Below are positions 1 to 56,652 of a stretch of 56,652 nt of DNA, one piece after another. The DNA lies in NCBI GenBank assembly GCA_016213235.1, contig JACRBE010000047.1, forward strand, positions 1-56,652. The letters are read 5' to 3'. The notes beneath the pieces were generated by a model. That model saw nothing but the letters and a program-made list of their open reading frames with translations, made no database searches and was not told the origin of the DNA. A program made the translations under genes and the position numbers. The first letter of the stretch is position 1. Every line of letters begins with the position of its first letter. Source of the stretch: Chlamydiales bacterium (GTDB lineage: Bacteria > Chlamydiota > Chlamydiia > Chlamydiales > JACRBE01).

Positions 1-610
1 AATGTTTGAGTGAGGTAATAATACCAGCCTGATGATAGCCATCGATCATGTTATTTGCAAAAAGGAGAAAATCCTCTGTCAGATTACCAAAAGAGCGTAT
101 GCCAATTACAGGATTTTTTGGATTGCTATTAATATCAACAACAGGTGCTAAATTCATATTAACTCCTACAGCAAGTAGCTCTTTTCCACTTGCAAAAGCA
201 TTAAGAGTAGCAAGCTTGGGATCGCTTGCCATGCTAAGCGCCCTATTTCCTGGGAAAATAGTAAATCCTTTACTTAGTCGATTAACAGCGCCACCTTCTT
301 GATCTAACGCAATAAAAAGAGGAATGGATCTCCTGTTTTCTTGTGTAAGTTGCTGAAGATTTAAACTTAATGTATATACCTGTTTTGGACTGCTTAATCC
401 ATTCGCCCAATTGTAATAAATAAAACCACCTACGTAATTGCTTTGAATTAAAGTTTTTGCATCATCGTTTACCTCTTTGCCATTAAAATGAACAAGGAGC
501 AATTGACCAACTTTCTCTTCCAAACTTAAATCATCCATGCAGTAAGTAGCAAAACAACCTGCTTGTACTAAATAAGTAATAACAATAAAACACAAAGACT
601 TAAGTGACAT
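1..610 (-). CDS. Glycoside hydrolase family 3 (NagZ-like beta-N-acetylhexosaminidase), 3' end outside window
   Basis: Manual translation from ATG at 610 (GGAGA upstream): MSLKSL...SLEEKVGQLLLV...IALDQEGGAVNRL...GVNMNLAPVVD...IGIRSF...SLKH, all GH3 motifs; not in ORF track because truncated. Confidence 0.9.
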   Translation of the reverse strand, partial: MSLKSLCFIVITYLVQAGCFATYCMDDLSLEEKVGQLLLVHFNGKEVNDDAKTLIQSNYVGGFIYYNWANGLSSPKQVYTLSLNLQQLTQENRRSIPLFIALDQEGGAVNRLSKGFTIFPGNRALSMASDPKLATLNAFASGKELLAVGVNMNLAPVVDINSNPKNPVIGIRSFGNLTEDFLLFANNMIDGYHQAGIITSLKH

Positions 611-786
611 AACATTCTCCAAAACATAGAAAGTCGATACTAGCATGAAGAAGACTTGAGTGGCAATAGTTGATAATTGTAATTTTGTTAAAAATAATTG
701 ATTTTGTTAGTCGTATATTATTTGTGTTTGTTAAAAAAAACACGATTTGATATTACAAAAATTAGAATAATGATTTATTGGTTTAT

Positions 787-2067
787 ATGATTAAAAAGAG
801 AAAATCTCCCTGGGTCGTATTAACTGCTATCGTTTTAGGGATGCTAGCAGGTGTTGCTCTTGGTAAGAATACAGCTATTTTTGGCGTTACCTTTTACTCC
901 GTGTTTGATCTTCTAGGTAAGATGTTTATTAATGCTTTAACACTGATTGTTGTTCCTTTAGTATCTAGCTCGATTATCTCGGGAATTGCAAGAGTAGGTA
1001 ATGAAAAGTCATTCAAGCGAATTGGCGCTAAGATGTTTACCTTTTACTTAGGAACAAGCCTCATTGCCATTTTAATCGGCCTTGTTATGATCAATATCAC
1101 TCACCCGGGAATAGGAAACCAGGAATTAAATCATCTATCGCAAACGGCAGCTAAGTCAGATATCAGCCAGTCTATTCAATCCGATCTTTCCTCTAATTTC
1201 GTTAAAGTCATCATGCAAATTGTGCCATCCAACGTCTTAAGTGCCTTTTCTCATGGTGAAATGTTAGGTCTTATCTTTTTCAGTTTGATCTTTGGTTTTG
1301 CTGTTTCTAAAATCGATGAGTCCTACTCTTCGTTGATTGTAGGATTTTCAAAGGGTATCTTTGATTCCATGATAGTTTTTACTCATATCATCATGAAAGT
1401 ATTACCTTTTGGGGTGTTTTGTCTTGTTGCAAAAGAATTTGCCATTACAGGCTTTGCATCGCTAGTGCCTCTTGTTTATTTCTTTTTGACTGTGCTAGGT
1501 GCGCTTGTTGCATATATGTTCATCGCTCTTCCTTTGCTTTTAAAAGTAATCGCAAGAGTAAAACCTGTACGCCTTTTTAAATCGATGGCCCCAGCGCTTA
1601 TCACTGCATTTTCTACATCTTCTTCTTCTGCAACACTACCTATTACCATCGATTGTGTAGAAAAAAGAGCTGGCGTTTCCAATAAGATTTGCTCCCTTGT
1701 TATTCCCCTTGGAACCTCTATCAATATGGCAGGATCTGCACTTTATGAATGTGTAGCTGCCATGTTTATAGCGCAAGTATATGGGATAGAAATTACCTTT
1801 ACAGTCCAATTTATCGTCGTGATACTAGCCCTGGTTACCTCAATCGGTGTTGCCGGGGTCCCGTCTGCGTCACTCGTTGTAATTATCGTCATATTAAACT
1901 CTATCGGCCTACCAGCAGATGGTATTGGCCTTATCCTGGCAGTAGATCGTATCCTTGATATGTGCCGAACTACCGTTAATGTCTTTAGCGATAGCTGCTG
2001 CGCTATACTCGTTGCCGCGACAGAAGGGGAAAAAGAGATCCTTACCAAAGATGTTTTTACTGAATAA
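787..2067 (+). CDS. Dicarboxylate/amino acid:cation (DAACS) symporter
   Basis: AFSTSSSSATLP, GTSINMAGSALY and DMCRTTVNV motifs; many TM helices. Confidence 0.93.
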   Translation: MIKKRKSPWVVLTAIVLGMLAGVALGKNTAIFGVTFYSVFDLLGKMFINALTLIVVPLVSSSIISGIARVGNEKSFKRIGAKMFTFYLGTSLIAILIGLVMINITHPGIGNQELNHLSQTAAKSDISQSIQSDLSSNFVKVIMQIVPSNVLSAFSHGEMLGLIFFSLIFGFAVSKIDESYSSLIVGFSKGIFDSMIVFTHIIMKVLPFGVFCLVAKEFAITGFASLVPLVYFFLTVLGALVAYMFIALPLLLKVIARVKPVRLFKSMAPALITAFSTSSSSATLPITIDCVEKRAGVSNKICSLVIPLGTSINMAGSALYECVAAMFIAQVYGIEITFTVQFIVVILALVTSIGVAGVPSASLVVIIVILNSIGLPADGIGLILAVDRILDMCRTTVNVFSDSCCAILVAATEGEKEILTKDVFTE

Positions 2068-2121
2068 TTGATAATCCATAACCATCGTAATTTAGCTGCA
2101 AAACAACAACAAAGGGAATTT

Positions 2122-2571
2122 TTATAGCAGTGCTCTTGAAGAGACAAAAGTAATATATCCCCGTCGCCCACCCTCTCTTGTCCAGAACTTGATCGATTTT
2201 TCAATTCTCTTAAGGCAAAGATATAACTCGTCTATTGTTATTATGGTGGGGGAAAACTCATCGATTGCAACTAGGGAAGGTAACCCAAGCCTCCAGTTGC
2301 AAATATTTTTAACTCTTCCAAAGATATCTTGTTGGGTCTTACTAAGATTGCACTGTAATATTGGAGTAGAAGAGGGGTCCCTTTGTAAATATTTATAATA
2401 AATTAAGAGTTGTTCTACGACGTAGAGCATCTCATAATCACAAAGTCCAGGATCCTCTTGCACATTGGAAAGGAGAGTCCATTCAATATTTTGTAGGACA
2501 TCAAGATATTTCTCTTCGAATGCTGTTGTCATTTGACCACCATAGTTTGAAATTAAAAGGATATTGTCCAT
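2122..2571 (-). CDS. Hypothetical protein
   Basis: 149-aa ORF filling the gap; start may be the downstream MTTAFEE. Confidence 0.7.
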   Translation of the reverse strand: MDNILLISNYGGQMTTAFEEKYLDVLQNIEWTLLSNVQEDPGLCDYEMLYVVEQLLIYYKYLQRDPSSTPILQCNLSKTQQDIFGRVKNICNWRLGLPSLVAIDEFSPTIITIDELYLCLKRIEKSIKFWTREGGRRGYITFVSSRALL

Positions 2572-2731
2572 ATATGCTATATTTTTGACAAATAAATGAT
2601 AGCCGGGATGTTTTTGATGAATAGTTAAAACAGTAATAAATAAAATAATCTTTTATTATAAATCACTTTTTTTTATTAATAAATTTGTTTTTTTTCATTA
2701 TGTGCTTAACTTGTGTTATTAAAAGGAGAGA

Positions 2732-3343
2732 ATGATGATTACACCAGCGATTCAAAAAGTTTCTTTAAACTATCAAAATTATTTTGATAATTATGCTCTA
2801 AACCCATGTGCAGATGAACTTACCTGCACTAGCAAACTAGCGGCTCTTGCCATCACTTTTTTTGCAACATGTGCAACAGCAGGATTGTTTTTAATGGGTA
2901 TTGTTATCTATAACAGCTACAATATTGCGACTCGAACAGCTCTAGCCACAACGGCTGGTAATTTAGCCACGCGTACCAGCTCCGTATCTCACTCAGATAA
3001 TTTTACAATACGTCAAGGTATGACACAGGGCGAATTCAAAACAGAGTGTTTAGCATTTGTTAAAGAGCTATTAGAAGAAAATAAGTCTCGAGGAGATCTC
3101 GGGAAACGTTTTACAATGAATCTCAGAAGAAATGGTGACGGTGAGATAGTTCAGCTTTATCTTTTCTTTACAAAGGAAATTACTTTGGGTGTGGCTCGCT
3201 CTGTTTTTCAAGACATTGAACAAGACATTTTAAGGACAGAAGGTTTTAAAATTTCATTTGTTAATACAGATAGACAGCACCGGATGCGCAGCGATCGGGC
3301 TTTTTATAAGGTTGTTTTACGGACTCATAGCATAACAATTTAA
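2732..3343 (+). CDS. Hypothetical membrane protein (Inc-like hydrophobic segment)
   Basis: AGGAG RBS; long hydrophobic stretch at about aa 37-60; followed by a terminator. Confidence 0.7.
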   Translation: MMITPAIQKVSLNYQNYFDNYALNPCADELTCTSKLAALAITFFATCATAGLFLMGIVIYNSYNIATRTALATTAGNLATRTSSVSHSDNFTIRQGMTQGEFKTECLAFVKELLEENKSRGDLGKRFTMNLRRNGDGEIVQLYLFFTKEITLGVARSVFQDIEQDILRTEGFKISFVNTDRQHRMRSDRAFYKVVLRTHSITI

Positions 3344-3359
3344 AACTTTTATACGTAAT

Positions 3360-3391
3360 AGAGATCTACTTGTGTTAGCAAGTAGATCTCT
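3360..3391. terminator. Bidirectional intrinsic terminator
   Basis: AGAGATCTACTTG-tgttag-CAAGTAGATCTCT perfect 13-bp stem between convergent genes. Confidence 0.8.
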
Positions 3392-3398
3392 TTCCTTT

Positions 3399-4691
3399 TT
3401 AAGGAAGCGCAGATGGATCATGTGCTTTATGTTTTGTATCTTTAATGCCAATTAAACAAATGAGAGCAAACACAAGGAATATCGGAATTAATAAAAAAGC
3501 CATCTTGTATGCATGAACGGAAAAAATTCTGGCTCCATTCAGCATTTGTCCTGTCCAGTAAGTGTCCAGGATTTTTCCGGCAAGCGGATCTGAAATGGCT
3601 CCAAAAAGAGCATCAAATGCATTCATAAAACCAATCGCTGTAGCTGCAATAACAGGAGCATGACGCTCTTGTATCATCGTAAAGCATAGCAGGAAGCTAC
3701 TGATGGAAAATCCAAATAAAAATAACATCATCGTAAGTAGAGGTTGGAAGAATACGGGAGCATAAATAACGATACTAATGGTGATTAAAGAAGATACAGT
3801 TCCCCAAAACATCACAAGCTTTCTTTTGCCTATCCAATCAGAAAACCATCCAAAGATAGGAGCTCCAACTGCAAAACCAATAAATATTAAAGAAACAGCC
3901 TGCGCTGCTAAATTGTGGGTAAGTGCATAAGCATCTTTAATATAAGATACACCCCAAAGGCCGCCAAATACCATTACAGGAGCAAAAGCGCATCCGCTAT
4001 AAAGAGAAAGAAGCCAGGATTGAGAATTGGTTAAAATCTTTTTTAAACTCTTGAGGATGGAAGCTTTTTCAGAAGAAAATTTCTTTTCTAGGCGCTTTTC
4101 AGGGGAAGCATCCCTTACAACCATTAAGAAGAGTAGCGCTAAGCCAAATCCCACAAGCGCGATTACTTCCATTACGCTTCGCCAAGAGGATAATTCAATC
4201 AATGCAGAAAGGGGCGCCTGGCCACCTACTGCGCCTAGCATCGCAAGAGTCATCATGAGTCCCGCCATAAGAGCAAATTGTCTTGGAGGGAACCAGGTAG
4301 AGGTGAGCTTTAAACAATTGATAGCAGCAAAAGCAGCTCCGGCTCCCGCAATAAAGCGACCTAAACAAGCAACGATTAAAGTGTCAGATCTTGCAAAAAT
4401 AAATGCACCAAGAGCACATACAGCAATAGAGAGTGTAGTTACTTTTCGAGGTCCAAATCGATCAATCAAAAGACCTGCCGGAATTTGCAGAATAAGGTAT
4501 GCATAAAAATAGGAAGCCGCAAGATTGCCAAGGTCAGTACCATTAATGTGAAAAGCATCCATTAAGGTAGAAGTCATGATACTTGGAGAAATTTCTATAG
4601 CATATTTGTAAAACATAAACCCGGCGCTCAGTAGCCATATGGTCCATGCATGAAAATAAAGTTTTACCTTTTTTGAACGAGTGGCACTCAT
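3399..4691 (-). CDS. MFS transporter
   Basis: GLLIDRFGPRK and GWFSDWIGKRK MFS loop motifs; about 12 TM helices. Confidence 0.92.
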   Translation of the reverse strand: MSATRSKKVKLYFHAWTIWLLSAGFMFYKYAIEISPSIMTSTLMDAFHINGTDLGNLAASYFYAYLILQIPAGLLIDRFGPRKVTTLSIAVCALGAFIFARSDTLIVACLGRFIAGAGAAFAAINCLKLTSTWFPPRQFALMAGLMMTLAMLGAVGGQAPLSALIELSSWRSVMEVIALVGFGLALLFLMVVRDASPEKRLEKKFSSEKASILKSLKKILTNSQSWLLSLYSGCAFAPVMVFGGLWGVSYIKDAYALTHNLAAQAVSLIFIGFAVGAPIFGWFSDWIGKRKLVMFWGTVSSLITISIVIYAPVFFQPLLTMMLFLFGFSISSFLLCFTMIQERHAPVIAATAIGFMNAFDALFGAISDPLAGKILDTYWTGQMLNGARIFSVHAYKMAFLLIPIFLVFALICLIGIKDTKHKAHDPSALP

Positions 4692-4809
4692 AAAATCCCT
4701 ACAACAGTTATTGTTTTAAAGATAATAAAACAGCTCCTTGTATTATGAAAAGAGATTTTTCTTTACAAATTTTTTATTTGGTGCATAACGTGAAGTATGA
4801 GGATAGCAT

Positions 4810-5973
4810 ATGCGCACAGGAATAAAAGAATTAGACCGTCTTTATGCCGAGTTCCAGAAGGCAGCAAAAAAAATGGTTGGGTATCCGATTCATCAGGCCT
4901 TTGATTATTCCAAATTATTTCATTTTTTACAGTTTCATATTAATAACTTAGGCGATCCATTTCTTGATAGTTGGCATTATAAAATCAATACATTAAAAAT
5001 CGAAAAAGAAGTAATAGATCACGTAGCAAAACTATTCCATGCCCCAAAGGATAATTATTGGGGTTATGTTACAAATGGGGGAACAGAGGGCAATTTATAT
5101 GGTCTTTATGTAGCTCGTGAATTGCATCCGGAGGGTGTTGTGTTTTATTCCGATCAAACACACTATAGCGTGCCAAAAAATTTACGACTACTCAGAATGC
5201 GAGGAGTAAAAGTCAAATCACAACCAAATGGAGAGGTGGATTATCAAGCGTTGCAACATGCTATTATCCATGAAGAGAAAACTCCGATTATTTTAGCTAA
5301 TATTGGCACCACGATGCGAGGTGCTGTAGATGATGTTGCTAAAATCAAAGAGATTTTATCTGATTTGAATATAGAAAAATATTACATCCACTGCGATGCG
5401 GCATTCTTTGGTATGATTCTTCCTTTTATTTCAGAACTCGAGTCACAATTTTTTGATTTTAGACTTGGTATAGATAGTATGGCTATCAGCGGCCATAAAA
5501 TGATTGGCACGCCAATGCCTTGCGGTATAGTGCTGGTTAATAAAACGCATGTAGATCAAGTGGGGTCTTATATCGAATACACAGGATCTAAAGATAATAC
5601 TATTTCAGGATCCCGTAATGGATTAACACCTCTATTTTTATGGTATGAGTTAAATTATAATAAGCGTGGCAATCTGGTAGAAGTAACAAAAGATTGTCTT
5701 AAGAGAGCAGGTTATGCTCTAAAAAAATTTAATGATGCTGGCATTGAAGCTTGGCGAAATAAAAACTCTATCATTGTTGTTTTTCCAAGACCTAGCGATA
5801 AGATCATTAAAAAATGGCAACTTGCTGTAGAGGGGGACATTGCACATATGATTACGCTCCCTCATTTATCGTATAAGGTAATTGATCAAGTGGTAGCGCA
5901 AGTGGTGTCCGATTTAAAAACGAATTCTAATAAGAAACAGACAAGAAAAAAAAGACCTACACACTCCTCTTAA
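4810..5973 (+). CDS. hdc: PLP-dependent histidine decarboxylase-like protein (group II decarboxylase)
   Basis: INNLGDPF, WGYVTNGGTEGNLYG, HYSV, NIGTT, IHCDAA and SGHK (PLP lysine), ISGSRNG. Confidence 0.85.
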   Translation: MRTGIKELDRLYAEFQKAAKKMVGYPIHQAFDYSKLFHFLQFHINNLGDPFLDSWHYKINTLKIEKEVIDHVAKLFHAPKDNYWGYVTNGGTEGNLYGLYVARELHPEGVVFYSDQTHYSVPKNLRLLRMRGVKVKSQPNGEVDYQALQHAIIHEEKTPIILANIGTTMRGAVDDVAKIKEILSDLNIEKYYIHCDAAFFGMILPFISELESQFFDFRLGIDSMAISGHKMIGTPMPCGIVLVNKTHVDQVGSYIEYTGSKDNTISGSRNGLTPLFLWYELNYNKRGNLVEVTKDCLKRAGYALKKFNDAGIEAWRNKNSIIVVFPRPSDKIIKKWQLAVEGDIAHMITLPHLSYKVIDQVVAQVVSDLKTNSNKKQTRKKRPTHSS

Positions 5974-5988
5974 GTTAGGAAAAATAGG

Positions 5989-7281
5989 ATGAGTTTTTCA
6001 AAAAAAGAACAGAGAAACGTTTTATTTGCAGTATCGATAGGTAATCTCTTAGAGTGGTATGAAATTTACCTCTATGTTTACTGGGCGCCTATTATTGGAA
6101 AACTCTTTTTTCAACAAGACAATTCAGATGGTGGTATTTCTAGCTTAACAAAAACGTTCCTGATTTTTGCAATGGGTTTTTTAGCACGACCTATCGGTGG
6201 CTTATTTTTTGGAAGACTAGGAGATTTAGTTGGTAGAAAAAAATCATTAATTCTATCTCTTATTATCATGGTAATACCAACATTTGTGACAGGGTTACTG
6301 CCAACTTATGAGCAAATCGGCAAGTATGCACCATTTATCTTAGTCGCCATGCGTATTTTACAATCCTTTCCCGCTGGTGGAGAATTGCCAGGGGCCTTTT
6401 GTTATTTATATGAGAGCTCTAAAGCAACAAATAGAAGATTTTTTTGTAGCTGGGGGGCTTTTGGTTATCAGATAGGAATTTTAATTAGCACGCTTGAATG
6501 TTTTCTCTTGGAAAGATTCTTATCTGTAGAAGATCTTATTCAATGGGGATGGAGATTTTCTTTTCTAGTCGGAGGTCTTATTGGGCTATGTGGTCTGTAT
6601 TTACGTTATAAGTTACATGAAACCCCTCTATATCGAGAAATGGAAACACATTTAAAAGTAGTAAGAGAACCAATATTAGGAGTGCTTTATAAATATAAAA
6701 GGCAAATCTTCATGGGTATTTTGTTTTGCGCACTAAACTCTTCTTCCTTTTACCTACTGTCTGTGAATTTCCCTGTCTTATTTGGGAAAGTGCTCGGAAC
6801 CCCCTATTCCAGTAATTTGATTGTTACTTCTCTGCTAATTATTTTAGTCACTGTACCCCTCCCACTTTTCGGTATGTTAGCAGATAGATATGACAATAAA
6901 AAAATACTCATCTCCTCTACGATTGCAATACTTGTTTTATTATATCCACTCTATCTTTCCATTACCTATTCTTCTGTAGTGTTCATGGGAATAATCATGC
7001 TTCTTTTTAGCTTGTTGTTTACCTGCCTCTCTGCTCTTATTCCCTTTATACTAGCTGATCTTTTTCCAACTTATGTCCGTTTTACTTGTGTTGGAGTGAG
7101 CTTTAATATGGTAGATGCAGTGATTGGAGGATTTACACCAGTTATTGCATTATACTTATTGAATATCACAGGAAAAGACGCTTCCTTTTGCTGGTTTTTA
7201 ATGATATGTGCCCTACTTTCCCTTTGTGGTTATCTCATGATGAAGAAAAAACATCCGATAGAAGATAAAACAAATACTTAA
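5989..7281 (+). CDS. MHS-family (ProP-like) MFS transporter
   Basis: GNLLEWYE, GFLARPIGG, GGELPGA, WGWRFSF, LHETP. Confidence 0.9.
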   Translation: MSFSKKEQRNVLFAVSIGNLLEWYEIYLYVYWAPIIGKLFFQQDNSDGGISSLTKTFLIFAMGFLARPIGGLFFGRLGDLVGRKKSLILSLIIMVIPTFVTGLLPTYEQIGKYAPFILVAMRILQSFPAGGELPGAFCYLYESSKATNRRFFCSWGAFGYQIGILISTLECFLLERFLSVEDLIQWGWRFSFLVGGLIGLCGLYLRYKLHETPLYREMETHLKVVREPILGVLYKYKRQIFMGILFCALNSSSFYLLSVNFPVLFGKVLGTPYSSNLIVTSLLIILVTVPLPLFGMLADRYDNKKILISSTIAILVLLYPLYLSITYSSVVFMGIIMLLFSLLFTCLSALIPFILADLFPTYVRFTCVGVSFNMVDAVIGGFTPVIALYLLNITGKDASFCWFLMICALLSLCGYLMMKKKHPIEDKTNT

Positions 7282-7354
7282 AAATTTTAATTGCTCAATT
7301 TTCTTAGCCCCGTTATACATTGATAATTACTTATAGCTATCTTTAGGAGCCATT

Positions 7355-8230
7355 ATGAAATTATCATGGATTACCGGAATAAAGTTGACTGTTGTATGTT
7401 TACTGGGACAACTGGGCATCTCTTCCACTGCTAGTGCAGTGTTTTTTCCTTATCCACCACCAACATTTACGTACCTTTTAACGTCTGAAGATTATGATCA
7501 ATATTCTGTTGTATCGTATATCAATTTGATTGCTTTTGCAGAGATTTTACCACATGTTTATACGAATATTCCCGGTATCTTCACTTCTTCGCCGTTTAAT
7601 CCAAGTCTTCTTACCCCGGTAAATATCCCTTTTACTCAAGGTGAGATACAAAATTTTCAAGCCCAGATCAGCGCTGCTATTGATGCAATGTATCGTGTTG
7701 TTATGACAATTACGGTACCACCCGGAGCAAACAGAAACTTTGTGATTAATGCTCTTGCTGCTATTTCACAAAATATTGCTTTCAATAATTTTAATGGGGT
7801 AAGAACAGCTTTAACTGCATTATTAACTCAGATGAACTATTGGGCTGTAGAATTTAGCAATAACCAAGTGGGAGCTCCTCCTCTTGCTCCACCAAACCTC
7901 CTTGTTCCTCCAATCCGAAGTCAACCAACGCATTTACAAGCATATCTTTGGATATATTGCGTATATAGTATAGCGTATCAAATTATTCCCGGTGCTACAT
8001 TGTCACAGTTAATCAGCTGGTATAGTAGTACACAATTCCAAAAAGGGCTTCGACTTGCTATTGATAACATTATTCCTATGCAAATTTTTCCGGATAGTAC
8101 CGTGCACCTAGCATTCCAGAGTTATGACTTTGTAAATAATGCAATAGCTCGCGGCACTTTTACAGAGCGAACACTCAATCAGGTCATGCCTCCTTTGCGA
8201 CAGGCTTTTTGGCAACTTACGCCTAAATAA
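7355..8230 (+). CDS. Hypothetical secreted protein
   Basis: AGGAG RBS; signal peptide ending ASA; 291 aa, no recognised family. Confidence 0.75.
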   Translation: MKLSWITGIKLTVVCLLGQLGISSTASAVFFPYPPPTFTYLLTSEDYDQYSVVSYINLIAFAEILPHVYTNIPGIFTSSPFNPSLLTPVNIPFTQGEIQNFQAQISAAIDAMYRVVMTITVPPGANRNFVINALAAISQNIAFNNFNGVRTALTALLTQMNYWAVEFSNNQVGAPPLAPPNLLVPPIRSQPTHLQAYLWIYCVYSIAYQIIPGATLSQLISWYSSTQFQKGLRLAIDNIIPMQIFPDSTVHLAFQSYDFVNNAIARGTFTERTLNQVMPPLRQAFWQLTPK

Positions 8231-8290
8231 CGATATGTGAAAAAAAATGAGAAAATAAAAACAAACAAACTTATAACAGGTATCATAGTT

Positions 8291-9142
8291 ATGAAAAAAT
8301 TAGTATACGGAGCAATCTTTTCTCTTACTTGTGCAAGTCTTTCAGCTCTTCCTGTTGGCAACCCTTCCGAGTCGAGTCTTATGAAGGAAGGTGTATGTTG
8401 GCAAAAAGGGGACGATGGAGTGCGCCATCCTTGGCTAGATCACTTTAGTATCCGTGCAGGGTATTATGGAGATTTTGAGTTTAACAGACATACAAAAGTA
8501 TCCCAAGATGTTTCTCATCAGCATATGAATAGAACATCGATTTATACTAATGCTGGATACTTAGCTTTTAACTTTTATGACTGCGTAGATCTATTTACTA
8601 CGCTCGGAGTATCTAAAATCTATATGCAAGGTGATGCTGCTGTGTTTGGAAGCGGCGCTGCAGGTCAATGGCTGGATATGGAAACTAATTCAGACTTTTC
8701 TTGGAGCGTTGGAGCAAGGGCAACCCTTTTCCAATATGCAGGGATGTCGATTGGATTAGAGGGTCAATATTTTGCTACAAGTCCTGATCTGTCACGCATT
8801 ACACAAGCTGCAGCCTTTACTACTTATCATTCTTTTGATCTAAGTTATAGTGACTGGCAAGTGGGCCTTGGAGTGTCTTATAAGATCGATGCTGTTATTC
8901 CAACGATACCCTACCTTGCTATAAAATGGTCTCAAGTAAATATAGACATGGATAATTTTAATTTAGCTAAAGCACTTCCTAATACACTCTTTGATTTGAC
9001 GCTTTATAATCTAAATAGCCAAAGACACTTGGGATATGCAGCCGGGGTCTCTTTCCTGGACTCTGAGGAAATTAGCGTAACAGTAGAAGCTTCGTTTATC
9101 GATTCGAAAGCTCTCTATGCCAATTTTCAACTTCGCTTCTAA
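8291..9142 (+). CDS. Chlamydial MOMP/OmpA-like outer-membrane porin
   Basis: Signal peptide then ALPVGNPSE, RAGYYGDF, TNAGYLAFN, FSWSVGARA, WQVGLGVSY, C-terminal QLRF. Confidence 0.88.
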   Translation: MKKLVYGAIFSLTCASLSALPVGNPSESSLMKEGVCWQKGDDGVRHPWLDHFSIRAGYYGDFEFNRHTKVSQDVSHQHMNRTSIYTNAGYLAFNFYDCVDLFTTLGVSKIYMQGDAAVFGSGAAGQWLDMETNSDFSWSVGARATLFQYAGMSIGLEGQYFATSPDLSRITQAAAFTTYHSFDLSYSDWQVGLGVSYKIDAVIPTIPYLAIKWSQVNIDMDNFNLAKALPNTLFDLTLYNLNSQRHLGYAAGVSFLDSEEISVTVEASFIDSKALYANFQLRF

Positions 9143-9162
9143 TAGTGATTTCATAATGATCA

Positions 9163-9193
9163 AACAAACCCATCTCTTACAGATGGGTTTGTT
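9163..9193 (+). terminator. Intrinsic terminator
   Basis: AACAAACCCATCT-cttac-AGATGGGTTTGTT hairpin after the porin gene. Confidence 0.75.
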
Positions 9194-9471
9194 ATTTGCA
9201 TAATAATTATAAAAAATACGTTTGTTAACTATTTGTTCATTGGACTTAGTGTCTCTATCGTAATGATTGTTATCTGCTATATATTCATGACATTTACAGC
9301 GATACTTATTGCAGCGCTTGAACATTATTGGCTAATAACTACGTTTAGCAAAAAGAAAACATCTTTAACATTGCCCTAAAGGTATACTCATCATAGGAGC
9401 TATGATTCAAAACTTGCAATTTCTCTATGAAAAAGGTATGTAGGAGTTTTAGATTAAAAAAAATACTATAT

Positions 9472-10326
9472 ATGAAGCGATATGTTTTAATTACAGCTCT
9501 CTTAATTGCTCTTGGTATCATCATTAGCTTATCGCTTGCGTTAATGCATCCGAAGAAAAACAAAAAAGAGCTTGTTCTTTATGGTAACGTTGATGTTCGT
9601 CAGGTAGATATTGGGTTTAGAGTTGCAGGACAGGTAGAAAAACTCCTTTTTGAAGAGGGGGATAAAGTTGTCAAAGGATCTCTGATGGCTACTTTAGATA
9701 AAACTCCTTATGACAATGAAGTAAGACAAGCTCAGGCAACAGTAGATGCAACGATTGCAAATCTTGATAATGCTGAAAAACTGTTACAAAGACGTTTAGA
9801 ATTAATTGGCATAGGTGGTGTATCCCAAGAAGATCTTGATAACTCTTTAGCAAATCGTGATGAGTTGACAGCAAATCTAGTGCAGGCTAAGGCATCACTT
9901 GCTATTGCTTTGGATAACATGGCTTATACGAAAGCTTTTGCTCCAACAGATGGTATTATCCTAACACGTATTAGAGAACCGGGTACTGTGGTTAATCCGG
10001 CAAACCCTGTATATACACTTTCTGTCAGCTCTCCGGTATGGATTCGGGCCTTTGTAGATGAACCAGACCTGGGGCAGGTCTACTATGGCATGAATGCAGA
10101 AATTTATACCGATATTGAAGATGGTGAAGTATACACAGGGAAAGTAGGTTTTATTTCTCCTGTTGCTGAATTTACTCCTAAAACAGTAGAGACTACCAAA
10201 TTGCGCACCGATCTTGTTTATCGCCTGCGCATTTATGCAGATAATCCGGATCATTTTCTAGTACAGGGTATGCCAGTTACTGTAAAACTTAAGCTCAAAA
10301 AAACAAATAGAGGAAAAAGTGGGTGA
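9472..10326 (+). CDS. ybhG: HlyD-family membrane fusion protein (YbhG-like)
   Basis: LYGNVDVRQV, FISPVAEFTPKTVET..LRTDLVYRLRI, QGMPVTV. Confidence 0.88.
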   Translation: MKRYVLITALLIALGIIISLSLALMHPKKNKKELVLYGNVDVRQVDIGFRVAGQVEKLLFEEGDKVVKGSLMATLDKTPYDNEVRQAQATVDATIANLDNAEKLLQRRLELIGIGGVSQEDLDNSLANRDELTANLVQAKASLAIALDNMAYTKAFAPTDGIILTRIREPGTVVNPANPVYTLSVSSPVWIRAFVDEPDLGQVYYGMNAEIYTDIEDGEVYTGKVGFISPVAEFTPKTVETTKLRTDLVYRLRIYADNPDHFLVQGMPVTVKLKLKKTNRGKSG

Positions 10327-12028
10327 GAGTTTAGTTCATATTCACAACCTTACTAAATCTTTTTCACTTACATCTCCACCTGCATTAAAAGACATCAATG
10401 CAAGTATTCCCAAAGGGCAAATTGTAGGGTTAGTCGGCCCTGATGGATCAGGAAAAACAACACTTATTAGACTCCTTGCAGCGATACTTCTTCCTACAAG
10501 TGGCAGTATTACGATCGGAGGTTACGATACCATAAAAGATGCAGAATCTATCCATTATCTAACAGGCTATATGCCACAAAAATTTGGTCTTTATGAGGAT
10601 TTGACGGTTTTACAAAACCTCACACTTTATGCTGATATTAGAGGAGTGATTGGTGAGGAGAGAAAAGAGAGATTTGAAAGATTATTACAATTTACCGGGT
10701 TAGTGCCATTTAAAAAAAGACTCGCAAGAGCACTTTCCGGAGGAATGAAACAAAAACTTGGACTGGCATGCGCGTTAATTAAAAAACCGGCGCTGCTTCT
10801 GTTAGATGAGCCTAGTGTCGGTGTAGACCCTATATCCAGACGTGAGCTTTGGACCATGGTGCATGAACTACTAAAAGAAGATATCTCTGTCCTTTGGAGT
10901 ACAGCTTATTTAGATGAAGCAGAGAAATGTGATACTACATTTTTGCTGAGTGAAGGAAAGCTTCTTTATCAAGGAGACCCAAAAGAGTTAACAAAACAAG
11001 TAGAGGGACGCATTTTTAAAATTGGAACAATTGAAGGAGATAGAAGAAAACTACTTTTTGAATTGCTAAAAGACAAAAATGTAATCGATGGTGTAATTCA
11101 AGGACAAGACTTGCGCCTTATGCTAAAGGATAAGACGCAGGTCAGCAAATTCAAGCAACAAAGCTTTCAACTAGAGTCTATACCACCAAGATTTGAAGAT
11201 GCTTTTGTAGATATGCTGGGAGGGGGACCGGGGGGGTGTTCGGCACTTGCAGATAGAGCGCCAATTGTTACACAAACATCAAATCATGTTATTGTTGCAG
11301 AAAAACTCACTAAAAAATTTGGAGCATTTACTGCTGCAGATAAGATCTCTTTTGCTGTTAATAAAGGAGAGATTTTTGGACTACTTGGTCCAAATGGTGC
11401 TGGCAAATCTACCACGTTTAAAATGCTGTGCGGTCTGCTTAGACCAACGGAGGGAAAAGCATTTGTAGGTGAATTTGACCTACAAAAAGCGCCTGGTGTT
11501 GCAAGATCGCATATTGGTTATATGGCGCAAAAATTCTCCTTATATGGGAATTTAAGCATCAGACAAAATCTCGATTTTTTTGCAGGTATTTATAATCTGC
11601 AAGGAAATAAAAAACAGCTTGCGATAGAGGAAATGATAGAGACGTTTAATCTTGAGGCATATCTTCATGCTCGTGCAGAATCCCTACCGCTGGGATTTAA
11701 ACAGCGTCTAGCTCTTGCTTGCGCTAACATGCACCATCCACAGATATTATTTCTTGATGAACCAACATCTGGTGTGGACCCACTTACCCGTCGTGAATTC
11801 TGGAACCATATTAATGGCCTTGTGGGAAAAGGTGTGACAATCATGGTGACTACACATTTTATGGATGAAGCGGAGTATTGCGATCGAATAGCTCTTATTT
11901 ATCAAGGTAAAATAATTAGCATAGATACACCAAATCAACTGAAGGAGAATGCTAAATCTGTGCAAAACCAAAATCCAACATTAGAAGATGCTTTTATAAA
12001 GGTGATTGAAGACTATGATAAAAAATAG
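10319..12028 (+). CDS. ybhF: ABC transporter ATP-binding protein with two NBDs (YbhF-like)
   Basis: GPDGSGKTT and GPNGAGKST Walker A motifs, LSGGMKQ, LLLDEP/LFLDEP. Confidence 0.9.
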   Translation: MGESLVHIHNLTKSFSLTSPPALKDINASIPKGQIVGLVGPDGSGKTTLIRLLAAILLPTSGSITIGGYDTIKDAESIHYLTGYMPQKFGLYEDLTVLQNLTLYADIRGVIGEERKERFERLLQFTGLVPFKKRLARALSGGMKQKLGLACALIKKPALLLLDEPSVGVDPISRRELWTMVHELLKEDISVLWSTAYLDEAEKCDTTFLLSEGKLLYQGDPKELTKQVEGRIFKIGTIEGDRRKLLFELLKDKNVIDGVIQGQDLRLMLKDKTQVSKFKQQSFQLESIPPRFEDAFVDMLGGGPGGCSALADRAPIVTQTSNHVIVAEKLTKKFGAFTAADKISFAVNKGEIFGLLGPNGAGKSTTFKMLCGLLRPTEGKAFVGEFDLQKAPGVARSHIGYMAQKFSLYGNLSIRQNLDFFAGIYNLQGNKKQLAIEEMIETFNLEAYLHARAESLPLGFKQRLALACANMHHPQILFLDEPTSGVDPLTRREFWNHINGLVGKGVTIMVTTHFMDEAEYCDRIALIYQGKIISIDTPNQLKENAKSVQNQNPTLEDAFIKVIEDYDKK

Positions 12029-13181
12029 CCTCTCTAATGAACTTGTAAAACAAGGGCGACTCGGAAGATATCGCAGATTGAAAGCCCTTATAAAAAAAGA
12101 GTCTCTCCAGATTATTAGAGACCCAAGTAGCCTGTTAATTAGCGTCTTTTTACCTCTATTACTTCTTTTTATATATGGTTTTGGAGTCTCTTTGGATATC
12201 AATCATCTAAAATTGGGACTTGTGTTAGAAGACACTGCTCCAGATGCGCAACGCTTTGCAAAGTCGCTAACAGATTCTACTTACTTAGATGTAAAAATTG
12301 TGCGAGATCAAAGAGCTCTGATGGATGATCTAATAAGAGGATCCATTCGAGGATTTGTTGTGGTACCATCTTATTTTTCTCAATTTAGACATCGACAAGA
12401 TGTCATCGCTCCCATTCAGGTAGTGGGAGATGGAAGCGAGGCTAATACGGCAAACTTTGTGCAAAATTATGTACAAAGTGCTTTTCAAAATTGGCTTGTC
12501 CAAGAAGCTATTACAGGTAATGTAAAAGGATTATCGCTCATTAATATGCAACCACGCTATTGGTATAATGAGCAGTTGGAAAGCAGATACTTTCTTCTCT
12601 CGGGAGCTCTAGCAATCATCATGACACTCATAGGCGCGCTTTTAACAGCACTTGTAGTAGCAAGGGAATGGGAGAGAGGCACGATGGAGTCGATGATATC
12701 TACAACAGTTGGAATCGGTGAGTTAATTTTAGGAAAAGTTATTCCCTATTTTGTCTTAGGTATGTTATCGATGGGCATTTGTGTTTTCATAACAGTATGT
12801 GGATTTGGATTGCCCCTGAGAGGGTCATTGTGGCTTCTTGCTCTAGTCTCCGCTGTATTTTTATTTTGTTCACTAGCTCTCGGAATGATGATTTCTACTA
12901 TTGCTAAAAACCAGATTTTTGCTTATCAAATAACACTGATAGTAGCCTTTTTACCTGCATACATGCTCTCAGGATTTCTTTTTGAAATCTCCAGTATGCC
13001 AATATGGATACAAACACTAACCTATATTATTCCGGCAAAGTACTTTGTTCAGTGTCTTCAAACCCTTTTTCTAGTCGGTAATATCTGGAGCTTAATTTTT
13101 TTTAATATGATTCCTATGATTATTATAGGGGTCCTTTTTTTTACAATTACTACTTTTAAAACAGTGAAAAGGTTGGAATAA
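12015..13181 (+). CDS. ybhS: ABC-2 permease (YbhS-like)
   Basis: KESLQIIRDPSS, VVAREWERGTMES. Confidence 0.85.
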   Translation: MIKNSLSNELVKQGRLGRYRRLKALIKKESLQIIRDPSSLLISVFLPLLLLFIYGFGVSLDINHLKLGLVLEDTAPDAQRFAKSLTDSTYLDVKIVRDQRALMDDLIRGSIRGFVVVPSYFSQFRHRQDVIAPIQVVGDGSEANTANFVQNYVQSAFQNWLVQEAITGNVKGLSLINMQPRYWYNEQLESRYFLLSGALAIIMTLIGALLTALVVAREWERGTMESMISTTVGIGELILGKVIPYFVLGMLSMGICVFITVCGFGLPLRGSLWLLALVSAVFLFCSLALGMMISTIAKNQIFAYQITLIVAFLPAYMLSGFLFEISSMPIWIQTLTYIIPAKYFVQCLQTLFLVGNIWSLIFFNMIPMIIIGVLFFTITTFKTVKRLE

Positions 13182-13182
13182 T

Positions 13183-14292
13183 ATGTATTATCGGATCTTA
13201 TCACTGATTTGGAAAGAGCTTCTCACTGTACTCAAAGATGCAAAAATTCGTATATCGATTTTAGTTCCTCCCATTATTCAGCTCTTCATTTTTACTTTTG
13301 CAGCAACTCTAGATGTAAAAAACGTCACTATTGGAATATTAAACCGAGATAATGGCGAGCAAGCTTTTGAACTGATAGAGAGGTTTTATGGGACAAAGAT
13401 CTTTAACCATGTCATCTTCTTAAAAGGAGTCGAAGAAATCGGTCCTTTTATTGATCATCAAAAAGGACTCCTGGTCCTCTCTATTGATGAACAATTTTCT
13501 CGCAACCTGGATGCGGGAAAAGAGTCGAGTGTACAACTCATTTTAGATGGAAGAAAAACAAATACCGCACAAATTGTTGCCGGATATGCAAATTTGATTG
13601 TTAATCAATTTAATGCTGATTTTTGTGCACAAGCAAATATCCATCAACAAAATGCAAAAATCATTTCAAGAACATGGTTCAATCCAAATATCTTATATTA
13701 TTGGTATAACATTCCATGTCTTGTAGGAGTATTATCCATGCTCACTTGTTTAGTCGTAACGACACAATCTGTAGCAAGAGAAAGAGAACTGGGAACATTT
13801 GATCAGTTACTTGTATCGCCGCTTGTCCCTTTTGAAATATTGGTAGGAAAAATTATCCCAGGTATCATCATCGGTATGCTGGAGGGATTGATGATGCTCA
13901 CTATTGGAGTGTTTATATTGCAAGTGCCTTTTACAGGGTCTTTTTTTCTTTATATGTTTAGTCTATTTGTATTTGTATCATCTATTAGTGGTGTTGGGTT
14001 GTTTATCTCTTCGTTATCTACAACGCAGCAACAGGCCATGCTCGGTACCTTTGTATTTATGATGCCGGCTGTATTGCTCTCCGGTTATGCAACACCAGTT
14101 GAAAATATGCCCACATGGCTTCAGCCATTTACTAACATCATACCACTAAAATATATGCTTATTATTTCCAAAGGGCTTTTCTTAAAGGCAATGCCGCTTA
14201 ACATTGTACTTAGTAATGTTTGGAAGATGTTTGTTATTGCTATTTTTACCATTGCAGGAGCCGGATGGTTCTTTAGAAGAAGGCTGGAATAA
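13183..14292 (+). CDS. ybhR: ABC-2 permease (YbhR-like)
   Basis: FAATLDVKN, SVARERELGTFDQLLVSP, SGYATPVENMP. Confidence 0.85.
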   Translation: MYYRILSLIWKELLTVLKDAKIRISILVPPIIQLFIFTFAATLDVKNVTIGILNRDNGEQAFELIERFYGTKIFNHVIFLKGVEEIGPFIDHQKGLLVLSIDEQFSRNLDAGKESSVQLILDGRKTNTAQIVAGYANLIVNQFNADFCAQANIHQQNAKIISRTWFNPNILYYWYNIPCLVGVLSMLTCLVVTTQSVARERELGTFDQLLVSPLVPFEILVGKIIPGIIIGMLEGLMMLTIGVFILQVPFTGSFFLYMFSLFVFVSSISGVGLFISSLSTTQQQAMLGTFVFMMPAVLLSGYATPVENMPTWLQPFTNIIPLKYMLIISKGLFLKAMPLNIVLSNVWKMFVIAIFTIAGAGWFFRRRLE

Positions 14293-14302
14293 GGGGAGAA
14301 TC

Positions 14303-15787
14303 ATGATAAAATTACAAAAATGGTCTTTTATAGTCTTACTTGGTCTGCTTTGTGGATGCATGGTAGGACCTAATTACAAGCCACCAGAAAATACCGTATC
14401 AGATCATTGGACAGCTTCTTCCCTTGTTCAAGATATGATGTCTAGTGATAAACTAGTGACACAGTGGTGGGATATCTTTCAAGATCCTTTATTAAATAAA
14501 TATATTCAGCAAAGCATAGAGCATAATAATGACATATTAATGGCAGAGGCTAATATCTTAGAGGCAAGAGCAATAAGACAAATAGCAGCATCGAGCCTGT
14601 TTCCTCAAATTTTTGCAAATATCAACGCAACAAAAACATATTTTAGTAAAAATGGGCCTGTGTTTGCAATTGGCAGTGCTACAGGAAATACGCAAGCAAA
14701 TTCAGGGCTTCCCTTTGCGGTTCAGGTTCCTCAGATCCAAAATTTATTCAATGCTCTTTTTGATGCCTCATGGGAAATCGATTTATTTGGTAAAACCAGA
14801 AGAACTGTGGAAGCTGCAAGTGCTATGATAGGTAGTGCTATAGAGAGAAAAAATGATGTGATGATTTCTGTGATGGCAGAAATTGCTAGAAACTATATGG
14901 AAGTAAGAGGTTATCAGCAGCAATCTCTATTAGTAAAAGAAAATATCCAGCTGCTTGAACAAAAAGCAATCATTATTCAAAAACAATTGGAGACAGGTTA
15001 TATAAGCCAGATCAATTATGAAAATATAGGAGCAGATCTTGCAAATGAAAGGGCCCTTTTACCTGATATTGAATCACAGATTTATCGAGGCATTTATACA
15101 CTATCCATTTTAACAGGGGCGGTTCCAGAAACACTCGTAGAAGAACTCCTGCCCTTTAAAGAACTCCCAACTATCTCGGAAAAAATCACGGTTGGACTTC
15201 GGTCTGATTTATTGCGTCGTAGGCCTGATGTGCGTCAAAAAGAGCAAGAGCTTGCCGCTGCCACTGCAGGCATCGGTGTTGCTGTGGCCTCTTTTTTTCC
15301 TACTATTTCTTTAAGCGCAGATGGTGGATTTCAGTCGTTAAAAATAAAAAATCTTTTTACGGCAGCTAGTAAAACATGGGCGCTTGGAGGTGGTGCCAAT
15401 ACCCCTCTATTTCAAGGGGGTCGTTTAGTTGGTAATTTAAAAGCTGCGAGAGCTCTTGCCAGTGTTACTTTTTATAGTTATCAGCAAACAGTATTACAGG
15501 CACTACAAGAAACAGAGAGTTCTCTTATTGCTTATAAAGAAGATATAGCAACTTCTGATCAATACAAACAGGCAAAAGATAAAAAACACACACTGGCCTC
15601 CTTATCCAATGAAAGGTATCAAAAGGGACTTGTTAGTTTACTAGATTTACTGGATAGCAAAAGACAACTAAATATCGCAGAGCAACAATTACTTAGTAGT
15701 AATACTGCCTCCTTAATCGATCTTATTACTCTATATAAAGCCCTAGGTGGAGGATGGGAAATAGAAAGTGCGAATACATCGCCTTGA
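14303..15787 (+). CDS. NodT-family efflux outer-membrane lipoprotein (TolC-like)
   Basis: Lipobox LCGC-MVGPNY, SWEIDLFGK, DLLRRRPDV, LYKALGGGW. Confidence 0.92.
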   Translation: MIKLQKWSFIVLLGLLCGCMVGPNYKPPENTVSDHWTASSLVQDMMSSDKLVTQWWDIFQDPLLNKYIQQSIEHNNDILMAEANILEARAIRQIAASSLFPQIFANINATKTYFSKNGPVFAIGSATGNTQANSGLPFAVQVPQIQNLFNALFDASWEIDLFGKTRRTVEAASAMIGSAIERKNDVMISVMAEIARNYMEVRGYQQQSLLVKENIQLLEQKAIIIQKQLETGYISQINYENIGADLANERALLPDIESQIYRGIYTLSILTGAVPETLVEELLPFKELPTISEKITVGLRSDLLRRRPDVRQKEQELAAATAGIGVAVASFFPTISLSADGGFQSLKIKNLFTAASKTWALGGGANTPLFQGGRLVGNLKAARALASVTFYSYQQTVLQALQETESSLIAYKEDIATSDQYKQAKDKKHTLASLSNERYQKGLVSLLDLLDSKRQLNIAEQQLLSSNTASLIDLITLYKALGGGWEIESANTSP

Positions 15788-15822
15788 TCTTTTTTCTAAA
15801 TAACTCTTTGAGAAGATTTCAA

Positions 15823-16452
15823 TTAGCGACGAAGCCTTTTATAGGCATAGATGATAAAACAAATAGCCGCAAGGACAATAAAGAGGGTAATTATATCAAT
15901 GCTGATCTCTACTTGTTCATAGAGATCAAACCATTGTTCATAGAGATCAAACCACTTTCTACCTAAAAAGTAGCCTATAGATAAAAAAGTAAATACCCAA
16001 AATAGGGCTCCCATATAGGCAAAAAGAGCAAAATATCGGAACTTAAGATAAGAAGATCCTGCTGTAAATCCAGTAAAATGGCGGATCCCCGGAATAAAAT
16101 AACCAATAAATAAGGCCCATTTTCCAAAACGCTCAAACCATTGATGGGCTTTGTTAAGCCGTTTTTTTGTTATTCCTATCCAACTTCCATATTTTATCAG
16201 AAGATAATTACCTGCAGTACGACCAAGCACATAACTCATACTTATTCCACATATCGAACCAAATAGAGCCGCTAAAATAGTAAAAGGAATACTTAACTTG
16301 CCATGATGCATTAAAATGCCTGCCAGTATCATCAACGTTTCTTCAGGTACCGGCAGAGCAATAATACCAAGAGCGAGTAAGCAAAATAATACAATACTGC
16401 CATACTCGATTAACCAAGTCGTTAAGGTATTATTATCAGCTAAAATATCCAT
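15823..16452 (-). CDS. DedA family membrane protein
   Basis: LPVPEET and FIGYFIPGIRH motifs. Confidence 0.9.
   Translation of the reverse strand: MDILADNNTLTTWLIEYGSIVLFCLLALGIIALPVPEETLMILAGILMHHGKLSIPFTILAALFGSICGISMSYVLGRTAGNYLLIKYGSWIGITKKRLNKAHQWFERFGKWALFIGYFIPGIRHFTGFTAGSSYLKFRYFALFAYMGALFWVFTFLSIGYFLGRKWFDLYEQWFDLYEQVEISIDIITLFIVLAAICFIIYAYKRLRR
15913..15954. repeat. Perfect 21-bp tandem duplication inside dedA
   Basis: TTGTTCATAGAGATCAAACCA x2, encoding WFDLYEQ twice. Confidence 0.95.
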
Positions 16453-16487
16453 TTGTTAATACCAATAGTCACATGTGTATCTTAAAG

Positions 16488-16880
16488 TTAAGAGCTATAG
16501 TTGTTTAAAACGTTTAATACATTTGTAAAAGCATCATCAATTTCTTGATTAAAGCTAGGGTAAGTATGATTTGCATAATACATTTGGCTTTGAGCAAAAT
16601 GAAAGGTACTGCCAGCTGCCATGATAGTAAATAGTGTTAAAAAAGGATCAAATACCGTCGTCTGTTCATCTTTTGTAAATATGTTTTTATTAGGATCATA
16701 TAATTGCTTAAAGGTACTTAATGCATTAAGAAAATTTAAAAAATCTGGCTGTGGATTATGATAATCACCGTCTTTAAAAGCAGATTCTATACCGTGCACA
16801 GCATCGATAAGCTCTTGAATAATTGGCGATGGCTGCGGTAATTGACTTTGGCTTGGACCGCTAATACCAAATATACCCAT
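16488..16880 (-). CDS. Hypothetical protein
   Basis: 130-aa ORF with S/P/Q-rich N-terminus; AAGGG upstream. Confidence 0.65.
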   Translation of the reverse strand: MGIFGISGPSQSQLPQPSPIIQELIDAVHGIESAFKDGDYHNPQPDFLNFLNALSTFKQLYDPNKNIFTKDEQTTVFDPFLTLFTIMAAGSTFHFAQSQMYYANHTYPSFNQEIDDAFTNVLNVLNNYSS

Positions 16881-17102
16881 AATAACCCCTTTTATTTGCG
16901 TGTTAATTGCAATCTATCAATTAATAGGTGATTTGTCAAAATTATAGTTTCTTTATTTTGTTGTTAACAGTAGTGTTAATTATATAATTATGATGAAAAA
17001 CTCTAATAAAGTTGTAAAAGGAGGTTTGGCTTTTCAGAGTACAGCCTAAAAGAGTTATTAATAGTAGTTGAAAAATATATTTAAATACATGATTCTGTAT
17101 GC

Positions 17103-17717
17103 ATGAAAAACACATATTCACCAAAAGAATTTGGTACATTAATAGGAAAAACGACAAACACGCTTCAGCGATGGGACCGCGCAGGGGTTCTTCAAGCGCA
17201 TCGTTCCTTAACAAATCGTCGCTACTATACACATGATCAATATTTGCAAGTCATAGGTCACAAAGCCAAAGAAAAAAAGCGGGTAGTTTACTGTAGAGTC
17301 TCGAGTATAGGACAGAAAAAAGATCTCATTTCACAGCGCAGTGCTATCGAAACATTTTGCTTGAATGCGGGCAAGGTGATCGATGAGAAATTTGAAGATA
17401 TGGGGTCAGGCTTAAACTATGGAAGAAAAAACTTCATAAAATTAATGGAATTGGTTGAGCAAGGTCTTATTTCAGAGATTGTTATCGCCCACAAAGATCG
17501 ATTAGTGCGTTTTGGATTTGAATGGTTTGAAAAATTTTGTTATGATCATGGGACGAAAATTTTAGTAATGAATGTAGAGTCCACATCCCCTGAAGAAGAA
17601 ATGACAAAGGATTTGCTTTCTATCATTCATTGTTTTTCCAGCCGCTTATATGGGCTTAGAAAATACAAAAAGAAAATTATTGAAATGACGAAAGAACATG
17701 AGAACGATCAAACGTAG
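17103..17717 (+). CDS. tnpA: IS607 serine-recombinase transposase
   Basis: N-terminal MerR-like HTH (TLQRWD..RRYY), YCRVSS catalytic Ser, GSGLN, HKDRLVRFGF, FSSRLYGLR. Confidence 0.93.
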   Translation: MKNTYSPKEFGTLIGKTTNTLQRWDRAGVLQAHRSLTNRRYYTHDQYLQVIGHKAKEKKRVVYCRVSSIGQKKDLISQRSAIETFCLNAGKVIDEKFEDMGSGLNYGRKNFIKLMELVEQGLISEIVIAHKDRLVRFGFEWFEKFCYDHGTKILVMNVESTSPEEEMTKDLLSIIHCFSSRLYGLRKYKKKIIEMTKEHENDQT

Positions 17718-19140
17718 TGTCTTACCCCTCAATCAAAATAAGCAAGCTATGGTAGAGTCCCTTGCGATTGCTTATTGCAAGGAAAAAAAATACTGGTTGG
17801 GAGTTTTGCAAAGCTGGGATTACCAGGCTTTACTAGGGCGTTCCAGAGAGATTCGCGATCAATTTGTAAAAGATGGGTATAAATCTGTTAGAGGTTTGCA
17901 AGCAAGGCATTGGAAATTAGCTTTGGAAGATGCCATCTCCACCTGGGATATGTACTGGCAATCCCTATTCGTAGAAGCGCGCAGGAAAATCCATCAGAAT
18001 AAAAACCTTTCAGAGCAGGCAAGTCATTATGCTTACTGGCTACTCAAAGGCTACAAACAGTTTGCAGCGCTTATGAGAGGAGGAAACCCTCTGCCTCCAT
18101 TCGAAATCGATTCAAAAGATAAGATCGCATCATACGTAAGAAGAGTTATTAAAAAGCTCAAGAAAAAGCCCCCTACTGTAAAAACAACAAGAATTGTCAA
18201 GTTTGATGCAGATTGTTATGAAGTGTTTGAAAAGGAGGAGCGTCAGTATCTTAAGATCATGACACTTGTCAAAGGAAACCGACTTGCACTTCCGCTGGTT
18301 GGTAAAACAAAACTATCAGGTAATATCACCCTGGTTATATCGGACACAAAAATAGAAATCCATGCTACACAAGACTTGAAAAAGAAATCACCACAAAAAA
18401 ATGGCACGATAGAGTCTGTTGATTTTGGATACACTGAAGTCATGACAGATACAGATAACAACAGATATGGAAAACAATTTGGAGAAGTCCTGAGTACTAC
18501 ATCAGACAATCTCTCTGATACGATGAAAAAAAGAAACAAACTGCATGCGATAGCGAAAACAACGAAAAATCCGAGCATAAAAAAACATAATTTGGGGAAG
18601 AAAAAGTTCAATAGACAGATGCAGAAAAACAAAGCTTGCCTTGAAAAAGAGATAAATACTGCAATCAATGAACTTATAAAAGAAAAAAAACCGAATATTT
18701 TAGTCACGGAAGATTTACGCCATGTATTTACATACAATAAATCCAGAAAAATGAATCGGAGACTTTCCGCATGGTTACGTGGCACACTCCAGGATAGAGT
18801 AGAATTTAAAGCATTGGCAGAAGGTTTCTGTCATGAGCAGGTTAATCCGGCCTACGGGTCTCAAATTTGTCCTCATTGCGATTTTGTGGACCATAAAAAT
18901 CGCAACGGGGATAAATTTAGGTGTCTTTATTGTGGACACGAGGACGTAGCTGACAGGGTTGCCGCATTGAACTATTTCAGAAGATTTGCTGATCAAGAGA
19001 TCGGACGATATATGCCTTATCGTGAAGTAAAAACCAAACAATTGGAAAAGTTCCATCGCCGATTGGAAATGGGAGAAATCCCCATGACTGTTCCGGGCAG
19101 GACTCTAGATACCGTTACTTGTGTGAATCCACCACGCTAA
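17698..19140 (+). CDS. tnpB: RNA-guided endonuclease TnpB
   Basis: RuvC-I SVDFG, RuvC-II VTEDL, CPHC..CLYC zinc ribbon, RuvC-III ADRVAALN. Confidence 0.9.
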   Translation: MRTIKRSVLPLNQNKQAMVESLAIAYCKEKKYWLGVLQSWDYQALLGRSREIRDQFVKDGYKSVRGLQARHWKLALEDAISTWDMYWQSLFVEARRKIHQNKNLSEQASHYAYWLLKGYKQFAALMRGGNPLPPFEIDSKDKIASYVRRVIKKLKKKPPTVKTTRIVKFDADCYEVFEKEERQYLKIMTLVKGNRLALPLVGKTKLSGNITLVISDTKIEIHATQDLKKKSPQKNGTIESVDFGYTEVMTDTDNNRYGKQFGEVLSTTSDNLSDTMKKRNKLHAIAKTTKNPSIKKHNLGKKKFNRQMQKNKACLEKEINTAINELIKEKKPNILVTEDLRHVFTYNKSRKMNRRLSAWLRGTLQDRVEFKALAEGFCHEQVNPAYGSQICPHCDFVDHKNRNGDKFRCLYCGHEDVADRVAALNYFRRFADQEIGRYMPYREVKTKQLEKFHRRLEMGEIPMTVPGRTLDTVTCVNPPR

Positions 19141-19326
19141 TCGAGACAAGAAATTGTCACAGCCGGGAGAGTGAAAACTCGCTAACCGGACGGTCCCTCA
19201 GAGAGCGAAACAAAATAAATATGTTTAAATACATTTTTAGGAACAGATCTTCTTGGTTTTTTATGTTTTATCTTTATTTAAATGACCAATCTAAAACTAC
19301 TATTGTTAAAATAAATTATTTGATAA

Positions 19327-19974
19327 ATGGAAATTATGAAAAAACTTCAAATTCTTTTTCAAAATAATAAAGAGTGGGTCATAAGCAAAATTGCCAAAGA
19401 CTCAAATTATTTTCGCCATATGGCACGAGCCCAGGATCCTTTATACCTATGGATTGGGTGTTCGGATAGTCGCGTCCCTGCTAATGAAATTGTTGGCCTG
19501 GAGCCAGGAGAGCTTTTTGTACATCGCAATGTCGCTAATTTGTGTCCCCATACTGATTTCAACTGTCTCTCTGTATTGGAATATGCTGTCGATTTGCTCA
19601 AGATTCAACATGTGATTGTCTGTGGCCATTATGGCTGCAGTGGTGTAAAAGCTGCTATGGAAGACCACCATCTTGGTCTTGTAGATAATTGGCTCCGCAA
19701 CATCCGGGATGTACATGCCCATTTTAAAGAAGAGTTGGAGAAACTCGTAGACCAAAAGGAGAGATTCAATCGACTCGTTGAGCTTAATGTGATGCAGCAA
19801 GTGCTTAACGTTTGCCATACTACTATTGTGCAAAGTGCATGGGAACGTAAACAACCGCTGTGGATCCATGGATGGGTTTACGATATTGCCACAGGTAGTC
19901 TCAAAGATCTTGATTGTTGCTTTTCCAGTATTGATCAGGTAGAAACCATTTATCGGATTCGCTTCCCCAAGTAA
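19327..19974 (+). CDS. can: Beta-class carbonic anhydrase
   Basis: WIGCSDSRVP, FVHRNVAN, CGHYGC. Confidence 0.95.
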   Translation: MEIMKKLQILFQNNKEWVISKIAKDSNYFRHMARAQDPLYLWIGCSDSRVPANEIVGLEPGELFVHRNVANLCPHTDFNCLSVLEYAVDLLKIQHVIVCGHYGCSGVKAAMEDHHLGLVDNWLRNIRDVHAHFKEELEKLVDQKERFNRLVELNVMQQVLNVCHTTIVQSAWERKQPLWIHGWVYDIATGSLKDLDCCFSSIDQVETIYRIRFPK

Positions 19975-20167
19975 AAAATACAGGAAGATTCAAAATTTTA
20001 ATCAAGTCTATAAAAGAAGGGGGTGTTTTTGTGTGCAGCCCTACTTAAGACGGGGGTGTTAAAGAGATAATAAGAAAATTTTTACTAAACCATTAATAAT
20101 AAACAAGTTAAAAACTTAACTATTCTCTTGAATATACGCCTTAACATTTTGTACTTTCTTACAACAC

Positions 20168-20956
20168 CTACCGATTGGAAGAGAGCTCCTTTGCACGATC
20201 ATAAGAAGCTAAAAAGGTATTTATAATCGAGCCTCGAAGAGCTAACTCTTCTAATCTTTTTAATCCTGCAATAGTGGTCCCTTGTGGAGATGTAACTTGC
20301 CATTTGAGTTCTCCCGGATGTTTACATGTTTTCTCCAAAAGAGTAAGACTGCCTTGCAACATTTGATAGATCATGCCCTGAGCATCGTGAGGTGTAAAAC
20401 CCATAGCAATACCCGCATCAATCATCGCTTCTACCATAGCAAAGAAAAATGCTGGACCAGAACTTGCTAAAGCTGTCAATGCATCTATTTTTTCCTCAGA
20501 TAACCAGTATACTTTTCCTAGTAGCTCAAAAGTCTTTGTTAGCTGGTCTTTATCCTCTTTCTTTGTTTGTTCATCAGAGGAGAGGCCAATGACACCTTCT
20601 CCATAAAGAAGTGGAAGATTTGGCATCATACGTACCATACGTATTGCCTGAAAATATTGCTGCAAAGTTTTTATACTTGTTCCTGCTAGCAAACTAATAA
20701 TCATTTGATTCTCTTGTAGTCCTTCTTTGATCAAGGCTGCTGCTTGTTGCAAATCTTGAGGCTTCACTGCAAGAATGATTGTTTCTGAAGAGTGCAATGC
20801 TTCCGTAATATTTTTGCAGGCTATACCATAGCCCTTATGCGCAAGGTCCTTGGCTTTTTCCATACCACGATCGTAGAGAAATAGCTGATTTGTCTGTGAT
20901 AAACGCCCAGCTAAACCTCCACCCATGTTCCCACATCCAATAATTGTAATTCTCAT
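20168..20956 (-). CDS. proC: Pyrroline-5-carboxylate reductase
   Basis: IIGCGNMG, AVKPQ, RMMPN, SGPAF, VTSPQGTT. Confidence 0.95.
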   Translation of the reverse strand: MRITIIGCGNMGGGLAGRLSQTNQLFLYDRGMEKAKDLAHKGYGIACKNITEALHSSETIILAVKPQDLQQAAALIKEGLQENQMIISLLAGTSIKTLQQYFQAIRMVRMMPNLPLLYGEGVIGLSSDEQTKKEDKDQLTKTFELLGKVYWLSEEKIDALTALASSGPAFFFAMVEAMIDAGIAMGFTPHDAQGMIYQMLQGSLTLLEKTCKHPGELKWQVTSPQGTTIAGLKRLEELALRGSIINTFLASYDRAKELSSNR

Positions 20957-20967
20957 ATAAAAATCCT

Positions 20968-22215
20968 TTATGTTCTGATTTGATAATTACCGTGAATAAC
21001 CCATTTGTATGAGGTTAATTCTTTTAACCCAACCGGTCCTCTAGCATGTAGCTTTTGGGTGCTAATTGCTACCTCAGCGCCAAGTCCAAACTGACCTCCA
21101 TCGGTAAAACGTGTAGACGCGTTTACGTAGACTGCTGCTGAGTCAATTTCGCTGATGAAAGATCGTGCATGCTCAGGGTTTTCTGTTAAAATACCATCGC
21201 TATGACCTGTGCTATGAGATCGGATGTGTATCATTGCTTCCGTTAAGTTTTCCACGATCTTAATCCCAAGGATAAGACTCAGCCACTCCGTATCCCAATC
21301 TTTTGGCTTTGCAAGTTCACAAGCAGGATCTTTCACAAGTTCATACGAGTTGTGATCTAAACGAAAAGTAACACCTCTTTTACTGAGCACTTGCACAACC
21401 TTGGGAATAAAAAAGGGAGCAATGGCAGCATGAACCAGCAAAGTGTCCAGAGCATTACATACAGTAGGCCTCTCGGTTTTTGCATTCACAATAACTTCAA
21501 GGGATCGCTCTAGATCGGCAGTCTCATCTACAAATAAATGGCAGATCCCAACTCCTCCTGTGATTACAGGAATCGTGCTATGCTCGCGACAAAATTGTTG
21601 CAGCGCTGCGCTACCTCGAGGAATAATCAAATCAATATATTCATGTAACTGGAGTAATTCTTTGATTTTTCTACGATCCGGATTTGTAATCAGCTGAATC
21701 GCCTCGATAGGAAGATCTGAAAAAGCAAGAGATTTTTTGATGATCTTTCCTAGTATTTGATTCGTATAAAGAGTTTCCGATCCTCCACGTAATATAGTGC
21801 AGTTCCCTGATTTAATCGTTAATATGCTGATATCAAGAGTTACATTGGGTCTTGATTCATAAATAACTCCGAGTACCCCGATAGGAGTACTCCTTTTTGT
21901 TAGTTTAAGTTGATTAGGTAAACACCTCTCTTCGAGTAGATCTCCTACAGGGTCAGGAAGGTGTATTACTTGATCAATATCATGGAGAATTCCTTCTAAT
22001 CGATTTTCTAAAGACAATCTTTCTAGTAAGGCAACACTTAGCCCATTTTCCTTTGCAAGATCCCTATCTTGTCGGTTAGCTTGTAAAATGATGTCTTTGT
22101 CTCTCTTTAAATTCTCAATTAGAATGGAAAGAGCTCTATTTCTTTGTAAAAGAGAGGCCCTTGCCATTTCAACAGTAGCAGCTTTTGCCGCAATTGCCAT
22201 TTTCTTTATATTCAT
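20968..22215 (-). CDS. proA: Gamma-glutamyl phosphate reductase
   Basis: IYESRPNVT, VCNALDTLLVH, NASTRFTDGG, STQKLHARGP. Confidence 0.96.
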   Translation of the reverse strand: MNIKKMAIAAKAATVEMARASLLQRNRALSILIENLKRDKDIILQANRQDRDLAKENGLSVALLERLSLENRLEGILHDIDQVIHLPDPVGDLLEERCLPNQLKLTKRSTPIGVLGVIYESRPNVTLDISILTIKSGNCTILRGGSETLYTNQILGKIIKKSLAFSDLPIEAIQLITNPDRRKIKELLQLHEYIDLIIPRGSAALQQFCREHSTIPVITGGVGICHLFVDETADLERSLEVIVNAKTERPTVCNALDTLLVHAAIAPFFIPKVVQVLSKRGVTFRLDHNSYELVKDPACELAKPKDWDTEWLSLILGIKIVENLTEAMIHIRSHSTGHSDGILTENPEHARSFISEIDSAAVYVNASTRFTDGGQFGLGAEVAISTQKLHARGPVGLKELTSYKWVIHGNYQIRT

Positions 22216-22994
22216 TTGATTATCTCCTTTTCAAAGAGTGTTCCTATCTGTTTGCCTTCCAATAAATCAATCAGAACATTAGGACGAGCAGCAGAAACGA
22301 TAATGGTTTGAATTCCCGATTTTGAAGCTACTTGAGCTGCTTCAATTTTGGTTGTCATTCCTCCTGTTCCAACAGATGTGGAAGATCCTCCTGCAAGGGA
22401 GAAAATCTTCTCATCAATATGTTTGACACAGGGGATGAGTGTTGCACTCGGATTACGGCGGGGATCATCCGTGTATAAACCCTCTTGATCAGTCAAGAGT
22501 ATAACAGTATCGGCTCCGATCAAACGGGCCACTAATGCAGCCAAATTATCATTGTCTCCAACGCAAGTCTCCTTTGTTGCTGCAGTGTCATTTTCATTAA
22601 TAATCGGGATAATATGATGCTCTAGTAAACAGCTTAATGTGTCTTGTGTAAGATGGCGCTTTCGAACTGAGAAGTTATCCTTTGTCAAAAGCACTTGCCC
22701 TACTTGAATATCAAATAAGGAAAATAACTCTGACCAAATTTGCATCAACTTTACCTGTCCAATAGAAGCAAATGTTTGCTTGGAGGGTAATAATTGACCT
22801 GTTTTAGAAGGATGTAGTAGCTCTCGTCCTGTTGCAACAGCGCCTGAGCTTACAACCACGAGCTCTAAACCTTTGCTCTGTAGATGAGCTATTTGCTGCA
22901 CTAGTCCCAACATGTAACGACGAGATAGCTTAGTGGTTCCCTGCATCAAGGTGCTAGTCCCCACTTTAATAACAATTTTATGCATTGCTTCCAT
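22212..22994 (-). CDS. proB: Glutamate 5-kinase (short form, no PUA domain)
   Basis: VIKVGTS, VSSGAV, PIINENDT, GDNDNLAA, GTGGMTTK; ends at 260 aa. Confidence 0.95.
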   Translation of the reverse strand: MEAMHKIVIKVGTSTLMQGTTKLSRRYMLGLVQQIAHLQSKGLELVVVSSGAVATGRELLHPSKTGQLLPSKQTFASIGQVKLMQIWSELFSLFDIQVGQVLLTKDNFSVRKRHLTQDTLSCLLEHHIIPIINENDTAATKETCVGDNDNLAALVARLIGADTVILLTDQEGLYTDDPRRNPSATLIPCVKHIDEKIFSLAGGSSTSVGTGGMTTKIEAAQVASKSGIQTIIVSAARPNVLIDLLEGKQIGTLFEKEIIK

Positions 22995-23120
22995 AAATAA
23001 CCTAAATTTAAATAAAAATATTTTTATCTATTACGTTTGTTAAATGAATAGATAAACAAAATTAAATTCTAAAAAGTGTTTTAGAAACAAAAATATATGA
23101 ATGTAATAAAAAAAAAAGAA

Positions 23121-23189
23121 TTACCCTAAAAAGGGCGGAGGGGGAGGAGAACAGATAAATTTAGGTACAATAAAAAATGTTTTTTTCAT
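23121..23189 (-). CDS. Putative proline-rich leader peptide of proBAC (MKKTFFIVPKFICSPPPPPFLG)
   Basis: Manual translation: 22 codons including CCT CCC CCT CCG CCC; TAA followed by TTC and a 10-T tract; lies between a promoter-like site and proB. Confidence 0.7.
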   Translation of the reverse strand: MKKTFFIVPKFICSPPPPPFLG

Positions 23190-23238
23190 ATTAACCAAAA
23201 AGACTACACAATTGAGGACCTTTGTCCTTTGAAACAAT

Positions 23239-23266
23239 AGTATATTGCACAATAGTTTTTACGCAA
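23239..23266 (-). promoter_or_regulatory. Sigma66/70-type promoter for leader-proBAC
   Basis: TTGCGT-N16-TATACT on the minus strand about 50 nt upstream of the leader ATG. Confidence 0.5.
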
Positions 23267-23366
23267 GTAAGTTGTTAAGGAAAAGCTGAACCATTCCCAC
23301 TCACTGATACAACTTTAGTTGTTAAACTATATTGATAGAGGCGATCCCAAAAAAACTTTTTGCATA

Positions 23367-24533
23367 CTATATCTTAAGAGCCTTTTTAACTTTTTTACCA
23401 ATATCAATCAGCCGCTCTTTGGGTTCATTAGAAAATACAAAACGTACATATTTAGCAGCCGTGTTTCCCCAACCAATCATCGGTGTTGTTGCTATTTTTG
23501 CCTCTTTCAATAGTTTGTCAGAGAGTTCCTGAGAAGATATCCCTATGGTCTCTGCATCAAGTAAGAAAGACCACCCTCCATGTGGAGGGATAATAGGAAA
23601 GCCAGCTAGTTCATGAAGCAGAGTGTTGCGTCTTTGTTCCCACACACCAATGGCTGCTTTCAGCCCATCATCTTGCGCATTAATCCCTGCAGCCACACCT
23701 GCCATACTAATACCTGTTTGACAGACAACATTTGATATGCTGACAAGGCCAATATCATTCATGATACTCTTTGGACCTACAACCCATCCTACACGCCACC
23801 CTATCATGCGTAGTTCTTTCGATGCTGCTCCCACAGTAATGGTACGCTCTTTCATACCTGGCAGTGATGCCGGATGAATCAGAGGACGGTGATCATAAAG
23901 AATCCTCTCCATTGCTGCATCATAGAGTAACCATGCATCTGTTTTGATACTGGTGCGCGCAACAGCTTCCCATTCCATTTGAGTAAGCACATGACCTGTT
24001 GGCATACCGGGGCTGATCAATATCACTTTTGTGCGTGGGGAAACGGCCCGTTCTAGTGCATCTATATCTAAACTCCATCCTGTTGGAGATGGTATAAGCG
24101 GCACAAATACAGGAATACCACCAGCTAAACGTATACGGTTAATAATACCTGCATAGGTAGGATCTGTGACGATTACCTCATCACCCACTTCAAGCATGGC
24201 AAGAAGACAATTCAAAATACCAGACATGCCACCGGCAGTGATAATGCATTCACTGCGCCAGTCGTATTCTATGCCACTAACACGTGAGACTCGTTTTGCG
24301 GCTGCTTGTCTTAACGTGTCTTGCCCAAGGAAAGGGAGATAACTATTATTTTCATCTACACCAACAGCCTTGCGGGTGGCTTCAATAGCAATTGCCGGTG
24401 GTGGTATATCAGTGTCCAGATTTTCAAGACGTAATATTTCAGGATCATGAGCTGCATCTGCTGCATTTCCCATACGGTCTACACCAATTCCAGGCACGTC
24501 GGCAAGTCTTGATACTTTTTTTAAATTAGGCAT
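23367..24533 (-). CDS. Class I/II PLP-dependent aminotransferase
   Basis: DPTY, PGMPTG, YDAAMER, ASKELRMIGWRVGW. Confidence 0.9.
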   Translation of the reverse strand: MPNLKKVSRLADVPGIGVDRMGNAADAAHDPEILRLENLDTDIPPPAIAIEATRKAVGVDENNSYLPFLGQDTLRQAAAKRVSRVSGIEYDWRSECIITAGGMSGILNCLLAMLEVGDEVIVTDPTYAGIINRIRLAGGIPVFVPLIPSPTGWSLDIDALERAVSPRTKVILISPGMPTGHVLTQMEWEAVARTSIKTDAWLLYDAAMERILYDHRPLIHPASLPGMKERTITVGAASKELRMIGWRVGWVVGPKSIMNDIGLVSISNVVCQTGISMAGVAAGINAQDDGLKAAIGVWEQRRNTLLHELAGFPIIPPHGGWSFLLDAETIGISSQELSDKLLKEAKIATTPMIGWGNTAAKYVRFVFSNEPKERLIDIGKKVKKALKI

Positions 24534-24587
24534 AACATTTCTCCGAGCCAGTAAAATTTTTCCATCAATATTACGTTATCTTTCCTG

Positions 24588-24624
24588 TTTTGTCAATTTG
24601 TTTAATTTTGACAAAATGTCTAAA
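24588..24624. promoter_or_regulatory. Overlapping palindromes, candidate operator of the YheO-like regulator
   Basis: TTTTGTCAA(24588-96)..TTGACAAAA(24608-16) and TTTTGACA-aaa-TGTCTAAA(24606-24) in the divergent intergenic region. Confidence 0.5.
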
Positions 24625-24658
24625 CATGATGTAATATGCATGCTATAATGGAGCGTGT

Positions 24659-25291
24659 ATGAAAAATTCAGAATTCACTGCCTTATGGAAACAGTATGAT
24701 CCTTTAATAAAGGCAATTGTAGAGCTGTTTCATCCTTTTGTAGAAGCTGCGGTTCACGACCTTAAGCAAGGGAAGATAGTAGCGATCTATCATAATATTT
24801 CTCAGAGGAAAGTAGGGGATCCTTCCCCACTGAAAGAGTTAAAAGTAAATATTAAGGACTTCCCGGAATATTTTACTCCCTATTACAAACAAAATTGGGA
24901 TGGAAGGCCTCTTAAGTGTACGTCTATCACCATGCGAAGTAAAAATGGTAATCCTATTGGATTGATTTGTTTAAATATGGACGCGAGTTTTTTTCAAGAC
25001 GGTTATCACTTATTAGAAGCATTTTTGAAAACTAAACGTGAAGCTGCAAATCCAATAGAAATATTTGGTAGCCAATGCGAAGAACAGGCAATGAGTGTCA
25101 TTCAACGATATTTAGATGAAAAACATTTATCGTTAAATCATTTAAATCGTGATCAGAAAAAACAGCTCGTTCAACATTTATATAAAAAAGGGATATTCAA
25201 CTTTAAAAATACAGCACCATTCATTGCAAAAAAATTGAATACGTCTAGGGCAAGTGTGTATAATTATATTAAAAAAAGTGGAATTGACTAA
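24659..25291 (+). CDS. YheO-like PAS + HTH transcriptional regulator
   Basis: EAAVHDL, SQRKVGDP, GLICLN, KGIF, SRASVYNY. Confidence 0.9.
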   Translation: MKNSEFTALWKQYDPLIKAIVELFHPFVEAAVHDLKQGKIVAIYHNISQRKVGDPSPLKELKVNIKDFPEYFTPYYKQNWDGRPLKCTSITMRSKNGNPIGLICLNMDASFFQDGYHLLEAFLKTKREAANPIEIFGSQCEEQAMSVIQRYLDEKHLSLNHLNRDQKKQLVQHLYKKGIFNFKNTAPFIAKKLNTSRASVYNYIKKSGID

Positions 25292-25345
25292 TACTTTTTT
25301 TAATGATAAAAAATGCATGCAAAAATATACAAGTGCAAACAAGTT

Positions 25346-25795
25346 ATGATAATGGAAAATACAACAATTCAAAAAGCAAATACTCGTGAACAAATCAGAG
25401 CATGCTATAAGATCATGCGTCAGCTTCGTCCTCATTTGACTGATGAAGAATCTTTTATACAGCAGGTACAGCGTCAATTAGCGGAAGGATACCAGTTGGT
25501 CTACTTACAAGAAGGGGAAGAAATAAGAGCTCTTGCAGGATTCAGATTGCTAGAGTTCTTAGCTTGGGGGAAAGTTCTCTACATTGATGATCTAATCACA
25601 GATAGTGAAATACGAAGAAGTGGCCACGGAGGGAAGCTTTTAAAATGGGTGATTGAACAAGCCAAAGAAGCAAAATGCGATCAAGTTCATTTGGATAGCG
25701 GGCCTCAGCGCCACGATGCTCATAGACTATATCTAAATCATGGGTTCAAAATTGTTGCACATCATTTTGCTTTAGATTTTAAAGATCCACGTTAG
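25346..25795 (+). CDS. GNAT acetyltransferase
   Basis: LYIDDLITD..RRSGHG, HLDSG..RHDAHRLY. Confidence 0.9.
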   Translation: MIMENTTIQKANTREQIRACYKIMRQLRPHLTDEESFIQQVQRQLAEGYQLVYLQEGEEIRALAGFRLLEFLAWGKVLYIDDLITDSEIRRSGHGGKLLKWVIEQAKEAKCDQVHLDSGPQRHDAHRLYLNHGFKIVAHHFALDFKDPR

Positions 25796-26003
25796 TTAAG
25801 TTGATTCTCCAATTATAGGGATTAGATCTACAGCCTACGAATGATGTGTTTGTGGAGCCATTTGTATTAATAGGCTTGTTACTGCAGCTGTGATCGAGTT
25901 CAATATGTTAGCAAATCAGCGCCTCATAGCTACTTGTTTTTCTTAACAAGTTAATTATAAGAAGAATAAAATGTGTTTTTTCGAGGTGTCTTTAGCCTCG
26001 CCA

Positions 26004-26061
26004 ACTGTTCACTGGTTTTAACTGTCCAATATTTATTGAACAGTGTATTCTAATGAACAGT
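26004..26061. promoter_or_regulatory. Nested inverted-repeat operator upstream of the AbiEi-like antitoxin
   Basis: ACTGTTCA/TGAACAGT and ACTGTCCAATA/TATTGAACAGT share one symmetry centre (26032.5). Confidence 0.75.
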
Positions 26062-26072
26062 AGGAGATCATA

Positions 26073-26795
26073 ATGAAAGGTCGATTTCTAGTAAGTTCAA
26101 ATGAAGAGGCTCTCGAGGGCAATATCTATGCTGATAGATCGGCTCTTATTCTTGATTGGCTTTTGAGAGAGGGAATAAAAAGACAGGGATTCTCCCTAAG
26201 AGAAGTCGCTAAAGAAATAGAAGTAAGCGTGGGACTAGTCCAGCGAGTCTTTAGCATCTTAGTCTTGAAGGGGTTTCTTCAAACCGAAGGGATAAGAACG
26301 GCCAAGAAGTTTTTCTTTAAGAAATCAAAACTTCTTCTCAAAAGCTGGTTAGAGCATTACAGCATTGCGAAAAAATGCAAAATGAGGACTTATCGTTCAA
26401 GCCTCTTTGAAAAAGCAGAACTGCTTAATGCCCTAAAGAAATCAAAGTTAAATCAAAAGGTAGCATTGGCACTTCATTCAGCTGCTGAGGTTCACGGTTG
26501 TAAGAATACTAATCTGGATACTCTTGAATTATACATGCTAGATCCTGCTGCCAGATCAAAGCTGGAAGATGTTCTTCAATTAGAACCTCAAGAAAGAGGG
26601 TATGAAGTTTTACTTATAGAGCCTTATTATGAGAGTTTGCTTAACCTCGGCATGGATTCAGACAGAAGTATCAAAATCTGCCCAGCTCTTTTAACTTTTC
26701 TCGATCTTTACCATTTTCCTCTGCGTGGACAAGAACAAGCTGAATTTATGGCAGAACGCATCCCTGAGCTAAAACGCATCTACAAGAACGGTTAA
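26073..26795 (+). CDS. Type IV TA AbiEi-like antitoxin (winged-helix N-terminus)
   Basis: SLREVAKEIEVSVGLVQRV HTH, LLKSWLEHY, ALALHSAA, C-terminal LTFLDLY..PLRGQEQAE. Confidence 0.8.
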   Translation: MKGRFLVSSNEEALEGNIYADRSALILDWLLREGIKRQGFSLREVAKEIEVSVGLVQRVFSILVLKGFLQTEGIRTAKKFFFKKSKLLLKSWLEHYSIAKKCKMRTYRSSLFEKAELLNALKKSKLNQKVALALHSAAEVHGCKNTNLDTLELYMLDPAARSKLEDVLQLEPQERGYEVLLIEPYYESLLNLGMDSDRSIKICPALLTFLDLYHFPLRGQEQAEFMAERIPELKRIYKNG

Positions 26796-26800
26796 TCATA

Positions 26801-26926
26801 ATGAAACAAAATCAAGAAGATAAGATCATCTCCGAATTTCTAAATTCGATCGGCCCATGGCGTGAATTTATCGTTATCGGGGGTGGTTTTGCTCTCTTTA
26901 TCTACAAACTCTATCTGAAGGAATAG
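26801..26926 (+). pseudogene. N-terminal fragment of the cognate nucleotidyltransferase toxin
   Basis: MKQNQEDKIISEFLNSIGPWREFIVIGGGFALFIY: the IVIGG.A motif begins AbiEii-type toxins; starts 5 nt after the antitoxin and stops at a fusion junction. Confidence 0.7.
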
Positions 26927-27147
26927 CTGTGCCTATGATCAAAGAATTCTTAAGAAGTCATTTTTCTCATGTGAAGCGAGTTCTAATAGACCCCGAAGCC
27001 ACAAACACAAGAGCTATTCACGTATACCAAAAAGTAGGTTTTAAAATCGTCGGAGAATTCATTGCAAGCTGGCATCCTGTGCCACATTATCAAATGGAGC
27101 TACTCATGAAAGATTTATTGCCTTCAATAGGAGCTTCCAATGCCTAA
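26918..27147 (+). pseudogene. C-terminal fragment of an AAC(6')-like GNAT acetyltransferase
   Basis: GIAVPMIKEFL..VLIDPEATNTRAIHVYQKVGF; N-terminal half absent. Confidence 0.75.
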
Positions 27148-28243
27148 AAAGTCCATCCCAGCCATCAAAAAAAAAGATGTATCCCCTGCCGAATATACGA
27201 AATTCATTACCTCATTGAAGGTTAAAATTCGATCAGTCCAGATCAAGGCTGCCGTCACGGTTAATAGTGAATTAATCAAGCTTTATTGGGAGGTTGGAAA
27301 AGAAATATTTGAAAAACAGGAGAAACAGGGCTGGGGTAGTAACATATTGGAAAAGGCAGCTAAAGAGCTTCAAAATGAGTTCCCTGGTGTTGAGGGATTC
27401 TCAAGGCGTAACATGTTTAGGATGAAAGCATTCTATCAAGCATACGCAAAAGTGCCACAAGCTGTGGCACAATTAGACGATTTACCTGTTTTTTCTATTC
27501 CTTGGGGTCACAATGCACTCATTCTTGAGAAAATCAAGGATACAGCAGAGCGTCTTTGGTATGCTTCCAAAACGATAGAACATGGATGGAGCAGAAGCAT
27601 ACTCACCATTTGGATTGAAAACGACTTGTATCATAGAGAAGGAAAGGCAATCACTAACTTCAAAGCGGCGCTGCCAGCTCCGCAGTCAGATTTAGCACAA
27701 CAATCGTTAAAAGACCCCTATGTCTTTGACTTCCTCACCTTGCACAAAGAATATCTTGAGAAAGACTTAGAAGATGGATTGGTGAAACACATCCAAAAAT
27801 TCTTGATTGAATTGGGACAGGGCTTTGCCTTCGTTGGCCAACAATATCCTATCAAAGCAGGAAAAAAGGACCTCTATATCGATTTGCTGTTTTACCATCT
27901 AAATTTACGCTGCTACATAATTGTTGAGCTTAAAGCTGGGGAATTCGATAGCCGTGATGCTGGACAAATGAGTGCATACCTTTCAGCTGTGGACGACCAG
28001 CTTAGACGCGATGGTGACCAACCAAGTATTGGGATTATCCTATGCAAGACAAAAGACAATATTTTCGCTGAATACGTTTTAAGGAACTTTAATCGACCAA
28101 TTGGCCTGGCAGAATTTGAAGTCAAAGTTGTTGAAAAGCTGCCTAAAGAACTTAAGTCAAGCCTACCCACAGTCGAAGAGATTGAAGCTGAATTAAGCAT
28201 AGTCCCTGAAAACAAAAAGAAATCGAAAAAAAAGGAAGATTAA
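27140..28243 (+). CDS. YhcG-family (DUF1016) PD-(D/E)XK nuclease
   Basis: LYWEVG, IPWGHN, KDPYVFDFL, ELGQGFAFVG, IDLLFY, VELK, GIILCK. Confidence 0.92.
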   Translation: MPKKSIPAIKKKDVSPAEYTKFITSLKVKIRSVQIKAAVTVNSELIKLYWEVGKEIFEKQEKQGWGSNILEKAAKELQNEFPGVEGFSRRNMFRMKAFYQAYAKVPQAVAQLDDLPVFSIPWGHNALILEKIKDTAERLWYASKTIEHGWSRSILTIWIENDLYHREGKAITNFKAALPAPQSDLAQQSLKDPYVFDFLTLHKEYLEKDLEDGLVKHIQKFLIELGQGFAFVGQQYPIKAGKKDLYIDLLFYHLNLRCYIIVELKAGEFDSRDAGQMSAYLSAVDDQLRRDGDQPSIGIILCKTKDNIFAEYVLRNFNRPIGLAEFEVKVVEKLPKELKSSLPTVEEIEAELSIVPENKKKSKKKED

Positions 28244-28615
28244 ATGGAATATGTATGCTATGAATCTGCTCTAAAGCACGCCAACCCTCCTAACTGTATT
28301 GTTTATGAATATCCTATGCAGAACTCTGAAATGAATATCGGCGTAGCAGAAATCACGGGCAGATATCCAGATGAAGGATATGCCATCAATCACAAATGCA
28401 GTGAAATGGGTTACATTCTAAAAGGTTCTGGGAAACTTGTTACGGAAACTGAAGAAGTGACCCTCTCCTTAGGCGATGTAGTCTACATTCCCCGTGGAGA
28501 AAAATACTATTGGGAAGAAAATATAACAGTGATCCTCCCAGCAACGCCCGCTTGGTATCCTGAGCAACACAAAACAAATCTTCCTGACAGCAAAGAAACA
28601 GTCTCTAATCAATGA
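28244..28615 (+). CDS. Cupin-domain protein
   Basis: EMGYILKGSG..GDVVYIPRGEKY. Confidence 0.8.
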   Translation: MEYVCYESALKHANPPNCIVYEYPMQNSEMNIGVAEITGRYPDEGYAINHKCSEMGYILKGSGKLVTETEEVTLSLGDVVYIPRGEKYYWEENITVILPATPAWYPEQHKTNLPDSKETVSNQ

Positions 28616-29166
28616 ATATTGTCCAACAGATCACAGAAACCATTAACTCAATAGCTCCTTTAGATAAAAGAGAACAAGAGCATCTTTTCTTTACTAGCAA
28701 ATGGATAACCTCTGGAGCTGAAATTTTCCGCATTGCTAAACCTGCTACTCCTGATCCCCATCTGGTTGCTTACTTTCTCCTATTAGACCCTATTCATAAA
28801 AAAATACTATTAGTAGATCATAAAAAAGCAGAGTTATGGCTTCCAGCGGGCGGACATGTTGAACTGAATGAACACCCCAAAGAAACAGTAAAAAGAGAAG
28901 TATTGGAAGAACTCAACACTGAAGCCGAATTCTTACTTCCTAAGCCCTTCTTTTTGACTGTCACTCAAACAGTCGGGCAAACAGCAGGACATACCGATGT
29001 CTCTATCTGGTATCTTATAAAAGGAGATGTTGATATGAGCTATCAATTTGATCGAGAAGAATTCAATCAAATTCGTTGGTTTTCTTCGGTTGATGTACCA
29101 TATGAGCGTTCCGATCCACACATGCAAAGATGTCTTGAAAAACTCAAAAGCCTTAACCAACTTTAG
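28612..29166 (+). CDS. NUDIX hydrolase
   Basis: GGHVELNEHPKETVKREVLEE Nudix box. Confidence 0.9.
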   Translation: MNIVQQITETINSIAPLDKREQEHLFFTSKWITSGAEIFRIAKPATPDPHLVAYFLLLDPIHKKILLVDHKKAELWLPAGGHVELNEHPKETVKREVLEELNTEAEFLLPKPFFLTVTQTVGQTAGHTDVSIWYLIKGDVDMSYQFDREEFNQIRWFSSVDVPYERSDPHMQRCLEKLKSLNQL

Positions 29167-29170
29167 TAGC

Positions 29171-30289
29171 ATGATAAATGACCCTGTACAGATTATTTAT
29201 TTAAACGGCCCATCAAGCAGTGGAAAAACAACTCTTGCTAAAGCATTACAACATTCCTTTGAGACACTGTTTTTGCTTGTAGGGATTGATAAAATCATTG
29301 GTTGGATGCCCGAAAAAGTTAATGATTGGACGGGTGGTGAAGCCCCACTTGGATATAGTTGGAAGAAAGACAAAGACTCCTCAGGAAACCTTATTCACGA
29401 ACTCCAAACGGGACCATATGCAAAGCAAATAGCAAAAATGTTTCAGGAAATAGTCCTTTTGTTAGCTCAAAAAGGGCATCCTACCATTATCGATGATGTT
29501 TCTTTTGGCAAACAGCAGATTGATGAGTGGAAGAAACTTTTAAAAGATTTTCACGTTTTATGGATAGGTGTTAATGCCCCTCTTGATGTGTTAGAACAGA
29601 GAGAAAAAGAGCGTGGCAACAGAATGATAGGGTCGGCCCGAGCTCAATTCCATAAAGTACATGTGGACGCCACCTATGATTTAGAAATTGATACACATCA
29701 CGCCACCGCCTCTGAAAATATTAAAAAAATACAATTGCTAGTTAAAACTTCTGAAAACCGTCCGAAAAGGACTCTGATACGTCCTCTTACTAAAGCGGAT
29801 ATTCCCAAAATAGTCGCTCGATATTCTTTCCCTTGGTCGACTCCAGAAAAAACCCAATTTCTTTGGGATTCATATTATCAAGAACAGCAAAATAGGACTC
29901 GAACTGTAGCCGTTTTAGAGGAAAATCATGAAATCCTAGGTTATGGTAGCTTACTGAGAAAACCCGAGTGCCCTTTCTTTGCACAACAGAATATTCCAGA
30001 AATCAACGCAATTTGGATTGATGAAAATCACAGAAAGCGAGGCTTGGGAACAGCCTTGGTCAAATGGCTTGAAAAGCTTGCAAGCCAAGAAGGCTATCAT
30101 CAAATAGGAATTGGGGTAGGATTATACAAAGATTACGGACCCGCACAGAAACTGTATTTTGAGTTGGGTTATTCACCTGAAGGTAATGGTATTACCTACA
30201 AAGGAGAAATAACCACTCCAGGACAATCATATTCACTGGACGATGATCTTATCCTTTGGCTAACCAAAGCATTAAAAATCGATTCATGA
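29171..30289 (+). CDS. Chloramphenicol-phosphotransferase-like kinase fused to a GNAT domain
   Basis: YLNGPSSSGKTT, IIDDV, REKERGNR, YDLEIDT; then PEIN..RKRGLG..GIGVGLY.DYGPAQKLY. Confidence 0.85.
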   Translation: MINDPVQIIYLNGPSSSGKTTLAKALQHSFETLFLLVGIDKIIGWMPEKVNDWTGGEAPLGYSWKKDKDSSGNLIHELQTGPYAKQIAKMFQEIVLLLAQKGHPTIIDDVSFGKQQIDEWKKLLKDFHVLWIGVNAPLDVLEQREKERGNRMIGSARAQFHKVHVDATYDLEIDTHHATASENIKKIQLLVKTSENRPKRTLIRPLTKADIPKIVARYSFPWSTPEKTQFLWDSYYQEQQNRTRTVAVLEENHEILGYGSLLRKPECPFFAQQNIPEINAIWIDENHRKRGLGTALVKWLEKLASQEGYHQIGIGVGLYKDYGPAQKLYFELGYSPEGNGITYKGEITTPGQSYSLDDDLILWLTKALKIDS

Positions 30290-30724
30290 ATGAGTACGAA
30301 GATTTCGGAAGTACTCAGTGTTGTCGCTCAACCTCTAAGCTATTTGACCTTGGGTTTGCAAATGACAACAGAGTTTCAAACTTATTCAGGCGAAACGAGA
30401 CGAGTTGTCTCTCCTGGGGCATGGATGTTCCATAAGGGCCTTACTTTTACAAAACGAAAGAGCTCTTCAAAGATGCTTAAAGACCTTTATGGGATCTGGT
30501 ATATACCCACACAGCTGGCAGACTTTTCAGATCAAACCTTGGCCGAGTTCAATATGTTGACAAAGCAGCATTCGAAATGGTTTGAGACTCTTTGGAAAAA
30601 CCTGCATAATTGGAAGGAGAATGCCTCTCCATCTGAATGGTCTAAACTAGAAGCACAAGATCCAGCCGGAAAACTGAAAAAGCTGGGCTTTGAACGCGTT
30701 ATAAAGAAGCTGTTGGCTTTTTAG
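30290..30724 (+). pseudogene. C-terminal fragment of the nucleotidyltransferase toxin (GSU2403/AbiEii-like)
   Basis: VAQPLSYL, VVSPGAWMFHKGL..KR..K..KDLYGIWY C-terminal toxin signature; lacks the N-terminal GG motif. Confidence 0.65.
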
Positions 30725-30745
30725 CCAACTCTAAGATAGAAATGA

Positions 30746-30786
30746 GTGAAGCCTCCCATAAATCTTTAGTCTAGGGGAGGCTTCAC
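30746..30786 (+). repeat. Hairpin resembling an IS200/IS605 right end (or a terminator)
   Basis: GTGAAGCCTCCC..GGGAGGCTTCAC 12-bp stem with TTTAG in the loop, ending TCAC. Confidence 0.5.
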
Positions 30787-30887
30787 CTCACGCCGCTCCA
30801 TCCAACTTTAATAGGTGATAGTATAGAACCTTAGAGGTTGATTGCAACGGGTTTTTGTCGGTTATTGTAAATAGTGAAATGCGAGAT

Positions 30888-31364
30888 TCACTGCACCGCT
30901 ATTGCACCATCGGATGATTGGTAAATTGCTTTTAAGTCCATAAGTAAAGGAGCATGATGATGACCTGTATGAGCATGGAATAAAAAACCTTCTATAGTTA
31001 CTTTTTGATCTATATGATTTTGACAGAAATCTTCAGTGTCTTCATCCGGGCAGAATTGAACATCATATCGATTTGATTGTTCTAAAATCTCTTTTAAAGG
31101 AAGTGCGTAACCCCAGACAGGAGTTTCTAAAGCTTTTTTAAAGGAAGGCTTGTCCAGTTCTAGAAACCAAACATAGCCTGAATGCGCCTCTTCCCCAGGT
31201 ATATCCCAATATTTAAGTTTTAGAGTGCCATTTAAGGTAAGTAAAATCTCAGGAGCTCCATCAGGTAGTTCTAGAGCTGTGTTCATCCTTTTTTGAGTGA
31301 TCGCGACTTTATAGATTAAAGAGCTAAGACCCAAGACAATAATAATAAGGATGTATTTTTTCAT
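30888..31364 (-). CDS. Exported DUF4431-like protein (candidate immunity protein)
   Basis: N-terminal hydrophobic signal; KVTIEGFLFHAHTGHHHAPLLM. Confidence 0.7.
   Translation of the reverse strand: MKKYILIIIVLGLSSLIYKVAITQKRMNTALELPDGAPEILLTLNGTLKLKYWDIPGEEAHSGYVWFLELDKPSFKKALETPVWGYALPLKEILEQSNRYDVQFCPDEDTEDFCQNHIDQKVTIEGFLFHAHTGHHHAPLLMDLKAIYQSSDGAIAVQ
30892..30909 (+). repeat. Integrase arm-type repeat, copy 1
   Basis: TGCACCGCTATTGCACCA, 17/18 identical to 38052-38069. Confidence 0.6.
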
Positions 31365-31372
31365 AGAGGAGC

Positions 31373-32062
31373 TTAGACTGCTAATTTAAAAGGTTTTTGA
31401 CCATATTCAGGGCGAAGAAAAATACTGCCGCTTTTTGTATGAACAATGGTTGCGTGCAATCGATGCTCGGTGGCTAATTTAATACTTTCTTCTTTCGGTA
31501 CCCAGATAGAGGTTTCATTTTTTTGCACCAGATATTCAGTGATAATACCACGCTTTTTATGAACTCCAGAGATATACCACTTTTCAATAAGGTCCTCACG
31601 ACCTACTTTCCATTTTTCTATATGCTCAATAGCTTTCCAAAAGATCTCAAATTCTTGATTGCTTAAAGAGTTTACAGTGCGTTCAGGATCAAGATTTGTA
31701 ATAGAGACTATGTCGTTGATGTAATTTTTGTTTTGCTCATCATAGCGTTTTATTGCTGCACGTAAAGATAGATGAAAATATTTTGACCCCCTTAACATAA
31801 CGATTAAGGCTTCATGTCCTGTGTCATAATCAGGATAAACAGCATAAAAATCTTTGTTGTCTCCGGCAAAACCTATAGAACGCCGATCTTTGCCTGTGCT
31901 ATAATCAGATTTTCTGAGGTTGCCCGGATTATTGCATCTCCAAGCTCTTGTGCCTCCACTGCGAATGGTCATATTTCCCTGTTCGTCGAAATATTGAACG
32001 GTAAACTGACTTTCTGGATCTCCAATATTTGGAGGCCCTGATTGAGCTTTTATAAAAACCAT
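31373..32062 (-). CDS. Lysozyme-like NNPGN-motif protein with a C-terminal DUF3892-like domain
   Basis: GGTRAWRCNNPGNLR, AVYPDYDTG, AIEHIE. Confidence 0.65.
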   Translation of the reverse strand: MVFIKAQSGPPNIGDPESQFTVQYFDEQGNMTIRSGGTRAWRCNNPGNLRKSDYSTGKDRRSIGFAGDNKDFYAVYPDYDTGHEALIVMLRGSKYFHLSLRAAIKRYDEQNKNYINDIVSITNLDPERTVNSLSNQEFEIFWKAIEHIEKWKVGREDLIEKWYISGVHKKRGIITEYLVQKNETSIWVPKEESIKLATEHRLHATIVHTKSGSIFLRPEYGQKPFKLAV

Positions 32063-32335
32063 AAAGATCTCGTTTGTTTAATCGATTATTTCAGCTTGTT
32101 TTGCAAGTTCTTGCCATCTGGTTTCAAACTCTTTTTCAGTGATTATGGTAGATGCAATTGATCCTTTAGCCTGATTGATCATCTTCATGAGTTCTTTAAC
32201 AAGGGCTCGTAACAGTTAACTAAATTCCAATTGTTTTCAGGAGCTTTTGATTTAAAATACCCTTGAAATAGAAAAAAAGCAAACACATTTTCGATGTTTT
32301 AAAAACGCACAAAAACTTCTAACACTGTGATCTTT

Positions 32336-32815
32336 TTACACATTGTTTTTCCTGCCTAAATTCTCATTGTGTAAGGTGAATAAATTTTCAAAAGGCATCT
32401 GTGCTATGAGCTCTTTTTCTGTTCTTGGAAAGGATTGGAAAAAGAATGCGCTTGCTACGAATATAAATTTTTTCCGCGCTCGAGTAAGCGCTACATTAAA
32501 TCGCCGATACTCTTTCAAAAAAGGACTGTGGATCGTATCTTTATCTGAAACCGTAGCAGAGAAAATAACAATATCAAATTCCGATCCTTGCATCCGTTCA
32601 ACCGTATCAACTTTAGGTAATTTTAATGAAAAGGGTAAAGCCTCTTTCAAAACAGAGATAATCGTATTATTTTGCAAGCGGTGAGGGGAAATAATGCCGA
32701 TTTGTGTGAGAGAAATGGAGTAATCATCAATAAGACGTTTCACAGCTTTTGCTATCCACTTTGCTTCCTCTTGGGAAGACTGCTGAGTGATCTTGCTATA
32801 ATTTCTTGTACTCAT
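32336..32815 (-). pseudogene. C-terminal fragment of a UPF1/DNA2-like SF1 helicase (AAA_12) given a new start
   Basis: IGIISPHRLQ, VDTVERMQGSE.D, RRFNVALTRAR; no Walker A/B. Confidence 0.8.
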
Positions 32816-32888
32816 AGATAATCCTCCTAAAATTGTTTTTTAATTTTTCGGATTCTATGTGTCTAGTAAATTATAGCAAGATCACTCA
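32784..32888. repeat. 105-bp element bounded by perfect 21-bp inverted repeats
   Basis: TGAGTGATCTTGCTATAATTT (32784-32804) and AAATTATAGCAAGATCACTCA (32868-32888). Confidence 0.9.
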
Positions 32889-33033
32889 TTTTCAGCTCCA
32901 TGGCCATGTACATGAAAAACGACCGAATAAACTTGTTAATCGCCAACTCAATCTTTCCGTTGAAGTCTGGGATTACAAGCCTGTTTCTGAGAAAGAGATT
33001 GTCTCTCTTCTTGATCGCGCAGAGTCTCTTTAA
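32889..33033 (+). pseudogene. C-terminal fragment of a calcineurin-like metallophosphoesterase
   Basis: QLHGHVHE...LNLSVEVWDYKPVS. Confidence 0.7.
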
Positions 33034-33057
33034 CAGCGACAACTACGCTGACATAGG
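32984..33057 (+). repeat. 74-bp direct repeat, copy A
   Basis: 67/74 identical to 34385-34458; ends in GCGACAACTACGCTGACATAGG, also present at 38203. Confidence 0.9.
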
Positions 33058-33447
33058 GGGGGTGGGGCATTTCAAACGCAAGAGAGGAGCGTTCCAGGAA
33101 ATAGAGTCTATGGCAGTAGCCTGTAATCACCTTCCCTTTCACCGTCGCTTTGTTTGGAAGGCCGTTGGTTTTTTATTAAACAAAATTGGTACACCCATTT
33201 TAAAGAAGTACAAGTTGTAGCCCTTGCTCAAATCTCTAGTTGGTATAAAATCCATGTTTCCTCCTCACTTCTCTCCATTCCTCGGCTGTTAGAGCGCTAT
33301 TCCCCTTTTTGTAGTGAGCGTCAATTTTATCCATATTTTGTATAATTCTAACATCCGAGGAGCTTATATGGAAAAAACAAATCAAATGTCTGCACCTGCA
33401 ATTACATGAGTGTGCCGTAAGTTCTTTTTGAAAAAAGAGTGCAATAA

Positions 33448-33465
33448 TATCCCGTTTTTGGGATA
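33448..33465. promoter_or_regulatory. Palindrome, candidate TA autoregulatory operator
   Basis: TATCCC-N6-GGGATA upstream of the toxin gene. Confidence 0.45.
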
Positions 33466-33492
33466 ATTGTGCTTTTGGCAAAGACAGTTAAA

Positions 33493-33855
33493 ATGAAAAA
33501 GACTTTAAGGCCTCTTTATTGGATAGGTAACTCGCTAAAAAATCTTAAGGATATGCCGGAAGATGCTCAAGATGCCTTTGGTCATGCTCTTTATCTTGCT
33601 CAGGTAGGAGAAAAGCATCGTTTAGCAAAACCTTTAAAGGGATTTTTAGGAGCTGGGGTGTTGGAGATAGTAGAAGATTTTGATGGAAATACTTATCGAT
33701 CCGTGTATACAGTGAGATTTGAGGAAGCTGTGTATGTTTTGCATGTATTTCAAAAGAAATCAAAAAGTGGAATTGCCACACCAAAACAAGAGATAGATCT
33801 TATTCATAATAGGTTAAAACAAGTTGAAGAGATGCATAGGAAAGGAAAAAAATAA
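33493..33855 (+). CDS. HigB/RelE-like toxin (Gp49/DUF891 type)
   Basis: AKPLKGF.GAGVLEIVED..TYRSVY..VYVLHVFQKKS. Confidence 0.9.
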   Translation: MKKTLRPLYWIGNSLKNLKDMPEDAQDAFGHALYLAQVGEKHRLAKPLKGFLGAGVLEIVEDFDGNTYRSVYTVRFEEAVYVLHVFQKKSKSGIATPKQEIDLIHNRLKQVEEMHRKGKK

Positions 33856-34178
33856 TGGAAGATGTTCTTAAGAGCAGTGGAAATGTTTTTGCCGATCTTG
33901 ATCTTCCTGATGCTGAAGAGAGACTCGCAAAACATGAGTTAGCTCATCGCATTGAAAAAGTTATTAGAAGAAAACGGTTTACACAAGCAAAAGCTGCCAA
34001 GGTCCTAGGAATCAGTCAACCTAAGGTTTCAGCGCTTCTTAATGGGAAAATTGCTGGTTTTAGTATTGAAAGATTATTGAAATTTCTAATGGCCCTAGAT
34101 CAAGATGTCGAAATACGAATTAAACCCAAACCTAGTAGAGTAAAAAGAAGAGCAAGAACTCACATTTTATCTGCTTAA
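33855..34178 (+). CDS. XRE-family HTH antitoxin (HigA-like)
   Basis: SSGNVFADL, TQAKAAKVLGISQPKVSALL; follows the toxin with a 1-nt overlap. Confidence 0.9.
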   Translation: MEDVLKSSGNVFADLDLPDAEERLAKHELAHRIEKVIRRKRFTQAKAAKVLGISQPKVSALLNGKIAGFSIERLLKFLMALDQDVEIRIKPKPSRVKRRARTHILSA

Positions 34179-34247
34179 ATAATAGGTTTCTTAAAGAGGT
34201 AAAACCACTTGGCTACTGTTGTAGCCGCTAAACATTAATGTATTACT

Positions 34248-34391
34248 CAACTTTCTCAAGAAGAAAAGGCTCCCTTAGTATTGTCCAGAGCCTCCTTAAG
34301 AAATTTTGCACTTGATGGAAAGCTTGTTAATTATCCTTTGTACGCAATTAGTCTTTTTCCTCGCTTTCGCCTAAAGATTACAGATTTCTGA
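34248..34391 (+). pseudogene. C-terminal remnant resembling an AAA+/DUF4143 protein
   Basis: ..LSRASLRNFALDGKLVNYPLYAISLFP, with no start codon. Confidence 0.45.
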
Positions 34392-34458
34392 GAAAGAGAT
34401 TGACTCTCTTCTTGATCGCTCAGAGTCTCTCTAAAAACGACCACTACGATGACATAGG
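34385..34458 (+). repeat. 74-bp direct repeat, copy B
   Basis: Matches 32984-33057. Confidence 0.9.
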
Positions 34459-34470
34459 TGGTTAGAAAGC

Positions 34471-36549
34471 CTACCACAAAACTCGTTTATTGCGAAAACA
34501 CCTATCACAAATCTTGTGCATATGGTGAATCGGCAGTTTTATTGAACAGGACTGGCACTTCCTATGGAAGCCTTTCTTTTTAAGAGAGCTTTCAATAAAG
34601 GTATTGACCTGCTCGCGCAGCTCCTCACACATTGTTAGACAGGGAAAATGCTCCGATTTCTTTCTTGCAAGCCAATGATAGAGCGTCAGCATTTTTACGC
34701 AATTTTCCGCTTCATTTAAAACACTATCATCGTTCGTGCTGGAATGCCTGGAAAATTGACTGAAAGAGCCTTTTTGAAAGGTGACTGAATTTCCTTTGGA
34801 ATAGGAAGTGAGCCATGACATATAAGTTTTAAGTAGTGTTTCCGTTGAGGAGAGAGGGGCGCAGATAAACATATATTTATCAGAAAAGGAAAGAGATCCC
34901 AGCTGTGGTCTTATTTCAATATGTTCTGCTAATTCCAACATTTCCGTTAAATCGGAGCAAATGAGAATGGAACCAGGCGTACTCAGCTGAACGAATAAGG
35001 TAAGAGCCTTTTTTATACTATCATGCCCAATTTGCTCTCGAAGGACTGAAAGTTGCGCTTCAGTGGGCCTGACAACGCAAGACTTCAAAAAAGGAGATTG
35101 TTGCAACTGGATATGCTGATTAACAAGAGTAAGACCCTGCTTGTTGATGGCGCCGACATAACCACACTCAAATTTCCCAAACCTTCCCGCACGACCTGCG
35201 ATCTGTTTTACCTCTTGTGGAGTCAGATCTCTAGAATCTCTCCCATCAAATTTGGTGGTTTGCGAAAACAGCACAGTCTTGATCGGAAGGTTCAGACCCA
35301 TTCCAATGCAATCAGTAGCTACAAGGACATCTGTTTCTCCAGATCTAAATCTCCTGGCTTCCTCCCTGCGGACTCCAGGGCTGAGATTACCGTAAAGCAC
35401 AGAGACCCTCCTTCCTGAGTCTTCCAGCTCTTTCTTATAAGCAAGAACGCTCCACCTTGAAAATGCGATAACCGCTGTCCCGGGCTCGATATGAGCGAGA
35501 TTATGAGTCGGTCTTTTATGAATTTCAAGCTTTCCGATCCGACATAAGGGAACGATTTTCAGATCCTCACCTAGATAATCTTCAATGAGTCGCTTCAAAG
35601 TGGGGATGCACTCCTCACTTCCCGTCATGATCAGCTTCTTCGCCGGAATCCCAATAATTGCCTGCGACCATGCCCATCCACGATTCTTATCTAAAATGAT
35701 TTGAACCTCGTCAATGAGGACGCAGTCAATCCATGTATCCAGATTGGCCATTTCGATTGTAGAAGCCACAAATCTAGTGCCTGGCTTGATCTCCAGTTCC
35801 TCTCCAGTCACAAGCGAACATTCCTTTCCTCTCTTTTCAATTTCCTCTTGTCCTTCCAGTGCCAGCAGGCGTAAAGGAGAAAGATAAGCTCCCGATTCGC
35901 CGAGAACTAACTCGTTAAATCCACAATAGCTCTTTCCACTATTGGTAGGACCGACAAAAAGAATATGTTGTCGTTTCTGTTGACGTGCAACATAGAAAAA
36001 GTCCTTATACTCATTCAGATTCCAATCTTTTCTCATCGTGCTTACAAGGTGCTTTAGTCTCTCTTTATCCGCGCGGCTGGAATGCATTGCCGGCTCAGCA
36101 TAAGAAGTTTTCGACGATATCACAGGTAATGGCTGAACCAGTTCCTTCTTTTTTTCTCTTTTTTCTATCACTTTCTCCGCATGATCCTTATATTCGGAGC
36201 TTTCAAGAACACCCTGAAGTCTGGTTTTTGAATAGAGATGGGCGAACTTGTCTCCAGGGCCTTTCAACTTTACGATCTGATCCGGCTGTCCCAGAAGTTC
36301 ATTTATTTTTTTGTCAGTGAAATACAACGTTTCCTTGAGCTCTTTCTTGGTCAAAAAAGCACTTTCCCCAGTTAATTTCAGCCCATAATCAGACAGAGCT
36401 GCTGCAAATGTTTTGCCTTTCAAAATATAAGAAACGAAATCCAGCTTTTGATATTCTGACATCAAGATTGCTTCATTAGTTCCCTTCTCAAGCTTCTTCT
36501 TGAAAACGAGCCTATTTTGACTGTCCATTACGAGAAAATACAGATTCAT
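34471..36549 (-). CDS. SUV3-like SF2 helicase with C-terminal zinc ribbon
   Basis: VGPTNSGKS, PLRLLALE, DEVQ..RGWAWSQA, VATDCIGMGLNLPI, QIAGRAGRFG, CQSC..CDRC. Confidence 0.9.
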   Translation of the reverse strand: MNLYFLVMDSQNRLVFKKKLEKGTNEAILMSEYQKLDFVSYILKGKTFAAALSDYGLKLTGESAFLTKKELKETLYFTDKKINELLGQPDQIVKLKGPGDKFAHLYSKTRLQGVLESSEYKDHAEKVIEKREKKKELVQPLPVISSKTSYAEPAMHSSRADKERLKHLVSTMRKDWNLNEYKDFFYVARQQKRQHILFVGPTNSGKSYCGFNELVLGESGAYLSPLRLLALEGQEEIEKRGKECSLVTGEELEIKPGTRFVASTIEMANLDTWIDCVLIDEVQIILDKNRGWAWSQAIIGIPAKKLIMTGSEECIPTLKRLIEDYLGEDLKIVPLCRIGKLEIHKRPTHNLAHIEPGTAVIAFSRWSVLAYKKELEDSGRRVSVLYGNLSPGVRREEARRFRSGETDVLVATDCIGMGLNLPIKTVLFSQTTKFDGRDSRDLTPQEVKQIAGRAGRFGKFECGYVGAINKQGLTLVNQHIQLQQSPFLKSCVVRPTEAQLSVLREQIGHDSIKKALTLFVQLSTPGSILICSDLTEMLELAEHIEIRPQLGSLSFSDKYMFICAPLSSTETLLKTYMSWLTSYSKGNSVTFQKGSFSQFSRHSSTNDDSVLNEAENCVKMLTLYHWLARKKSEHFPCLTMCEELREQVNTFIESSLKKKGFHRKCQSCSIKLPIHHMHKICDRCFRNKRVLW

Positions 36550-36744
36550 AGTGATAGACTCTCTCTTTTCGCGATAAAAGAAGGGGGGGAAGTGTATCGA
36601 TATTCTCAGAGATGGAAAATGTCGTATTTACAATCTTTGTCTTTGAAATCTTATTTAATGCCTGCCAAGTTATCACGTCTATTTCCAAAGCGCTCCAAAT
36701 TCTGGCGTAAGTAACTTTGCCCATTTCCGGACAATCATTTTCAT

Positions 36745-37833
36745 TCATTCGTTTTGTTTTTCCTCAGCTTTGTTTCCTAGTCTTTGGTGTGCATATTCAA
36801 TAGCTTTATGTAGTTTTTCTCGGAGTACCTCTTTTGATGGAAGCTCTGTGAGGTATTCAGCGATATGGATGCCATATCGACCTAATTCGAGGAGCTCGAT
36901 CCGTTCCTCTTTTTTTCCCGCACAGAGAATAAGGCCCATTGGAGGTTCTTCACTCGGACGTCTCTCGTGTTTGTCTAGCCATCGCAGATATAATTCCATT
37001 TGTCCCTTATGTTCTGGCTTGAAGTCTCCAAGTTTTAGCTCAATAGCTACCAGCCTTTTTAAATCTCTATGAAAGAAAAGTAAGTCAATGCGGAAGTCTT
37101 CACCATCTATGATAATGCGTTTTTGCCGGGCCAAAAAACAAAACCCAATCCCTATTTCTAGTAGGAATTGTTCCAATTCTCGCATAATGGCATCTTCAAG
37201 GTCTTTTTCAAGATAGCGATCATTAAGATTCAAAAATTCAAGGAAATAAGGATCACGGAATACAAGGTCTGGTGTAAGGAGGTCTTCTTTACGCAGCATT
37301 TCGACCTCGGCTTTGGCTACTAACTCAGGCTTCTTTGAGAGGGCTGTTCGTTCATAGAGCATGGAGTCAATCTTATTTCGCAATGTTCTTACATTCCAGT
37401 TCTCGATCCGGCACATTTCAGCGTAAAAATCACGTTTAATTGGATCCTTAAGTGGAAGTAGTGCAGTGAAATGAGACCAGCTCAATTGTCGCAGCAGTGA
37501 TGCGACAATTTGCTCATCGGGAAAGGCTTCTGCAAACTGAATCATCCGTCTTAAGTTTTTTTCTGTAAACCCATTACCATACTCTAGCACCAATTGTCGT
37601 GACAGTGTCACGACAATTGATCTCCCATATTCAGCTCTTTCTCGTTGCAGGATTTCTTGGAGAGTGCGATTACCCACATGCCAGTAAAGTGAGGTAAGGC
37701 GTGCATTGACAGTGGATGCTATGGATCTACGAGTTTGATCGATTATACTGCGCAAGTCTTTAAGAAGTTTATCCGGTATAACGGGTACAGTTGAAGCAGC
37801 CTGAGAAGGTGTTAACATTGTTTTTTGAGTCAT
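36745..37833 (-). CDS. YhcG-family (DUF1016) nuclease, second paralog
   Basis: LYWHVG, LSWSHF, RDPYFLEFL, IDLLFF, AIELK, GQMELYL. Confidence 0.92.
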   Translation of the reverse strand: MTQKTMLTPSQAASTVPVIPDKLLKDLRSIIDQTRRSIASTVNARLTSLYWHVGNRTLQEILQRERAEYGRSIVVTLSRQLVLEYGNGFTEKNLRRMIQFAEAFPDEQIVASLLRQLSWSHFTALLPLKDPIKRDFYAEMCRIENWNVRTLRNKIDSMLYERTALSKKPELVAKAEVEMLRKEDLLTPDLVFRDPYFLEFLNLNDRYLEKDLEDAIMRELEQFLLEIGIGFCFLARQKRIIIDGEDFRIDLLFFHRDLKRLVAIELKLGDFKPEHKGQMELYLRWLDKHERRPSEEPPMGLILCAGKKEERIELLELGRYGIHIAEYLTELPSKEVLREKLHKAIEYAHQRLGNKAEEKQNE

Positions 37834-37986
37834 AAAGAATTTCCTTGAAGAATTCGTTCTGAAATATGGTTGCTAAATTTTTGTGTGACTTGGACATCAA
37901 GGTGAGTATGGCGTTGTAACATACTAAGTATCCGAGCGCCAAACTGTTGTGCTGTTGTCTTTTTTGCGTTTGTAAATAGATACCAT
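37830..37986 (-). pseudogene. Internally deleted tyrosine integrase
   Basis: MVSIYKRKKDNSTTVWR (integrase-like N-terminus) joined out of frame to RILSMLQRHTHLDVQ...GNSL*, the box-II M..RYTHL region with Y->H; stop overlaps the yhcG ATG. Confidence 0.65.
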
Positions 37987-38051
37987 AATTCTGACCTTGT
38001 TGTGTGTTTAGATTTGGTTGAATGATGCTGCTGGCTAAAATTGCTTTTTGT

Positions 38052-38069
38052 TGCACCGCCATTGCACCA
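38052..38069 (+). repeat. Integrase arm-type repeat, copy 2
   Basis: TGCACCGCCATTGCACCA between the att-like copy and the integrase start. Confidence 0.6.
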
Positions 38070-38154
38070 TTAGTAAACAATTTAAACTTGAATGTGATAT
38101 TTGTTCAAGTCTGTGCATATCTCTAGTGAAATAAACCGGTTAAAAGAGTGGTAG

Positions 38155-38180
38155 GTAGGAATTGAATCTACGACCAGTGG
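38155..38180 (-). repeat. att-like duplicate of the tRNA 3' half
   Basis: GTAGGAATTGAATCTACGACCAGTGG, 24/26 identical to 38345-38370. Confidence 0.85.
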
Positions 38181-38336
38181 CGGTATAAAAAAAACAATTT
38201 ATGCGACAACTACGCTGACATAGGGGGTTGGTGAGTGCTCCATAAGTGGCCCACGGATGTGAACCGGGCTCTTTGCTGATTTGAGTGCTGTATCGCAATC
38301 AGCTCAGTTTCATCCTTATGAAGCCAAAAAGAAATG

Positions 38337-38409
38337 TGGGGCAAGTAGGAATTGAACCTACGACCAGCGGATTATGAGTCCGCTGCTCTAACCACTGAGC
38401 TACTGCCCC
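38337..38409 (-). tRNA. tRNA with CAT anticodon, most likely tRNA-Ile2 (lysidine)
   Basis: GGGGCAGTAGCTCAGTGGTTAGAGCAGCGGACTCATAATCCGCTGGTCGTAGGTTCAATTCCTACTTGCCCCA cloverleaf; GACTCATAATC arm typical of Ile2. Confidence 0.9.
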
Positions 38410-38428
38410 TCCGTGGAAATAAGGAAGC

Positions 38429-38457
38429 ATTATACTAATCCGGCAATCAAAGTTCAA
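38429..38457 (-). promoter_or_regulatory. Promoter of the tRNA(CAT)
   Basis: TTGAAC-N17-TATAAT. Confidence 0.65.
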
Positions 38458-38580
38458 GTTTTTTTATGAGAGCTGGTTTTTGAAAAAAATAATAAAATAA
38501 AACGAAAAATAGCTTTGATTAATATAAGTTAATTTCATATACGTCAAATTAGACAATAAATTTTATTTAATATCAAACAA

Positions 38581-39843
38581 ATGAAAAAGTTATTGCTTTC
38601 AGCCATATGCGTCTCTTCTATTATGTGCTTTGCTGTCGAAGATGGGAAGTATATTTATCTATTAAGTAATGAAAATGAAGAGAATAAAGCTTCAAAAATA
38701 GAAGACTTCAAGTTGTTTCAGCTGGTTGCAGACAGCAATAATAAAAGATATTCCCTATCAAGAAAAGATAGCCTTCCACCAGATCACTTAAGCCGTGTAG
38801 ATGACTTTTACTTGGAAGGATATATTCAGGCTCTGATTGATACGCACTATTATGAAATGAATGTGCTTGTTTACGTAGATCATGGTGTTGTCTATTTATA
38901 TAACCTTCCAAACAACCGATTGACTGCGAATAGTATTATTTCCTTTGTGCAAGATGTCCCCAGTGTAAAAGAAGTAAAAGTAACAGATAAATTTCCCAGC
39001 AAAGAGGTAGAAATACAGGAAAAGTACGAGGTAAGAAATCAAATTAAAGGTATCTGGTTTCCTGAAGCTACTGTATTATATCCTCCCATGCTTGCAGCTC
39101 CCAGAGAATATGGATATGAACTGGGATTTCGTTTTGGTGATCAGGTGCTTGGTAGCCCAGCCGCAGAATTTTCTCTTGGGGATGACTTCCCTATTTTTCG
39201 ATGGACAAATGTTTGGGGAGGGGGCGATGTACAACTAGACATTATCGGATGTATGTGGGCTGTCTTTAAAATGTGGGGAGATAATAATCCAAATGATGAA
39301 ATCTCGGAACTTGTAACAACGGACTATGAAGGAGCGCTTACACTTAGTTACGCCATTGACAATTGGTCTTTTCGATTAAGAGGATACCATGTTTCTTCTC
39401 ATCTTGGAGATGAATTTATGGTGAATCACCCACATGTAGCGCGATTAAATCCATCCATGGAAGCAATTGATTTGTTTACTGCTTATCAAGTGAGCGAGGG
39501 CCTTAGACTATATGCAGGTCCTGGCTGGATTGTTAATAGTGATAACTCATTTCCAATGGACAATTTCTATATCGAATATGGTGGAGAGCTTCGTATTTTT
39601 GGTCATAAAAACTATTACCATAAACTATATAGCTGCCCATTTTTAGCAATGTATTTTAGAAACTGGCAAGTCAATGATTGGAGATTAGACCAAACCTATA
39701 AGCTTGGATGGGAATGGAGCAAATTGCAAGGTGTTGGTAGAAAGTTTCGTCTATTCCTTGAGTTCCATGACGGGTATTCTGAAGGTCAGTTCTTTAAAGA
39801 GATGACTACCTATGGTGTAGTAGGTCTTAGCTGGGGATTCTAA
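38581..39843 (+). CDS. Chlamydial DUF1207 exported/outer-membrane protein
   Basis: Signal peptide; YLEGYIQALID, WFPE, FRLRGYHVSSHLGDEF; C-terminal F. Confidence 0.8.
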   Translation: MKKLLLSAICVSSIMCFAVEDGKYIYLLSNENEENKASKIEDFKLFQLVADSNNKRYSLSRKDSLPPDHLSRVDDFYLEGYIQALIDTHYYEMNVLVYVDHGVVYLYNLPNNRLTANSIISFVQDVPSVKEVKVTDKFPSKEVEIQEKYEVRNQIKGIWFPEATVLYPPMLAAPREYGYELGFRFGDQVLGSPAAEFSLGDDFPIFRWTNVWGGGDVQLDIIGCMWAVFKMWGDNNPNDEISELVTTDYEGALTLSYAIDNWSFRLRGYHVSSHLGDEFMVNHPHVARLNPSMEAIDLFTAYQVSEGLRLYAGPGWIVNSDNSFPMDNFYIEYGGELRIFGHKNYYHKLYSCPFLAMYFRNWQVNDWRLDQTYKLGWEWSKLQGVGRKFRLFLEFHDGYSEGQFFKEMTTYGVVGLSWGF

Positions 39844-39845
39844 TT

Positions 39846-40295
39846 TTAAGCCATATCTGGTTGAACTGTTTCGAGAGGAATTTTGTAATCATATGGGCGA
39901 ATTGGTCTGCCAGCCGCAGAGTCTTCAAGACACTTAGCTACCATATGATTAAGTTTTCCATAAGATTGCAGATACCACAGGCCACAGAAAAAGCACAATC
40001 CAAAGGGAGCTCCACATTCATATTTTTGCATAGCAGCTAAAATAACTCCGGCAATTAAACAGGTTAAACCAATTACACGAAAAAATTGAAGTATGCGTAC
40101 CTCGTTTTCATTAACTGCATAGACAATTTCACAAGCTTCTTTTCTTGTTAATATCTGTACCCGACCTGCGAGATGAGAACTGGCTGCATGAGATAAAAGA
40201 CCTGTCTCGATGTTAGAATTTTCTTCAGCAATAGGAGCAACTTCATCTGAATTATTGAAAAATACTGAGCCAGTAGTTTGGTTTTGGACATCCAT
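39846..40295 (-). CDS. Hypothetical Inc-like membrane protein, paralog 1
   Basis: MDVQNQT start, bilobed hydrophobic domain, DSAAGR. Confidence 0.75.
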   Translation of the reverse strand: MDVQNQTTGSVFFNNSDEVAPIAEENSNIETGLLSHAASSHLAGRVQILTRKEACEIVYAVNENEVRILQFFRVIGLTCLIAGVILAAMQKYECGAPFGLCFFCGLWYLQSYGKLNHMVAKCLEDSAAGRPIRPYDYKIPLETVQPDMA

Positions 40296-40476
40296 AATAA
40301 ACAACCTTATTTATCTTTGAGTGGTGATTATACCAAACTAAAGAGGAAAAATGGAATAAGATAATTATTCATGGTTAACAAAGCAAAATTATTGAATAGA
40401 GGGTTTTTTTGTCAATAACGCTCTATCAAATCAAATAGTAAAAATAACAACTTTTTGCTAGAGTTCCCAACGGATT

Positions 40477-40941
40477 TTATCCTGCATATGGATAGGGTTC
40501 TCGATCTGGGTACTTGATTTCATAATGAGAAGGAATGATGCGCTTGCCGGCTGCTGAATCACTAAGTAACTGATCCACCATTTTACTGATTTCTTCATGC
40601 CCTTGGCAAGCGCCAATGCAAGATAGAGCAAACACTGCAAAACAAGCGCCGCATACAGGCTTTTCCATTGCAGCTAAAGTAACTCCAGCAATAAGACTAA
40701 CTAGACATATTACGGTCAATATTCGATTAGTCCAGATTGAGCAGCTATTAGCTTCATAGACGATTTTTTCTGCTTCTTTTCTTGTTAATACCCGTACCTG
40801 ATCTGCGAGAGAGCGTCCGGCTGAATGAGATAAAAGAGGAGTGCTGGCATTGGGACCTGCATCAACAATAGGAGGGGCGTTGTTTTGATGATTGAAACGG
40901 ATAATAAATGTAGAGCTATCAGTTTGGTTTTGGACATCCAT
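40477..40941 (-). CDS. Hypothetical Inc-like membrane protein, paralog 2
   Basis: MDVQNQT start, LTRKEA, bilobed hydrophobic domain, DSAAGK. Confidence 0.75.
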   Translation of the reverse strand: MDVQNQTDSSTFIIRFNHQNNAPPIVDAGPNASTPLLSHSAGRSLADQVRVLTRKEAEKIVYEANSCSIWTNRILTVICLVSLIAGVTLAAMEKPVCGACFAVFALSCIGACQGHEEISKMVDQLLSDSAAGKRIIPSHYEIKYPDREPYPYAG

Positions 40942-41006
40942 AATAAATAACCTTATTTATCTTTGAGCGGTGATTATACCAAACTAAAGAAAAAAAACAA
41001 AAAAGA

Positions 41007-43121
41007 TTATTCCGGGCAGACGAATCCAAGGTGCTGGATAGGGGAGTCTTTACCGATATGTAGTTGGTTAGAGAAGAACCTTCGATAAACATTAAGACCC
41101 TCTTTAGCATTTCTAATCACAAAGAAACAATTTGAAATCCACTCTGAGCCTTTGATGGTACCGGATCTTAGATTGCATTGAAAACGGGATGTGATTTTGT
41201 CTTTCCAATATTCTACTGAGCCAAAGAGTAAAATGGGGGTTGGCTCAACAATGCCTACTTTCCTTCTTATTTCTTCTAAGGCGTATTCAAAATCGGTACC
41301 AATTCCTCCTGTTAAAAAGATAGGAAGATCCAGATGAAATTCAGCCTGTCTTTCTACAAGGTGATCTAGCCGGTAAGTCATTTTAGCCTGGATATAGGGA
41401 TTGACCTGTTGCTCATTGATTACTTTATCATTGCCGGAGGAAAAATCAATGATGTTAGCACAAGATAAAATATTTAATTCACAGGCAACCTGATTACCAA
41501 CACTCATAGCGCCAGGTCCTCCTCCTGTAACTAAAGCAAGAGGAGTCTCTTTATTTAAGAGAGAATGTTCAAAATCGTTTTTCATTTCGATTAAGCCTTT
41601 TAATAACTCCTTTAACTCTCCCAAGAAAGTTCCCTCTAATAAATTAGAACCATATACACCAATAGTTGTTGCATGTAAAAAGGTATTAACCTGATTCACC
41701 GGGACAAACATTCCCGTATCTTTTTCTGGTTTCATCACATATTTTAATAACAGATTAGAAACGGTATCTACCCAAAATACCGGGATGCATAACTTTGATA
41801 GATCCACGAGCATCGAACGATCTTCATGGGAAAAGTACATTCCAAATGATCTGGATGGATATTGAAAATAAATACCTTTTAAATTGGCTTGTACCTGATC
41901 GCTAAGTAATATTTTTTTCATGCGAGGAGATGGAAAATAACGGGTTAATAATACTCCTTGTGATGTGATTTGATTATGTTGAATCGCTTCTAAAAAAACA
42001 TACTCTGGCTGTTTTTTAATATACTTATCTACCATGAGAGCCATGCGCTCAGGATTTTCCTCTTTAGGAAATTCTTCTTTATGCGATTCACTGGCTATCC
42101 AACTATCTTCTGTTAAATGAAGAAGTTGTTCTCCTTTTACAATGTAGATGGCAGTTTTATGATGCAGAGGGTAAGGAGCTGTAGAAAAAGCCTTGAAGAG
42201 ATAATTTGGATCTTCCAGCGATGTTTTTAATTGATCTCTATCGGAGAAAAACACATGTTCTTTGTAAGGGGATAGAGTGTAAAATTCTAGAGGAATATAC
42301 TCGATTTCCTCTTCTGACTCTCCATATACTTCATAGATATCACCGGAGGCATGTGTATCTGGTTGCAGTATGGAGGCGCTGGTATGTTTCACCCCTTTTG
42401 GTAAATATTCATCAATTACTTTTCCAAATACGGTTCGAATATGCAAAGGTGGTGTTCTTACCAGCAGTAATTCATTTTGTCTCACCACCCTTTTTGCATC
42501 TTCCTTCCATATTTGATACAGTCTTAGCAAATATCGCAGGCTAATATCATTTATCTCTAGAGCTTTTACAATGGTAGGAATAAAATAATTAATTTCGTCT
42601 TCGTAGGTAAACACACCCTTTTTTAGTGGGATAACAGCAATGGTCCTACCATCTCTTTTTTCTAAATGCAGAGGATCTTGTTCAGGAGATAAGCCAAAAG
42701 ATAATAAAGGTCTGCCAAAACGATCAGATCTTCCAAGCATTCGAAGCAAATAGTCAGGGTTTCTTACTATTCTATTTTCATCCAGAGCAAACAACTTTCC
42801 AATAAAATCTCCCACTTTTAAACGGTGTAACAAAAGATAAGCAAGATGTCCAATTGCTGTAATCTTAACCGTAACATGCGCTTGTCTTAATCGTTTTGAT
42901 AAAGAAATATTTGTTGCTATTGTCTCAATACCTATTTGAGCAAGCACGCTTTTTAAGTTAAATAAAAGATGTTCATTTGGAAGAGAAAATCCAACAAAGT
43001 TCGGCGCTATCTCATCAATAAGGACCTCTGCTTCTCTTATTTGATCATTGATATAAGTTAAATGTGTGATTTTACCATCTGGAGTGGTGAGATCATGAGA
43101 TTTAAAAAACCAAGTATTCAT
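41007..43121 (-). CDS. Conserved chlamydial LOG-family domain protein
   Basis: C-terminal VTGGGPGAM, LVERQAEF, GGIGTDFE. Confidence 0.85.
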   Translation of the reverse strand: MNTWFFKSHDLTTPDGKITHLTYINDQIREAEVLIDEIAPNFVGFSLPNEHLLFNLKSVLAQIGIETIATNISLSKRLRQAHVTVKITAIGHLAYLLLHRLKVGDFIGKLFALDENRIVRNPDYLLRMLGRSDRFGRPLLSFGLSPEQDPLHLEKRDGRTIAVIPLKKGVFTYEDEINYFIPTIVKALEINDISLRYLLRLYQIWKEDAKRVVRQNELLLVRTPPLHIRTVFGKVIDEYLPKGVKHTSASILQPDTHASGDIYEVYGESEEEIEYIPLEFYTLSPYKEHVFFSDRDQLKTSLEDPNYLFKAFSTAPYPLHHKTAIYIVKGEQLLHLTEDSWIASESHKEEFPKEENPERMALMVDKYIKKQPEYVFLEAIQHNQITSQGVLLTRYFPSPRMKKILLSDQVQANLKGIYFQYPSRSFGMYFSHEDRSMLVDLSKLCIPVFWVDTVSNLLLKYVMKPEKDTGMFVPVNQVNTFLHATTIGVYGSNLLEGTFLGELKELLKGLIEMKNDFEHSLLNKETPLALVTGGGPGAMSVGNQVACELNILSCANIIDFSSGNDKVINEQQVNPYIQAKMTYRLDHLVERQAEFHLDLPIFLTGGIGTDFEYALEEIRRKVGIVEPTPILLFGSVEYWKDKITSRFQCNLRSGTIKGSEWISNCFFVIRNAKEGLNVYRRFFSNQLHIGKDSPIQHLGFVCPE

Positions 43122-43514
43122 GCAATTTAAGCTTTTCTTGCATATTTATCATATTTTCTAATATCCAACAAGTTCGCTTTTTGTTCGCTAAAAAATGCAA
43201 AACACAGTAAAACAAGAGGTTTTTTTGTGGAAAGTTTGAATAGAAACTGTGCGGAATGTTTAAAAAAATTGTTACATCTTTATTTGATTTTTCCTTTGTT
43301 AAGATTCGGTTAAAAATAAAACAGCGTTACAACATATTGATTTTTACGTTGTTAAGAGTTGGTTTCCAAGATAAAAAAATGTAGAGGGAAAATCTGTTTT
43401 TGTAGAAAAAAAACGAACATTTTTTTGTTCATAATTTAGCTTCATAGTTTATTAAATTACACCTTTTCGATAATATGTATATCTTGCATTTAAACAATCG
43501 TGATTGTTTTTCTG

Positions 43515-44396
43515 ATGGACAATATAATTTTAAACAAAAGTATGGGTATACACGATGGCACATTTCATGCAGATGAAGTGACAGCTTGTGCATTACTTCT
43601 TTTATTCGATCAAATAGAGGAAAATAAAATTACCCGTACACGAGAAGACGAAAAATTAGCTCATTGTGAATTTGTTTGCGATGTAGGTGGTGTCTTTGAT
43701 CCTGCTATAAAACGATTTGATCATCATCAAGAAACTTATGAGGGAAATTTAAGTAGCGCTGGTATGGTTCTTGATTATTTACATGATAATGAGGTGATAT
43801 CATTTGATTTATATCACTATTTTAAACAAGCCATTATTGATGGTGTGGATGCCATTGATAATGGATTATATGAACCACCACTTGGTCATTGTACCTATTC
43901 CATGATTATCTCTAATTTCATGCCTTGCACCTATCTTGCAGAAAGCGATGCAATAGAAAAAGCCTTTTATATGGCGCTTCATTTTGCAATAGGTCATTTA
44001 AATAGACTGCTTGATAGATTTGATTACATCCAAACTTGTAAAGCCTATGTAGAAGACTCGATGAAAGGCAATCTGGAATATTTGATTTTTCATGAAGCAA
44101 TGCCATGGATGGAGGCCTTTTTTGCTTTAGGAGGTATAGATCATCCAGCTAAATATGTAATTATGCCATCCAGAAATCACTGGAAGTTAAGAGGAATACC
44201 ACCATCACTAGAGCATCGCATGCAAGTTAGAAAACCACTACCAAAAAAGTGGGCTGGACTACTAGGTGATGAGTTAAAAGAGGTAACAAATATTGAAGGT
44301 GCGATCTTTTGTCATAAAGGAAGATTTATTTCTGTGTGGGAAACAAAAGAGGCGGCCTTGCAAGCATTAAAAATGGCTTTAAAGGAGAAAGAATGA
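43515..44396 (+). CDS. MYG1-family metal-dependent hydrolase/exonuclease
   Basis: HDGTFHADEV, CDVGG, RFDHHQ, SSAG, DAIDNG, FCHKGRF. Confidence 0.92.
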   Translation: MDNIILNKSMGIHDGTFHADEVTACALLLLFDQIEENKITRTREDEKLAHCEFVCDVGGVFDPAIKRFDHHQETYEGNLSSAGMVLDYLHDNEVISFDLYHYFKQAIIDGVDAIDNGLYEPPLGHCTYSMIISNFMPCTYLAESDAIEKAFYMALHFAIGHLNRLLDRFDYIQTCKAYVEDSMKGNLEYLIFHEAMPWMEAFFALGGIDHPAKYVIMPSRNHWKLRGIPPSLEHRMQVRKPLPKKWAGLLGDELKEVTNIEGAIFCHKGRFISVWETKEAALQALKMALKEKE

Positions 44397-44728
44397 CAAC
44401 GATTTTTGGAAAAATTTTAAAAGGAGAACTTCCTTGCACCAAGGTATATGAAAATGAACATGTTCTTGCTTTTAAAGATATTTATCCTCAGGCTCCTGTA
44501 CATATTCTTATTATTCCTAAAAAAGAGATATCTTGTCTTCAAGCAGTGGAAAAAAAAGATTTTTTTCTCATTACAGAAATGATTTATGCAGCGCAGGTAA
44601 TTGCTAAAAATTTTGGCATAGAAGACAATTATCGACTCGTAACAAATAATGGAGAAGATGCAGGACAAGAAATCTTTCATTTTCATTTTCATTTGATAGG
44701 AGGTGCATCATTAGGGCCTCTTTGTTAA
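44393..44728 (+). CDS. HIT-family nucleotide hydrolase
   Basis: TIFGKI, AFKDIYPQAPVH, HFHFH; ATGA overlap with MYG1. Confidence 0.93.
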   Translation: MTTIFGKILKGELPCTKVYENEHVLAFKDIYPQAPVHILIIPKKEISCLQAVEKKDFFLITEMIYAAQVIAKNFGIEDNYRLVTNNGEDAGQEIFHFHFHLIGGASLGPLC

Positions 44729-46437
44729 CAATCGCAATACTTGCAGGTAGCTATGTTTTTTCTAATGAATTACAGCTTGCAAATCAGATTGAATCGCATT
44801 TAACTATATCCGATTATACTACTGCACTCGTCAATGCAAAAAAAGCATTGGAGCTTTATCCGGATTCTTTATTGATAAAGACTCTTCTAATTAAGTCTCT
44901 TGCCAAAAATGAAGAGATGGATAAAGCCTTAACCATATTGAATAGTCTCGATAAAGAGTGGGATAAGAAGGATAACCAGTATATCCCTCTTATTGAAACA
45001 ATTTGCTGGGGTATTTTATCTAAACCACAAGATAATTTTGAACATCTACAAATGATTCATTTGATCGGGGCTTCTACTACACACGATTATAAAGGAGTGC
45101 AGATCTTATTAAGATGTTTAAAATCAACCAATGCGCTTATTCGTGCGCAAGCGATCAAGATTACGCCAACCTATCGAGATGATATATTACAGCAAGAGAT
45201 ACTCCATTTACTTAAAAAAGAAAAAAACTGGTTTGTGAAACTAGAGTTAATTAAAGCCGTTGGAGCAATGCAAATGAAAGAGGCAAAGCCATGGCTAAAA
45301 GAGATATTGGAAGATACTAAATATACACATGAAGAAAAAGCCCTTGCTATTCAATCATTAGTAACTATTTATGAACAAATTAACGTAGAAGAGCTTCAAA
45401 CACTATTAAATAGCCCACGATCTGGATTAAGGGAGCTTGGTGTAATGCTGATTACTCATTTAAAGCAACCAGGATTACTATCTTATTGCAGCAAGTTGTT
45501 ACTTGATTCCTCCCCTTATGTAAGGATAGCTGCTATCCATGCCTATGCATTGCTAAACTCGTTTTCTTATGAAGAAGAAATATTAGCTGGTATGAAAAAA
45601 CTCTTGTTAGATGATCATCCGATCGTATCGCTTTCTGCAGCTTGGGCGCTTACCCCTTATTCCCCCCATCTAACCAAACAGGTCTTCGAAGAGAAAATTA
45701 ATTCACCTCATCCAGAGATTAGATGGCTTTGTGCTACTATTATTTCAAGACAATTATCCTATTTTTCAGATTTTGCGAATGATATCCTTTTTCATCATGA
45801 AGATGATCTTGTAAAAATTAATATTGCACTTGGTTGCATTAAACATCGCATTTTTTTAAAGGAAGGTGGTGAGTGTATTGCAAACTTTTTAGAGCGTAGC
45901 TCATCCTATTTAATGACAGATTCTTTTACGCATCCCTTTTTTGACTTTATTGGAGACAATCAATCAAGACATTTACCACATATCCCAGATTATCCTAAAT
46001 TGATCAATGGATTAACAAGAATTGCACTTATACGGGATCTTTTTATCGTGGAACATAAGAAAAGTCTTGCGCTACTGAAAGATTATTTTCTTCATCACTT
46101 GTGGGGCCTTACCTTTGAGTCATCTATTACGCTGCTCCAAGAAGGAGATTTTCAATCTATTGAAAATTTAGAACGTTTATTGCAAGATGAAAATCCGAAG
46201 GTGAGAGTGCAAACGGCGCTAGCTCTTGCATTTGTATCTAAAGACAACACAGTAGTGCCCTTGCTTATTAATGCCTATAAAGAGTTGGATAGCAACATAC
46301 AGCTTTCTATGCTAGAAGCGCTTGGTTATATAGGATCAAAAGAGGCAATTGAGTTTTTAATTGCAAGATTGCAAGATCCCTTTCAGCTAACAAGAGTAGT
46401 TGCAGCCTCTTCGATTATTCAAAGCATTTACCATTAG
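44722..46437 (+). CDS. HEAT-repeat protein
   Basis: Repeated LL.D..P.VR..A motifs. Confidence 0.8.
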   Translation: MLTIAILAGSYVFSNELQLANQIESHLTISDYTTALVNAKKALELYPDSLLIKTLLIKSLAKNEEMDKALTILNSLDKEWDKKDNQYIPLIETICWGILSKPQDNFEHLQMIHLIGASTTHDYKGVQILLRCLKSTNALIRAQAIKITPTYRDDILQQEILHLLKKEKNWFVKLELIKAVGAMQMKEAKPWLKEILEDTKYTHEEKALAIQSLVTIYEQINVEELQTLLNSPRSGLRELGVMLITHLKQPGLLSYCSKLLLDSSPYVRIAAIHAYALLNSFSYEEEILAGMKKLLLDDHPIVSLSAAWALTPYSPHLTKQVFEEKINSPHPEIRWLCATIISRQLSYFSDFANDILFHHEDDLVKINIALGCIKHRIFLKEGGECIANFLERSSSYLMTDSFTHPFFDFIGDNQSRHLPHIPDYPKLINGLTRIALIRDLFIVEHKKSLALLKDYFLHHLWGLTFESSITLLQEGDFQSIENLERLLQDENPKVRVQTALALAFVSKDNTVVPLLINAYKELDSNIQLSMLEALGYIGSKEAIEFLIARLQDPFQLTRVVAASSIIQSIYH

Positions 46438-46445
46438 GAAACAAC

Positions 46446-47633
46446 GTGGCAGAGCTATTAGAAAAAATAACAAAAGCAAAAAACTGGCTGTTAGAGCATG
46501 AAATCGACGGTTGGCTTCTTTATTCTTTTCAAACCTCCAATGATATCTGCCTTGATTTTTTACAGCTTTCACAGGACTTGCATCAAACAAGAAGATTTTT
46601 TTATTTTATTTCTAAAACAGGGGAGATCACTGCCATTGTGCATTTTATTGAAAAACATTTGTATGCGCATCTTCCAGGCAGTGTTATTGTTTATAAAAGT
46701 TGTATGGAGTTAGATCAGGCCCTTGCAAGTATTATTAAAGGCAAACATAGAATCTGCATGGAATATTCCCATTACAATGCCATACCATATCTATCTAAAG
46801 TAGATGCCGGGATTTGGGAAAAAGTCACATCGTTTGGAGTAAAGGTTGTTTCTTCGGGAGAGATATTAGGAGAAGTTTTTTCTAAATTATCACTGCAAGA
46901 ATATCAGTCACATTTAGATGCTGCAAAGAACCTGGAAGAAATTGTATCACTGATTCCTTCATTTGTTCAACGTTACATGAAAAAAAACAAGATAATTTAT
47001 GAAATAGACTTGCAGGATTTTATTTTAGAGGAGTTTCATAAAAGAAATCTTGAAACTGAAGGGAAACCTATTTGCGCTGCCCAAGTTAATTCTAGTAATC
47101 CTCATTATCAGATTGTAGGAAAAGGTAAAAAAATAGAGCCACAGGGAATACTTCTTGTAGATCTTTGGGCAAAGTTAAAAGAGAAAAAGGCTGTTTTTGC
47201 AGATACTACAAAAATGTTTTATTTATCAAAACCAGTAGAAAATAAAGTAAAAGAGATGTTTTCTCTTGTGAGAGACGCGCAGCGATGCGCAGTAGAATTT
47301 ATTCAGCAAAGGCTTACTCATCACCAAATGATAAAAGGTTATGAGGTAGATCAAGTAGCAAGAGAGTGGATCTCCTCTCATGGATATGGAGCGTATTTTG
47401 TTCATCGTCTTGGACATAATATAGAAAGAGAGTTGCATGGCAGAGGTACTCACTTAGACAGCTTTGAAACGATTGATGATAGAGTATTGCAATCTAACAC
47501 CTTATTTTCTATTGAACCAGGTATCTATTTACCGGGAGAGTTTGGTATTCGTTTGGAACTCAATGCTTATATTGATCATGATCAAATCAACATCACAACG
47601 AAGCTTCAAGATGATTTATTGCTCATCATGTAA
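46446..47633 (+). CDS. M24-family Xaa-Pro aminopeptidase
   Basis: PHY, LVDLWAK, FADTT, HRLGH, FSIEPGIY, GIRLE. Confidence 0.9.
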   Translation: MAELLEKITKAKNWLLEHEIDGWLLYSFQTSNDICLDFLQLSQDLHQTRRFFYFISKTGEITAIVHFIEKHLYAHLPGSVIVYKSCMELDQALASIIKGKHRICMEYSHYNAIPYLSKVDAGIWEKVTSFGVKVVSSGEILGEVFSKLSLQEYQSHLDAAKNLEEIVSLIPSFVQRYMKKNKIIYEIDLQDFILEEFHKRNLETEGKPICAAQVNSSNPHYQIVGKGKKIEPQGILLVDLWAKLKEKKAVFADTTKMFYLSKPVENKVKEMFSLVRDAQRCAVEFIQQRLTHHQMIKGYEVDQVAREWISSHGYGAYFVHRLGHNIERELHGRGTHLDSFETIDDRVLQSNTLFSIEPGIYLPGEFGIRLELNAYIDHDQINITTKLQDDLLLIM

Positions 47634-47634
47634 G

Positions 47635-48726
47635 CTAGGCATTTACAGGTGAGTTTTCCTGATCTGAGTTAATAACCATACTATCATCATCACTGTCAGG
47701 AATAGATAATCTCTCAATTGGGAGGCGACGCGTTGCTGGAATAGCGTTGTCTACAGATGGGATTCCAGCAGGCAATTCGCTATCCATCAGCCAGTCAACA
47801 ATTTCTTCCACGGAAGAGTCAAGAATAAATTTTCGAGGAATAGCCAGGTATTGTCCAGAAGAATCCTTCTTGAATCCAATCCAGTCTGCTCCTTGTGTAT
47901 CATCGATATCATGCACTCTGACATGTGTAGCGGCATTAAGAGGAGAAAAGAAAAAATGATTCGGTTGCCTTGTTGGCTCAATCATAGAGCAGGCTGCAAG
48001 GACGGCTAGTAGTTTTGCATGGATGAGTTTACTTGCACATTCATGATAATCTGCGGTAGCTAAATGATCAAGGACTTGAATCCCTTTTGCTTTTTGTACT
48101 AAATCTGTTTTGGGACCTTGAACTAGCCCCAATGTTTTTTTTAGGGCTGCAGAGGTGAACTGATACAATTTTTCTGCCGGCGCTACTTGCTCTGAGTACA
48201 TATAATAGTTAGCTAAGGGGAGAATAAAGCCTCTAATTGGCTCATCTGGACATAAAAAGGATATTTTGCCAAATGCCTCATCAAAATGATCCCCTATAAT
48301 ATCTCTAACCGCTTCTTCTAGTTCATCATTTGATTTTAAAGAGAGTTGGTGAGATAGCTGAATGATCGTTTTAGTTCTAGCTACGTCTAGATCACAAGCT
48401 GATTGTTGCTTATCCAAAGGCATATAAACATAATGATAGAATAGATCGGTTAACAAGGCAGAGATAATAATAGAAAGAGGAAGTGAAGCTAGGGAAATAA
48501 TAGCATTGAAGGCTGTTGTTGCCCCTACAATAATAACAAAAGCAACCGTTGCAACTACCTTAAGCACCAGATACATGTGAGATTCCAGTAGGGATTCATA
48601 ATAAACTTTATTTGGATTTACCACATAAAATTCGTGAAGTCCCTCTGCTTCATTGGCATGTTTTTCAACAGCCCTATCCACTTGATCAAAATAGGTAAAT
48701 ACAGGAGAAACAACTAGACCGCTCAT
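47635..48726 (-). CDS. Hypothetical membrane protein (bilobed hydrophobic domain)
   Basis: 363 aa; hydrophobic region at about aa 52-95; acidic tail. Confidence 0.75.
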   Translation of the reverse strand: MSGLVVSPVFTYFDQVDRAVEKHANEAEGLHEFYVVNPNKVYYESLLESHMYLVLKVVATVAFVIIVGATTAFNAIISLASLPLSIIISALLTDLFYHYVYMPLDKQQSACDLDVARTKTIIQLSHQLSLKSNDELEEAVRDIIGDHFDEAFGKISFLCPDEPIRGFILPLANYYMYSEQVAPAEKLYQFTSAALKKTLGLVQGPKTDLVQKAKGIQVLDHLATADYHECASKLIHAKLLAVLAACSMIEPTRQPNHFFFSPLNAATHVRVHDIDDTQGADWIGFKKDSSGQYLAIPRKFILDSSVEEIVDWLMDSELPAGIPSVDNAIPATRRLPIERLSIPDSDDDSMVINSDQENSPVNA

Positions 48727-48885
48727 TTTTATTATCCTTATTTTTTTAGCGTCATTATAAGTCTGGGGGAGGATAAAACATAGTCAAATAAAAATTAATA
48801 AACAGATTGTAATAGACAGGAGTTAAAGAAAGATTTTGCATGATAGCAAAGTGTTTTTCTATGAAAAGCAATAACTGTTTTGGTT

Positions 48886-49653
48886 TTATGGACACCATTT
48901 ACCAGTTGTGCAAGCATAAATAGGAAAGATAGTCATAGAGGCAACACCATAAACTATCCCAGCTAGTGTATTAAAAGACCCTAGTAAAACATATCTATAA
49001 GATCTTTGAGCGATAATTGAACAATCAGTAGAAAAATGGGCAGTGGGAGGATAAGAAGCTGGACCAAACAAGATAGATAATACAAGTCCTGAAATAAGTT
49101 GAATGAGTCCCATGCTTATTATTCCGATTGCTGGGAAAATTCCAAGAAAAGGTACCTGTGTTTTAGCATATAGTACATCAAAAATAGGCCCTGCTATTCT
49201 TCCGATTTTATTAAAGATCTCATGAGGTGTTGATTCTTCATCAAGGCGTTCTTGGACAAATTGTATCTCTTCATGAATAGATAAATGATCATGAATTCCA
49301 TCAGAGTCCTTCAGCCTACAAATATGATTAGGATATCTAGACCAGTGCCAGCTTTTATGGTTGTCATAGTCAAGATGGCAAAGCGTAACACTTCGTAAAA
49401 ATAAGGGGTCTTGTGCATATTTTTTTAGAAAAACCAGTACTTCTTGACGTGTTTTACAATTGCCAGCTTCTTGTATTTTTATGTTTTGATGTAGAAGAAT
49501 ATCATTGGGACCTCCGCTTCCAGGAGGTGTTTGACCACCATCAAGCGTGAATCCATCACCGCGCTTATTTAAGCAAAGATCAATAGGTTTAGCCGCAATA
49601 TATACATTAAGAAACCTATTTATGAATCTAGTAGAGGCAAAAGGTATAGTCAT
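48886..49653 (-). CDS. Hypothetical membrane protein, paralog A
   Basis: Shares IQFVQ.R.DEESTPHE.FNKIGR and C-terminal TM helices with 49969-50664. Confidence 0.75.
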   Translation of the reverse strand: MTIPFASTRFINRFLNVYIAAKPIDLCLNKRGDGFTLDGGQTPPGSGGPNDILLHQNIKIQEAGNCKTRQEVLVFLKKYAQDPLFLRSVTLCHLDYDNHKSWHWSRYPNHICRLKDSDGIHDHLSIHEEIQFVQERLDEESTPHEIFNKIGRIAGPIFDVLYAKTQVPFLGIFPAIGIISMGLIQLISGLVLSILFGPASYPPTAHFSTDCSIIAQRSYRYVLLGSFNTLAGIVYGVASMTIFPIYACTTGKWCP

Positions 49654-49749
49654 TTTAATAAACCTATTTATGAATTTAATGTTGTTGTGATTATATTGAC
49701 ATTGATTATTTCTCAACAGAATTAAATAAAATGCAAATTAAATTTTGAC

Positions 49750-49945
49750 AGATGCAATAGAGCTTCTTTTTGCATTTGTGTAAATAAACTTTTTAATCCA
49801 TTAGACCTATTCATGGATAGGGAGGAAAAAATATCAATTTCTTTTAGAAAATGGGGAGGGTATTGAAAAATGGTCTCTAAGGATTCTCCGCTATATACAT
49901 AGGTGAGTAGCGCGGCAATGCCTCTAGATGTGAGCGCCTCACTAT
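49750..49945 (-). pseudogene. Duplicated 3' part of sufE
   Basis: Colinear, ungapped near-copy of 50761-50956 (offset 1011 nt). Confidence 0.9.
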
Positions 49946-49968
49946 TTGATTTTTAAGGACACCATTTA

Positions 49969-50664
49969 TCAGCAACAATGCGTAGCAATATAACAAGGAA
50001 GGCGAAGAGGAGAGATAGCGGTAGCTGCAATGCTCATTATAACGCCTATTACTCCCGGTGCTAACATAGTAAAAGATCCATGTAGGATATATCTAGAGGA
50101 CCTCTCTGCAATAATTGCACAATTTTTAGAGCAAAGAGCGGGAATGCAAAATAGAATAGATATAGCAAGACCTGAAATGATTTGAAGTAGCCCAATGGTA
50201 ATAACAGCTATTGCAGCTCCAATCCCCACAACAGGAATTGTAAATACATTGCAATCTGCTAATTTCTCAATGATAGGTCCTATGGTTCTTCCAATTTTAT
50301 TAAAGAGCTCATGTGGAGTGGATTCTTCATCAATACGCCTTTGAACAAATTGAATCATATCGTGAATAGAATCGTGATGTATGGCTGCTGGATAACGATG
50401 GGCGCTACCACTACCACGTGGAATGAGACAACACATATTATTTGAATGATCTGGATATCTTGGATAATGCTCATGGTTAAAATGATGTTTTTCTAAAAAT
50501 GTAGTGTTGTGTTGGATTTGTTGTAAAAAAATAAGCACAGCTTGGCGTGTTGTACATTGACTAGCTTGTTGTAGGAGAGGATTTGGATTAGGTAGTGGAT
50601 GTGCGCCGGTATAGATATCAAAACAATCCCCGCTTGTTTTTAAGGTTATTGATGGGGTGGTCAT
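49969..50664 (-). CDS. Hypothetical membrane protein, paralog B
   Basis: Paralog of 48886-49653. Confidence 0.75.
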   Translation of the reverse strand: MTTPSITLKTSGDCFDIYTGAHPLPNPNPLLQQASQCTTRQAVLIFLQQIQHNTTFLEKHHFNHEHYPRYPDHSNNMCCLIPRGSGSAHRYPAAIHHDSIHDMIQFVQRRIDEESTPHELFNKIGRTIGPIIEKLADCNVFTIPVVGIGAAIAVITIGLLQIISGLAISILFCIPALCSKNCAIIAERSSRYILHGSFTMLAPGVIGVIMSIAATAISPLRLPCYIATHCC

Positions 50665-50747
50665 GGTTATAATCCTTCATTTTTTAATCGCAATTATATC
50701 GCTGATCTGTGATTTTTTTATAGAATTAAAAAATGCTAATAAAAGTG

Positions 50748-51173
50748 CTATTTTTTTGATAGATGCAATACAGTTTCTTTTTGCATTTGTGTAAATAAAC
50801 TCTTTAATCCATTAGACCTGTTCATGGATAGGGAGGAAAAAATATCAATTTCTTTTAGAAAATGGGGAGGACATTGAAAAATGGTCTCTAATGCCTCTCC
50901 ACTGTATACGTAGGTGAGTAGCGCTGCAATGCCTCTAGATATGAGCGCCTCACTATCTGCTAAAAAATAAATTTTATTATTTTCTATATAAGAGGTGAGA
51001 TACATGATGCTCTGACACCCTTTTACTAAATTTTTTTCTACCTTTTCATTTTCAGGAAAAGGGGGCAGTTTTTTGCCAAAATCTATGATGGCTAAATACT
51101 TTGCTTCAGCATCTAATAGATGCTTGAAAATATCGGTGATCTGAGCCTGCTTACTTAAACATGTTTCATGCAT
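50748..51173 (-). CDS. sufE: SufE-family Fe-S sulfur acceptor
   Basis: VKGCQS, ADSEALISRG, LSMNRSNG. Confidence 0.92.
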   Translation of the reverse strand: MHETCLSKQAQITDIFKHLLDAEAKYLAIIDFGKKLPPFPENEKVEKNLVKGCQSIMYLTSYIENNKIYFLADSEALISRGIAALLTYVYSGEALETIFQCPPHFLKEIDIFSSLSMNRSNGLKSLFTQMQKETVLHLSKK

Positions 51174-51275
51174 AGTCTTATAACGTGGGTAAAAAGAAAA
51201 TTTAATAAAAGATTCTTTGAATATAATATCTAAGCCAGATATAATAACGAAGCTTAAAAAAAGCGCATAGGAAAT

Positions 51276-51497
51276 ATGACAAAAAAAGAAGATACCATCA
51301 AACTGGACGGAACTGTCGAAGAGTTATTGCCAAATATGACATTCAGGGTCGCTTTGCAAAATGGGATGAAAGTACATGCCCATCTTTGTGGAAAAATGAG
51401 AATGAAAAATATTCGGGTTCTGGTCGGAGATACGGTAACGGTGGAAATCTCCCCCTATGACTTAACAAAAGCGAGAATTATTTATAGACAAAAATAA
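51276..51497 (+). CDS. infA: Translation initiation factor IF-1
   Basis: [29 protein letters not shown]. Confidence 0.97.
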
Positions 51498-51527
51498 TAA
51501 TTCATTAAAACGCAAGAGTATTTCCTC

Positions 51528-51556
51528 TTGCATTTTTTTTTGAATAGGCATATGCT
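51528..51556 (+). promoter_or_regulatory. Promoter for tRNA-Thr-tufA, overlapping the infA terminator hairpin
   Basis: TTGCAT-N17-TATGCT; GCAAGAG..CTCTTGC hairpin plus T-run. Confidence 0.6.
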
Positions 51557-51599
51557 TTGTAGCATTCGCAAAAAAATTGCTTAAAAGATATGCATTCAA

Positions 51600-51671
51600 G
51601 CCCAGATAGCTCAGTGGTAGAGCACTTGCATGGTAAGCAAAAGGTCGTAGGTTCAATTCCTATTCTGGGCA
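51600..51671 (+). tRNA. tRNA-Thr(GGT)
   Basis: GCCCAGATAGCTCAGTGGTAGAGC..GGT..GGTTCAATTCCTATTCTGGGCA. Confidence 0.93.
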
Positions 51672-51714
51672 GAAAGAGTATACAAAATTTTACTAAAATT
51701 TATTGAGGACGATC

Positions 51715-52899
51715 ATGGCTAAAGAAACATTCCAGAGGAATAAACCTCACGTTAACGTAGGAACAATTGGTCACGTTGACCATGGTAAAACCACGTTAAC
51801 TGCCGCTATAACAAAATATTTATCTACGAAGGGTGGTGCCCGATTTAGAGATTATGCGTCAATTGACAACTCTCCAGAAGAAAAAGCTAGAGGGATTACA
51901 ATTAACGCCAGCCACGTAGAGTATGAAAGTGATAAAAGACACTATGCACACGTAGACTGCCCAGGGCATGCTGACTATGTTAAAAACATGATCACTGGTG
52001 CGGCTCAAATGGACGGAGCTATTCTTGTTGTTGCTGCAACAGATGGTCCTATGCCACAAACAAAAGAACACGTCCTTCTTGCAAAACAAGTAGGGGTTCC
52101 AGCTATTGTTGTTTTCCTAAACAAGATGGATATGATCAATGCAGGCGATGAAGAGCTTGTTGATCTCGTTGAAATGGAAATCGCAGAGCTACTTGAATCA
52201 AAAGGTTATAAAGATTGCCCTATTGTTAGAGGTTCTGCTTTAAGAGCTCTAGAGGGAGATCAAAAATACTTAGATAGTATTGCAAAACTCGTAGAAGCTA
52301 TTGATACTTGCATACCAACTCCGCAACGTGAAGTAGACAAACCATTCTTAATGCCAATAGAAGACGTATTCTCTATCTCTGGTAGAGGTACTGTTGTAAC
52401 TGGAAGAGTGGAAAAAGGTAGAATCAACGTTAACGATAAAATTGAAATCGTTGGTCTTCAACCTACAAAAGATACAGTTGCGATCGGTCTTGAAATGTTT
52501 AACAAAACTCTTGACCATGCTGAAGCTGGAGAGAATGTTGGTGCTCTTTTAAGAAGTATTGACAAAGACCAGGTCCAAAGAGGAATGGTTCTTGCAGCTC
52601 CGGGAACATGCAAACCACATACAAAATTCAAAGGAACAATTTACGTTCTTAAGAAAGAAGAAGGTGGAAGACATAAGCCATTCTTCTCTGGATATAGACC
52701 TCAATTCTTCTTTAGAACAACAGACGTTACTGGAACTGTCGAATTACCACAAGGTACTGAGATGGTAATGCCAGGCGATAACGTTGAAATTACTGCTGTT
52801 TTAATCGCTCCAGTGGCGATGGAAGAGGGAATGAGATTTGCTATCCGCGAAGGTGGTAGAACAATTGGTGCAGGTACTGTAACAAAGATTCTTCAGTAA
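51715..52899 (+). CDS. tufA: Elongation factor Tu
   Basis: [21 protein letters not shown]. Confidence 0.99.
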
Positions 52900-52939
52900 T
52901 AAAATAATGAAAAGATGGAAGGTTTCTTCCATCTTGGAT

Positions 52940-53015
52940 GGGTGTGTAGCTCAGCTGGTAGAGCAGCGGTCTCCAAAGCCGCCGGTCGGGGGTTCGAATC
53001 CCTCCGCACTCGCCA
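52940..53015 (+). tRNA. tRNA-Trp(CCA)
   Basis: Cloverleaf with CTCCAAA loop and encoded CCA end. Confidence 0.95.
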
Positions 53016-53033
53016 AAGTAAATAGGTAAGAAA

Positions 53034-53279
53034 GTGGCAAATAAGGTAGTTAATCTAGTGTCAGAAAATGGCAAAAAGAACAGTCGATTGAACTTCTTTT
53101 ATGATTTAAAAGAAGAACTAAAAAAAGTCTCTTGGACTAGTAAACAAGAACTTTTTTTGTGTACAAAAGTTGTAATAGGTACCACGTTTTGTTTTGGACT
53201 TGGGATTTATTTAGTCGATTTAGTCATTAAGGGATCTCTTGACCTACTGAATATGTTAGTGAAATTGGTCGCACATTAA
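53034..53279 (+). CDS. secE: Preprotein translocase SecE
   Basis: ELKKVSWTSK plus TM helix; position before nusG. Confidence 0.92.
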   Translation: MANKVVNLVSENGKKNSRLNFFYDLKEELKKVSWTSKQELFLCTKVVIGTTFCFGLGIYLVDLVIKGSLDLLNMLVKLVAH

Positions 53280-53289
53280 CGGAGTAATA

Positions 53290-53847
53290 ATGAGCGAAAA
53301 TAATAAATGGTATGTTGTCCAAGTATTATCTGGACATGAAAAGAAAGTAAAAAAGACGATTGACGAGAATATTCCGACTTCTGGTGTGGCAACAATGGTC
53401 GAGCAGATCCTTGTTCCTACAGAAAACGTAGCCGAAGTGAAAGGTGGACAGCAAAAAATTAGCGAAAAGCGACTTTGGCCCGGGTATATATTAGTGAAAA
53501 TGCAATTAACAGATGACTCTTGGATGTTTATTAAGAATTGTAACGGAGTTATCGGTTTCTTAGGTGGAGAAAAACCGACACCTTTGACAGATAGAGAAGT
53601 GGAAGAAATTCTTAAAGATTTAATGAGTAAAAAAGGCGAAGTTGTTCAAAAACACAACATCCAAATAGGGGATAAAGTCAAAATTATTGATGGTGTTTTT
53701 GTGAACTTTATTGGTGTTGTAAACGAAGTAATGCACGATAAGGGTAGATTAAGCGTAATGGTCTCTATCTTTGGAAGAGAGACTCGTGTAGATGACCTAG
53801 AGTTTTGGCAAGTTGAACAATTACCAATTGATGCAGATTTAGAATAA
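53290..53847 (+). CDS. nusG: Transcription factor NusG
   Basis: [18 protein letters not shown] motif, SIFGRET. Confidence 0.97.
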
Positions 53848-53861
53848 GAAGGTTATTGAAA

Positions 53862-54290
53862 ATGGCTAAGAAGAAAGTTACTAAAATTATTAAATTACAA
53901 ATTCCAGCTGGAAAAGCAAACCCAGCCCCTCCAATTGGTCCAGCACTTGGTTCTGCTGGTGTGAACATTATGGCATTTTGTAAAGAATTTAATGCGAAAA
54001 CGCAAGCAAAAGGTGGAGACATCCTCCCTGTTGTTATCACTGTATACCAAGATAAAACATTTACATTTATCACTCGCGAACCCCCAATGTCTCAACTGAT
54101 TTTAAAAGCATCAGGAGCTCAAAAAGGTTCTGGTGTCCCAAATAGAGATAAAGTAGGAAAAATTAATAAAAAACAAGTTCTCCAAGTTGCTAAGCAAAAA
54201 TGGCCTGACTTAAGGGTTCATTCAGAGGAAGCAGCAATGAAAGTGGTGGAAGGTACAGCCCGATCCATGGGTATTGAAATTGAAGGCTAA
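53862..54290 (+). CDS. rplK: 50S ribosomal protein L11
   Basis: [22 protein letters not shown]. Confidence 0.98.
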
Positions 54291-54295
54291 AAATT

Positions 54296-54994
54296 ATGGC
54301 AAAGAGAAGTAAAAGATTCGAAGATATTTTAAAGGGTTTATATCCTGCAAAAATATATTCTGTAGAATAAGCAATCAAAGTATTAAAAAAGCTACCAGCT
54401 GTCAAATTTGATCAAAGCGTGGAAGTTTCCCTTAAACTTGGTGTTGATCCGAAAAAAGCAGATCAGTTAGTAAGAGGCACTGTTTCCCTTCCAAATGGAA
54501 CCGGTAAAAAAATAGTTCTTGTTGTTCTTGCAAAAGGGGATAAATTAAAAGAAGCTCAAACCGCTGGTGCAGATTTTGTAGGAAGTGAAGACTTAATAGA
54601 AAAAATTAAAAATGGCTGGACCGATTTTAGTGCTGTCCTTGCGACTCCGGACATGATGCGAGAAGTGGGCAAGCTTGGTAAGATTCTTGGACCAAGAGGT
54701 CTTATGCCAACTCCAAAAGCAGGAACTGTAACAAATGATATTGCAAAAGCAGTAGCAGAAATTAAGGCGGGTAAGGTAGAATTTCGTGTCGATAAAAATG
54801 GTGTAATAAACAACATGGCTGGAAAACTTTCTTTCGAGGTAGCACAGTTAATGGAAAATGTGAATGTACTTCTATCGGCCATTGCAAGACTAAGACCAGC
54901 TAGTGCTAAAGGTCAGTTTATGCAAAACCTTGTTCTATCTTCTACGATGGGGCCTGGATTAAAAATTGATATCCAATCGATTTCTCACAGCTAA
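54296..54994 (+). CDS. rplA: 50S ribosomal protein L1 with an in-frame TAA at codon 25 (54368-54370)
   Basis: MAKRSKRF...[38 protein letters not shown]. Confidence 0.93.
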
Positions 54995-55003
54995 GGATAA
55001 AAA

Positions 55004-55522
55004 ATGAGACAAGAAAAAAATTTACTTCTCGACCAGATAAAACATCATCTTAAAACAAATGCTTATATTGTTTTAAGCAATAAAGGACTTAATGCTAATA
55101 ACGAAGCAGATTTGCGATCAGAAGTAGCAAAATGTGGTGGTCGTTTATTAACTTTAAAAAAACGAATGCTTATCAAAGCTGCTGAGCACTCTGGTGTTTC
55201 TATCAGCAAACAACAGCTAAATGGTCAAATTACTGTTTTGTCCATGAGCGAAAATATTGTTGAAACGATAAAAACACTATTTAAGTTCAAAGAAGAAAAA
55301 GAAAACATGCTTGATGTTTTAATGGGACAATATGAAGGTGCACTATGCACTCCCCAAGATATCGAGCAAATCTCTAAATTACCAAGTAAAGATGAAATGC
55401 GTGCAGAACTTCTTGGAGTATTTGAAGCAGTACAAGCTTCTACTCTTGGCACAATGGAAGCACTACTTACGTCTGTTCTTTACTGTTTAGAGAATAAAAA
55501 CAACCAACAAGAAGCATCTTAA
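55004..55522 (+). CDS. rplJ: 50S ribosomal protein L10
   Basis: MRQEK.., SKLPSKDEMRAELLG; operon position. Confidence 0.93.
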   Translation: MRQEKNLLLDQIKHHLKTNAYIVLSNKGLNANNEADLRSEVAKCGGRLLTLKKRMLIKAAEHSGVSISKQQLNGQITVLSMSENIVETIKTLFKFKEEKENMLDVLMGQYEGALCTPQDIEQISKLPSKDEMRAELLGVFEAVQASTLGTMEALLTSVLYCLENKNNQQEAS

Positions 55523-55549
55523 AAATTATTAAATCATAGAGGTACTGCA

Positions 55550-55948
55550 GTGAGTAACCAAGTTATTGATGAATTAGTAGAAAAATTAAGCCAGTTAACT
55601 GTCTTAGATATGTCTAAACTGAAAACAGCTCTTGAAACAAAATGGGGCGTAAAAGCGGCAGCTGCTGCTCCCATGATGATGGCTGCTCCTGCAGCTGCTG
55701 GAGCTGCTAGCGTAGCGATACAAGAATCTACTGATTTTCAAGTAATATTAAAAGAAGTTCCAGCTGATAAAAAAATCAGCGTAATTAAAGTTGTTCGTGA
55801 GCTTACAAATCTTGGGCTAAAAGAAGCCAAAGATCTTGTTGAAGCAGCTCCAAAAGTACTTAAAGAAACAGCTCCAAAAGCTGAAGCAGAAGAAATGAGT
55901 AAAAAACTCACAGAAGCTGGTGCTAAAGTTGAACTGAAGGGAATATAA
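55550..55948 (+). CDS. rplL: 50S ribosomal protein L7/L12
   Basis: Ala-rich hinge, [24 protein letters not shown]. Confidence 0.98.
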
Positions 55949-55967
55949 GACAACTTCCCTAAAATGT

Positions 55968-56004
55968 AAAAGTAGAAGCTAGAAGATTCTAGTTTCTACT
56001 TTTT
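55968..56004 (+). terminator. Terminator/attenuator hairpin between rplL and rpoB
   Basis: AAAAGTAGAAGCTAGAA..TTCTAGTTTCTACTTTT. Confidence 0.7.
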
Positions 56005-56187
56005 GCTATGCAGATGAAAAGAAAAACATTGGAGTTTAACAAGCAATGAAATATGCTTGCATAAAGTGGTAAAAACAATTATCCACTCAAGCACATTGTT
56101 CCAAGTTTTTCAGCCATTAATAACCATAAAAGCTTTTTTGTAGTGCACTACAAAAAAGTTAACGCATTTTATTTGGGAGGCGCTTAG

Positions 56188-56652
56188 ATGCTTAAGAAGG
56201 CACCTCAACGGGTGAGCTATAAAGATAAACAAGAAATTATCGATTTACCAAACCTTATTGAAGTTCAAGTTAAATCTTATTTAAATTTTTTACAAGCTGA
56301 TGTACTTCCTCATGAGAGAAAAAATCAAGGCTTAGAAGAAATATTTCAAGAAGTTTTTCCTATTAAATCGTATGATGAAAAGATCATTTTAGAATATTTA
56401 TCATATGATCTTGGAGCCGCAAAATACACTCCAGATGAGTGTATTAAAAGGGGTATTACTTATAATGTTCCTTTGAAAGTAAAATTCCGATTAACAGACG
56501 AAACCGGAATCAAGGAAGAAGAAGTCTATATGGGCACTCTTCCTGTGATGACACAAAATGGTACTTTTATCATTAATGGAGCAGAACGGGTTATTGTCTC
56601 TCAATTACACCGCTCTCCAGGGGTTGCGTTTGAACAAGAAAAACATTTAAAA
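56188..56652 (+). CDS. rpoB: RNA polymerase beta subunit (5' part)
   Basis: [47 protein letters not shown]. Confidence 0.97.

Follow-up and report, generated by a model that had tools for sequence, protein, structure and literature searches.

The proBAC operon of a Chlamydiales bacterium is preceded by a short upstream open reading frame (uORF) with five consecutive proline codons near its 3' end, and this element is real and conserved. It lies in a stretch of 56,652 nt from contig JACRBE010000047.1, hereafter referred to as the window. Whatever the mechanism, the uORF is likely to be a translated leader that senses its Pro codons. As for how it acts, we favour, with a probability of about 0.5, control by steric masking, in which the ribosome on the leader would govern Rho- or pause-coupled termination by a logic similar to that of TnaC and CruR. 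Conservation, coding-type variation, linkage to proB, the position of the predicted promoter, both predicted hairpins and the presence of rho were obtained by sequence comparison.

A proline-codon leader upstream of proBAC

The features of the region are as follows, in order of transcription.

23266-23239, minus: predicted sigma-66/70-type promoter, TTGCGT-N16-TATACT; the -10 box ends 49 nt before the uORF ATG
23228-23215, minus: small hairpin close to the predicted 5' end of the transcript, AGGAC-AAAG-GTCCT; a similar stretch occurs in some relatives
23196-23194, minus: weak Shine-Dalgarno (SD) remnant, GGT; relatives show GGTG, GGTA or GGAG at the same position
23189-23121, minus: leader ORF of 22 aa, translation MKKTFFIVPKFICSPPPPPFLG followed by the stop; 45 distinct homologues, including the window's own
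23147-23133, minus: five Pro codons, CCT CCC CCT CCG CCC; putative sensing codons and a C-rich, G-poor patch
23136-23123, minus: hairpin 1, GCCCT-TTTT-AGGGT; 5 pairs, with the CCC of the last Pro pairing with the GGG at the stop
23120-22995, minus: untranslated U-rich spacer of 126 nt, from the uORF stop to proB
23117-23108, minus: U10 tract, 5 nt (AATTC) beyond hairpin 1
23086-23067, minus: hairpin 2, TTCTAAAA-CACT-TTTTAGAA, AU-rich, about 30 nt after the stop; missed in the first-pass annotation
22994-22212, minus: proB, glutamate 5-kinase, short form of 260 aa in which the C-terminal ~110 aa (PUA domain) are missing
22215-20968, minus: proA, glutamate-5-semialdehyde dehydrogenase, overlapping the proB stop
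20956-20168, minus: proC, pyrroline-5-carboxylate reductase (NCBIfam)

Translation of 23189-23121 (minus) confirmed the penta-proline uORF that the first-pass annotation had placed upstream of proB. The promoter-like TTGCGT-N16-TATACT that it had described is likewise present at 23266-23239, where it was found by a looser scan and is absent from the list of a stricter one. Among the relatives described below, 25 of 43 leaders have a TTG-N16-18-TAnnnT site ahead of the uORF, compared with 19% of shuffles, and 10 of 43 copies have one inside the uORF or the spacer.

The window's proB, proA and proC each score above their NCBIfam cut-off. The PLP aminotransferase encoded upstream of the leader (23367-24533) falls below all 25 listed family cut-offs, and the terminator scan of the window listed no terminator-like site between this gene and the pro promoter. 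Divergent from the aminotransferase is a 210-aa ORF (24659-25291) that has no NCBIfam match and looks regulator-like by eye. On the other side of the operon, just past a carbonic anhydrase gene downstream of proC, a resolvase-like ORF of 204 aa overlaps one of 480 aa whose C-terminus carries a zinc-finger-like motif (17103-19140, plus); this pair presumably represents something resembling an IS607-type element.

In a crude gene set of the source genome, the window's leader was the only one of 876 short upstream ORFs with at least four consecutive Pro codons. This uniqueness, together with the 45 distinct copies before proB, places the Pro run beyond chance. An exact-sequence look-up of five leader peptides in a protein collection returned none, which means only that they have not been called as genes.

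Conservation and signs of translation

Relatives of ProB were drawn from 41 genomes, from metagenome contigs (13 loci), from genome contigs (22 loci) and from 400 sampled genomes of the phylum. The survey thus covers Chlamydiota, and only two distant loci (L031 and L053) come from outside the phylum. Among the 400 sampled genomes, 69 have proB at E <= 1e-30 (G043 was left unscored). The nearest proB relatives belong to chlamydial families such as Rhabdochlamydiaceae and Parachlamydiaceae. Of the 69 sampled genes, 36 share 58.8% identity or more with the window's ProB; 26 of these carry the leader (the copy in G370 is degenerate) and 10 lack it, and none of the 33 more distant genes is preceded by one. 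After removal of duplicates, 45 distinct Pro-codon uORFs, counting the window's, lie directly before proB; these copies are kin and not independent, so that p-values overstate. The gene after proB is proA in 43 of the 45, the remaining two loci ending early or having a truncated proB, and the ORFs upstream of the leader fall into 35 clusters among 41, which indicates that the leader travels with proB.

An RNA-level pattern scan of 401 genomes gave hits in 19 genomes; in 11 the hit lies directly before proB and in 8 at another place. None of the latter is a credible leader, and the sole ATG-led Pro run among them lies antisense within a phosphatase-like gene. A second pattern scan of the 401 genomes returned 2 proB leaders and 4 unrelated matches; the two scans found no Pro leader before any gene other than proB. 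In a quick ProB tree (92 rows, without root or clade tests), a group of 33 rows with short ProB (SH-aLRT 90) carries the leader in 31. In one of the two leaderless rows proB lies directly behind another gene, and in the other an opposite-strand gene replaces the uORF. The first-pass annotation had made its reading depend on a Pro-run uORF being conserved before homologous proB genes with synonymous variation, and the reading survived this comparison: the leader is conserved in related chlamydiae, in 45 copies, and third-position changes dominate in the Pro run.

Several loci deviate from this layout. In L038/L098 upstream of proB, and in L107, L109 and L117, the leader is decayed or shortened, with the hairpin region kept and the frame broken or ended by an earlier TAG. 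L070 (1622-1924) has an intact leader, and its proB breaks off after about 80 codons, through either a broken gene or a misassembly. L044 shows the same layout with a single Pro. proB itself is present in G000 and G002, and with this query was not found in G001, a 97% complete genome of the same genus, or in two other genomes of the same family; this patchy occurrence suggests transfer or loss of proBAC together with its leader. A ProRS-like gene (G000:C56, frame 6103-7629) follows another gene closely and scores far below the bacterial-type cut-off TIGR00409, and may be of the other ProRS type; no leader was found before this gene in the source genome.

The pattern of substitutions and the start signals indicate that the uORF is very probably translated. 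In the 19 leaders of 24 aa, differences at codon positions 1, 2 and 3 number 18, 66 and 279 in the Pro-run codons 18-20, and 1204, 862 and 1112 in the N-terminal codons, which are near neutral. All four Pro codons are used across the leaders, and leader length varies between 14 and 37 codons with the Pro codons staying in frame. Start signals were classified as SD-only (an SD word and no adjacent -10 box) or leaderless-type (no SD, and a -10 box that lies 5-8 nt ahead of the ATG). By this classification 28 of the 45 uORFs are SD-only, 10 leaderless-type only and 1 has both, while 6, including the window's leader with its GGT only, have neither. As initiation is either SD-led (28) or leaderless-type (10), selection appears to act on translation. 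The candidate leaderless transcripts (L027, L041, L051, L070, L103, L118, L122 and L124, and also L003 and L028) are scattered over the ProB tree. Overall, the codon-position counts and the start signals support the earlier proposal of a conserved Pro-codon leader that is tied to proBA(C), has an upstream promoter and varies synonymously.

The same data bear on whether the reading frame could be incidental, with the C-rich RNA acting untranslated, as an element or as a constitutive dampener. We consider this very improbable. Such an element would account for the near-neutral N-terminal part, where single-base differences are 277 synonymous and 680 non-synonymous, for the observation that non-Pro substitutions within the run remain pyrimidine-rich, and for the three Parachlamydiaceae-like copies (L107, L109 and L117) in which an earlier TAG occurs and the hairpin is kept. 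It would not account for third-position variation in the Pro run, for an ATG that stays in frame across changes in length, or for the mutual exclusivity of SD and leaderless starts. The other two frames, moreover, are open in only 9/45 and 23/45 copies, a comparison in which frame 0 was itself the selection criterion. A check for nascent-peptide arrest gave the same near-neutral N-terminus, with F6, S9 and R-Q-F recurring among close kin.

Hairpins and proposed control by the ribosome on the leader

Hairpin 1 includes the last Pro codon and runs into the stop, as the first-pass annotation had noted, and the hairpin and the 10-U tract are both present; the U10 tract, however, begins 5 nt after the stem. 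Its proposed role as a classical intrinsic terminator was not supported. In the 42 scored copies (3 were unscored) stems of 3, 4, 5 and 6-7 bp occur 9, 22, 9 and 2 times, respectively, so that 40/42 fall within 3-5 bp; median stability is -6.3 kcal/mol, and the first 8 nt past the stem contain 2-7 U. A strong intrinsic terminator, with a GC-rich stem and an immediate U tract, is absent downstream of the uORF in the leaders scored. The hairpin is nevertheless kept by selection as RNA, since GGG is retained in the nucleotide sequence where Gly has been lost and the peptide ends in Arg-Val (L051, L123). We regard hairpin 1 as likely to be a pause element or a weak terminator.

Hairpin 2 shows two-sided changes in 6 of its 8 pairs (14 cells; 0/500 shuffles) among 28 copies picked for a visible hairpin. 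Folding z-scores over all 45 copies are modest, with a median of -1.2 and 20 copies under -1.5, and hairpin 2 has no clean U tract. RNAalifold yielded no consensus pairs for either of two alignments, and hairpins were therefore counted by means of specified structures that were derived from the same sequences. Folding the leaders with and without ribosome masking revealed no competing antiterminator. Hairpin 2 keeps a median of 8.9 pairs in naked RNA, 9.5 when a ribosome masks the Pro run and 9.9 when it masks the stop, and the GGG arm of hairpin 1 has a median of 0.2 pair elsewhere. With hairpin 2 unaffected by masking and no other partner found for the GGG arm, only sequence under the ribosome can switch. 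No state involves translation of the spacer, and no alternative fold was found in it, so that the switch would be whatever the ribosome covers, namely the Pro codons and hairpin 1.

A T-box riboswitch was rejected, as the leader has no T-box match in Rfam: the scan gave 8 weak matches, all far below the gathering score and none of them a T-box. In the parts of PMC9245794 considered, the Bacillus subtilis proBA/proI T-box controls the same operon in response to the same inferred signal, uncharged tRNA-Pro, but binds the tRNA directly, without a translated leader.

C makes up 51% of the Pro part and G 8%, and in 45/45 leaders 16-30 C stand against 5-12 G per 78 nt. Past the stop, the first 30 nt consist of 56% T and 6% G, and the spacer, 46% U, measures 47-306 nt (median 126, 42 leaders). 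The window's Pro-codon patch is thus a candidate Rho loading site, although composition cannot prove such a site, since Pro codons force C-richness and the patch is also short. The source genome encodes rho (above the curated cut-off), nusG and two efp-family genes.

We infer translation, pausing, Rho action, the direction of control and the signal, as well as every other functional step of the following model. Translation of the uORF peptide would gauge the supply of charged tRNA-Pro and thereby control transcription into proBAC, through masking and not through a terminator/antiterminator pair. Polymerase would pause at hairpin 1 and the U tract, allowing the ribosome to catch up. With proline plentiful, the ribosome would pass the Pro codons, stop at UAA and depart; Rho could then load on the bare C-rich, G-poor Pro patch and terminate transcription in the U-rich spacer, where polymerase may pause at hairpin 2. 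When proline runs low, the ribosome would wait on the Pro codons and mask both the patch and hairpin 1, and polymerase would reach proB. If polymerase pauses at hairpin 1 and Rho then loads on the patch that the ribosome has left, control would have the sign required of a biosynthetic operon.

A ribosome covers about 15 nt of mRNA ahead of its P site, and about 14 nt lie inside the polymerase. With these footprints there is no room for the ribosome to complete translation at the stop as long as polymerase occupies the U tract, so that hairpin 1 would be blocked by a fast ribosome just as by a stalled one. For this reason, and because of its weak stem, hairpin 1 is unlikely to be the sole device. 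The footprints thus bear directly on the possibility, which we judge doubtful, that hairpin 1 and the U tract form a weak, factor-assisted intrinsic terminator, which is read through when a ribosome stalls on Pro2-Pro5 and hides the 5' arm: the two states would be hard to distinguish. The short stems, a U run displaced from hairpin 1 by as much as 9 nt (in one copy 16 nt) and the lack of two-sided changes in hairpin 1 among the copies scored argue in the same direction. This reading does, in turn, make sense of the codon four before the stop, which is CCC in all of the first 27 leaders (26 of them end in TAA), of the GGG kept despite Gly loss, of the U run that follows the stem in most copies and of nusG in the genome. 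A comparable cysS leader, with a first hairpin that holds the sensing codons followed by U's, has been proposed in Rhodobacterales, as given in the parts of PMC8632094 examined.

For control by masking of a Rho site, the sections consulted of PMC12360218 provide TnaC, SpeFL and CruR as precedents. The chlamydial leader would resemble the Rho-attenuation uORFs tnaC, speFL and Bordetella cruR in that a stalled ribosome masks a C-rich site within or beside the uORF, ahead of a long untranslated spacer, and rho is present in the genome; the known uORFs differ in sensing a ligand through the nascent peptide and in controlling catabolic or transport genes, whereas the chlamydial signal would be charged tRNA-Pro and the role of Rho is putative. 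Pro-coding stretches are C-rich and resemble Rho sites, according to part of PMC5021804, and Chlamydia has translation-linked, Rho-mediated polarity, according to part of PMC7755916. In E. coli reporters from the same portion of PMC5021804, stalling on PPPPPP upstream of a terminator increased termination; this counts against the Rho model, as the sign is opposite when the signal lies beyond the ribosome. Also against it are the single-Pro copy in L044, the absence of a leader from 10/36 close proB genes and the weak SD in the window. Furthermore, the invariant CCC/GGG pairing and the U tract reflect selection on hairpin 1 beyond what a pure Rho model needs.

Control could instead be post-transcriptional, with occupancy of the uORF governing proB initiation through SD sequestration, or leader cleavage or decay. 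In the window, uORF positions 23166-23156 (codons 8-12) can pair over 11 nt, without a mismatch, with the proB SD region at 23010-23000 (minus; -11.1 kcal/mol), and hairpin 2 could guard a processed 5' end. A precedent exists in the mycobacterial polycysteine sORFs, as described in the accessible part of bioRxiv 10.1101/834739, which have the same kind of homopolymer codon run at the sORF end, are in some cases leaderless and act by SD sequestration. In the chlamydial leaders, by contrast, SD pairing is not conserved: over 42 leaders, pairing with the own, cross and shuffled partner averaged -6.3, -5.8 and -6.0 kcal/mol (p 0.42 and 0.81). Masking shifts SD accessibility only from 0.42 to 0.45-0.48, and spacer length ranges between 47 and 306 nt. 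SD sequestration was therefore rejected as a general model, being strong in the window only. As it is not conserved in relatives, the 11-nt complement is suggested to be due to chance or to be lineage-specific, and we consider post-transcriptional control as a whole unlikely.

Pro-run length, ProB form and known leader peptides

The length of the Pro run differs with the form of ProB. Runs of 3-6 Pro precede short ProB in 30/32 leaders and full-length ProB (~370 aa) in 0/12, all 12 of the latter having 1-2 Pro. This difference is relevant to the signal, since the leader could respond to slowed Pro decoding (EF-P activity, tRNA-Pro modification, Mg2+ or osmotic state) rather than to proline itself. 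The long runs before short ProB, a bias towards CCC/CCU (Pro codons end in C or U in 112/148 leader codons versus 170/274 in proB, hairpin codon excluded) and the two efp-family genes would fit such a sensor, for which Salmonella mgtL is a precedent (parts of PMC12856214, PMC12360218 and PMC5021804). Like the chlamydial leader, mgtL has Pro codons in a short leader, and its stalling favours read-through in a Rho-linked manner. It controls the Mg2+ transporter gene mgtA via alternative stem-loops, however, whereas the chlamydial leader precedes genes for proline synthesis and has one Pro run and no alternative fold that we could find. We think slowed decoding improbable as the signal, since the regulated genes make proline and the motif was found before no other gene in the 401-genome scans. 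Several of the 12 leaders before full-length ProB read PxPxP, which fits the sensing of hungry codons better. The first-pass annotation had proposed stalling for lack of either Pro-tRNA or EF-P; given that 12/12 leaders before full-length ProB have only 1-2 Pro, sensing of EF-P is less likely than sensing of Pro-tRNA.

Both forms of the enzyme, short (~260 aa) and full-length, occur across Chlamydiota, the short one in at least two groups, of which family f30 has no leader at all. L121 has a short ProB and five Pro codons and is placed among full-length ProB in the quick tree, and may be a recombinant or reflect a second event. The additional C-terminal part of full-length ProB is taken, on the basis of its length and of the literature, to be the PUA domain, which promotes proline feedback inhibition of the E. 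coli enzyme (part of bioRxiv 10.1101/2024.09.19.614007). The part of PMC6345581 seen, for its part, describes E. coli proline synthesis without enzyme-level regulation. The link between loss of PUA and the Pro run comes mostly from one clade and is suggestive only. Tentatively, and at rather less than even odds, the leader may be a proline attenuator that a lineage of environmental chlamydiae evolved for itself, in which the sensing codons double as Rho loading site and as an arm of the pause hairpin, with no antiterminator, and in which the Pro run was lengthened, apparently twice, where ProB had lost PUA; control at the level of the gene may then replace part of the control at the level of the enzyme.

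Classical leader-peptide attenuation operates on Trp, His, Leu, Thr, Phe and Ile/Val operons. In the portions of PMC7755916 and bioRxiv 10.1101/834739 considered, the classical attenuators (trpL, hisL, leuL, thrL and pheL) share with the chlamydial element a short uORF between the promoter and the first biosynthetic gene, a run of cognate codons near the uORF 3' end and a near-neutral N-terminus. The chlamydial element differs in that the amino acid is proline, in having no strong terminator or antiterminator, and in that the sole GC hairpin, of 3-5 bp, lies inside the uORF end. It thus works like a leader-peptide attenuator yet lacks two defining features, the strong terminator and the antiterminator. 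Pro-based devices named in part of PMC12856214 are SecM, MgtL and CadC. uORF motifs for Cys and Phe are described in PMC8632094, with none for Pro in the parts examined, and the word proline is missing from the main text of PMC2965389 and PMC4833913. A full-text literature search, which covered few subscription papers and no supplements, found no proline leader peptide for a pro operon. This type of control is known for other amino acids, and a description for proline synthesis was not found in that literature.

With a conserved Pro leader in front of proBAC, proline would join the amino acids known to have leader peptides. As polyproline is also a substrate of EF-P, the element makes it possible to test the reading of Pro-tRNA supply through a run that stalls for other reasons, and the 45 copies, which differ naturally in the number of Pro (1-6), in start type (SD-led or leaderless) and in the ProB that follows (with or without PUA), are a ready comparative series. 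In Chlamydiota, where the putative trpL of C. trachomatis is called unvalidated and atypical (part of PMC7755916), the Pro leader would provide the phylum with a well-supported amino-acid leader.
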